From: Octopus sinensis
Lineage: Eukaryota
Assembly (NCBI RefSeq): GCF_006345805.1
Contig: NC_043005.1
Coordinates: 107,880,001 to 107,944,000 of the forward strand
Direction: 5' to 3'
Length of the DNA stretch: 64,000 nucleotides
Shown: piece by piece, positions 1 to 64,000 of the stretch
How positions within the stretch are numbered: the stretch's first letter is position 1
Layout: every line of letters starts with the position of its first letter
The notes under the pieces: model-generated
Seen by the model: only the letters and a program-made list of their open reading frames with translations
Database searches by the model: none
What the model was told of the DNA's origin: nothing
Made by a program: the position numbers and the translations under genes

Positions 1-554
1 TTGCAACCCCTCAAAATATGTTATACTCCTAAACATTTTATGCATCTCCATAAAAATGTTGTGCCTCCTTGATAATTTTCAGCCCCTCCTAAAATATTTA
101 CATTCACTTTTAATTCAAGATCTACACAGTTAATAAAAAATATTAAATCGTCAGAAAAAAATTTTATCAAGTAGTCTATCAAATTCCACACGATAATGTT
201 AAATAATCAAAAGTAAATTTTAAGGCAGAGGCAATTGAGGCTTAGAAAAGCCTCAATGACGAAGAGAAAGTTTGTTTTTTAATTTTTCTTTGAGATGTCT
301 GTTTATGAGTTTTTGAGTGAACACATACATTTGCATGCTTTCTAACATGCATAAATATATACTTTATTTACATAGAAACATACATGCATAAGCACATCTA
401 TGCCTGCATCTATACGTACATTATGCATGAATTCATACATATATATATACATGCATACATGCACACACACACACACACACACACCACACACAAACAAGCA
501 GGCACACACACTCACTCATACACACATATAGAAAGATTTGATTGGAAAATATAT

Positions 555-799
555 ACTCTACTCTTTTACTTGTTTCAGTCATTTGACTGTGGCCATGCTA
601 GAGCACTGCCTTTTAGTCGAACTAATCAACCCCAGGACTTATTCTTTGTAAGCCTAGTACTGATTCTATCGGTCTCTTTTTGCCGAACCGATAAGTTACG
701 GGGACGTAAACACACCAGCATTGGTTGTCAAGCGATGTTGGGGGTGGGGACAAACACAAACAAACAAACATATACACACATACATACATATTTATATAT

Positions 800-845
<46 letters not shown>
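555..845 (-). mobile_element. SINE family A (tRNA-derived, internal TA microsatellite), 3' half
   Basis: Reverse complement matches the 3' half of the full copy at 1165-1597 (CTTGACAACC...AATAAGTCCTGGGG...CAAATGACTGAAACAAGTAAAAGAG). Confidence 0.85.
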
Positions 846-847
<2 letters not shown>

Positions 848-1049
848 AAGTTATGGTTATGTAGGAAGTAGGGTAATCCTGCATAATGCAAAAATAAAAA
901 TACTGATGGAATATTCCAGTCAAAGCCTCTGTAAACTATAGAGTAGATAGACCAGTTTTAATAATTTGGGACACGAAAAAGAAATTATGTACAACAATCT
1001 ATAATTTGTGTATGAACAGAAATGTTACATGCTTGAAGAACGCAGTCTA

Positions 1050-1328
1050 TGAATTTAGAGGTTAGGCAAAGACTGGAAGGATATGAAGCTAGCATGCTCC
1101 CTTTGGATTTGCAAAATCAGTGCACAAAATGACAAATTGGGCATAATTGTTATCATATATACAGTAGGCGTAGGAGTGGCTGTGTGGTAAGAAGTTTACT
1201 TACCAACCACATGGCTCTGGGTTCAGTCCCACTGCATGGCACCTTGGGCAAGTGTCTTCTACTATAGCATCGGGCTGACCAAAGCCTTGTGAGTGGATTT
1301 GGCAGACGGAAACTGAAAGAAGCCTGAC

Positions 1329-1387
<59 letters not shown>

Positions 1388-1830
1388 TGTGTGTGTATAT
1401 GTGCTTGTCCCCCCAACATCGCTTGACAACCGATTGTGGTGTGTTTACGTCCCCATAACTTAGCAGTTCGGCAAAAGAGACCGATAGAATAAGTACTAGG
1501 CTTACAAATAATAAGTCCTGGGGTCAATTTGCTCGACTAAATGCAGTGCTCCAGCGTGGCCACGGTCAAATGACTGAAACAAGTAATAGAGTAAAGGACA
1601 GGCAACTATGCTGATACAGTTTTATGATGCAAATCAACAAGAATAGCTGCATAAGGAAGAGTCCATTCATAGTTGTAGAGGGAAGTCATGGAAAATAGAG
1701 ATCGAGGAAGACGTGGTACAAAGTAGTGAAGACTGACCTCAGATTGCTGAACTCATGGACGAGATAACTGTGATTCAGCATGCCCAAGAAGACCTTTACA
1801 TCTCTGTAAAAATGGGACCTAAATACATAT
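1050..1830 (+). mobile_element. Decayed RTE-clade LINE 3' fragment, interrupted by SINE A
   Basis: Translates in pieces to QRLEGYEASML..WIC (1067-1115) and RQLC*YSFMMQINKNSCIRKSPFIVVEGSHGK*RSRKTWYKVVKTDL (1600-1745). This resembles the RTE ORF C-terminus (RLRW.GHV.RM...VEG.R.RGRP.KTW...V..DL). Confidence 0.65.
1165..1597 (+). mobile_element. SINE family A, full length
   Basis: tRNA-like head with A box (TGGCTGTGTGG) and B box (GGTTCAGTCCC), CORE-like GGCACCTTGGGCAAGTG, internal (TA)n, and a conserved 3' body ending in AAGAGTAAA-like repeats. More than 15 related copies or fragments in the window. Confidence 0.9.
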
Positions 1831-2869
1831 CGTTAATGTCTATACCTCAATATCAATCTATACCTCTTAAACCTTTCCCACAACATCATAGTTACATCTA
1901 TTCTTCCTTAGCCCCTCTACCCACGGCACCATTTCCTCAGCTGCCGTATATATAAGACCAGAACTCATTTTTGTCTAAACTTGTACTGCCTTATTCAACA
2001 TTATTCTGAAAATAAATCGAAAATAAAGACTGAATTACATTCATATGGAACTGGAACAAATTCCTCCACATAATACCAGACGAAACACCTAATCTTGAAG
2101 AACGAAAACCTGCCAGATTCTGAGAGGCATGATGTCCTAAAGTATAACTTAAGAAGCCAAACCCTAAGCCTTGTGCGTGTACATGTGTGAGTGGTGTGAG
2201 TGGTGTGAGTGGTGTGAGTGTCTATGTGTGTGTGTGTGTGTGTGTGTGAGTTTGTTTGTATGCCTGCAAATGTTCATACTCTCTTATAATATATACAATA
2301 TATATACTAACTCTATTTCATTCTTGTTATATGCACAATCTACATAAGATTTTATAGATATAATTCTTATATGATGTCAGTCAGTTTAGCATGATTTATA
2401 CATACATATGTGTATGTATGTGTGTGTATATACATACATATATATGTATGTATATATATATATATATATATATATGCATACACACACACACATATTTATT
2501 TACATACACACACATATATATACACATTTATACACAGGCACATCTATGCACAGACTGTATACATCTAATTTATGTCTGATGTTGGTAAGTGTGTCAAGTC
2601 TATTTCTTGATTAATAAAATAAAGCAATTTAAATTCTATTAATAAAATTGGTTTCTTCAGCCAATTTTATCATAAACAAATTTCTTTGTTGAATTTTCCC
2701 TCCCACCCTTCCTTTCCCTCTTTTCCACCCTTTCCTCTATCTATCTTTCTTTCTTTCTTTCTTTCAGTCCATCTATTACTCTTTCTTTCCATTTTTATTC
2801 CATGCTTTCTTTTCCCGTTTTTGTTCTTGTTTTCAAATTTAATTTAATTCAGGTCACTTGAATACTACT

Positions 2870-2871
2870 AG

Positions 2872-2928
<57 letters not shown>

Positions 2929-2931
2929 TAC
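2870..2931. repeat. (TAC)n microsatellite
   Basis: Direct reading. Confidence 0.95.
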
Positions 2932-3359
2932 TTAAATAAGAACCCATTTCTGTATGGAAGCAAGGAGTTTGATTTCGTCTACTGTATGCTTCAACACACT
3001 TTATGACATATCCTTGTCTGAACTCATTATTGTTAATTATATGTCTGTGTGTGTTAATTATAGAGATAATTTGCAGAGTTTATAAAATGCAGATAAAATC
3101 TGGAATCCAAGTTAGCTTAGCCATAGGTAAACTGTGTGAGTATAATCGAATCCATTACATTGTGTTACAAAATTATTTTTGTCTTCAGTCAGTAAGTGAT
3201 ATTTCCTACTTGCTTCTATCTAGAGATCAAAGGAAATGACTACTGTTCCCTTCAAGCTTGGCTTTTGTAACCAAGACATCAATATTTTGAAACTAACCAA
3301 TTTTCCATTCCATTTCAGACAGATTCAGCGCTGAGTTACTGAATCAGAATTATCATAAT

Positions 3360-3525
3360 AGCAAATATTCTGCTCAATACCACAGATTTGCTTGTCAGTT
3401 GCTTGACCTTAACCTCTTGAGCATGTCACACAGTGGTTGACAATGTGTGCATCTCTGATCATGGGCAGGAGTAATAAGAGAGTAGCATAATCATGTGCTG
3501 AGAACGATTCTTTGGAATTTGAATA
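3360..3525. mobile_element. Fragment of interspersed repeat family G
   Basis: Similar to 7865-8030 (GCAAATATTCTGCTCAATACCACAGATTTGCTTGTCAGTTG...). Confidence 0.7.
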
Positions 3526-4045
3526 AATGAAACAAAAGCAAATTTGAAGGCAACATTAGCCATTTTTCATACTTTCTAGGGATAAGCAAATAGGAAATAA
3601 CAATTCCTACCCGAGAAAAAATCGTGAAATACAGTATAATGTTTATAGAAGAGAAATGCAAAGCAATGCATCTCTTTCCAATAAGAGGTGAAAACTCAAT
3701 GTTTCATGCATTTGGTTTTTTACAGAATTTAGTTCTCTGTCGATGATCTCAATACTGTGAGTTTGGAAACCATCTAGACTGAAATCCATCTTTCAATTTT
3801 CCAATATTATCAACCAGCAAATTAATTCAAAGAAGAAATTATAAAGCTATATTATTTCTCTATGAAATATATATATCTAAATTAGAAACTGAAGCGCTCT
3901 GTTATCTATCAATATAATTGGCAGTGTGCCTGTATTTCTTTCTGTTTATGCATCCCAAATGGGAGATAACTTTGGACTTATTGGAATTTTCTCTGTTAGT
4001 ATAGAAAGTGCAAACTAATTTGAGTGTTGCCTATTATATGAAAGT

Positions 4046-4419
4046 GAGGTGCAATGGCCCAGTGGTTAGGGCAGCAGACTTGTGGCCATAGGTTTCGATT
4101 CCCAGTCCGGGCATTGTGAGTATTTATTGAGTGAAAACATCTAAAGCTCCATTAGGCTCCAGCAGGGTGTGGTGGCGAACCCTGCTGTAGTCTTTCACCA
4201 CATCTTTCTCTCAGTCTTTCTTCCTGTTTCTGTTGTACCAGAATTTCAAAAGGCCAGCCCTGTCACACTCTATGTCACACACTGAATCTCCCCGAGAACT
4301 ACATTAAGAGTACACATGTCTGTGGAGTGCTCAGCCACTTGAACTTTAATTTCGCAAGTAGGCTGTTCCATTGATCGGATCAAATGGAACCCTCATCGTC
4401 GTAACCAACGAAGTGCCAC
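4046..4419 (+). mobile_element. SINE family C (tRNA-Arg-like head, probably OR-type octopus SINE), tail type 1
   Basis: Head GAGGTGCAATGGCCCAGTGGTTAGGGCAGCAGAC...GGTTTCGATTCCC, shared with 23061, 38748(-), 53746 and 55215(-). Confidence 0.85.
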
Positions 4420-4702
4420 ATTTATATGATAGATAATGCAGGGAACATGCTATTACCACTGAATGTAGTAATAAATAATAGATGAAAAGTAGTTCTGTTA
4501 TCAATGACATATTTATTTTTAAAAAATGACATACGACCAAGAAACTTGTTCTAATCTTAATTTAACTTTATTTTAAAAGTATTCAGATCTTATGTGGTTG
4601 TAGGTGTGATAGTTATAATGATGATGATGATCTATAATATTGGCCCAAACCTGCAATTTTGGCAGTACACTGATGATTAACTGGAATATTTTATTTCACA
4701 CC

Positions 4703-4978
4703 AACGTCGCCTTACTGGCACCTGTGCCGGTAGCATGTGTAAAAAGATTCGAGCGAGGTCATTGCCAGTACTGCCTGACTGGCTCCCGTGCCGGTGGCAT
4801 GTAAAAAGCACCCACTACACTCTCGGAGTGGTTGGCGTTAGGAAAGGCATCCAGCTGTAGAAACTCTGCCAGATCAAGATTGGAGCCTGGTGCAGCCATC
4901 TGGTTCGCCAGCCCTCAGTCAAAATCGTCCAACCTATGCTAGCATGGAAAGCGGACGTTAAACGATGATGATGATGAG
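4703..4978 (+). mobile_element. Repeat family F (SINE/RTE-associated 3' end with (GAT)n tail)
   Basis: GTGCCGGTGGCATGTAAAAAGCACC...GGCATCCAGCTGTAGAAAC...CATGGAAAGCGGACGTTAAACGATGATG. Related copies at 16530-16790, 39140-39380, 53080-53215. Confidence 0.8.
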
Positions 4979-6704
4979 GTACCAGTAATATACGAAGATT
5001 CTAACTGTCTGTTATTTCTTTACTTAAATAACTAATTTTTATTGTTTTGTTATTTTTGTTATTTTTGTTTCTTTTATCTATTTCATAATAATGTTGGGTT
5101 GAAATTAAATCATTTTTTTACAGAACAAAGACGTGATATTTATGTATATAAGTGTCTGCGTATATATCTGTATGTGCATGTGTATATACATGTGTGAGCA
5201 TGCATCTGGTATATGCATGTATGTATTATGCAGAAATAACTGAGGAGAAAAAAATTATCAGAACACATTAAAATACTAGTAACAATTTTGAGACAAAAAT
5301 TGATTCAAAATAATGAGAAACAAAAGAGAAATTTGAATAGCAAAGAAGAAAACAAAAAGAAAAAAATCACTAAACAATAACAACAACAACAGCAACAACA
5401 ATGGAACTGATTGAATTTTAATTTTCTAAATCTACAAAATATTGAAAGTAAACATTGTTTAATGTTCTCATTTATATTCTTATATTTCGTGCGAAAATGT
5501 TACAGGTGACAAAATACTAAATCATATTTTTCAATTTATCATCAAAGCATACGTTATATAAAAAAATGATTATCTTTTTTAAAAATCAAACAATGCCATT
5601 TGACAATAAATTAATTAAATTCAACAAATTCTTAATGTTGTGTGAATAATTAACATCATAATAGCACTTTTAAAGAGAAAATTCTATGTCTTATTAGACT
5701 TTTATTTATATATTTTTACATTGTCTAGAGAGAATTTAGTAGAAAAATAAATCATTAAATTCAAGTACAAAATAAATAGTAAGTTTATACCACTGTTATT
5801 TTCAGTAATGAATATTCTTGTCTTCAATCATTAGAATTACCTACTCAACTTACAGTGTTGTTTGTTTAACTAAAGAATCCATTTATTCAATTATAGTACA
5901 AGTGGCCGAATATACCACAGATACTTATGTCCTTAAATTATAAAATATATTCTTTTTCTTGTGGATGTAGCTTTTTTACACATGTTTGTGCTGCATTTGT
6001 TAATGTCCATATTTGTGTTATGTGGGATGAGGTCAGCAGCTGGGGAGCTGACCGGAACTTGGGGTTGACCAGAAGAGAAAGAGGCAGGAGTGACATGCGC
6101 GCAGGCAGGGGAGCATTGGGCCTTTTCGATTGGGGTAGCTGACAGAACTAGATGTTGTGTGAGTGCTTTGTCAAGGTAGGAGAAAAGCAGCTGCTATTTC
6201 TAGCGTTTGGGTCGGGCCACGTGGAAAGGTGCATTACCACTGAAGAGGTCTGTGTCGACGAGGAGAAGATAGGTGTCCTTATTTCAAATCTGTCACATAC
6301 ACCACATGTTAGAAATTAGTAAAGCCATGGCCAAGTGGTTATGGATGTCAGAACCATGAAGGCACATGTTCAATTATACTGTGTGGCACCTTGAATGGGA
6401 ATCTACCATATTTCTGGGTTTGCCCAGAAAAATTAAGTGAAATAAGGAAAAATAAAACTGTATGGAAGTCCATTGAATGAAGCTAACCTGTAATTTAATG
6501 ATTCAAACACCACCATTGTTATATACAGCGCCATACTTATTCTGCTTGAAAATTACTTTAATGCTTTCTTTAAAATGGAACTAAATTCTTCAAAAATTGG
6601 TTTCTCATTCTAATAGGCTTGACAGAAGTGACGGAAATGATGAGAGAGGGAAAGTGTAATGGGGAGTGAGAGATAACTGAAGAAGGAGTTGGGAAGCTCC
6701 ACAA

Positions 6705-6925
6705 AAAGAAGAAGAAATGAAGGAGGAGGAAGAGGAGGAAGAGAAGGAGAAGTAGAAGAAGAAGAAGAAGAACGAGAAAAAGAAGAAGAAGAAGAAGAAG
6801 AAGAAAAAGAAGAAGAAGTGAAGGAGGAGAAAGAGGAGGAAGAGGAGAAGAAGAAGAAGAAAAGAAGAAGAAGAAGAAGAAGAAGAAGAAGAAGAAGAAG
6901 AAGAAGAAGAAGAAGACGAAGAAGA
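6705..6925. repeat. (GAA/GAG)n polypurine tract
   Basis: Direct reading. Source of the poly-E/R/K/L/F ORFs. Confidence 0.95.
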
Positions 6926-7309
6926 GCAGCAAATAAAATAACAATACTTATGACAAGTAGAAACATATTCTTTTCAAGAAGGAAAGATACAAACAAGATA
7001 ATATTCCCCACTCCCACCACCATCATAGTAATCATTATCATCATCATCATCATCATTGTCATCCTCATCATGAGCTTCAGAGTTTCATCATGAAAACTAA
7101 AAATTATAAGTGGGAAAACACAGAAGACAAAATTCTATAGAAATACACAAATAGATCGATAAAAATACTAATTCAAAAAAAATATATTATTATGAACAAT
7201 AGTGATGATGATGATGATGATGATGATTATGATGGTGACAATTACTTTTATATGATGTTCAGGTTAATAACAACAACAACAATAACAACAACGATAATAA
7301 TATTAAAGA

Positions 7310-7745
7310 TTTCAAATTTTGGCACAAGACCAGCAAATTTAGTGTTTGAGATAAGTTTGATTACATCGACCCAAGTGTTCAAATTGTACTTATTTAATCA
7401 GCCCTGAAAGGATGAAAAGGCAAAGTCAGCCTTGATGGAATTTGAACTCGGAATGTAACGGGTGAGAAAATGTCATTCAGCATTGTGTTCAGAATGCTAA
7501 CGATTCTGCCAACTTGTTGTTGCCTTAATAATGATTTCAAATTTTGTCACAAGGCCAGCAGTTCTGGGGCTGGGGGCATAAGTCGATTGCATCAAACTCA
7601 CTGATCGAGTGGTACTTATTTTATTGACTATAAAGGATGAAAGATAAAGTCGAATTTGAATTTGAACTTGGAATGTAAGGACAGATGAAATGCTGGTAAG
7701 AACTTTGACCAGTGTGCTAACAATTCTGCCAGCTTACTGCCTTAG
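7310..7745 (-). mobile_element. Two diverged SINE family B copies (Nin/Deu-like domain, alternative tail)
   Basis: Reverse strand shows GGCAGAATCGTTAGCA...GAGTTCAAATTC...CTTTCATCCTTT and tail GCTGGYCTTGTGMCAAAATTTGAAA. A third copy lies at 8980-9190. Confidence 0.7.
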
Positions 7746-7768
7746 TTGTTGCCTTAATAATAATGATT

Positions 7769-7803
<35 letters not shown>

Positions 7804-7844
7804 AATAATAAAACTGACTGGAAGTGTTATCATTGTTTTATCTT

Positions 7845-8298
7845 GGTATAAAAGAGGGGTTACAGCAAATACTCTGCTCAATACCACAGATTTACTTGTC
7901 AGTTGTTTGACCATAACCAGTTAAGCATGTCCTTTAGTGGCTAAAAATATGTGCTTCTCTAAGCACGAGAAATAGTGGGGGAGCATCACAGCCTTGTGTT
8001 GAGAGGAATTCTTTGGGGTTTGGATAATTCACTTGTGGAAACATGGATGATTTGTTCAACATCCTTAAACAACCCTTAATCAAGGATGTTTTTAGTGGGA
8101 TGAGATACTTTTCCTGAAGAAAATTCTAACTGGGCCCCACCGGCAAAGTCATGCGTTGTTTATCATGATATAAGATCACTATGTCGCTCACATATATTTG
8201 AGATGCATGTACCTGGTGCACCCTTATCAGATGGATATACTGAGCTTCATATATTTTACCCCAGTGTTACTTCAATAGGATGCACTGCTCTCTCACAC

Positions 8299-8300
<2 letters not shown>
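7845..8300 (+). mobile_element. Interspersed repeat family G ending in (AAT)n
   Basis: Matches the 3360-3525 fragment and terminates in an (AAT)n tail. Confidence 0.65.
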
Positions 8301-8332
<32 letters not shown>

Positions 8333-8387
8333 TAATAATAATAATAATAATAATAATGATAATAACAAAAGTAATAATAATGATAAT

Positions 8388-8885
8388 TCTCTCAACACCT
8401 ATAGAACGATACAGGCTAATTGACCAGACATGGTCATTAAAGACAATGAAGAAAATACTTGTAGACTAATAGACGTAGGAGTTCCCATTGATAAAAATAC
8501 ATCTGTAAAGGAAGTTGACAAACTAAATAAATATAAGGACCTGAAAATTAAAATACAAAAGATGTGGCATCTTAAAGTGAGAACTTTTCTTGTTATTGTG
8601 GGTGCCCTAAGAAAGGGATGGCAAAAATATCTAGACAAGATCCCAGGAGGCCCATGTCTCAGAGAAATCCTGAAGATTGCAGTGACAAGTACTGCCTACA
8701 TCCTTAGAAAAACCCTATCAATCTAAATGTTTATATTGTATTGCATGAAGATATTTCGCTACTGCCCTGGCACTTCCCCTCCCTAAGCTTTCAGTAATAC
8801 TGTAACATCTCTTATCCTTCATTCACCTTAGGACCCTGGGTGTGTCTCGGCGAATGATTGTAACAAACAGGCTGATTAAAAATAA
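8388..8885 (+). mobile_element. 5'-truncated R4/Dong-type non-LTR retrotransposon: restriction-like endonuclease C-terminus plus 3'UTR
   Basis: TYRTIQAN*PDMVIKDNEENTCRLIDVGVP...EVDKLNKYKDL...VIVGALR...AVTSTAYILRKTL* follows the (R)PD-x12-D...K..KY RLE pattern. A TGA replaces the Arg of RPD. (TAA)n on both sides. Confidence 0.85.
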
Positions 8886-9189
8886 GTAATAATAATAATA
8901 ATAATGATAATAATAATAATAATTATAATAACGATAATATTAATAATAATAATTATAATAACGATAATAATAATAATAAAGGTTTCAAATTTTGGCACAA
9001 GGCTAACAGTTTTGGGGGAGGAGATGAGTTGATTACATTGACTCCAGTGCTCAATTGGTGCTTATTTTATCAAACACAAAAGGATGAAAAGCAAAATTGA
9101 CCTTGGTGGAGTTTGAACTCAGAATGGATGAAATGCCACCATGCATTTTGCTCAATATGATAACAATTCTGCAAGCTTGCTTGATGCCT

Positions 9190-9209
9190 TAATAATAATA
9201 ATAATAATA

Positions 9210-9256
<47 letters not shown>

Positions 9257-9327
9257 GTGATAATGATAATAACAATAATAATAATAATAATAATAATGAT
9301 AATAATGATAATAACAATAATAATATG

Positions 9328-9424
<97 letters not shown>

Positions 9425-9518
9425 TAATAATGATACTAATAATAATAATAATGATAATAACAATAATAATAATGATAATAATAATAATAATAATAACAAC
9501 AAGAACAACAACAACAAC

Positions 9519-9576
<58 letters not shown>

Positions 9577-9600
9577 TAATAATAATAATGACTGTAACAA
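9190..9600. repeat. (AAT)n microsatellite
   Basis: Direct reading. Confidence 0.95.
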
Positions 9601-9979
9601 CAACAACAAAAGCAGAATAATAGAAAAGTAATCTGAAATAATATCTGAGATATTAAATGAAAAAAACGAAAAAGAATCATTTTCTAAAGTCCGTCCTAAT
9701 CAAGGAATTGCCAAAATGTTATAATCAAGTTTACTGGTTGCTTTGTTTGGCTGATTTGGTATAATTTTGGCAGGAATTCAGAAAGTTGTGCTGTCTCTTC
9801 TTTGTTACCTCGGCCAATTCTCTGGTATATATCTACAGCTTGCCATAAATCGGATGAATAATTAAAATATATATATAATATGTGTGATATTGTCTGTGTA
9901 TATAAATATATATATGTTTATATGTGTATGTATGTGTGTATGTGACTGCAAACATACAAACAAACATATATACATGTAT

Positions 9980-10010
<31 letters not shown>

Positions 10011-10011
10011 G

Positions 10012-10042
<31 letters not shown>

Positions 10043-10133
10043 TATACATGTATGTATATATTTTGTTTTATATATACATATATGTATGTATATACATACA
10101 CACACATACGTATATATATACATATACACACAC

Positions 10134-10179
<46 letters not shown>

Positions 10180-10272
10180 GCATATATATATATAAGTGTA
10201 TGTACGTATTTTGTTTTATATATACATATATGTATGTGTATACATACACACACATATATATATATATATATG

Positions 10273-10315
<43 letters not shown>

Positions 10316-10715
10316 GCATGTGTATATGTATATGTATATATATATGTGTATATCTATATAAGTGTTTGTATAGATGCATGTATGTAGACTACAGTTCCAC
10401 TTTTATTCAAATACAGAGTAGCTTCATTGACATTGGTCCATAATATTGTTCTTCATGTTATACTCCTACACATTGTTTTTTTAGATTTCAGATTAATTGG
10501 GACAAGGACGTGGAGTTGGTCCTGTTCATCACCTAAATGAGTTCAGATGATGATAATATCAGTTTTTGAATATACTAGAAGAGAGTCATAACTTTTCTTT
10601 GATGATTTTTTCTTCTTTTATTTCTTTGTGCCTGTATTTTTGTATAATAATAATTAATTCTGTGTAAATTCCCACTGTTTTGCTATTTAGTGAACGTAGT
10701 ATCCCCTTATCCAAA

Positions 10716-10792
<77 letters not shown>

Positions 10793-10918
10793 TACTACTA
10801 CTACTACTACTGCTACTACTACTACTACTACTGCTGCTGCTACTACAACTACTACTAATTTCTCTGCTGTGGTTGCTGCTGTGGCTGTGGCTGCTGCTGC
10901 TGCTGTTGTTGTTGTTGT

Positions 10919-11110
10919 TAAGTAACAAGACGGGTAAGGGTGATTAGGTGATGTTCTAGGGCTTAGGGGCGGAAGACCCCAGACCTTGGAAAAAATAAAC
11001 TTTGATCGTCTTGTTTTAGTCGAGGGCTCTGCGTTGACGCCCGACACCAGGGGGGGGTGGCCCTCGAAGTCGCTGGAAATGGAGACCTCCAGGTTCAAAT
11101 TCTTGAACGG
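10919..11110 (-). mobile_element. ~190-bp structured interspersed element X, copy 1
   Basis: Closely similar to 33543-33731(+) and 38781-38935(-). Ends in (AAC)n and is embedded in CAN triplet repeats. Confidence 0.8.
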
Positions 11111-11562
11111 ATGGTGCTGGTGCTGATGCTGATGCCGATAATGATGACAATGATAATTATAACGTTGATAAAATCACCTACTTTATATGGATGACCTCAA
11201 AATATATTTTTTTAAATGAGACAGGCTTGGATTCTGTAATCCAAACTGTGAGAATATTCAGTAAAGACACTGGAATGTAGTTTGGGGTAGATATATGTAT
11301 ACAGTGCTTCTGCAGATGTGCTAAGCACTGGTGTGATCATAGTTTAATCAATAAGCGTAGCAACGAGGTAAATGTAGTAAAAATAGGGTGGGGCCACTGG
11401 GGCCACAATTAGGTTGCCCTTAAAAATATAGACCCACTTAGGACATTCCCTGGGATTAGGAGAGTTGGTGGTTTGAGTTTCATTGTCTTTGCACAAAGAG
11501 TCTAGGAGTTAACGAACATAAAAACATAACAGGCAGAGAAACATCACTTTAAATATATTTAA

Positions 11563-11723
11563 AGGCACAGGAGCAGCTGTGAGGTAAGTAGCTTGATTCC
11601 TAATCACATGGTTCTGGGTTCAGTTCCACTGCATGTCATCTTGGGCAAGTGTCTTCTACTATCGCCTCAGGCCGACCAATGCCTTGTGAGCGGATTTGGT
11701 AAACAGAAGCTGAAACAAGCCTG

Positions 11724-11775
<52 letters not shown>

Positions 11776-11990
11776 ATGTGTGTGTATGTGTTTGTACATC
11801 GCTATTTGTCTCCTACCATCACTTAACAACCGATGTTGGTGTGTTTACGTACCCGTAACTTAGCGGTTCAGCAGAAGAACTGATAGAATAAGTACTAGGC
11901 ACATAGAGAATAAGTCCTGGGTCCAATTTGTTTGACTAAAGCAGTACTCCAGCATGGTCGCAGTCAAGTGACTGAAACAAGTAAAAGAAA
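11563..11990 (+). mobile_element. SINE family A, full length
   Basis: Colinear with 1165-1597. Confidence 0.9.
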
Positions 11991-12092
11991 AGAACAAATA
12001 TATATATATTGAATATATATATGTTCATATACATAAATAATATATATATATACATCCATAGGTGCAGGTGTGGCTATGTGGTAAGAAGCTTG

Positions 12093-13545
12093 CTTCCGGT
12101 TGAATAGTGAGGACGTGAGCTTTGAGCTCCGTCCTAAAAAGAAAAAAGAACAAAAACAGAGGTTGTCGAGGTAGGGGATTTTGTTTGTTGTGAGCTGGGC
12201 ATTGCGTGTGAATTATTTTTTCAGTAAATTGGTCCCAGCTCTGGGACAATTACGCCTGCTCTCGGCGGCTTTTGTGTTATTGTGTTTGCTTTTTTGCTGG
12301 TGTAGCAAAAAAAAAGAAAGAAACGTTGGGGACGTATCCGCCCGAAGCCTTGAATTTGGAATTTATTCCGGTTGCTGTTGCTGTCAGCTGTGGCCTGTGC
12401 TGTGTTTTTTTAACATCTTACCGGGAGAAAGTTCCTGCCGCGGTGTACCTGTTGACCAGGATTGTCATTTTTTTGCAGTGTGGAACTGTTTTCCTCTATT
12501 CGTATTTTTCTGTTTATCTTTCTTGTGTTTTTTTCTCTTCTTTTCAACTGTGCTTTCTTTATTTTATTTTTTTCTTCAACTGTTTTTCTTTTGAACTTTG
12601 AGAACCTTTTTTTTTTACACATGGCAAGAAAATAATGAAGCCACTGCCTTGGAGTGGGAGGTTGTTCGCCCAAGGAGTGGTTAAAAGACTTAAACAATAG
12701 AACGGTGGTGCTATGGACCTATTCTAGGTCGCTTGGCGCCATCGTTCAATATAATAAGGACACTATAGAGAAAGAGTTGGCAGACTACCTGCCAACTATA
12801 AAATTTATTTCACGGGGAACCAAATTTGCAACGATCTGGTGGCTGTTTGATACTCCCGAGGAAGCTGGCAGATTTGCCAGCGAGTCCCTTGAGGGGAATG
12901 AAATTTTGTTTCTCCCCACTTATTGTGGGAGGAAGATAAGAAGAGCCTGGGCGTGCGGGCTGCCCCCCCGGCACGGAGGCAGGATGGATCGAGAAGACCA
13001 TCAGGCGAGGTCGGGGGGAATAGCGGGCCCAGGCTATTGAGTGTGAAGATTGCTCCCGCGGTCGACTGGGAGGGGTCAAAGACAACTTTGACCCTGTGGA
13101 CCCCGGTGGCCGTGGGAGACATGATGTTCCCGGACTTCCTAAAAATGGCCGGGTACAGGTACCTGGTGATACATGAGGGACGCCCCCCACCAAGTGTCAC
13201 CTATGCCTGGAGCCTGGCCATATCAAAAGGAACGTTGTGGGGCCCTGGAACATGAGAAAGAGAAGGTGCCCGCCGCCCCCTCATTGGAGGGGGAGATGGT
13301 GGAACTCGTGGAGGAAGTTGCCTCCACGAAAAGAAAAAGAAAGGTGAGCAACAATGGTTGCTCACCAAAGAATGTTCAGGCGGCGGAGGAGGGTGGCGAC
13401 CCCCCGCGTCTGTCGACACAGCCCCCTGCTCTCGCAGCCTCAAAAAGGAAGAGGAAAAAGAGGAGCAGAGGACGGTCGGCGGATGTTTCTGGGCCGCCGA
13501 CGGAGCCGCAGGTAGGATGTGTGCCACCTGCGGACAGGGCTTGAC
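12093..13545 (+). mobile_element. L1/Tx1-like LINE 5'UTR plus frameshifted ORF1 (RRM-like region and zinc knuckle), between SINE A head (12061-12097) and SINE A tail (13540-13720)
   Basis: 5' CTTCCGGT motif and GGACG..GAGCT-TTG-AGCTC-CGTCC hairpin, then a T-rich UTR. Joined frames give RTVVLWTY...KFISRGTKFATIWWLFDTPEEA...LPTYCGRKIRRA..GLPPGTEAGWIEK...FPDFLKMAGYRYLVIHEGRP and KCHLCLEPGHIKRN (CX2CX4H knuckle, ~13192-13233), then a basic/low-complexity tail. No ORF2. Confidence 0.75.
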
Positions 13546-13721
13546 AACCGGTGTTGGTGTGTTTTTGTTCTCGTAACTTAGTGGTTCAGCAAAAAAGAAC
13601 GAATAAAATACGTAATAGGCTTAAAGAAAAATAAGTCCTGTGGTTGATTTGTTCAACTAAAACCCACCAAGGCAGTGCTCCAGCATGGCCGCAGTCAACA
13701 AGCCGAAATAATTAAAAGAAT

Positions 13722-13752
<31 letters not shown>

Positions 13753-13798
13753 TATATACACTCACATTTATATATACAAATATATCTACATATATATC

Positions 13799-13898
<100 letters not shown>

Positions 13899-14148
13899 AT
13901 ATATATATACATATATATATACATATATATATATGCATATACATATATGTAAATAATATATATTTATACCCTTATATATTAGAGAAAGGGAGACAGAGAG
14001 AGAGAGGGAGAATGAGAGAGAGAAAGATATATAAATGCATATATGAATATGTATACTTTTATTATGAATATATATAAATTCATATATTGCACAAATGCAT
14101 AATACATACTTATATACATTTATATATATATAAGCATAAATACCTGCT

Positions 14149-14199
<51 letters not shown>

Positions 14200-14237
14200 T
14201 ATATATATATACGTGTGTGTGTGTGTGTGTGTAAATG

Positions 14238-14269
<32 letters not shown>

Positions 14270-15084
14270 AATACATATATATGCACAAACATATTTATGA
14301 TATGAATATACTTTTTTTTGCACGCATATAAATGCATTTTTTCTTGTTTATTTTTTGCCTATTTCTTGACGTAGAGACATAACCTCACAGAACATATATA
14401 TACGTAACCACACCACCAGCATGTGCTTTCTAACATCCACCAATCATTCGCCAATTCTATTACAGTCTGTAAATGCTTTGGCTAGCTGACACCCTTAATA
14501 CAACCCCCTGAAAGCCCTGCAACCATCAGCTAAATCCCACTTTTCCTCCAACACTCCAAATGACCTTCTCGACCTCCTAATGTTTTAATAACTAACCAGT
14601 GTATTGTACAACATTTGAATTCCTTCATATATATTATACCAGACATATAAATCTTTCACGTATGCCATTCCTAAAAAATAACCAAATTAAAAACATAAAC
14701 AAAAGGAAAATAGATTATTCTTTAATAGCACCACCTTTTAATTAACTCATATAATTTCCCATTTCTTCATTTCTTTTCAAGTCGAGAATGGAGTTGTGTA
14801 GGACCTTTGCAGGCCTCACCAGATTAGTGAGATGAACGTTGTACAGAAGATTCAGTCATGCCCTTAAGGGAATAATTTTTATGATAAAGCATCATAATTT
14901 CTTTTCCTTGTTTATAAATCGGATAGTTTCATTTACGTCGCTTTTTTTTATAGGTAGCTTTCATACTGACAAGTTTTAGTTAACTGCTGAATAAAGTCTT
15001 GCTCTAAAACCTAATCCAAAATTAACCAAAATTGTGATATTGTTTATCTTGTGTTTGATTTCGACTCACTATATGTATACCCTT

Positions 15085-15553
<469 letters not shown>

Positions 15554-16078
15554 ATTATCATGTATGTATAGGTATTTAAATATATTTGAATTTCTCTCTC
15601 TCACTCTCTCACTCTTTCTCCCTTAATATATATTCTTTTATACATGTATTCCTTTAGTCTTTTACTTGTTTCATTCATCGACTGCGACCATGCTGGAGTA
15701 CTGCCTGGAAGGGTTTTAGTCGAACGAATCTACCCCAGGACTTATTCTTTAAGCCTAGTACTTATTCTATCAGTCTCTTTTGCTGAACCACTAAGTTACA
15801 GGGATGTAAGCATGCCAATATTATTAATCAAGTGGTGATGGAGGGGTGACAAATACAGACACATACTCATAGCTATATACATATATATATAATGGTCTTC
15901 TTTCAATTACCGTTTACCAAATTCACTCACAAGGCTTTGGTCAGCCCAAGGTACCATGAAATGGGGCTGAACCAGAACCATGCCTGTGCCTATATATGCA
16001 CATGTTTACACACACATATTTATACACATATGTATGCACATACAAATATATACCTGTTTGTATATACAATCATACATA

Positions 16079-16165
<87 letters not shown>

Positions 16166-16529
16166 TTTTATCAATATATATATATATATATATAAATACA
16201 TTCATGCATACATGCTTTCATGCATTCATACATAGACAGAAGTTTTAACATTTGATTTTTATGTCTTTCATCTTTTCATCATTATCAACATCATCATTAT
16301 CATCTTCATGTTCGTTTTCTTCTTGCCTCATCTTTTCTCTTCTTTCTCTGGCAACAGCTCTTCAATCTCTTTTGGTCAGCTAGAGTTCAGTTCATTAACC
16401 AAATCTAATGGGAGGTGAAAGAAATATATATTTATGCAGGCATATGTGTGTGTGTGCGTGTGTGTGCTTGTATATATATGTACACAACTGACTGATATAT
16501 AATATATATGTATATATATAAATATATAC

Positions 16530-16790
16530 ATGCCAGTGGCATGTGTAAAAAGTTTTGAGCGAGGTCATTGCCAGTACCACCTGACTGGCCTCCGTGCCGG
16601 TGGCACGTAAAAGCACCCACTGCACTCTCGGAGTGGTTGGCGTTTGGAAGGGCATCCAGCTGTAGAAACTCTGCCAGATCAAGATTGGAGCCTAGTGCAG
16701 CCATCTCGTTCGCCAGCCCTCAGTCAAGTCGTCCAACCCATGCTACCATGGAAAGCGGACGTTAAACGATTATGATGATGATGATGAGGA
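16530..16790 (+). mobile_element. Repeat family F
   Basis: Closely similar to 4725-4978. Confidence 0.85.
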
Positions 16791-17193
16791 TGAGGATGAT
16801 GATGATGAGGAGGAGGAGGAGGAGGAAGAGGAAGAGGAGGATATATCTCAGTCAGTTCTTCATGAGTTTGAAAAAAACACACTAAAGTAACTTTTGAACA
16901 GTTATATTTTATGTAATCGTTGGTTATGGCCAGTCAGAAAGCTACCATTGGTTTCTTGTCTATTATTGCCTCTTAGCAATATGGGTAACTAGAGCTGCTG
17001 GCCAGAGGCACGTAGCCTCTTTACTAATGGAGGTAAGAATACAGCTCTTGTATATTGTGCCTAAACTTACCGATATGTTTTTATGCTTTGAGAATACTGA
17101 TTGCTTCCCTCTCCTGTAAACAAAGAACAGTTCACCACAGGTGGGGATACAGATTTACTTATAATATACTGAATAAATATATTTGCAATTCAT

Positions 17194-17587
17194 AGGCGCA
17201 GGAGTGACTGTGTGGTAAGTGGCTTGCTTACCAACCACATGGCTCTGGGTTCAGTCCCACTGCGTGGCACCCTGGGAATACTATAACCTCGGGCCGACCA
17301 AAGCCTTGTGAGTGGATTTGGTAGACGGAAACTGAAAGAAGCCAGTCGTATATACATATATATGTATGTGTGTATATATCTGTGTGTCTGTGTTTGTCCC
17401 CCCAGCATCGCCTGAAAACCGATGCTGGTGTGTTTACATCACCGTAACTTAACGGTTCGGCAAAACAGACCGATAGAATAAGTACTAGGCTTACAAAGAA
17501 TAAGTCCTGGGGTTAATTTGTTTGACTAAAGGTGGTGCTCCAGTATGGCTGCAGTCAAATGACTGAAACAAGTAAAAGAGTAAAAGA
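17194..17587 (+). mobile_element. SINE family A, near full length
   Basis: Colinear with other copies. Small deletion after GGCACCCTGGG. Confidence 0.9.
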
Positions 17588-18672
17588 ATAACTACGTGTG
17601 CATAGCTATATCTTTTAATTTGTAACACCCAATAGCTAATCATTTTAAGACTAGATACCAGTAAGCCTACCACAGTACTAAAGTAACACATGTCAATTGC
17701 TAAAGCCTAACCTTCAGCATATAAAATGCAGAGCGATTTTTGAGGGGAATGTTTAGGGAGAAAAAGGGCACCTTATATCCCGGGAAATATAGTAGCTATC
17801 TGTTTATCTATCATCTGCATGATTTTGCAATGGTATAAGCGAGCTTCTCATTGGATTTCTTGTATGGTTCATATAGGTTGGTCTGAAGTTTGAGAGTGAC
17901 ACCGAAAGAGTTAACTGTAGTACGTTAACTATGATAATTTCAGTTAACTATGGTAATTTGTAAACTTAAGGCGATGAAAAATTACATTATATCTTTTTTT
18001 AAAGTTTTCTTGTATGTTTCGAGTAGCATGATTGGAAACAGCTAACCTGTCATCGCTATATAAGCCGAAACTTACTGAAGTAAATTCAGGTTGCTTATGC
18101 CAATAAATTCGTAAACATCTGCTCTATCAAACGAAATACCCGTCTTCTTCAATCTCCTGGCATATGCTAAAACATTGCTAAAGAACAATGTTTCTCGCGT
18201 ATTTTTATTTCTATGTCATTGTATTATTATATTATTTGGCGAAATCGAATGTTTTACAAAGGTAGGATTTCGAGAAAAATGGCAGAAGTCCACAACGCCA
18301 AAATTGTATAAATCCAACATCGTGTTTATTATTGATATTTTTAAAGTAGCCAATTACTGCGTTACTGTTATTACATTGTTGTAGTTTAGTGGCTGTCCAA
18401 ATATTATGATTAAACTTCCTAAGTGGTTTTTGCTAACTAACATGATTTCTGATTTACTTGGGTTAATTAGTCTACATTATGGGTTTGATTCGAAATCATG
18501 ATCCTTGATAGTTGCGAACATTTGGCACGTAGCTAATGCCTCAAATCTATTACCAATTTTAAATTGTTTTTTTTTCTTGCTATGGTCTTATGCTTTAGCA
18601 TATGTCAGTGTGCTTGTTCTCGTATAATCCCGAGATATATTATTAGCAAGTCATTATTTATGCAAACCATAA

Positions 18673-19055
18673 GGCGGCGAGCTGGCAGAGACGTTAGCAC
18701 GCCGGGCGAAATGCGTCGCCGAATTTCGTCTGCTGTTACATTCTGAGTTCAAATTCTGCCGGGGTCGACTTTGCCTTTCATCCTTTCGGGGTCGATAAAT
18801 TAAGTACCAGTTACGCACTGGGGTCGATATAATCGATTTAATCCCTTTGTCTGTCCTTGTTTGTCCCCTTGTGAGTAGTAAAAAAATAGGCATTTCGCTC
18901 ATTGCTACGTTCTGAGTTCAAATTCTACCGAGATCTACTTTGCTTTTCATACTTTAGGGATCGATAAATTAAGTACTAGTGAAACACTGGGGTCGATATA
19001 ATCGACTAGTCCACCCTCTCAAAAAAATTTGCAGGTCTTGTGTGTATCGTAAAAA
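18673..19055 (+). mobile_element. SINE family B tandem dimer (tRNA head plus Nin/Deu-like domain)
   Basis: Head GGCGGCGAGCTGGCAGA..GTTAGCAC, B box GAGTTCAAATTC, and GCCTTTCATCCTTTCGGGGTCGATAAATTAAGTACC, which resembles the Deu/Nin domain. The body restarts at ~18890. Confidence 0.85.
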
Positions 19056-19935
19056 AGATTATTTATGCAAACTATTGTCTACTTCATGTAGGATTTTTTC
19101 ACAGGTTTTATTTGAGAAAATTTTTTTTTCTGTTTGATTTCCAGAAGTTCATAATGTTTGCAAAGAGTTTATGATGCAATAGATGAAAAATAAATTTGCA
19201 GATACTGCGAATAGATATCCTTACATAAAGCAGTTCTGAATCAAAGTTTTCAAACCCTAAATGCTTAGGGAAAAGACGTAGTGTTTTACAATACAGTCAA
19301 TGGTGGCAGAATTATGAAAGTTTGCCTTCCAGCTATTGCATTTGATAAACTCTTCTATTTTCTCTTGTGGTCTCCTTATATATTGTACAGTACAGTGGAG
19401 AGAATTGGAATAGTCTTGGTTGCCTCATCCAATTAACAGAGAACAGTGATTGGTAAGAGGAATACATAGCTTGGAGAGTGGCCTACGATATATGTAGTAT
19501 ATTTATAAACAACAATGCCAAGTAGCAGCTCCTCGATATAAAATAGACAAAAACTGAAACGACATATAGGAGCTTGTACATAGCAGATTAGAGTATAATA
19601 TATATATTATAAAGAAGAACACTTGATACCGACTTCGTAGAGTTTAATTACGTAATATAATAAAGTGATAGGATACAATTGGCTGCAAATTGTTTCGTGT
19701 ATTATTTTAGTAAGACAAATACATTAGGATGTAATGGAACACACTCACATTGTAATTGACTGGTTCAGTAGTATCAATAATACTGTGCCAAATTTTCACA
19801 ATATTGACGAAGTAGATTTCTGCTTTTCTATGCTTGAATGCATACATGTTCACGTGTATCTTTTATCTTTACTTGTTTTAGTTGCTGGCTATGCTGAGAC
19901 ATCGCCTTCAAGGGTTGAGTCGAGGTAAAATAACC

Positions 19936-20345
19936 CCGCAGAAACGTTAGTACGCCGGACGAAATGCTTAGCGGTATTTCGTCTGCCGTTACGTTTTGAG
20001 TTCAAATTCCGCCGAGGTCGACTTTGCCTTTCATCCTTTCAGGGTCGATAAATCAAGTACCAGTTACGCACTGGGGTCGTTGTAATCGACTTAATAACCT
20101 ATGCCTGTCCTTGTTTGTCCCCTCTATGTTTAGCCCCTTGTGGGCAGTAAAGAAATAGGTATTTCGTCTGCCGTTACATTCTGAGTTCAAATTCCGCCGA
20201 GGTCGACTTTGCCTTTCATCCTTCCGGGGTCGATAAATTAAGTACCAGTTACGCACTGGGGTCGATGTAATCGATTTAATCCGTTTGTCTGTCCTTATTT
20301 GTCCCCTCTGTGTCTAGCCCCTTGTGGGCAGTAAAGAAATAGGTA
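19936..20345 (+). mobile_element. SINE family B tandem dimer
   Basis: Body repeated head-to-tail with junction AAAGAAATAG|GTATTTCGTCTGCCG at ~20158. Confidence 0.9.
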
Positions 20346-21379
20346 CTTGTTTTCTAAGCATGATGTTTATTATATCGGTCTCTTTCTGCCGAGCTGCTAT
20401 GTTATGGGTGTTTAAACAAATCAACACCTGTTGTCAAGCAGTGGTTGGAGATAAACACAAACACACGCATGCACACACACACACACACACACACACATAC
20501 GATCGACTTCTCTTTCAGTTTCGATTTACCAAATCCACTGACTACGCATTGCCCGGTCCGGCTTTATAGTAGAAGACGCTCACCTAAGGTACCATGTAGT
20601 GGAACTGAACCCGGAACAGTGTGGTAGGGAAGCAAACTCCTTACGGTTTAATCCTTGGAATAAATGCAACCTCCAGGATTCCTCTTCAAGGCTACCCGGA
20701 TTGGTATGAAGAAAGAAGGAAATTATTCTCAATCCAGAGGTCTGGTCCAAGAACTGGCGACAGAATTAAATCGGCAAAGGCACCCCATAGCAGGATAGGG
20801 GTTGTAGATCAGATTGCGTGAAGAACCCAAGAACAAGTGTAGTCCTTATAGGCTTCCATGAAGTTTCTTACAGTTAAATTTGCCTCAAGAGGTTTTGGTC
20901 AGCCCAAGTCTATGATTTCAAAAAAAAAGCAAAAAAAAACAATCGCTCAAAGTACTGTGCTGTAGGATTGAACTTAAAACCTCATAGTAGTAATCTAAAC
21001 TTCTTGACCACTCAGCCATGCATACGCCTATGTTTGAACATTAGCTATTATGTTAATGATTTTGTGTGGGGGAAATATCTCACCACTGACACAACCAACT
21101 TCTTGCCACCACCATCTTATTACATGACCCAATCACTCCACTTATTACATCGCTAAAGAGATAAAGAGACCTGTGTTTGTGTGTGTGTATAAGTCTCTTT
21201 ATGTCTGTATATATATGTAGGTGTGTGTGCGCGGTTGTATGTACATATATATATATATATGCATATATGTGTGTACGTGCAAATACATATGCATGTGTGT
21301 GTGCGTTTGCTATTGCTTACACCATTATATTTATGACCACGTTTGTGACTAATTACATCTGAATATCTTTGAATGAATA

Positions 21380-21400
21380 CATGAATATATATATACATAC

Positions 21401-21450
<50 letters not shown>

Positions 21451-21459
21451 CATATATAC

Positions 21460-21540
<81 letters not shown>

Positions 21541-21567
21541 ATATATGTATATATATATGTATATATC

Positions 21568-21598
<31 letters not shown>

Positions 21599-21610
21599 GT
21601 ATATATATAG

Positions 21611-21647
<37 letters not shown>

Positions 21648-21684
21648 GTATGTATGTATATGCATATATGTATATCTATATATG

Positions 21685-21724
<40 letters not shown>

Positions 21725-21830
21725 TATATGTATATCTATATACATACATATATACGTACACACACACCACACACACACACACATATATATATATAATATA
21801 TATATATATACATATACACATATATACAGG
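21380..21830. repeat. (TA)n/(CA)n compound microsatellite
   Basis: Direct reading. Similar tracts at 9900-10380, 13720-14300, 30250-30530, 40950-41220, 41985-42445, 57040-59800, 62390-62640, 63260-63610. Confidence 0.95.
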
Positions 21831-22591
21831 AAGAGAGGGTGGAGAGGGGAGACAGAGAGACGAGTGTGTGTGCGTACGTGAATTTGCGTTTTCGTAAGTA
21901 TGCGTGTGAGTGTTGACTCCATGATTTCTTTTGCATATTCTCTATATGCAGACACATGAAGGTGTAAAGGATAGATGTTAATGGTAACTAAGGCCATATT
22001 AAAGTTGCTCGTTTATCATGGATAAAATGCAGGTCTCTACAAGGGATCAGGTCAGATCGAAATGGATTGCTGACTGTTAGAAATATTAATAAGATGAACG
22101 CCAAAAACTAATAAGGCCTGCTTTTTGAAGTTATTATAAATCAAGACGTAATAACCTAGACAGGTCGTGTAGCGAGGCAAACATATGTATGAATACATGT
22201 TTAGTACTGTCTAGCTCTTTATGTATAGTTATATGTATGTAATCATACATTCTAATACACATTACTTTGTAAGCATACACACAAGCATACGTACGTGCAC
22301 ATAAGTATAGCCATTAGTGGCTCCGCATTGCTATGAAATGCAATTAAATGAAGAAATAGTACGCAATACCGATCGGTAGAGTAAAATAATGTTATTTATT
22401 GAAAGCTGAGTCTGGGTGAATTACTCCTCTGAGTATCAGCTTCGGAAGATCGCTTCCCAGCGATGTAGTTCCCCCTTCAGTCCCACTAAATGGACAAGTG
22501 TTTTCTACTATAGACTAAAACAGTATGAGTCAAATAGGTAGACGAAACTGAAAGAAGCCTGAGATATGTGTGTGTATGTATGTGTATATAT

Positions 22592-22785
22592 AAATGCTTA
22601 GCGATATTTCGTCTGCCGTTACGTTGTGAGTTCAAATTCCGCCGAGGTCGACTTTGCCTTTCATCCTTTCGGGGTCGATAAATTAAGTACCAGTTAAGCA
22701 CTGGGGTCGATATAATCGACTTAATACCTATGTCTGTCCATGTTTGTCCCCTCTATGTTCAGCCCCTTGTGGGTAATAAAGAAAT
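22592..22785 (+). mobile_element. 5'-truncated SINE B joined to the microsatellite of a partial SINE A (22475-22590)
   Basis: Direct similarity to both families. Confidence 0.8.
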
Positions 22786-22824
22786 ATGTGTATATATAAA
22801 CATACATGCATTTACATATATCTA

Positions 22825-22901
<77 letters not shown>

Positions 22902-22915
22902 CTCTACCTATCTAT

Positions 22916-22961
<46 letters not shown>

Positions 22962-23005
22962 ATATATATATATATATGTATATATACGTATATACATATA
23001 TACAT

Positions 23006-23050
<45 letters not shown>

Positions 23051-23060
23051 CACACATGTA

Positions 23061-23388
23061 TGCAATGACCCAGTGGTTAGGGCAGCGGACTCACCGTCGT
23101 AGGATCGCAGTTTCGATTCCCAGACCGGTCCTTGTGAGTGTTTATTAAGCGAAAACGCCTAAAGCTCCGCGAGGCTCCGGCAGCTGGTGGCGGCAAACCC
23201 TGTTGTACTCTTTCACCACAACATTCTCTCAGTCTTTCTTCCTCTTTCTCTTGTACCTGTATTTCAAAGGGCAAGCCTTGTCACATTTTGTGTCACGCTG
23301 AATCTCCCCGAGAACTACGTTAAGGGTACACGTTAATTTCACGAGCAGGCCGTTCCGTTGATCGGATCGACTGGAACCCTCGTCGTTT
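23061..23388 (+). mobile_element. SINE family C, tail type 1
   Basis: Colinear with 4046-4419. Confidence 0.85.
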
Positions 23389-23990
23389 TCGGGATGATGT
23401 GTTACAGGGACTCACATGTCTAATTATGGACCAGATCAGGTCATATTTTACCTACTCTTCCTTGAGCCTCCAGATAAAATGCCGCCAGCGATGTTTCATG
23501 CCGTTTAAGGATTTTTCGAAAGCTGGCAATGTAGGTGCGATGTCATTTTAGCAGATTGCTAAAATAAATTCACAAACACATATAATATCCAAAGGTACAT
23601 CTTTTTTCCTCTGATGACATTATGCCCACGTCACATAAATGTAAATTCAGTATTTATTGAGTATAAATGGAAACGGCTGTAAGTGAAGATGACCAATTTG
23701 CTCTTAATAAACAATTATTAACTTCCCAATCGCCATTTTATTTTGCTAAATATATATATAGATAGATCGATAGATATAGATATAGATACACACATACATA
23801 CATACATACATACATACATACATACAACATACATACATACATATAATTATATAAATTAGAAAAGACACCTTTTATCAATTGAAAATGAAAAATTAAATTA
23901 CACCATCTAGAAAATTACATATAATAGAAATATTAAATACAAAATAACAATAATATACCGATATTAGTAAGTCAGGAATAATATTCCCTC

Positions 23991-24021
<31 letters not shown>

Positions 24022-24033
24022 CTATATATATAT

Positions 24034-24080
<47 letters not shown>

Positions 24081-24577
24081 CATGACCATCTTGTTTAGCT
24101 CCGTTTTCCGTGCTGGTAGGCTGGATCTTCATGGTCCAAATCAGACGTTCTCTGGTCTTACTGCTCATATAGACAGATGGAAATCACATCTTGTTACTAT
24201 GTTCCATTTTGAATATAGCCTTTCATGTGGCCAGCTATAGTAACAGAATGCATTGGGTGTAACTTATCGTGTCACCAGTACCAGAGAGCACGTAGTAAAT
24301 GTCAGTAGAAATGACAGACAACTCTAAAACCAAAATTAATTGAAAGTGAACGGGGGAATGCTGAGAAATGAGATTCTGAATTTTGGTAAGTAGAGACAAC
24401 TCTGAATAGGGGTTTAGTTTTATGAGATTTATAGTATTTATCAAAGCTGTCCATCTATTTTTCTGGACAAGAATTAAGCATTAACCAATTACATTTTCTC
24501 CTCACTGCTGGTGTAAAAGTAATCAAAATTCCTTATCTCAGAACCTTAAGCATATTTGCACTCACTTAACTATTTGC

Positions 24578-25306
24578 GGTGCTACTTTGGCGTGCGATCT
24601 ATCTCCCGCAGTATCCTAGTTTAGCGTGTGGACTACCGAGTACTAACTCAAATTGCAGTGCTACTTGTTGTTGATGTCCGAATAATGAAAAAAAAAAAAG
24701 AAAACGGTTACCTCTCCGAATAGAATGCGAAGTTTGACACCCTTTTCGAGGACAGTGATATATAGACCGGTATTCTCCACTTGTGTATAAGGCGACGGGC
24801 TGGCAGAATCGTTAGCACGCCGGACGAAATGCGTAGCCGTATTTCGTCTGCCGTTACGTTCTGAGTTCAAATTCCGCCGAGGTCGACTTTGCCTTTCATC
24901 TTTTCGGGGTCGATAAATTAAGTACCAGCTACGCACTGGGGTCGATATAATCAACTTAATCCGTCTGTCTGTCCTTGTTTGTCCCCTCTATGTTTAGCCC
25001 CTTGTGGGTAGTAAAGAAATAGGTATTCTCCACTTGTGTCGCGTTTTCGATTTTTCTTGCATGACGCTATTTCATCGATAACATGGGTCTGCTTCTTGTA
25101 ATATGTATCCAGAAGATTGTTTTCTAGTAAAAATTCAACTGCTGCTTCCTCTGTAAAAAGTATACGTCTATAGAAATCCTTTAACACAATTGTAATGGTT
25201 AAAATTAACTCAGGTTAAGAGGGTCAGAAAAAGTAGACCACACGGTAAAAATTATTTCACAGCGTAGACAGGATACTGCGGTAGACCACAACGCTACAGT
25301 AGCACC
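24578..25306 (-). mobile_element. Internally deleted Merlin (IS1595-like) DNA transposon with nested SINE B
   Basis: Imperfect TIRs GGTGCTACT...CGCAGTATCCT and an 8-bp TSD CTATTTGC/CTGTTTGC. With the SINE removed, the minus strand reads LKDFYRRILFTEEAAVEFLLENNLL...SGEYRSIYHCPRKGCQTSHSIRRGNRFF, like the Merlin N-terminal zinc-ribbon region. Confidence 0.75.
24787..25024 (+). mobile_element. SINE family B, full monomer with TSD
   Basis: Flanked by direct repeat GGTATTCTCCACTTGTGT (24769-24786 and 25022-25039). Confidence 0.92.
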
Positions 25307-26022
25307 CTGTTTGCTCTATGTACAGAAGGTGTACCTGGGTAATTTTTCTGTCCCTCTTATAGATTACGATTACACAAAATATAGATGTTAACAGATGCTG
25401 AAGAGTAAACTATAAATAAAGGCAGTTCTGGAAGTATAAACTATGGTAAATTTATTCTTGTATGTTCTCTACAATTTAATATACATATTACGACCAGTTC
25501 TTGTAATGTAAATATTAAATAATGATAATGATAGCAAAAACAACAACAATAATAATAAATTTACTACTTTAGCATGTATTAAACGTTAGTAACAAATGTA
25601 AATATTTAAATAGTTTGAGTCGGTGTCCAGTGTAATATAGCAGCAGCAATGATTAGGAGTCTACTTAAGACATTCTAATAAACAAACATCTGCCAAAAGA
25701 GAAATTCTAAACATCAAAACAAATAGAATTGTAACAGACACTTGTCACTAACGGATGTTCTAATAGGTTAGTAGATAAATATATAATGATCTATAATGAA
25801 AAAGATACATAATAAGCGACTTCAAGAACGATTTTATCTAAATAAATGACTATAGGAAGCATTTTTTAAAAAGGAAAAAGAGAAAAATGATATTGATATC
25901 CAAATATTGATATACAAATTCATTTTGAAGCTGTGTGATTTTCCCAAGAGCGAAGTTGGTTTTTAGACACACACACACACACACAACACACACACACACA
26001 CCACACACACACACATACACAC

Positions 26023-26074
<52 letters not shown>

Positions 26075-26076
<2 letters not shown>

Positions 26077-26279
26077 CTTGTTTCAATCATTTTGACTGCG
26101 GCCATGCTGGTGCACCGCCTTTAATCGAGCAAATCGACCCCGGGACTTATTCTTTGTAAGCCCAGTACTTATTCTATCGGTCTCTTTTGCCGAACCGCTA
26201 AGTAACGGGAACATAAACACACCAGCATCGGTTGTCAAGCAATGCTAGGGGGACAAACACAGACACACAAACATACACG

Positions 26280-26354
<75 letters not shown>

Positions 26355-26505
26355 GACGGGCTTCTTTCAGTTTCCGTCTACCAAATCCACTCACAAGGCT
26401 TTGGTCGGCCCGAGGCTATAGTAGAAGACACTCGCCCAAGGTGCCACGCAGTGGGACTGAACCCAGAACCATGTGATTGGTAAACAAGCTACTTACCACA
26501 CACCC
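26075..26505 (-). mobile_element. SINE family A, near full length
   Basis: Colinear with other copies. Confidence 0.9.
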
Positions 26506-26939
26506 ACAGCAGAGAGTGAGGAAGGCGTGAGAGATGTATGAGTGCACAAACGAGAAATAAGAATACAACATAGAAACAATGTGAGAATACATATTTTAAT
26601 AAAATTTTCTTCTTAGGGTCAACGACAGAACAGGACCCACGTCATGACCTCGGAACATTCTCTACAAATGATGCATACACACACACACCTCACATTCATT
26701 GAACACAATCAATATGTGTGTGTTTGTTTCTTTGTTTATCTCAATGTGGAGAAATACACGGATGCAAATACACCACCGTAAGCATACATATAGATATTCA
26801 CAATGCTGGTGCATTGACGTTGAGTTCTTTCCTAAGGACTCGCTTTCCTCGAGCGAAATTTTGAATGTTACATTAAAAGATTTAAAAAATCATCATAAAC
26901 CACCTTCTTTATGGTTCTTAAGCATATATTTGCCTTCAT

Positions 26940-27630
26940 AAACCGAAGTGTGTTGAGTCGGGTGGGTACATGATGAGCTTTATTGTTGATTTGTCCTATC
27001 TAGGATTATATATTTCGATCTATATCAATTTACTTGTATAGTGGTTTCAAAAGCGCATTTTTATAAGGAATCCTATTTGTCAACGTAGGTAATTTTACAG
27101 ACAGATATTAAGAAATCGTTTTGGGGTATAATATATTTGATAATTGTGGAAAATCTTAGATAATAATTGTTACGTTTCGATAATGGAAAGCTATTGTGTC
27201 ATCGTTTGATTATTTCTGGAAAGTCAGACATAAGTGGGTGAGACATTGCCATGGTAAGCTGTTGGAAATATATATAGGTTTAAAATGTCTTAGAGCTTTG
27301 AAGATCTTATGTTCGCAAAAAGAGACTAATTCGTAGTTACCATTCGGTATATGGCTCCTTAATAAGAGTATATGATAGGTTTCATCGGTAGAGAGGTGAC
27401 AGAGATCGTTGTTTCTTTGGTATGGTGGTGCGGAAGACAAAACTTTCCAATTAATGTCAAAATGTGTTGTTGTGAACATGATCGTCCATATGAGTTTAGA
27501 TAGTGAAGTATTATTTTTCCTGTATCGGTTGTGAAAAGTATGCGTGTTAGTTATATCGTGGTTTGAACTGGATTGCCTTTCACCATTTTGGTGTTTTAGT
27601 GTTCGTGGTTACAGTGGCGCTATAAACGCT
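26940..27630 (-). mobile_element. Penelope-like element remnant (GIY-YIG endonuclease C-terminus and downstream region)
   Basis: Minus-strand pieces VYSATVTT, FKPRYN*H and KNNTSLSKLIWTI...FDINWKVLSSAPPY...LCHLSTDETYHIL...ELVSFCEHK follow the PLE pattern FK.RY.NH...T.LS..IW..WK...C.LC..E...EL.S.C.H. Confidence 0.75.
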
Positions 27631-27641
27631 AATGTCTCATA

Positions 27642-28537
27642 ACTGCATACTCACCATAAACTGACTTGTTCCTTTTTTTTCACAATTTTTGGTATGTATA
27701 TGTCAAGTCCCTTGGACCAATACAATTAATACATCGAAAACCTGTCACCAACATTGGATCACCAGTGTTGGTTAGCGGCATTGGATCATCAGGTTCTGTT
27801 TACCAGTCTTGGATCGAATGTGTATTGAGCTTTTTGCTTTTTTATTTCATGAAAATATTCGCACAAAGGACACAAACAATTTTATTACATACCAAACTGT
27901 TAACTGGTCTTATTAATAATCTGCTATTCTTCGGAATGATGTTTCTATGAAAAAAAGTTCTTCATGAAATACAATAGCAATAATGTAGCCTCTTTAACAG
28001 TGTTTTTCATGAATAGAACCAGTCCATATTAATTGCAAATAAGAAAACATAAATTCAGATTTTTTAAAAGCTTGACAGCTTCCGATTGTCATTCTAAAAT
28101 TTGGTATGTGATGGGTGATAGTATCTTTGACAAATCAGTCTTAATGTAGCAGTTTTACTACATAATATTACAACTTTCTTTAACGAATACCTGGGTGGGT
28201 CGAAATGTCATAACCTAATGATAGCACTGCTGAATTTATAGTTGTACCTCAATGGTAATGGCCGGAGATGCTATACCGAAAGTGGTGAAACAAATGCAAT
28301 GATCTGTGGCGATGACTAAACATTGATGAGCCAATACAGATTGTCTATTGGCGTTCAACCCAAATATTGACCCAGCAGAATACACTCAATTCTCTTGGTC
28401 CAGTGGTAGTGACTAAACACTAGTGATCCAGTGGTACTAACAAAATATCGATGTATTAATGGTATTGGGCCAGGGGACGTAACACATTTACACCAAAAAT
28501 TGCGACTAAAACAAGTTAGTTATGGTGTATATGCAGT
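27642..28537. mobile_element. Non-autonomous DNA transposon/foldback with long imperfect TIRs
   Basis: 27642-27770 (ACTGCATACTCACCATAAACTGACTTGTT...CAATTTTTGGT...ATTAATACATCGA...TGGATCACCAGTGTT) is approximately the reverse complement of 28415-28537. Confidence 0.75.
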
Positions 28538-28677
28538 AGTAGCACATTAACAATTTTTGCTATTGAATACTAAGTCAGCCCTGATCAAGCAAATATTTCA
28601 TCGAAAATATTTTCAATGTAACATCACTTAACTTTTCCAAACATAGAGTACCTTTGACCAAATAATTCAATAAGGCT

Positions 28678-28912
28678 TACCTATTTCTTTACTATCCACA
28701 AGGGGCTAATCAGAGAGGAGACAAACAAGGACAGACAAACAGATTAAGTCGATTACATCGACCCTAGTGCGTAACTGGTACTTAATTTATCGACGCTGAA
28801 AGGATGAAAGGTAAAGTCGACCTCGGCGGAATTTGAACTCAGAACGTAACGGCAGACGAAATACGGCTACGCATTTCGCCCGGCGTGCTAACGATTCTGC
28901 CAGCTCGCTGCT
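28678..28912 (-). mobile_element. SINE family B, full monomer with TSD
   Basis: Flanked by ATTCAATAAGGCTTACC at ~28664-28680 and ~28924-28940. Confidence 0.9.
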
Positions 28913-29312
28913 GGGTATGCCTTATTCAATAAGGCTTACCATCTTCAAGGTTCAGGCATTCGGACACAGTTGAGACGTTCACTTCTCACCAATGTGGGTT
29001 GAAGTTTAGTTGCACTGCACAAAACTTAAAGCGAGTATCCTCTGTTATAAACCTGAGCTCAGAATTGAGCTCAGGGTTATAATAGAAGACTTCTCTTGTG
29101 AGAGAATTTGGTAAATGGAAATTCGAAGAGGCCTGGTATTTCGTCTGATTTTCTTTTTGTTTTTACATCTGTTTTTCCAAGCTAGTATGGGTTAGATAGT
29201 TATATTATTGAGTCTTTGGTTTACAATCGAATACCCTTCCTCTTGCTGAACCTTACCCGTTTATCAAGCAAGGGATCATTTATTTACATATCTTGGAATG
29301 GTCCGATTTGCA

Positions 29313-30861
<1,549 letters not shown>

Positions 30862-31813
30862 GCGTAACATCACCACCTATAGGTCTCCACTACCCTTACT
30901 TCATCACCCAGTTTTCACCCATCACCCTCTACGCTCGATATCTCTTCACGGTCACTGGAACTGATAGAAATATCTGCTACATACCCCTCAAATTTAACCC
31001 TACCTTCTTAAAATAAGGAATGACATATTACTTATTGTGGTCGAAGAGATATACAAAAATACATAATGATCACAATTGGAATGTCTTAAGCAATAGATCG
31101 ATGATCTATTGATTGATAAAGATTGACTTGGAACTAAACAACATCACCAGCAACCCGTATGTACCTCTACATTATCACTCAACTTTTTAGAAATCTTACC
31201 TGAAGTCTCATCCTCCAATCTTAAATAAAAGAAGAAAATATATTGGGTAGGTAGTCTTAAATACACAATGCCATGGAAAACGATGGGAATAATCATAGCT
31301 GAAACATTTTTAGTATTGCTTGATCAACCAGAGATGAACTAATGTTAAAAATTAGACCAACACAACCTACAACATATCTATTATCACACCTTGTATTTTA
31401 CAAGAGTCTCCACCGCCACCGTTTTTTTGTCTTTCATTACTGTTGACTCCCCACCTGACTTCCGTCTCCACATTAATGCTTTAATGTAATGACATTTCAC
31501 AGAACAAATTTATCTCCAGAAATGTTGGAGCAAAGATATGCACTAGTTGTTACTGTCGATGCTGTTGCTGTTCTTTAACCCCAGGCCGGCTATGATTGAT
31601 GACATTCATTATCAAATATGTTCCAGCTCCGACCATATCCTATCCTTTAATCTGACGTAACTTGAATTATCTTCAACTTGTCCCTTCTTTGTTAAGATAG
31701 TAAGGTGTTATTTTAATATTTCTCGCAAGGAAAGTAACCAGTTAGCAGTTTCCACTTTGGACTTGAGATATCCAGATGTCTATATCTCAAGGAACAGAGG
31801 CAATAAATAAAAG

Positions 31814-31848
<35 letters not shown>

Positions 31849-32149
31849 TAGCAGAAATATCGCCCTCTAGGCGGTTTTCTGCTAGCTACTTAGTAGTATT
31901 TTCGCATTTGATTCCCATTTCTGATAATTTTTATATTTTACGCTTAATTAATTCTTTGTATAATAGTGCACATTTGCGTAGTAAATATTGTTTTCATTAT
32001 TTTATCACAGTCATAATTTCTCCTTTTTAAATAAACATCACGGTAGTCCAACAACAAAGGGGGAAAGTGTTTGTCAAGTTTTACCTTCCACTCAAGGCAA
32101 CGACAGAGATTTCAATTCAGCAGCCCATCTGTAAGCTTTGCAGTGTGTG

Positions 32150-32194
<45 letters not shown>

Positions 32195-32654
32195 ACATTG
32201 CGAACAATGAATGAAATAAACATGAAATGAAAAGATCGTATAAATAAAAGGGCACTACTACAGATGTATACGCCCCCGATTTTGTTGCCTCAAAACATCC
32301 AGAAAAATGGATACATTTTAAAAAATGTTCTTCAAATACTGCTTATATGCTGAGGCTTTGGAGTATATAGGGATTTATGGGAAAGAAATTTTACTAGGAG
32401 AGCGGAGTTTCGGACAATTCACACAATCTGATGTTTTTCCCTTATAACTTCAGGAAGAAGTTATAATGAAACTGATTATAATTTTCAACAGAGAGCAGTG
32501 AAACACGGCGTTGAATTTATTAACACAAAAGATGGTAACCACACATAACAACTTGAAAAAAAAGCACATGGGCTTGTGTAAAATAAGGGAAGTTTATTGC
32601 TTTTGTAATTATTATTGTCGCTATTTTTGTTATTGTCATCCTTGTATTGACTCT

Positions 32655-33073
32655 TGCTCTTTACTCTTTTACTTGTTTCAGTCATTTGACTGCGGCCATG
32701 CTGGAGCACCGCCTTTAGCCGAGCAAATCGACCCCGGGACTTATTCTTTGTAAGCCCAGTACTTATTCTATCGGTCTCTTTTGCCGAACCGCTAAGTAAC
32801 GGGGACGTAAACACACCAGCATCGGTTGTCAAGCAATGCTAGGGGGACAAAGACAGACACACAAACACATACACGCACACACACACATATATATATATAT
32901 ACATATATACGACAGGCTTCTTTCAGTTTCCGTCTACCAAATCCACTCACAAGGCTTTGGTCGGCCCGGGGCTATAGCGGAAGACACTTGCCCAAGATGC
33001 CACGCAGTGGGACTGAACCCGGAACCATGTGGCTGGTTAGCAAGCTACTTACCACACAGCCACTCCTGCGCCA
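32655..33073 (-). mobile_element. SINE family A, full length
   Basis: Colinear with other copies. Confidence 0.92.
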
Positions 33074-33542
33074 TAACTGATTACGTTTCTTTAATTTTTA
33101 CTTAAATCTGTCGTTTTTCTACCTCACCGACCGCCTGTTTGTGAGGTTTTATTGCTATTTGGGAAGACGTGTACTTCTATTTCGTTTAAGTATAGTCATT
33201 TTGAAATTTGTCCATTCTATGAAATTATAATTTTTTCTGGAAAGAAATTGGTGCAGAGCCATTTTATTATAATATTTAACAGAACGAAGCATAAGAGTGA
33301 AAAAGTAAAAACAAAATAACATAAAGCCAGATAATGATGACATTACAGCAGCTTCACCACCAACAACAACAACAAAACCACATAGAAAAGGAGAAAAGGA
33401 GAAAAAAATAACAAAAAACAAGAATGTGTTTTCAAGCTTGGTAGTCTCGAGAGAGATAAAGTACATTCATAACGACATCTTCAATACTAATAAAGTACTC
33501 CCACCCCTTTTTCCTCACCGCCATCATCATCAGCAGCAGCAG

Positions 33543-33731
33543 CCGTTCAAGAATTTGGACCTGGAGATCTCCATTTCCAGCGACTTCGAGGGCCACCTCC
33601 CAATGGTGTCGGGCGTCAACGAAGAGCCCTCGACTACAACAAGACGACCAAAGTTTTTTTTCCAAGTTTGGGGTCTCCCGTCCCTAAGCCCTAGACCATC
33701 ACCTAATCACCCTTACCCATCTTGTTGCTTA
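33543..33731 (+). mobile_element. Structured element X, copy 2
   Basis: Matches 10919-11110(-). (CAT)(CAG) repeats upstream, (AAC)(AGC) repeats downstream. Confidence 0.8.
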
Positions 33732-34099
33732 ACAACAAACAACAGCAGCAGCAGCAGCAACAGCACCTTCACCACCACCACCACCACCACCAGCATCACT
33801 AATATTGCCATTGCTACATTCACTCCGGATTCTGAAAAACACCACCGCCACATCATTAGTAAGACGACAGCCACAAATCACAACGACACTAATAAAGTTG
33901 ATGCTACTTTCACCCCTGTGCCGTATTTTCTATGCCAGTCACATTCACCAGCAGCATCACACACACACAAAAGCTAGCTCATTTGCAAAAAGTATCCAAA
34001 CCAAAGTGTTCAGTATATAATTCAGGACGAGAAACCCGTCACGTTGAGACGAGCAATACGATTCGTCAATTTAAAAAAAGGAAAAGTTTTGTTGCTACC

Positions 34100-35184
34100 A
34101 TGAGACCTTTTCAGGAAAGCAGCCAGGAGAACTGTTGTAAACCGCCATTAAGAATCAGTGACAAGAAAAGTCACCGATGCCTCAAAGTATTTGAGAAAAA
34201 TTATATACCTCTGCCTTCGAAAGGACGTGAGTGGACCAAATCTACCGTCACAACAAGAAGTAGGAAAAGTAACTCAGGACATCTTTGGAAAAATTTTATC
34301 GATCAAAAAAGCGACAAGTTATAGTACTACCTGCTGTACCTTCAAAACAGAAGACTCGGCCAAAACACGGGCTGAAATTGTCAGACATATCTCCAACAAC
34401 TAGCATAGATAGAGTGCATTCCGCGCGGGGTGACACTTCTGTTTGCCGTCCCTGGACCCCACAAAAAGACACATATTGTCTGCAGCAGACCCAAAAGTGC
34501 CGCCCGGGGTGGGGACTGTCCCTGCCACCCCGCTCCCTAGCTACGCCAGTGTCTCCAACCATACATTTATGCACCAATACACGGAGCAAGGAAATACAAG
34601 AGGCTGAGGTATGTCTAGTCGTCAGTTTTGTATTGTAATATTGATGAATAATTAGAGCAGAGGAACCAAAAAGTAACAGGTAATCAAAGGGGCGTGTAAA
34701 TGGAATTACATGTCCAAATAACCTCTCAAAACCACAAAAGCTATGCTGGAAGTGTGTCTATTAGAATGTGCCAGAAGACAGAGCAGAGATTAACGATGCA
34801 GAACAAAAATTCTAGTTGCTTCGTCTTAGTAAAAGCATTTCAGAGCTGAACACTTTGACGAACTCGCAAAAGGAAAAGAGTTGGTGGATGGGGGGAGAAA
34901 GAAAGAGCGAAAGGAAAATAACGATCACCTCCTGAAACAACACAATGCTATTAGCCCCCAGTACCAGAACAACATCAGCCAAAACTCTGGTGATAACTAA
35001 AGGAATTTCTTTATGCGTTGTATTAGGAATATATAAGCAAACAACTCGTTTTCTGACAACAGTGGCAACCAGTAGTGCCATTCCATCATACAACGAAGAA
35101 GAAATAATAGTTTCTGATGAAAATCTAAAAATTGAAAGCATGAAAGGAGAAAGTAGCAATTTCGAAAGAGAAGACTCAGAATAA
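34100..35184 (+). pseudogene. Highly decayed LINE ORF1-like remnant, apparently related to the 12621-13545 ORF1
   Basis: LSIKKATSYSTTCCTFKTEDSAK aligns by eye with KFISRGTKFATIWWLFDTPEEAG, and IYAPIHGARKYKR with LFLPTYCGRKIRR. Multiple stops and frameshifts. Confidence 0.45.
34398..34551. mobile_element. hAT-like MITE
   Basis: 8-bp TSD TCTCCAAC (34390-34397, 34552-34559). 15-bp imperfect TIRs AACTAGCATAGATAG / CTAGCTACGCCAGTG. Confidence 0.7.
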
Positions 35185-35525
35185 AACAAGGCAAAATGGT
35201 TTGGAGGAGCAATTTTTTCAACGAACAACGGTAACGCGCATCTATGGATAATCGGATATTGATTGATTTTCGTTACGTTACCCTCTGCCTGGATGAATAT
35301 GATTCAAGTATTATGGTTTCTCTAGAAGACCTTTTTTTAAGTAGAAGAAATGGCTTAGATTTTGGCTGCTATTTCTGAACTTCGGTATGTGGTGATGCAT
35401 TTCTTTTGCTGATCCCTTAATATTAGTATTACTAGAATTTACCGTATAACGGTCCTGTTTTCATACCGAATTCTACTTGGTGAAATTTATTGATTACTTC
35501 GTAATTAATTAGTTTTACCCTTAAT

Positions 35526-35592
<67 letters not shown>

Positions 35593-36416
35593 TGTATGTA
35601 TACATATATACAACAGGCTTCTTTCAGTTTCTGTCTACCAAATCCACTTACAAGGCTTTGGTCGGCCCAAGGCTATAGTAGAAGACACTTGCCCAAGGTG
35701 CTACGCAGTGGGACTGAACCCGGAACCATGTGGTTGGTAAGCAAACTACTTATCACACAGCCACTACTACGCCTAAAAATTTTAACATTTATTTCCTTTT
35801 AACTATATCTTCTTTTAATTATTGTTTGAATTATCATTGTTTTTTTTATAATTATCTATCCAAATACGGGTTTTAAAATCTTAAAACATCCATTTCTTAT
35901 ATACCATATTTGTTAACTTGTCTTTGCACTCCACTTTGTTTGTACTCCTGGTTGAATATTTCATGTTTTTGTATTTCTTCGACCCCTTGCAGCTAGTAAA
36001 ATTGGAGGCAATTAGAAATGGCCTTACTGAAAATGTGCTTGTCGTAAGAATAGCCTTCAGCCATCTCTTCGTTACAAAACACAAAGACTGCATTGTCAAT
36101 GATAGAGTTTGTGTGCTAAATCAAGGAGAAATGAAAACTGTTTAATGGGTTTGGATCGTGGCAGTGTGGTGTAGCAACAAAGCCACAATTCAATCTTTGC
36201 AAGATCAGGATGAATGTGTGCTACAAGGTTCCAAGCAAATTTGTGTGGCTTCTCAGCAGCCCTTTGCTCTATTCTTCCATATAGATACGGATGCGCAAAA
36301 CAAATTCTGCAGTCATAGCTGAAATTCATTTTATAAAAGACCTGCAAAACCAGTCTAGACCTAGGGCTAGATGAAAGCAGCAACAAAATGGCAGTAATGG
36401 TATGTTTAGCAGCTAT

Positions 36417-36653
36417 AAGGCGGCGAGCTGGCAGAATCATTAGCACGGTGGACGACATGCTTAGCAGTACTTCGTCTGCCACTATGTTCTGAGATCAAAT
36501 TCCACCGAGGTCGACTTTGCCTTTCATCCTTTCGGGGTCTATTAAATAAGTACCAGTTACGCACTGGAGTTGATGTAATCGACTTAATCTGTTTGTCTGT
36601 CCTTGTTTGTCCCCTCTGTGCTTAGCCCCTTGAGGGTAGTAAAGAAATAGGTA
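36417..36653 (+). mobile_element. SINE family B, full monomer with TSD
   Basis: Flanked by GGTATGTTTAGCAGCTAT (36399-36416 and 36650-36667). Confidence 0.92.
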
Positions 36654-36682
36654 TGTTTAGCAGCTATGCAAATGACTGAAAC

Positions 36683-37060
36683 AGGTGCAATAGTGACTGT
36701 GTGGCAAGTAGCTTGCTTACCAACCACATGGTTTTGGGTTCAGTCCCACTGCGTGGCACCTTGGGCAAGTGTCTTTTACTATAGCCTCGGGCCGACCAAA
36801 GCCTTGTGAGTGGATTTGGTAGACGGAAATATATATATATATGTATGTGTGTGTATATGTTTCTTTGTCTGTGATTGTTCCCCTAACATCGCTTGACAAC
36901 CGATGCTGGTGTGTTTACGTCCCCGTAACTTAGTGGTTCGGCAAAAAGAGACCGATAGAATAAGTACTAGGCTTACAATGAATAAGTCCTGGGGTCGATT
37001 GGCTCGACTAAAGGCGGTGCTCCAGCATGGCCGCAGTCAAATTACTAAAACAAATAAAAT
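36683..37060 (+). mobile_element. SINE family A (opposite-strand 5' half at 35610-35773)
   Basis: Colinear with other copies. Confidence 0.88.
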
Positions 37061-38051
37061 AAAAACATATGCAACAGTGGAAGACATACGGGCATTTATG
37101 GTGTTCTGCAGTGAATATGATTCTCCTGAGAAGTTACATTAACAGTTGGTTTTCATCAATATAGGGATATAATGGACTGTGATGGAAGCTAAAGGTTAAA
37201 TCTTTTACATTACAATGTCCACTATTGCCTGACCATTACTCTACAACAATCACACAAACAAACATTTATATACATACAAATATATGTATATAAATGTACA
37301 CATATATATATTTGTGCATGTGTATATATGTAAACACATATACATATATGTGTGTGTGTGTTTTTGAGTGTGTATGTATGTGTATACATATTTATGATAT
37401 ACAGGTCAATATATATATAATAAATATATATATTTGTGTGTGTGTATGTGTATGCAAAAATACATGCTAATATTTGGCCCTTTTTTGTCTTTCTCACTCT
37501 CTTTCACTCTCTCTCACCCATCCCTCTTTTGCTCTCTCAGTTCTTCTGCTCCCCTCCACACCAAGGAATTCTCAACCTTTGGGAGATAGGAAAACGAAAA
37601 ATGAAAAACAAACAAAAGAAATCAAATAACCATGAAATATATAATAAATAAACATATATACATAATTGATGAATAAAACAATAAAAGAATTTACACACAC
37701 ATACACTCACACACACACACACACACACACACGCACATACATGCATACGGATATACATACATAAGTATGTATATTCGTATGCATGTGTGTGTTTGTAGTA
37801 GACATAAAATAAATATTGTGATACAATGATGTAAATAAAAAAAAACAATACAATGAATAATAAAAGAGATCAATTATTATCTGTGAGGGTGAACTTAATT
37901 TTAGTAATTAGTCTCTTGACTTAGAGTTAAGTTGATAATGAGGACTTGATGCCAAATATCAATAAATTAGTTTTACATTGTTAATATAGTAAATGGAACA
38001 AAAAAATATTGTTATCTTCGTAGGTGGTGGCTGCTGCTGTTGTTGTTGTAG

Positions 38052-38083
<32 letters not shown>

Positions 38084-38259
38084 GGTGGTGGTGGGAATCT
38101 AGGAGTTGTGGTTCATGTTGTTGATGAAGGCATTGATGATAGTAGAGGTGATGGTCGTGGTAGTGGTATTGGCTTTGCTTAAGATAGTGATTATGCTGCT
38201 GTTGTCTTCTTCTTTTTCTTCTTCTTCTTCTTCTTCTTCTTCTTCTTCTTCTTCTTCTT

Positions 38260-38748
38260 CCAATCAGGACTCACGCCATTAGCCACAAAGAATAATCTCT
38301 AATTCGAGCCTACTCTAAGCTACTAAGAATACATGTAGTAACTTGAAGATCCACCCACCACACACGATAGGCTGGCAGTTGCACGGGCATGAAAGCTACG
38401 TTGTTATCCTCATTCTGCAAACGGTGGCTTTTAACGGGTGGAGAGCTCAACCATCCTGGAGTACAGAGGATTCGCAATCTAGACTAGGGTATGAAAGTTT
38501 ACCACACCGTAGTGGGTTACACCATGGTTCCTCTGCTTCATGACAGAAGTAGGAAGAAAGAGTGAGAGAAAGTTGTGGTGAAAGAGTACAGTGGAGTTCA
38601 CCCATCACCCCCGCCCCCCGCCAGAGCCTCTCGTGGAGCTTAGGCGTTTTTGCTCAATAAACACTCACAATACCCAGTCTGGGAATTGAAACCGCATTCT
38701 TACAAGCGCGAGTCCGCTGCCCTAACCACTCGACCATTGCGCCTCCAC
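38260..38748 (-). mobile_element. SINE family C, tail type 2 ending in (GAA)n
   Basis: Head and body match family C up to ...CTCTTTCTTCCT. A different ~290-bp segment and (AAG)n follow. Confidence 0.75.
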
Positions 38749-38780
38749 TTGCTGTTGTTGTTTCTGCGGCTATTGTTGTT

Positions 38781-38935
38781 AAGCAACAAGACGGGTAAGG
38801 GTGATTAGGTGATGGTCTAGGGCTTAGGGGCAGGAGACCCCAGACCTTGGAAAAAAAAACTTTGGCCATCTTGTTGTAGTTGAGGGCTCTTTGTTCATGC
38901 CTGACACCACTGGGAGGTGGACCTCGAAGTCGCTG
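38781..38935 (-). mobile_element. Structured element X, copy 3 (5' truncated)
   Basis: Matches copies 1 and 2 from CAGCGACTTCGAGG onward. Confidence 0.8.
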
Positions 38936-40396
38936 CTGATAGTGTTTGTAGTGATAACGTTGCTGTTGCTGTTCTTGTTGTCTCTCGTAGTGATCTTGGT
39001 GTTGTTTTTCATGTAGATGTTCATCAATGTCAGGCAATGGACTGAGTATACCACACATTAAATTAATGGTTGGTGTACTTGTACTTGATAAGACACATGC
39101 AAGCTAGGTAAAATTGCAGTCTTTGATGCATACAGGCTAGTCCTTTCAGGTGCCAGTGCCACTTAAAAAGCACCTGTGTCAGTGCTGTGGCACATAAAAT
39201 GCACTCAGCATGCTCTGTTAAGTGCTTTGTGTTAGAAAGGTCATCCACTTGTAGAAACCATGCCATAACAGACAGCCAGACAGCTGGAGTCTGGACAGTT
39301 CCCTGCTAGCCAGCTTCATGTCAAACCATCCAACCCATACCAGCACGGAATGCAGATGCTAAACGATGATGATGATGGCGATGTTGATGATGATGGCTTA
39401 GCACATTGCCCAGCTTAGAACCACCATCTGGCACTTGTGGTACCTTTAGAAAAATCCCTTCTGTTGCAAATATTTGCTCCAGGACCCTGGTCGAAGAATA
39501 CATTTAGCAGCCTCCAATCCTGGTGGATTGGAGGCTGCTAAATGTTTAAGGGTTTTTTCACTTTCCCTGCAAACTAAAAGTAATAAGAAAACACATACAC
39601 ATGCACACACACTGTCTATAATGAACAAATAAACATTACTCAACACATGACTTAAAGTATAACAAACAGAAATTATGAAGTAAATAGTTATATCAAGGAT
39701 ATGTATTCTGGGTGCATTAGACAACCACTGTTCACCAAGAAAACATGGAACATTTTCTTCTTAATAATTCTGTTCTTGCAGTATCATGATATAACCTGGC
39801 TGTAATATATTCTCAAATCTAATAATGTGCCACTCAGAAACAAAAATTATGTCAGGTTGAAGTTGTATTATGTACAGAAATAGTCAAAGTTTGTATGATT
39901 ATACTTATGTACAGTGAGGGTGCATGACCAAGTGGTTAGAGAGTGGTTTCCATTCCTGAACTGGGTGGTGTGTAGTGTTCTTGAGCAAAATTCATCATCT
40001 CCTGTTACTCTACAATCTATCAATTACTCTCTCTCTCTCTCTCTCTTCCATCGCTCCTTCTACATAACTCATTATTGACATCCATCAGTCCTACACTCTT
40101 ACAATCACTCAACTTCGTTCCTATAAATTCCTCTCTCTCTCTACCCGTCACTCTTTCTCTTTATCTCTCTTTCTCTCACTCCTTCTTGCCCCCACTCTCT
40201 CTCTCTTTCACAGACACACACACACATACCCATTTTCATTACTCCCTCATCTATAACCCTGTTTCCGTCCTAAAACCTCCCTTCTGCCTCTGCTTCTCTC
40301 TCTTCTTCCTTTATGCTACTCACTCTCTTTCAAGTGCATCTCTTAATCAACAATCATTATTCAGTTTTTATCAATCTTCCTCTCACTTTTTCTATA

Positions 40397-40447
<51 letters not shown>

Positions 40448-40953
40448 CGTCACTCTCCTCATTTTCTCCCTCTGGTTCTCTTTCATCACTCTTGCTCCTA
40501 TCTATCAGGAATGAAGCAGACTTCAGTTGCAGACAAACAAATGAAGGCAATGTTGGGTAGAAAGGATTCTTTAAGCCCTTCTCAGGGTAAGACAACCTCT
40601 CTAGTGCAGTCACCACCAAAGTGCACCCAGTACACTCTGTAAATTGGGAAGAAAAAAAACAAAGGTAGGGTTGATGGTACCTTTAATCTTGAAAAAGACG
40701 TGACAGCATTTGTAGTATAGAGACCATGATACAAATATAACTTACCCAATGCACTCTGTATAAAGTGGTTAGAAGTAGAGAGAGAAATTATGCCAGAAAT
40801 AGAGCATGTGAGTGATACGCAGACTCCAACCAATTCTTAAGAGCAAACACTCTGAAGGAGAATTAACTCAATCTGTTTATAACCTGTTCAACCCATGCCA
40901 GCATGGGAAAATAGATTCAAAAGGATGTTTGTGATTATATATGTATGTATATA

Positions 40954-41013
<60 letters not shown>

Positions 41014-41163
41014 TATATATATATATATAATTATATATATATATATATATGTATATATATGTGTGTATGTATATATATATATATATATGTGTATGTGTTA
41101 TATATATATGAATATAAAAATATATATATACATATATATATATGTATACATACATATATATAT

Positions 41164-41218
<55 letters not shown>

Positions 41219-42016
41219 ATGTATGTACACAGCCACACACACGAATGTATGTATATACACACATATATTCATACTTATATACATGCAACCAATGAAGTGT
41301 TTAGATAAACAGTATGAAGAAATGTTTGTATGTAACCAGGCTATACTAAGTGATAAGTTAATTATTAATCTGTTATGGCTTTAATCATTATTGCACTCCC
41401 TCGTGTAGAACCTTATAATAAGGGATAAAACCTCTGTAGATAAGGGCGCCATCTGGGATTAGATGTGATATGATTACTTGCCTATTATTCTATCAGTTTG
41501 CTTGCTGATAAATACCGTAAATAGTTATCAATGTGTTTCATACGCTAAAGTATCTAGAAATATCCATCCATATTTTATAGCGATGTAAAAATCTCTTTCT
41601 TAGCTAGACATCATCATCATCGTTTATATAATTATTATTCTTGTTGTTGCTAGTTGTATCTTTTTCTTTTATTGTCCTTGCTGACTCTAATGTTTACAAT
41701 TTACAATTTAGCCGCAGAAATATTTGCTGACCAAAGACCAAATTGAATAACGCAACTCGTGTTTCTTTTTATTCCAATACAAATGGGTAGATATAAAGAT
41801 AAACACAATCTCTCATATAATATACTTGCGTATGCATATGTGAATGTTCATAGGTTTCTATGTATGTATCTTCTTTTGTATATCTGTATACACACAAAAT
41901 ACAAACATACATGTGAGTGTATCTGTGTGTGCATGTGTATATGTATATACAAAAATATACAAGTATATCTGTATAATACATGCATTATATATATATACAT
42001 GCATATATATACATAT

Positions 42017-42085
<69 letters not shown>

Positions 42086-42101
42086 CACTATATATATTAT
42101 A

Positions 42102-42152
<51 letters not shown>

Positions 42153-42155
42153 AAT

Positions 42156-42201
<46 letters not shown>

Positions 42202-42279
42202 GTATATATATATATTATATATATATATATATATCTTGTTTTATCTTGGCTATTGAATAATTGTCACATATTATTTTGC

Positions 42280-42356
<77 letters not shown>

Positions 42357-42387
42357 CTATATATATATATGTACATATATATATATG

Positions 42388-42423
<36 letters not shown>

Positions 42424-42835
42424 TGTATATATATGCATGTATATATATGTGCTTATTTCGACATATGTCTCTACATATGTGCATACATATTGATTTAATC
42501 TTGTTCATCAGTTTGTGAACTCATGTAAACTCCAAATACACTTTTTACCTTGCATTCATGAAATACCATTATTATCTCATAACCATCGCTCCACCCCACC
42601 CCCATCCCCCACCCCACCCCCATTCCCCTCTGTGCACATTTCTCATTCTCCAGCTTGTGACCCTCTGTATATTACCCTTTAGTTTACTCTCGTTTTATTT
42701 CTAGGACCCCATCTCATTGTCCTTTTCTCTCATACATATTTTCTTGTCCTCTTTGAAAATTTTCAAAATGAAATATTTCCAGAATATTGCTCATTGTGAA
42801 ATACTTTGTAGTTTGTTGAATAAATCTGATATGTG

Positions 42836-42879
<44 letters not shown>

Positions 42880-43275
42880 CAAAATAAGCAATAAGGATAT
42901 CCAGAGACAATGCAGTGCGATCGTTTCAAGCAACTCCATTTAATTGAACAATGCAATCATTACATCAATTTAAATGCAGAGCAATCCTCAGTTGCATAAA
43001 GACACAGAATTAAATTAAATTATAACAGATGGACACATTAGTATAATTTTACCTAAAACCTCCTAGAAGGTAAGGAGACAGACGAAACACATGCTGTTTT
43101 CTCTTCAGCTTAGAAGCTACTAAGGTATCAGGGAGAAAGATTTGTTAGAGATCTAGGTTGTCTCAGGTTCAGCTTTAATTTATAGTATATATACATATAA
43201 AAACACACACACACACACACACATATATACATATATGCACACTTACATATATTATACACGCACACATTATTTTTA

Positions 43276-43309
<34 letters not shown>

Positions 43310-44159
43310 TTAGGGGATTTAATGATGCATATTACAAATGTCATAAATATATTTGATAACATATTACAAGTGAGTTCTAATCCAAGTTATCAGAAATCTA
43401 GAAAATAATCATCAAGGTACCACATAGAATAGTGAATTGACATTATTATCAGATATCTGAGTTGCTTAATTATTTATATTGCTTAATTATTCATATTATT
43501 TATAATAATGTGTATTTCTTTTTTATTTCTGCAATACCAGGTTAATGAATTAATTGAATCAGAAAACTGATTGCAAAAAGAAAAAAAAAAGTGCTTTCAG
43601 GCTCTTCTTGTGAATCTTTACAATCTGAGTTGAAATCTAGTTGTGGCCAACTCATTCATTCATTCTTTTGGATCGGATAAAAGGAAAGCGCTTGTGTAAT
43701 ACTTTGTGTACCCTCCTGTCATAAATGACCGATGAGGGTTCTACAATTTCTTGCTGGACAATCTGCACAGATTATTTACTTACAGTGGTCAAATGTTTGC
43801 CTTGCACATCAGCTCACTGCCTACGTTGGATCAACATTCTCTATAGTAGTGCACAGTGTGTCACACATCAGCTGTCAAATGGATCATAAAGCAATGTAAA
43901 AATTTACTGTTTTGCTCAAGAACGCAACATACCACCTGATCCAAGAATCGAAACTATGACCTTGAAATTATGAGAGCAATCCCTTAACCACTAGGCCTTC
44001 AGCAGTGTAATAATATGGTATGGGGGTCGATGTAAGGGACAAATCCATCCCCTGAAAGTTGCTGGCCTTGTACTGAAATTAGAAGCAATCATTTTTGTAG
44101 TATGAGTTTGGAAATCTAGGATTGTTTGTATAATGAGGAATTGTTCTTGATAGACATTA

Positions 44160-44475
44160 AACTGAGACTCCCTTCAGTCATGACTGACCGTGGGATTGCA
44201 CCTAGGAAGTTACCCTCCCAGGCACAAGTCTGGGCAAGGTTGTTTATGGAAGACCAGCAGTCGCCCATGCATACCGGCCTCCACTCTTCACGCCATTAGT
44301 GTTATCCAAGGGAAAGGCAACAGCAGATACAGCTTGGCATCGCAACTCATTTCTACAGCTGAGTGAACTGGAGCAACATGAAATAAAGTATCTTGCTCAA
44401 GAACACAACACGCAGCCCGGTCAGGATTTGAACTCACAACCTCATGATTGTAAGCTCGATGTTCTAACCACACTG
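44160..44475 (-). mobile_element. SINE family E (tRNA head, CORE-like body)
   Basis: Reverse complement matches 46240-46545. Confidence 0.8.
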
Positions 44476-45237
44476 AGGAAAATTATGCTGTGACTCTTCT
44501 TATAGTTGTTGTTACTGCACTTATTGTTGTACTGACATCAGCATTGATGCCCTGGTTTTACAATTACTGTGCTGGTATTTTTGTTGATGCATTAACATTA
44601 TATCTGGTGCAGCTTTGATCAAACGAACCTTTTGTTGCCACATTTCCAAGCATACCAATTAATGAAGTATAAAATGTAAACATAATCAAACATTGTCATT
44701 ATCTTTTCCAATCCTGCAGCATTTCACATGGAATTTTTGGCCCTTCAAAGTCATTTCAATGTATTAGTCAATTTATCTTTTTGCTAGTAAGTTTTGGTCT
44801 AAGAAATTCAACTTGTATACCAGAAAATACACTAATATTTTGTTTTCCCATCAGATACAACATCTTTCTACATGTTCTGTATTTCCTAAGACAGTATAAT
44901 AAGACATGAATGAGATTTGGCTTGAATACTATTTCCAGCAGGGGGAATACTACTTCTTGTAGGTGGGGGCCATAATATTTCTTCACGCTAAGAGTTGCTG
45001 AAGTAAGGAACAAACTGCCAGCATCAGTTGATCAGTTGTTGGAGCACTGCATCCTTCAAAACTTCCATGCTTCCTGAGATTCGCCAACACTGCACCTGAT
45101 CTTCTCCCCTCCATACAAACGCAAGCATGTATCTGACTCATACACTGTTCACTTTCCAGATATTTGTACATTACTGAATATGCTTTATATGCACTTTTGA
45201 CAAGTTGTGGTGCACCTGAGCACTGTATACAATAATT

Positions 45238-45262
45238 TCATTATTATTATTACTATTTTCAA

Positions 45263-45306
<44 letters not shown>

Positions 45307-45317
45307 TATTATTATTA

Positions 45318-45373
<56 letters not shown>
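45238..45373. repeat. (TAT)n microsatellite
   Basis: Direct reading. Confidence 0.95.
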
Positions 45374-45376
<3 letters not shown>

Positions 45377-45911
45377 GTGTGCATCTGAAATGGTTCTTTC
45401 ACGTGCAAAAACCATGGCCTTTTTTTTTTGTTTTATTTATTATTACCAGCAGTTGCAACATGTTTCTGCTCTCCCTACTCTCTAAGACATTGATGTTATC
45501 CAAGAAAATGCTAATGGCTGATATAGTTTGGTACCAGTGTCATACAAGAATTTAAATGCAGAACAAATACTGCATAGCATTTTGGTCAATGCTCTAATGA
45601 TTCTGCTAATCCACTGTTTTAGATTTGTTTACCTTACCAACCCTAGAACTATGAAAATTAAAGTTGATATAAGGTAGCATTTGAACTTAGAAAGTAAACC
45701 TCTGGAACAAATACAGCAACACTTTTGATCTGATGCTCTAATATGTGTTCCAGACAATGTAAACCTAATGAAAGCAAATGATGTAATCTTGACACAAAGA
45801 TCACCAATCACGTGGAGTTTTAAGCTAAAGATGGAAGTTTTTAAGTGGTTGCTCATCTGCTGGAAACAACATACAAATATTCATCATATTATATCTTATT
45901 ATAATAATAGA

Positions 45912-46163
45912 TAAATGTGCCCTTTTAAAGCCTAGCCAGGTTCATGGGCCCGGTTTCCCGGTTTCTATGGCGTATGTGTTCTCCAGCTGGATGGGATGCC
46001 AGTCCATCACAGCGTTACTCATTTTTGCCAGCTGAGTGGACTGGAGCAACGTGAAATGAAGTGTTTTGCTCATGAACACAATGCATCGCCCAGTCCAGGA
46101 ATCGAAACCACAAGCTTACAATCATGATGCTGACACCCTAAACACTAAGTCACGCGCCTCCAC
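45912..46163 (-). mobile_element. SINE family D
   Basis: Closely similar to 55870-56124(-). Has a tRNA head with GGTTTCGATTCC and is flanked by ATTATATCTT repeats. Confidence 0.85.
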
Positions 46164-46239
46164 ATTATATCTTCTTACAAACTATTATATCTTACACAAG
46201 GTAAAATAAACTTAATAATGTAGTCCTTTATATATTGTA

Positions 46240-46545
46240 GTGAAGGCACATGGCTCAGTGGTTAGAGCATCGAGCTTACAATCATGAGGTTGTGAGTTCG
46301 GTTCCTGGACCAGGCTGTGTGTTGTGTTCTTGAGCATGACAGTTTATTTCATGTTGCTCCAGTTCACTCAGCTGTAGAAATGAGTTGCGACATCACTGGT
46401 GCCAAGCTGTATCAGCCTTTGACTTTCCCTTGGATAACATCATTGGTGTGGAGAAGGGAGGCCGGTATGCATGGGCGACTGCTGGTCTTCCATAAACAAT
46501 CTTGCCCGAACTTGTATCTCAGAGGGTAACTTTCTAAGTGCAAAT
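46240..46545 (+). mobile_element. SINE family E
   Basis: A box TGGCTCAGTGG and B box GAGTTCGGTTCC. Body shared with family D, different tail. Confidence 0.8.
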
Positions 46546-47885
46546 ACAAGTGGCATTCTATGGTTTGTTCTGAAGAGAAATTATCATTCTGTATAAATGG
46601 TAAACTAGAAGAAACCCTGCATTTGTCTTCAAGTGATTGTATTTACTCAGTTACATTACCTACAAAGAATAGCAGCCAAATATCCTGTCCCCTCAAATTG
46701 CATCATACCTTTTAAAGAAACAACACACTGGACAATGTATTCCTATAATATAAAAATGATGGGGATGTTCATGGTAGGAACGTATTTGATAATAGATTTG
46801 CTCAAGCAAAGTTGTCCTGTGACTAAACAACTATTCCTTTCTTTGACTACAGAAGCCATTTGAATTAACAAAAAAGAATAGTAGATTAACAAGGAAGAAT
46901 AAAATGTGACTTGAAAGATTTGATTAGAATTTTTTTTTACATAACGTTTTTTAGTGGCATTTTATGTGCATTAAGATATGTGCTGACAGAGATGAATGGG
47001 AATGCAAAAGGTACAAAAGGAGACAAATATATATTTTGGTAAAATAGCCTTCAAGTTGCAATAAAACTACAAAATTTAGAATCAAAACAAGAAGAAAATT
47101 ATTCTCTCTACAGAATATGAGTGACAGGTAAAAAGACCGTCAATAAATAGACTTGTTTTCTCCCCCTTTATGGTGTTTTTTTAGAATCAGTATTTTTATG
47201 GTTTACCTATCTGGCCATGAATACTGCTATAAATCCAACTGACACTGCAAAAATGCCATACCATTATGAGAATATTACATTTACCAAAAACAGATAGCTC
47301 AGCTTACATGCATAAAGCATAAATAAAATATATAACTTAATATCAAATATGAAATATCAGTTTCAGTAACAGTTTCCAAATAGATTCTCCATTCAGGATA
47401 TGTATAGCAGGATAAAGGCTAAAAGATGTCCCAAAAGTTATAAGTGTTAGGGATTTAAGGAGTAAAACCTCAATTCTGATTTTGAGGAGTAGACTGGCCA
47501 GAAAATGGTTAAACTATGCAACAGTGTGAAAAGTATAATGCAGTATCACTAGCATAAACATGAATGGGTTCTTAAATACCCCTAGAAACGTTTAAGCAAA
47601 TGAAATTACACCTGTAATGGAAAGGGAAAGAAAAATCAGTGACAATTAATATAAAAAAAGACAAGGGAGATAAATCTGCAATTTTCTGAACTACATTTCG
47701 ATCTGATTCAGCAACATTTAGGTTTACACATACAGACTTTAGAATGACGGAGATGTACTTGCATAGCAAGTAATTTGATCTGAGATCGTGTGCTGAAACA
47801 AAAACAATTGCAGCGTGGAAGGTGTTTGTAAGCCATTTAAGAAACACACAAAAGCCGTTCAATACACTTCAACATTTGAGTTTAA

Positions 47886-47935
47886 TTTGTCAAAATATTT
47901 TCGTCGCTAAAATCCGCGACCTGTTCACTGACAAA
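47886..47935 (-). ncRNA. Putative minimal type-I hammerhead ribozyme, G3-C8 core variant (mirror copy)
   Basis: Minus strand: TTTGTCA GTGAACA GGTCGC-GGATTTTA-GCGAC GAAA ATAT T T TGACAAA. Confidence 0.6.
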
Positions 47936-47957
47936 ATTCCGTGCTGTATCACGGATT

Positions 47958-48008
47958 TTTGTCAGTGAACAGCTCGCGGTCTTAAAGCGACGAAAATATT
48001 TTGACAAA
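47958..48008 (+). ncRNA. Putative minimal type-I hammerhead ribozyme, G3-C8 core variant
   Basis: TTTGTCA (helix I) GTGAACA (core) GCTCGC-GGTCTTAAA-GCGAC (helix II) GAAA ATAT T T TGACAAA (helix I'). Confidence 0.6.
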
Positions 48009-48722
48009 TCAAACTTAAATGTTGAAGTGAATTGAACGGCTTTTGTGTGTTTCTTAAATGGCTTACTAACACCTTCCACGCTGCAATTAACTTTAGAATG
48101 ACATGGAATATATTGGCACTGGCAATCACATATATCCATGCCAAATCCTGAATTCTCATGATGTTTTGGGGAAAAGACACAGAATGATTCAAAGTGTTTT
48201 CTGCTTGTTTATTTGCTAACTAGTCTTTTACTTTCCAGGACTTACAAAGAATAAGTCCTGGGTTTGATTTGCTCAACTAAAGGCAGTGCTCCAGCATGGC
48301 CACTGTCAAATGACTGAAACAAGTAAAATAGTAAAAGAGTAATGAGTATGCGACACACCAGTAATTATCAGATTCCCATGAGAAAAGAACTGTGGCAGTA
48401 ATTTTTAACTCTACATGTTCAAAATCAGACTAATGGGCCACTGTTTGTTCAAAAGGTATGTCAAGATAAGGTCCTTCGATAATTTACCAGTAACACCAGT
48501 TGTCTTAAGACTTGGGATGCTTGTACTTCGTGGTCCTTGTTGCCTCACTCAGCTGGTGAATCACAACTTCTGGGAGATAAGTATCAATGAAAATATCATT
48601 GATAATGATACTGAAGACCAATGAGTGGTTTGAAGTATATAGCAAATATGACATCCTATTAGCATTGTCCACTTTGGTGGCCTCCAAAGTTTTCTTCATG
48701 AAGTTTTATCATGATGCTTTAA

Positions 48723-48950
48723 GGTGGCGAGCTGGCAGAAATGTTGGCATACCGGACGAAATGCTTAGCGGTATTTCACCTGCCGGGCATTCTGAGTTCA
48801 AATTCTGCCGAGGTCGACTTTGTCTTTCATCCTTTCAGGGTCGATTAAGTAAGTACCAGTTACGCACTGGGGTCGATACAATCGACTTAATCCGTTTGTC
48901 TGTCCTTGTTTGTCCCCTCTATGTTTAGCCCCTTGTAGGCAATAATGAAA
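48723..48950 (+). mobile_element. SINE family B monomer
   Basis: Colinear with 24787-25024. Confidence 0.88.
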
Positions 48951-49212
48951 CAAGAAACATTAGCGATAATTTAATTATGAATGAACTACCTAAAATGACA
49001 GATGCAAAAGACTTTGATGATAGTATTGGTGGTGGTGGAGGTGGTGGTGGTGGTGGTGGTGGTGGCAATAGTGGTTCTACTACTACTATTGGTGCTGGTG
49101 GTTGTAGGAATGATGGTTCTTTAGTGATTTTTGGAGAAGTGGTACAATAGTTGTGGTAGTCATGCAGTACCTGTGCTGGTGATGGTTTCGCAGTTATAAA
49201 GGTTGTGATATC

Positions 49213-49630
49213 GGGAGCTGGCAGAATCGTTAGCACACCGGGCGAAATGCTTAATGGTATTTTGTCTGCTGTTACGTTCTGAGGTTCTGAGTTCAAATTC
49301 CGCCGAGGTCGACTTTACCTTTCAGCCTTCTGGGGTCGATTAAATAAGTACCAGTTACTGGGGTCGATGTAATCAACTTAATCCATTTGTCTGTCCTTGT
49401 TTGTTCCCTCTATGTATTTAGGCCCTTGTGGGTAGTAAAGAAATAGGTATTTTGTCTGCTGTTACGTTCTGAGGTTCTGAGTTCAAATTCTGCTGAGGTC
49501 GACTTTGCCTTTCATCCTTTCAGAGTCAATTAAATAAGTACCAGTTACGCTCTGGGGTTAATGTAATTGACTTAATCCCTTTGTCCTTGCTTGTACCCTG
49601 TTTATTCCCCTGTGGGCAAGAAAGAAACAG
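49213..49630 (+). mobile_element. SINE family B tandem dimer
   Basis: Junction AAAGAAATAG|GTATTTTGTCTGCTG at ~49447. Both units share a GTTCTGAG duplication. Confidence 0.88.
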
Positions 49631-49639
49631 TTGTGGCTT

Positions 49640-50875
49640 AAGTCTTGGTGGTCGTGGGATGTTGCTGGTTGTGATATTGTTGTTGGCACAGTTGTTTTTT
49701 TGTTGTTGTTTTTGTTGTTGTTCATGGTGGTTGTGGTGTTAATAGTGGTAGTTATGGAGTTGATGCCTAACAGAGCGGTTGTGGTAGCAACGACGATGAT
49801 GATGGCAGTGAAGCTGATGCTGATGAGGATGATACTTGCAATGGTTACGGCACTGGCACAGGTGTTGGTGATGGTGATGGTGGCAGTTGGAGTCACAGCA
49901 ATGTGGTTGAGTGCAGTGGTTGTGATCATGGTGGTGAGAGTAGTAAAAGTAGTGGCTGTGATGCTGATGATTGTAGCTGTGATGGTGGTGGTGGGGGATG
50001 TTTAATATTTTGCATAGCAGTTTGTGATGTTGATGGTGATGTTTGTGGTAGTGGTAGTGGTAGCAGTAGTACTCAAAACGGGGATGGTAATGGTGATAAT
50101 AGGAGGGGGTAGTGGTGGTGGTCATAGTATGGTAGTGGTGTTGATAATGAAAGTAGCAGCAGCAGTAGCAGCAATAGTAGTAGTAGTAATAGTAGTAATA
50201 GTAGTTTTGGTAGCAGCAGGAGCAGCAGCAGTAGCAGTAGTAGTAGTAGTAGTATAGTAGTAGTAGTAGTAGTAGTAAAGTGGTGGTAAAAGAGTTAATG
50301 ATTGCAGTGGCAGTTGCAATGGCTGTGGTGGTGGTGGTGGTGGCGATGGTGGTGACAGTATTGGTGGTGGTGGTAGTGGTTTTGCATCATTCAATGTAAA
50401 AATATGATGACAGCAATGATGAGAGAGGAAGAGGGAGAAGGAGAGTGAGAGGAAGAGGGAGAGATGACTGGAGAAGGAGTTGGAAAGTTCCATGGTATCA
50501 TGAGAGGAAGAAGGGGAAATCCACTGGAGGAGGAGGAGGAGGAGGAAGAAGAAGGAGAAGAAGAAGAAGAAGAAGAAGAGAGGAAGAAGAAGAAGAGGAA
50601 GAAGAAGAGAGGAAGAAGAGAAGAAGAAGAAGAAGAAGAAGAGAGGAAGAAGAAGAAGAGAGGAAGAAGAAGAAGAAGAAGAAGAAGAGAGGAAGAAGAA
50701 GAAGAGAGGAAGAAGAAGAAGAGAGAAGAAGAAGAAGAGAGGCAGAAGAAGAAGAAGAGAGGAAGAAGAAGAAGAGAGGAAGAAGAAGAAGAAGAAGAAG
50801 AAGAGAGGATGAAGAAGAAGAAGGAGGAGGAGAGGAGGAGAGGAGGAGGAGAGGAGGAGGAGGAGGAGGTGGAGG
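49640..50875. repeat. Degenerate GTN/GAT triplet tract followed by (GAA/GAG)n tract
   Basis: Direct reading. Source of the poly-V/T/H/E/R ORFs. Confidence 0.9.
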
Positions 50876-51645
50876 TTATTGTAATGAGATGAAGTGGTAG
50901 TGAGAGTTGAGTAAATAGGCAAGGGCGAGAGGAGGGGGTTGGGCCAATATTTGTTTACGTTTTTTTAATGTTATTTTGTTGTTATTCTAGGAATGTAATT
51001 TCCTATAAAGTACAATGATAGGAAGAGAGAAGACTATTTCGTAAATAGGTGGTTTTCATACCTAGCCCCCCACCCCACCCCATCATCACCCACCACTTTA
51101 CCAAAATTTCTTTTTCACCCTCACTTCCTCCTCTTTCTTTCTTAACTCTTTCTGTCTCTTTTTCTAACGTTACCTTCTTTTTCAAGAAACTACCTCCCAC
51201 CTTCCATTGCATATTATTAACTTTCACTATAATTTATTCCCTCCTCCTCCCCCTTTCTCTCTCTCTCTCTCACTCTCTCTCTCTCTCTTTCAAGTTATTA
51301 ATATCCCTCCCACCATTTCATTTCATTTCATTTCGAATGCTTTTTCTCTTTCTCTCTATTTCTATTTCTTTCCTTTTCTCTCTTATTCAAGTTATATCTC
51401 TCTCTTTCACTATCATATTTTATTATCCTTCTCTCTCTCTCTCTCCCTCTCTCTCCTTGATCTTCTCTCCTCTCTTTCTCACATTCAATTTACATCTAAA
51501 CGATGATGACGATGATGATGATGATCTATCTCAGCTGTGGATACATTACATTACCTATCCTTATATCTCTCTTTATCTATCTCATTTTCTATTCATCTAA
51601 GCAAACACACACATACAAACATGCACAATCAGACACACACACGTA

Positions 51646-51723
<78 letters not shown>

Positions 51724-52279
51724 TTTGTATATATATATATATATATATCATGAGCTTCTTTCAGTTTCGTCTACTAAATCCACTTACAAGGCTTTAGTCG
51801 GCTGAAGACTATAGCAGAAGATACTTGTCCAAGGTGCCATGCAGTGGGACTGAACCTAGAACCATGGGGTTGGTAAGCAACCTACTTACCACGCAGTCAC
51901 TCCTGCACCAATATACATATATAAAACATAAATACATACATATGTACTATTCTTATACTTATTTCAGTCATTTGACTGCAGCCAAGCTGGAGCACCACCT
52001 TCAAAATGTTTAGTCAAATGAATCAACCCTGGTACTTAAGTTTTTAAGCATGATACTTATTCAACTGGTTGGTTTTGCTGAACTGTTAAGTTATGGGGAT
52101 ATAAACATATCAACAGCAATTGTCCAAGGTACCATGCAGTGGGATAGAACCTGGAACCATGTGGACGGAAAGCAAACTTCTTATCACACAGCCATACTTG
52201 CACAGCCCTGCTTGTGCCTAGATACATATATACACACTCATATATATATATATCTGTGTATGTATTGTATATGTATTAA

Positions 52280-52310
<31 letters not shown>

Positions 52311-52340
52311 CACACACATATATATACATATATATATATA

Positions 52341-53008
52341 CAGGGTTGGCCAAAAGTCACCTGAGAGTGAATCAAAACCCAATTAATTCCAAAATTAAAA
52401 CACGAAATTATTTTATATGAGACTTCACTAATAAATAGACAAATACTCTTTACTCTTTACTCTTTTACTTGTTTCAGTCATTTGACTGCAGCCATGCTGG
52501 AGCACCGCCTTTAGTCGAGCAAATCGACCCCAGGACCTATTCTTTGTAAGCCCAATACTTATTCTATCGGTCTCTTTTTGCCGAACCGCTAAGTGACAGG
52601 GACGTAAACACACCAGCATCGGTTGTCATGCAATGCTAAGGGGACAAACACAGACACACAAACACACACACATACATATATATATACATATATACGACAG
52701 GCTTCTTTCAGTTTCCGTCTACCAAATCTACTCACAAGGCATTGGTCGGCCCGGGGCTATAGCAGAAGACACTTGCCCAAGATGCCACGCAGTGGAACTG
52801 AACCCGGAACCATGTGGTTAGTTAGCAAGCTACTTACCACACAGCCACTCCTGCGCCTACAAATGTTGAAAAAAAAAAAAAAAAAAACGTGATTTTCACT
52901 CAGAGCATTCAATTATTAAACATTTATAATTGGAATGAATAAATAAAATTGAATATTAAATATTTACGAAATTTTGATATACTGTTGAATAACTTTTTGC
53001 CATCCTTG
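52341..53008. mobile_element. Tc1/mariner-like MITE containing a full SINE A (52445-52858, minus)
   Basis: TA|CAGGGTTGGCCAAAAGTCA ... TAACTTTTTGCCATCCTTG|TA, with 15/19 inverted matches. Confidence 0.65.
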
Positions 53009-53419
53009 TATATATATATATATGTGTGTGTGTGTGTATAAAGTTATGTTCATATATGTATATGTATAAATACTGTAAATTGGTTGGTGTGAAGAAGGGC
53101 ATCCACCCATAGGAACCATGCCAAAGTTGATACAAGTTCTTGGTACAACATTACAGTTCAGTGGATCTGGACAAACCATCCAAACCATGGGAAGTGGACA
53201 TTGAACAATGATGATTATGATGAGGAGGAGGAAGAGGATGATGATGACAATGACAACGATGATCTGAATAACTTTTGACTGCAATTGCCAACAACTAGAT
53301 TGTAAAATTATATGATGTAGTCGGTGAAAATTATTACCTGAGTGTCCAAGATTTTCTCAAAGATATAAACCTCTATGAGTGTTTGTACCCTGTATTTCTA
53401 AAACCAAAAAAATCTGTGT

Positions 53420-53570
53420 TACATCATAATGTCACAAAATTTGTGCCACAGATGCTGACAAGTGAAGGAAAAGGGAATTGATCCAGGGTCAGTTAAGAGC
53501 ATGTTTAGTTCTTCAAATAATGGTAAAAACATTCTGAAAAGTATCATAACGTGTGAAGAAATGTCAAAAG
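53420..53570 (+). pseudogene. Mariner transposase fragment
   Basis: VTKFVPQMLTSEGK and, after a frameshift, NGKNILKSIITCEE resemble the mariner WVPxxL linker and FL..I.TGDE motif. Confidence 0.55.
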
Positions 53571-53745
53571 AAATGTAGACATTGATATGGTTAGGATCAT
53601 GATGATTGATTCATTCAGAAGTATGGCAACGTGTCACTGAATTTACTGATCTGTTTCTACAAAATTCTTAATGCAGACTATGTATTGTATGTAAGAATAT
53701 TTGGGGGCTGCAAAAGGACAATTATAATGACCACATCAACAATTA

Positions 53746-54040
53746 GTGGAGGTGCAATGGCCCAGTGGTTAGGGCAGCAGACTTGCGGTCGGAGGATCAC
53801 AGTTTCGATTCCCAGCCCAGGCATTGTGTGTGTTTATTGAGCGAAAACACCTAAAGCTCCACAAGGCTCTGGCAGGGGGTGGTAGCGACCCCTGTTGTAC
53901 TCTTTCACCCCAGCTTTCTCTCAGTCTTTCTTCCTGTTTCTTGAGTAATGCTGCGATGGACAGCTGGGGAGAGCACATATCCACAGAAACCAGGAAACCA
54001 GGCCCATGAGCCTGACTAGGCTTGAAAAGGGCGGAAAAAA
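53746..54040 (+). mobile_element. SINE family C with tail type 3 (same tail as family D)
   Basis: Family C head and body, then GAGTAATGCTGCGATGGAC...AGAAACCAGGAAACCAGGCCCATGAGCCTGACTAGGCTTGAAAAGGGC. Confidence 0.85.
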
Positions 54041-54287
54041 ACGCACCAACAATCTACTATTATAGCAAGCAAAAGCACCAAGATATACTTTATCAAAAAA
54101 CACTAATGGTACCCTGAGGTGCACATAGTTTTAAAACAATGAATGGCAGGAAACCAAAGCCACCAGGGGGTTCTGATATGTTCTCACATGTGTGGGGTGT
54201 TATATAGTTTAGGGCTTCATGTTATAAAATTATAATTTGTTTATTTATTGTATTTAATATCCAAAACTATATATTTCATAAATGAGA

Positions 54288-54664
54288 TCTTTATATATAA
54301 AAGTCAAGTTGTGTGTCTGTCTCCTACGATTTATATTCCTAACAACTCCCACATTTTGCGGTGCAGTCGTGATTCATATCGAGCCCTTCTGGGTATTAGC
54401 GCGCGTCTACGATGAGTCTACGATTACAAAAAAAATTTACCATCATTTTTTTCCATTTTAATGCATTTTTGCGCTATTATATTAGGGATAAGGGAAGTAA
54501 CTCTCTAAAAATGTCTAAGATGAGTCAAAGATTTTTGAAAAAATTTACCATCATTTTCTTTCCATTTTTAATGCATTTTTTGCTATTTTTTGGCTATAAC
54601 TCTCTAAAAATGCTTATATAGTTATTTCCCTTACAAACCCGAGCAACGCCGGCGATACTGCTAG
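54288..54664 (+). mobile_element. Non-autonomous Helitron
   Basis: A|TC 5' terminus (TCTTTATATATAAAAG), subterminal GC-rich CCCGAGCAACGCCGG, CTAG|T 3' terminus, no TSD. Internal ~100-bp tandem duplication. Confidence 0.8.
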
Positions 54665-54864
54665 TTTTTAATATGTTTCTTGTATAAAATCCTTGCTCTC
54701 CTAGCTCCCTTTATTGTTCTATGATTTTGTCTTGTCCTTCCCCAGTAATATTCAGGTATTTTCAATAGTATGGAAAATAAAAACTTTAAATTTAGAAAGT
54801 ATTAATGCCATTTTTCCTTGTTGTTGTTGCTACTGTTGCTGCAGCTGCTGTTGCTGTTGCTGTT

Positions 54865-55215
54865 GAGTGAAGCAGTCTGTCGTCCCAGAGCTCGCAGTGG
54901 GAGAAGTCCAAATCATGGTCCTTTGCTATTCGTAAGACCCACAGAAGAGAAAGCAGGTCAACCCCCGACACAGAGAGCTTCGACAGATGGATGAATGTGT
55001 GTCTAGGCTCAGCGGTTGCATAGGAAATTGGGGAAAAGAAACAGGAAGAAAGAGAGAAAGTTGGAGCGAAAGAGTCAACACCACCCCCTGCCGGAGCTTC
55101 ATGGAGCTTTAGGTGTTTTCGCTCAATAAACACACACAACGCTCGGTCTGGGAATCAAAACCGCGATCCTCCAACCGTGAGTCCACTGCCCTAACCACTG
55201 GGCCATTGTGCCTCC
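54865..55215 (-). mobile_element. SINE family C, tail type 4
   Basis: Family C head and body, then a distinct tail ending in (CAA/CAG)n. Flanked by TGCAGCTGCTGTTG repeats. Confidence 0.82.
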
Positions 55216-55657
55216 TTGTTGCAGCTGCTGTTGTTGTTGTTCTTCTTGTCATCTTTAAGGCAACAGATTAGAAGAATCATTGAAGGAACAGAGAACATGT
55301 TACGTGTCAGTTGTTCTACAGTTTTACCTTGTAAGGTCAAGACCGGCGAAAGTCGCCTAAGCTTTTCATTCTTTTAGGTATCACTAAAATAAGATATCAG
55401 TCAAATACTGAGGTCTGTGGTATTAACTACTACCTTCTCTTCAAAATTGCTGACCATGTGCCTAAATTAAACACAATTGTTACCATTGCTTTTGTGATTC
55501 TTACAGCTGGTAATTAAGTGTTTGACAAAATGTCTTGTTGCATTTGTACTGGTACATTATGATCTGAGTTCAAATCCTGCAGATATCCACATTTTTTCCC
55601 TTCTCAGATTGATTATATACTCTCCTAGATAGCACTCCCACAAACTGCTGGCCTTAA

Positions 55658-56152
55658 CACCTTTGTTACCAACCTGACTGAAACCTGCTCTGGCTCTATA
55701 ATACAAATGTTTTGTTTTCATAAGTTTTGAATTAAAGTCTTCCACCAAACCTTAGTCACAATCTATGTTCCTAACACTAGCTTAATGATAACTAAGTTAT
55801 TTTACTAAATTCTTTGTTATATTTAAAATAATTGAAAGAAACACAGAGCATCTCAAAATAGATAAATAAATAAATGCACCCTTTTTAAAGCCTAGCCAGG
55901 CTCTTGGGCCCGGTTTTCCAGTTTCTATGGTGTATGTGTTCCCCAGCTGGACGGGACGTCAGTCCATTGCAGTGTTACTCACTTTTTGCCAGCTGAGTGG
56001 ACTGAAGCAACGAGAAATGAAGTGTTTTGCTCAAGAACACAACACATTGCCCAGTCCAAGAATCGAAACCACAATTTTATGATCATGGTGCTGATACCCT
56101 AACCACTAAGCCACACACCTCCACTCTCAAAATAAATACAGTAACAAAAAGG
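55658..56152. mobile_element. piggyBac-like MITE with nested SINE D (55861-56124, minus)
   Basis: TTAA|CACCTTTGTTAC ... GTAACAAAAAGG|TTAA. The SINE is flanked by TCTCAAAATA (55851-55860, 56125-56134). Confidence 0.7.
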
Positions 56153-57174
56153 TTAAACCTATGTGTCAAACATTATTATAATTGCTGTGTTGTTGATTTG
56201 GTGATTATTATTTGTCTAGGTGTTGTTATTGTTTGCTATGGATGCATGTATTTTCAAAATGCTGTTATTAGAAAATATCTTAGTTAACTTGATGAAAAAA
56301 CGGTTTTTGTGATATTTTTTCCTGACAAAATCCTTTGGAGTATTTCACTATCCAAACCTTTAACCATGTCTTGCAAACAACTTGCACATGCAAATGCTAC
56401 CAGTCAAAAACTCCACATACAGGAAGCCAGGAAGTGTATCGGGTCATCAGGAGAGAATGCGCACTGTTTCAGGGCCTACCTCTTGATGGCATCAATGCGC
56501 ACCAGCCCCATCACTGATATGAGGCCCCCGCTTGCTAGATCAGCTGGTTATCAAATAAAGCTCAATATTCTTCTAGCCATCACTCATCGTCTCTTTTTAA
56601 CCAAATCCACTGTGTAAGATTTGTTCTTAAACAATATTCTTAAAGAGTTGGCATATTTTTTGCAAATTATTGATTTATTGTTTAGTGGCTTCATAGAATC
56701 ACATCTTAAGAAACACCAGGTGGAACAGGCACAAGTTTAAAAGTAGAAATAGTATTTGCCAATGATTAGGAAATATTCGAAACACAGAAGATGTTTAAAT
56801 ATGAAAGTAAATAAGAAGTAATTAAACAAAAGCACTCAATTATAACTACAAAGGGTTAAGATATCACAAGAGGAGATAACAGAAATTGTGGAATTGGGAA
56901 AATGGGTGGCTATGCCAAAGGCATCATTAACTGGAACAACAGCAATTCAGCCTTCACTAGATATACAAACCCCAAAAAACCATAACATGATATAGAACAA
57001 TACCAGACAAAATAAGCATGGAAGATCTAAGTATACTGTGTGTGTGTATATGAGTGTGTGTTAGTATACATATATATATATATATATACACATGTATGCT
57101 TATATATATATATATACACATGTCTATATATATACACATGTCTATATATACATACATATGTATATATGAATGTG

Positions 57175-57208
<34 letters not shown>

Positions 57209-57699
57209 TATATACATATGTATGCTTTTATATATATATATATGTATGTATATGTTTGCATGTGTATGTATTGGTGTGTGTGTATGTGCACACATGCACA
57301 TACTAAAATATAATCAGGAATACAGATAACTATAATGCATTAAGCAATGTAATACATATTTTATTTTATGTTTGTGTATATGATCATGTATATGTTTTAT
57401 GTGTGTGCATATGTTTGTGTAAATAACTGTACATAAAATATGTATTACATCTCTTATTACAATATATATAATATGTATAGGTATATATGCAAAAAAAGAA
57501 AAAAATGAAACCCAATTCATATATTTTTCCAGATATACACGCACAAATTTGTAGCATATAAAAGTGTAAACACATAACTCTGCACATCTACATATGCATA
57601 GAAAATATGCACACACATCATAAAATACATGTACATATGTGTACATATAAAAGTGCATATGTCTTCGTATATACATACATACTTATATATATATATATG

Positions 57700-57769
<70 letters not shown>

Positions 57770-58615
57770 GATACAGGGAAATACATAATACGTAGAACAA
57801 CAAAGCTACATATTGCATTATTAAGGAGGGATATTAGCTGTGATATAGAGAAAAGTGTATATAATAGAGTAATATATCATTGTTTGGAATCAGATTACCA
57901 GAAATGAACTATATATACACATGCACACACACACACACATATATATTTATATATATATATATAAGTTTTTACGCACACACACACATAGATATATATATAT
58001 ATATATGTACCCATAATACACACATACACACACATATGTATACGTGTGTGTGAGTATGTTATGTAGGTACATATATTTATATACATATGTGTATATATAC
58101 ATCTATACATACAAATATTATGCATATAATTAGGTGTGCAGTGTTTGGAGGTGGGTGGGAAGGCTTTATAAGGGAATGTTTTTACATGGACTTGTTCCAT
58201 ACTGCAAACCCAATTGTATACAGCAGTAAATAATTGCCTTATCAATGTTGTTTTTGGTCTATCATGTATTTAAACAATAACATTATGGAATGATGGGACA
58301 GAACGTGCCGAGGAGTGGAGATGGGAAGCAAAAAAAAAAAAAATGTGTGGAGGGGGGGCCGTGTCATATGGCGAAGCAGAGAGAAATGGGTGAGGTGAGA
58401 GTGAGAGTGAGATCCTGTACAGAACAAACTGACAGCACCACCACCATCACCACTAACAACAACACCAGAACCATCTTCTGTACCTCGGCAACCAATCAAC
58501 ATGACCATTCGGAATGAGCGGAAATAAATACTGTTGTCATACACATATTTACTCACTGATACTTGCTAAGTATGTATGCGTATGTGTGTATACATACATA
58601 CACACATACATACAT

Positions 58616-58710
<95 letters not shown>

Positions 58711-58717
58711 TGTTTAT

Positions 58718-58748
<31 letters not shown>

Positions 58749-58775
58749 GTAAGTATGTATGTATATATATACAGA

Positions 58776-58806
<31 letters not shown>

Positions 58807-59316
58807 TCTATATATATATATAATATATATATATATACATCTATATATATGTATGTGTTTATATATGTATATGTATGTATGAATTTATATATATGTATAT
58901 ATAAGTATACATATATATACATATATGCATACAGACACATGTATATATGTATGTATATACCCACACACAAACACACACGTACATATAAATATATGTTTAA
59001 GAGGCTGAAAGGAAGAGAGATGAACGTGTGCGTATACATGTACATATGTATGTATGTATGTATGTATACAATTATGCACAAAAGTAATTACCAGCAAAAT
59101 ACACACCACAAATACACGAATGTATATGTTCACGTCCACTTCTACATACATATTCAGTAGTAAGACAAAAATTATATGATTCTACATGCATATAAAAAGG
59201 TGTTTGTTAGGGGTATTTATATCTGCATTTATATATGTTGTGCGATTGAATAATCCTTTAAAGTTTGTGTGACTGGATCCAAAATGTCCACAGATCAATG
59301 TACAACAAACAAACAA

Positions 59317-59373
<57 letters not shown>

Positions 59374-60029
59374 CATATATGCATTCATATATATATATAT
59401 ATAGATATATACATATATATGTATACATATATGTATGTATATATAAATATATATATATATATATATGTATGTACATATGTGTGTGTATACATATTTATAT
59501 ACATGTTTATGTACATGCATACATACATATACCTATATGTATATATACATTTATATATATATGTGTGTGTGTGTATGTATGTATATGTTCTCATATACGT
59601 CTCTATATAAACACATGCATATTTATATATATATATATAAATGCATATGTGTTCTTAGATATGAAAGTGTGTACTTATATGTATACAATTACATACATGT
59701 ATATATGTGCAAGTGTGTATATATATATATAGATGTATATATATATTTATGTATTTATGCAAACACTCATGTATATGCATAAATATTTGTGTATAGATAC
59801 ATATATGTGTCTATGTGTCTGTTTATATGTACATGTGCACTGCATCCCATTTCTGGTTGTGCTGCCATACTAGCTGACTGTCAACCAATGAAGTATCCAT
59901 TCATAATATGTCATCCCCACATTTCTGTGACCCCACCCATCCACCAAATACCTCAACTGCTAATGACCCAGTCCACCTACTTATGAATACATTACATTCA
60001 GTTGGAACTTATATTCCACCTTTACATTT

Positions 60030-60428
60030 TTTAACTTGTTTCAGTCATTAGAATATGGCCATGCTGGGGCAACACCTTGAGGAATTCTACTTGAACTCAT
60101 CAACTCCAGTATTTTTTTTTTTTTGTTTTGTAAACCTGGCACCTATTCTATCTGTCTCTTTGCTGAATCAATAAGTTACAGGGATGTAAACATACCAACA
60201 CTGGTTTTCAAGCAGTGGTGGAGACAAACACAAAGACATACACATATAGATATACTGAGATATAAAGGGCTTCTTTCAGTTTCCGTCTACCATATCCCTT
60301 CACAAGGCTTTGATCAGCCCAATGCTATAGTTGAAGACACTTGCTCAAGATGCCGTATGGTGAGAATGAACCTGGAAGCATATGGTTGGAAAGCGAACAT
60401 CCTACCACAACAGCCATGCCGGCACCTG
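60030..60428 (-). mobile_element. Diverged SINE family A
   Basis: Colinear but more substituted. Confidence 0.75.
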
Positions 60429-60996
60429 TGAGTTTTTTTAAAACTAACTTGCAAAAAAAATTTCAACTTGTATTGTTTGTTTGTAATTAGTGTTTACACA
60501 ACTGACAATCCACCCATGACAAAATATTCTATTCATCACTCAATGACTGACATTCCTTTTGATAACTATCTTATTTAATGTGTCTTTTCTTCACAGAGAC
60601 ACCAGGGCAATACTTTGTGAAAATTTGTCTGCTATTTCTTTCAGTTTAAGCAATCATATAGTCCAGCCTTGGTGTGAAGCGATGTGGCCTAGTGGTTATG
60701 GTGTTTGGCTTGTAATCACAAGCATAAGTTAATGGGTTCAATTCCTGAAGTGAATTGTATGTTGTATCTATGAGCAAAACACTTCATTTCACACTCCTCC
60801 AAACTACTCTGCAGCAAATGAGTGCTAACCCCAACGCTTTTACATCCACCATCCCACCTAGCTATCACATTATTGAAGATCCCTTTGGTCAAAGTGCAGG
60901 AAGACCAACAGGGCATATTTACTTAAGACATGCTACCATACCTAATTCGTTTGTGAGTGATGGATGGTTGGACTGTATACTTTAGTCTTGATGTTA

Positions 60997-61960
60997 CAAG
61001 GTGGTATCAAACAGTTCTCAGACTAGTTCTGAAGAACACCGACAAATGGCAGTACACAGAGGTGTGCACAGTGCAAGCTAGCAGTGACCTTCATGAGACA
61101 CAGAGACCTTCAGAGTGACACAGTGTGCTGTGATTATTTTGCAAGTTTTTAAGCTTTCACTTTTGGGCTCATGCGTATGTTGTAATCTGTGACTTTTATT
61201 ATGAACAGGAAGTTGGAACGAGAGTCAATGTGAAATTTTGCATCAAATTTGGGAAGTCTGCAACAGGGACATTACGTATGCTTCAACAAAGCTTACGGCG
61301 TTCAGGCACTGGGCTGTATGCAATGTTTCAAATGGCATGGTTACATCAAAATTAGAACATCCCTGGAAGATGATGAGCGATCTGGAAGACCTACTATCAG
61401 CATCACCCCTGGAAACGTGGAGAAAATTCATATCATTCTCGTCAGAGGATAATCTAGGACATTGCTGATGGTATTGTATGGGTCTGTGCAGGCAATTCTA
61501 ACGTTTGGATTTTTCACAAAAACTATGCACCCTGTCACCGAGCTCTCTTCCCTTGTGAGTTTCTCACCAAAAATAACATGGTATTGGATCTGTACGCATT
61601 CTATTCGTCAGATTTAGCCCTGAAAAACTTTAAAACTTGTAAAGTAATCACAGCACACTGTGTCACTCTGAAAGTCTCATGAAGGTCACTGTGTCTCATG
61701 AAGGTCACTGCTAGCTTGCACTGTAAACACCATAGCATCCCAAGATGAAAATACAGCTCAAAAGTCACCGCTTTAACACTGTTGTTAAGATCAAGAGTGA
61801 ACCACAAAGGTCCTCGACTCACTTACAGGAAACAACTTCCAGACTGGATTCCATAAGTGGCAGGAATGCTGGGACCAGTGTATTGTTGCACAAGGTGACT
61901 ATTCCAAAGGAGATAATGTTAAACTTAGGTAAATAAATGGGTATTTTTGATACCACCTCG
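60997..61960 (+). mobile_element. Internally deleted mariner element with transposase pseudogene
   Basis: TA|CAAGGTGGTATCAAA...TTTGATACCACCTCG|TA. Pieces MNRKLE..RVNVKFCIKFGKSATGTLRMLQ, AYGVQALG..QCFKW..SLEDDERSGRP, YSSDLAL (YSPDLAP-like), MKIQLKSHRF and WDQCIVAQGDY. Confidence 0.9.
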
Positions 61961-62410
61961 TATTTTCTTTGACTCAAGGTCTATCCTAAACCAACTGACC
62001 AATAATCAAATGTTATCCATGATTTTCTCATTCTTTTTAATACTTAAAATATCAAGAAAGATATAAACCAGTGTATCTCATATTTTATTACACAGTAAGT
62101 TGTAATCTGAGGCAAAATTATCTTCTATTTCAAGACAGTCAAGGGATTAAACAGACGTGTACTCTCTTCTTGTAAAGCACGAGAAATGTATTTTTGTTAC
62201 TCTTTGACAAACTTATTTCTAATGCTTCAACAATGATATCATTGGAGACTTCCACCCTACAGCAAGTTCAAGAGTACTTGAAGAACAGTAGCATCACTGG
62301 GGACATATGGGATTCGAAGACCAAAATCACAGCAAAGAAAAGGTGGTTAATAACAACACGTGTACATACACTGCTGCATCTGTACATACAAATATATATG
62401 TGCATATACA

Positions 62411-62467
<57 letters not shown>

Positions 62468-62577
62468 GTATGTATATGTATGTATGTATGTATATATATA
62501 TACATATATATATGCATATGTGTATGTATGTATATACATACATATATATACATGTATATGTATATTTATATATATAT

Positions 62578-62643
<66 letters not shown>

Positions 62644-62654
62644 TCAGGGAGGCA

Positions 62655-62737
62655 CAGATAGATAGACAAATAGATAGGCAGATTGATGGATAGATAGATA
62701 GATAGACATGGATAGATAGACAGACAGATAGATAGAC

Positions 62738-62821
<84 letters not shown>

Positions 62822-62822
62822 G
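62655..62822. repeat. (GATA)n microsatellite (also (TATC)n at 22820-22910)
   Basis: Direct reading. Confidence 0.95.
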
Positions 62823-63340
62823 AACATTGACTGGATAGTCAGTTATATTCCAACAAATAGTTTCCAAATATCATTGATATCTCTTTTGATTAATATTGCT
62901 TTTATTCACGTTTGAGTGTATACATGTATATATGTATGTGTCCGTGTGTGTGTGTGCATGTGTGTGTGTGTGCACGTGTGTGTGCGTGCATGTGTGTGTA
63001 TTAAACATAGCCAAACCTACACTAAAACACTTAGAGATAAATAAAAACTCCAGCAGAATCATTGTAATTATTTATAAAGAAAGAGCATTAGTACAATATA
63101 TCAAAGTTAAACTCACCATAAATATTGATGGTTTGAGGAGAAAAAATGTTCTATCCACAACACACCTGGGGATTAAATTTACACCTCTTCATTTAAAACA
63201 ACCACCACAATCATACACACTCAGGTACACATAGATACCCAAAAGGACTTATATTTACACATATGTATGTATGGATATGATAAATAAGCACATATATATA
63301 TATAGACATACATGTATAGGTATGTATATATATATATATG

Positions 63341-63385
<45 letters not shown>

Positions 63386-63619
63386 GTATATATGTATGTG
63401 TAAGTGTATACATATACATACACACACACACACATATATATAATATATATAAAGGCATACACACAGGCACACATGAATATATATATCATCATCATCATCA
63501 TCATCATCATGATCATGATATATATATTATATATATATATATATATTATATTATAATTACATATATATATATATATGTATTTCATACACTATATATGAAT
63601 ATTTATATATATCCTTTCT

Positions 63620-63985
63620 TTTATTTGCATTAGTCATTTGAGTGCAGCCATGCTGGGCACTTCCTTTTTAGTCAAACAATTAAACTCCAGGATTTATTCT
63701 TTGTAGGCCTAGTACTTATTCTAGCGGCCTCTTTTCTCGAACTGCTAAGGTACTAGGACATAAGCACAGCAACATCAGTTGTCAAGCGATAGTGTTGGTG
63801 GTGGTGGGAATGAACGCAGACACACAAACATATACATACATATATATATACACCAGGCTTCTTTCAGTTTCCATCTATCATTCCACTGAAGAAGACACTT
63901 GCCCAAGGTGTCACACAATGGGACTGAACCAGGAACCATGTGGTTGGCCAATAAGCTACTTACCACACAGCCACTCCTGTGCCTA
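63620..63985 (-). mobile_element. Diverged SINE family A with internal deletion
   Basis: Colinear with other copies. Confidence 0.8.
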
Positions 63986-64000
63986 TATATATATTATACA

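What the first reader, a model, noticed from the sequence alone, without database searches (positions are those of the whole stretch)
47736..48102. Palindromic insertion with twin hammerhead ribozyme folds carrying a compensatory G3-C8 core
Seen: a 341-bp insertion between perfect 13-bp direct repeats, made of 57 unique bp plus a ~283-bp palindrome. Each arm, on opposite strands, has helix I TTTGTCA/TGACAAA, core GUGAACA, helix II G(N)UCGC/GCGAC with one bulged base, GAAA, a self-complementary AAUAUU helix III and a UU cleavage site. Within the motif the two arms differ only at the bulged base and the helix II loop. Known: the canonical core is C3UGANG8A with a tertiary C3-G8 Watson-Crick pair that tolerates compensatory swaps. 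Penelope-like elements carry minimal, dimer-requiring type-I hammerheads and often leave inverted-repeat insertions with long TSDs. Inference: a non-coding PLE-derived or retrozyme-like mobile family with a non-canonical core that CUGANGA motif searches would miss. Read-through would give a ~140-bp hairpin that masks the ribozyme and could feed ADAR or Dicer.
Basis: partly seen in the sequence, partly recalled or inferred. Interest (0 to 1): 0.82.

Follow-up and report, generated by a model that had tools for sequence, protein, structure and literature searches.

The report
Penelope retrotransposon palindrome with swapped hammerhead
This 341-base palindrome is two short, head-to-head copies of the front end of a protein-coding Penelope-type jumping gene, and each copy carries a hammerhead-like RNA fold whose key core pair is swapped (G-C instead of C-G), which would be a new natural ribozyme variant if it cuts, something not yet shown.

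Summary
Observation confirmed: 341-bp insertion, 13-bp direct repeats, 57-bp unique end, two hammerhead (HHR) folds with core GUGAACA. It is not a stand-alone non-coding family. Both arms are the 5' end of an autonomous Penelope-like element (PLE; RT, Cys linker, GIY-YIG) of this genome and run into its first codons. The core 21-mer occurs 4,982 times. Arms have two fixed 3' ends 60 nt apart (the PLE 'tail'); 22 of 22 classed head-to-head pairs join one long and one short arm. Their 5' ends pile up about 58 nt upstream of the predicted cut, often behind an extra G (39 of 51, versus 0 of 30 in read-through copies), so the template is likely capped and uncleaved. Junctions vary and 33 of 332 pairs mix subfamilies, so the palindromes are likely made anew at each insertion. 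Two sister PLE families carry U3-A8 (25 of 25) and C3-G8 (29 of 29) at the same site, so G3-C8 covaries naturally. The 'bulged base' is a private mutation; the family has an extra G after A9, typical in position for PLE hammerheads. Cleavage is untested. Verdict: new core variant of a known kind.

The parts
47736..47748 (+). Left target-site duplication (11 bp certain, last 2 nt shared with the element's long 3' end)
47749..47950 (-). Long arm: copy of the PLE 5' end from about transcript position +2 to the downstream ('long') 3' end
   Evidence: matches L061 and L113
47749..47805 (-). PLE 'tail': the 57 unique bp between the two fixed 3' ends; lies inside the ORF
47750..47836 (-). First 29 codons of the PLE ORF (MAYKHLPRCNCF...), matching the start of the long ORF in L113
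47886..47935 (-). Minimal type-I hammerhead fold, G3-C8 core, extra G after A9, 8-nt loop II, palindromic helix III, U17; predicted cut between 47893 and 47892
47936..47957 (.). Head-to-head junction of the two arms, 1-nt overlap at 47950
47950..48089 (+). Short arm: copy of the PLE 5' end ending at the upstream ('short') 3' end; loop II of another subfamily than the long arm
47958..48008 (+). Second hammerhead fold, G3 at 47965 and C8 at 47970, 9-nt loop II, private G>C change at 47973; predicted cut after 48001
48090..48102 (+). Right target-site duplication

Best explanation
The insertion is a head-to-head pair of short copies of the 5' end of an autonomous Penelope-like retrotransposon, likely written by that element's reverse transcriptase onto both strands of one target site, and each arm carries the element's hammerhead-like fold with a swapped G3-C8 core that is predicted, not shown, to cut slowly as a dimer. 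Shown: the arms are the element's pLTR plus first codons; two fixed 3' ends 60 nt apart; one long plus one short arm per pair; TSD of about 11-13 bp; AT-rich targets; 5' ends upstream of the ribozyme. Inferred mechanism: the GIY-YIG domain makes a staggered cut of about 11-12 nt; two RT subunits prime at the two internal start sites, here about 147-150 and 207 nt from the RNA 5' end; both run off at the capped 5' end of an uncleaved sense RNA (adding a C opposite the cap); the two cDNA ends are joined by 0-few nt of microhomology. Most pairs come from one RNA or one subfamily, a minority from two. The palindrome is then a dead-end product made anew each time, and in double-stranded read-through the ribozyme would be masked.
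For: Same arms flank a GIY-YIG ORF in L061 (PF01541, E 3.2e-5). 25 of the 30 best endonuclease loci carry the arm sequence on the ORF strand behind the ORF. In L113 the arm runs directly into a long ORF with an RT YVDD motif, and a second pLTR 4.36 kb downstream stops at the short end. 74 distinct arms on C1: 40 long, 27 short, 7 other 3' ends; 22 of 22 head-to-head pairs with both ends classed are long+short, 4 more had one unclassed end. 85 arms chosen by a 20-mer downstream of the HHR: 41 end 48-66 nt upstream of the cut, 5 within 9 nt of it, 9 continue upstream, 30 end elsewhere. Base before AGATG is G in 39 of 51 truncated arms and 0 of 30 read-through arms; 27 of 37 after removing cases the partner arm explains. 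Exact pairs by loop II type: 244 A/A, 55 B/B, 33 mixed, with varied centres. TSD found in 20 of 23 non-microsatellite insertions, 63 of 86 in AT-rich repeats. Sister families with 3-8 pair U-A (25 of 25) and C-G (29 of 29), different helix sequences, tails of 60 and 57 nt and homologous N-termini. Frangieh 2024 (PMC11167929): both strands cut and extended, two internal RT starts define the tail, uncleaved RNA is the main substrate, C3G/G8C partly rescues cleavage.
Against: No cleavage, transcript end or cap was observed directly. Within-family conservation of the HHR is not above flanks (3 of 35 versus 10 of 67 columns with shared variants, p=0.53). The extra base after A9 is G, while the published PLE consensus has H there (PMC4209133 supplement S3) and A10-to-G was strongly detrimental in a viroid hammerhead (as reviewed in PMC3705267). 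The AAUAUU duplex is worth only -0.2 kcal/mol and the double-hammerhead (-27.2) is not the minimum-energy dimer (-31.3). The youngest copies of sister family F3 have C at position 9 (28 of 29), so these elements can spread with a damaged core. Mixed pairs (33) are far fewer than random pairing would give (about 112). Three pairs (L037, L043, L047) share junction and flanks and are probably one event. The sequence before the start site also looks like a 3' splice site.
Confidence: 0.8

Rival explanations
1. The palindrome arises by self-priming or fold-back from a single (possibly antisense) template, as proposed for head-to-head PLE repeats, and the endonuclease resolves it at the short end.
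For: Explains the strict long+short rule and why about 90% of pairs share a subfamily. Proposed in PMC3846280 (Discussion read). Many centres are near-perfect hairpins.
Against: 33 exact mixed-subfamily pairs, in both polarities, cannot be copied from one arm. Either arm can be the one complete at the 5' end. The extra G marks the 5' end of a sense RNA, and in two loci both arms carry it (L202, L225).
Confidence: 0.12
2. The 340-bp palindrome is itself a non-autonomous mobile unit (MITE-like or retrozyme-like) copied as a whole.
For: 1,827 candidates; the 40 scored best matches share both ends at 90-95% identity. Some centres recur.
Against: Centres vary widely; arms of all lengths up to a full ORF share the same two outer ends; no tandem HHR-bearing monomers as in retrozymes among these loci; a read-through RNA would fold into a 128-bp hairpin (-210 kcal/mol) that hides the RT start sites.
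Confidence: 0.05
3. The element is as described, but the G3-C8 motif is a catalytically dead or nearly dead hammerhead descendant, kept as a structural, promoter or protein-binding signal in the 5' UTR.
For: Few 5' ends at the cut site (5 of 85); three departures from the consensus together (G3-C8, extra G, U17); weak helix III; C9 in the youngest F3 copies; no reads ending at the cut site were found for the anole element (PMC11167929).
Against: Both partners of the 3-8 pair changed in two lineages while Watson-Crick pairing was kept, which is hard to explain without the tertiary pair; G3-C8 persists in older subfamilies (L320, 89% endonuclease identity; L334); only 19 doubly changed cores, 1 of them C3-G8, against 4,982 exact ones.
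Confidence: 0.4

Closest known systems
Minimal type-I hammerheads of metazoan PLEs (Cervera and De la Pena 2014, PMC4209133)
   Same: In the pLTR; short palindromic helix III; unpaired base between A9 and G10.1; G10.1-C11.1; U17 common; opposite-strand pairs 100-700 bp apart were noted; U3-A8 variant known.
   Different: G3-C8 pair; extra base is G, not H; helix I is 7 bp. None of the aligned HHRs in the text of supplement Fig. S3 begins GUGA.
EN+ PLEs with a CX2-5CxxC linker (Neptune and Nematis clades; Craig 2021, PMC8557442)
   Same: RT then Cys linker (CQSNCAVC) then GIY-YIG; partial tandems; inverted 5'-truncated copy; tail at one end; (TA)n bias.
   Different: Tail is 57-60 nt, not 30-40; very short double-arm insertions are abundant. 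Clade not tested by a tree.
Poseidon of Anolis (PAc; Frangieh 2024, PMC11167929)
   Same: Two internal RT starts inside the ORF start define the tail; AT-rich targets; uncleaved RNA used as template.
   Different: PAc has a C3-G8 core (G3-C8 only as an engineered partial rescue) and its ORF starts within helix II; here the ATG lies 57 nt behind the cut.
Non-LTR retrozymes (bioRxiv 10.64898/2026.07.22.740005)
   Same: Type-I HHR, related to PLE pLTRs.
   Different: Retrozymes are head-to-tail tandem non-coding repeats; this is a head-to-head pair that includes coding sequence of an autonomous element.

Membership tests
Penelope-like element (EN+) | Single ORF with RT and C-terminal GIY-YIG endonuclease linked to the repeat | tested here: met
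   PF01541 on the isolated C-terminus; 1,042-aa open frame with YVDD (the whole protein gave no Pfam hit); relatives named RT-domain protein
Penelope-like element (EN+) | pLTR in partial tandem that includes the ORF start | tested here: met
   L113
Penelope-like element (EN+) | Inverted 5'-truncated copy and tail at one end only | tested here: met
Penelope-like element (EN+) | TSD and AT-rich or microsatellite targets | tested here: met
Penelope-like element (EN+) | Spliceosomal intron in the pLTR (some families) | tested here: inconclusive
   Branch-point-like and YAG motif before helix I; no GT..AG joint in contigs
Neptune clade | CX2-5CxxC linker before GIY-YIG | tested here: met
   shared with Nematis per PMC8557442
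Neptune clade | RT phylogeny with named references | not tested
   No named clade references among the hits
Hammerhead ribozyme (PLE minimal type I) | Helices I and II, U4 G5 A6, A9, G12 A13 A14, A15.1-U16.1, H17 | tested here: met
Hammerhead ribozyme (PLE minimal type I) | Canonical C3 and G8 letters | tested here: not met
   G3 in 48 of 50, C8 in 44 of 50 arms
Hammerhead ribozyme (PLE minimal type I) | Watson-Crick 3-8 pair | tested here: met
   G-C, U-A, C-G in three sister families
Hammerhead ribozyme (PLE minimal type I) | Self-cleavage at N17 | not testable with these tools
   Needs an assay; genomic 5' ends do not pile at the site
Non-LTR retrozyme | Head-to-tail tandem non-coding monomers each with an HHR | tested here: not met
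MITE / DNA transposon | Symmetric terminal inverted repeats and short fixed TSD | tested here: not met
   Ends differ by the 57-60 nt tail; TSD about 11-13 bp with ragged ends

The most novel reading that the evidence does not exclude
An active natural G3-C8 hammerhead, the core swap so far found here only as an engineered rescue, amplified to thousands of copies by a PLE, with sister families completing a natural C-G, U-A, G-C series; and genome-scale evidence that PLE head-to-head repeats come from twin internal priming on capped, uncleaved sense RNA and not from antisense self-priming.
Probability: 0.4. Interest if true: 0.68.

Novelty: new variant of a known kind. Interest (0 to 1): 0.5.

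Why it matters
A natural G3-C8 core would extend the known core variants (C3-G8, U3-A8) and means that CUGANGA descriptors and Rfam miss whole families; some PLEs thought to lack hammerheads may carry one. The three sister families give a ready natural series for testing the 3-8 pair. The thousands of short double-arm insertions are a fossil record of PLE integration: the long+short rule, the likely cap G and mixed-subfamily arms bear on the open question of how PLE inverted repeats and tails form, and suggest the ribozyme does not make the template. The single window copy is an ordinary dead insertion.

Tried and rejected
Rfam scan: only weak hairpin matches, no hammerhead. Idea of a fixed-end palindromic unit with a flipping centre: came from the biased top-30 set, dropped after unbiased loci showed variable junctions. 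Idea that AGATG marks only a 3' splice site: no shared exon sequence beyond one G in truncated arms; not excluded. Within-family conservation test: not significant. Search for compensatory subfamilies inside the family: 19 doubly changed cores, no clear signal. Search with a distant relative for further families returned mostly the same three. Sequencing runs: no RNA holder listed; runs only guessed as RNA and kept as contigs; laying four gave no splice joint and nothing on ends or editing, so no evidence either way on expression. PDB search: no hit. Empty site not tested. Lunse 2017 (about PLE hammerhead dimers) and Przybilski and Hammann 2007 could not be read.

Full report
1. Observation. 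The insertion spans 47749-48089 between two copies of a 13-mer. It is 57 unique bp plus a 283-bp imperfect palindrome. Each arm holds, facing outward, helix I (7 bp), GUGAACA, one more base, helix II (5 bp), GAA, AAUAUU, U, helix I. The long arm folds as drawn (z -3.9), the short arm less well (z -1.1). The strict descriptor matched 0 of 20,000 shuffles. Rfam gave no hammerhead match. The coordinates and the predicted cut after 48001 are right.

2. It is a large repeat family. The whole insertion has 1,827 candidates in the own genome, 40 scored, 90-95% identical apart from itself. An exact 21-mer of the core occurs 4,982 times, the reversed control 0 times; a 20-mer in the ORF start occurs 6,192 times. 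The family reads GTGAACA-G-GTCGC, so the 'bulge' in the right arm is a private change. The host is likely an octopus: the best named protein relative is from Octopus vulgaris (58%).

3. The parent is an autonomous PLE. At L061 the same long and short arms lie 2.5 kb apart and enclose a GIY-YIG ORF end. Of the 30 best endonuclease loci, 25 carry the arm on the ORF strand behind the ORF. L099 holds a 1,042-aa open frame with RT motifs, a CX3CxxC linker and GIY-YIG; Pfam found the nuclease only on the isolated C-terminus. In L113 the arm continues into the ORF (ATG at 3157), the ORF is split into two frames in this copy, and a second pLTR 4.36 kb further on stops at the short end in (TA)n. The window's long arm therefore includes the first 29 codons. 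The linker points to Neptune or Nematis (PMC8557442, passages); no tree was made.

4. How the palindrome is likely made. Among 74 distinct arms in the first 15.7 Mb of C1, 3' ends are bimodal: 40 long, 27 short, 7 other. Of 26 head-to-head pairs, 22 had both ends classed and all 22 are long+short; three of them look like one duplicated event. Among 85 arms chosen by a motif outside the ribozyme, 41 end 48-66 nt upstream of the predicted cut, 18 at -47 to -10, 5 within 9 nt of the cut, 12 downstream, and 9 continue upstream. Arms that stop at AGATG have G in front in 39 of 51 cases; arms that continue have C or T in 30 of 30. Without the cases the partner arm explains, 27 of 37 still have G, with no shared sequence further up (earlier subset). 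An untemplated G as a mark of a copied cap is from my own knowledge, not from a paper read here. D. virilis Penelope has an internal TATA-less promoter in its pLTR (PMC2377424, passages). Centres vary widely, and exact pairs by loop II type are 244 A/A, 55 B/B and 33 mixed; the window copy is mixed. Random pairing would give about 112 mixed, so most pairs use one RNA or one subfamily. Of 86 short double-arm insertions, 63 lie in AT-rich repeats; 20 of the other 23 have a TSD, whose allowed length range includes 12 in 19 and 11 in 18. Frangieh 2024 (PMC11167929, main text parts 1-2 of 4) showed in vitro that a PLE protein cuts and extends both strands from two internal RNA sites that define the tail, on unprocessed RNA. 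I infer that here both sites, about 147-150 and 207 nt from the RNA 5' end, were primed and the two cDNAs ran off at the cap and were joined. Arkhipova 2013 (PMC3846280, passages and Discussion) proposed self-priming on an antisense template and left the question open; mixed arms and the extra G speak against that here, while the 90% same-subfamily pairs are compatible with it.

5. The ribozyme. G3 is present in 48 and C8 in 44 of 50 arms spanning the motif; subfamily variation sits mainly in loop II, but the motif is not better conserved than its flanks (p=0.53). Only 19 sites have both positions changed, one to C3-G8. Older ORF-linked copies L320 and L334 keep G3-C8; L315 has G8. Two sister families (endonucleases about 50% identical) have a hammerhead fold at the equivalent place, with tails of 60 and 57 nt and homologous N-termini: F2 has U3-A8 in 25 of 25 and F3 C3-G8 in 29 of 29 copies, with different helix I, II and III sequences (these loci were fetched by similarity over stretches that include the core). 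This is natural covariation of the tertiary pair. Against strong activity: the extra base is G, where the published consensus has H (PMC4209133 supplement file 2, parts 1-2 of 3) and G was detrimental in CChMVd (PMC3705267, passage); helix III is very weak and the double hammerhead is not the lowest-energy dimer; 28 of 29 F3 copies have C9; genomic templates were mostly uncut.

6. Comparison and novelty. PLE minimal hammerheads, the extra base, U3-A8 and opposite-strand pairs are published (PMC4209133, main text parts 1-2 of 4 and supplement; PMC6765202, passages and part 2 of section 11; PMC3088659, passages, natural U3-A8). G3-C8 appeared in my searches only as an engineered variant (PMC11167929; PMC3884650, passages). 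These searches depend on wording; Lunse 2017 and Przybilski 2007 could not be read, figures are not held, and one supplement file of PMC4209133 was not searchable, so a published natural G3-C8 is not excluded. A 2026 repeat annotation of O. vulgaris lists Penelope families and has no mention of hammerhead or ribozyme in its main text (PMC13282606, passages). Seen and not relied on: bioRxiv 10.64898/2026.07.22.740005 (part 1 of 5), PMC6155905 and PMC10085705 (passages). Two earlier AI notes report G3-C8 cores with an extra base near PLE-like RTs in other genomes; they are unchecked leads.

7. Read-through hairpin. The palindrome folds into about 128 pairs at -210 kcal/mol, which would mask both ribozymes. 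Whether this locus is transcribed, edited or diced was not shown.

8. Verdict. Real; a product of a known class of element; the G3-C8 core is a new variant of a known kind as far as I could check, with activity open (about 55%). The insertion record adds testable evidence on PLE integration. Interest 0.5.

Noticed in passing
L110:6500-6760; L144-L163; L321: Sister PLE family F3 is very young (40 scored copies 99-100% identical, many inverted pairs, a 1,044-aa open frame) yet has C at hammerhead position 9; an older copy (L323) has the fully canonical core with C17.
   Followed up: partly
L108:3470-3700; L124-L143: Sister PLE family F2 carries a U3-A8 hammerhead fold with a 3-bp helix I and the same extra G.
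   Followed up: partly
L061:3743-3765 (-); L113:3022-3046: Directly before the likely start site lies a branch-point-like motif, pyrimidine tract and YAG, kept as CAG or TAG between subfamilies; it may be a 3' splice site, an initiator, or both.
   Followed up: partly
L049, L153, L154, L111: Arms of different PLE families sit next to or inside each other's (TA)n flanks, suggesting shared target preference.
   Followed up: no
L037, L043, L047, L063, L123: Several insertions share one junction and similar flanks, so one insertion was probably carried along inside another repeat or duplication.
   Followed up: no
window 48729-49500: Two to three copies of a short interspersed repeat (82-96% alike) beside the insertion; from memory it resembles an octopus SINE.
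   Followed up: no
window 46074-46329: Inverted pair of short repeats forming a long hairpin (spurious Rfam microRNA match, E 5e-9, far below the gathering score).
   Followed up: no
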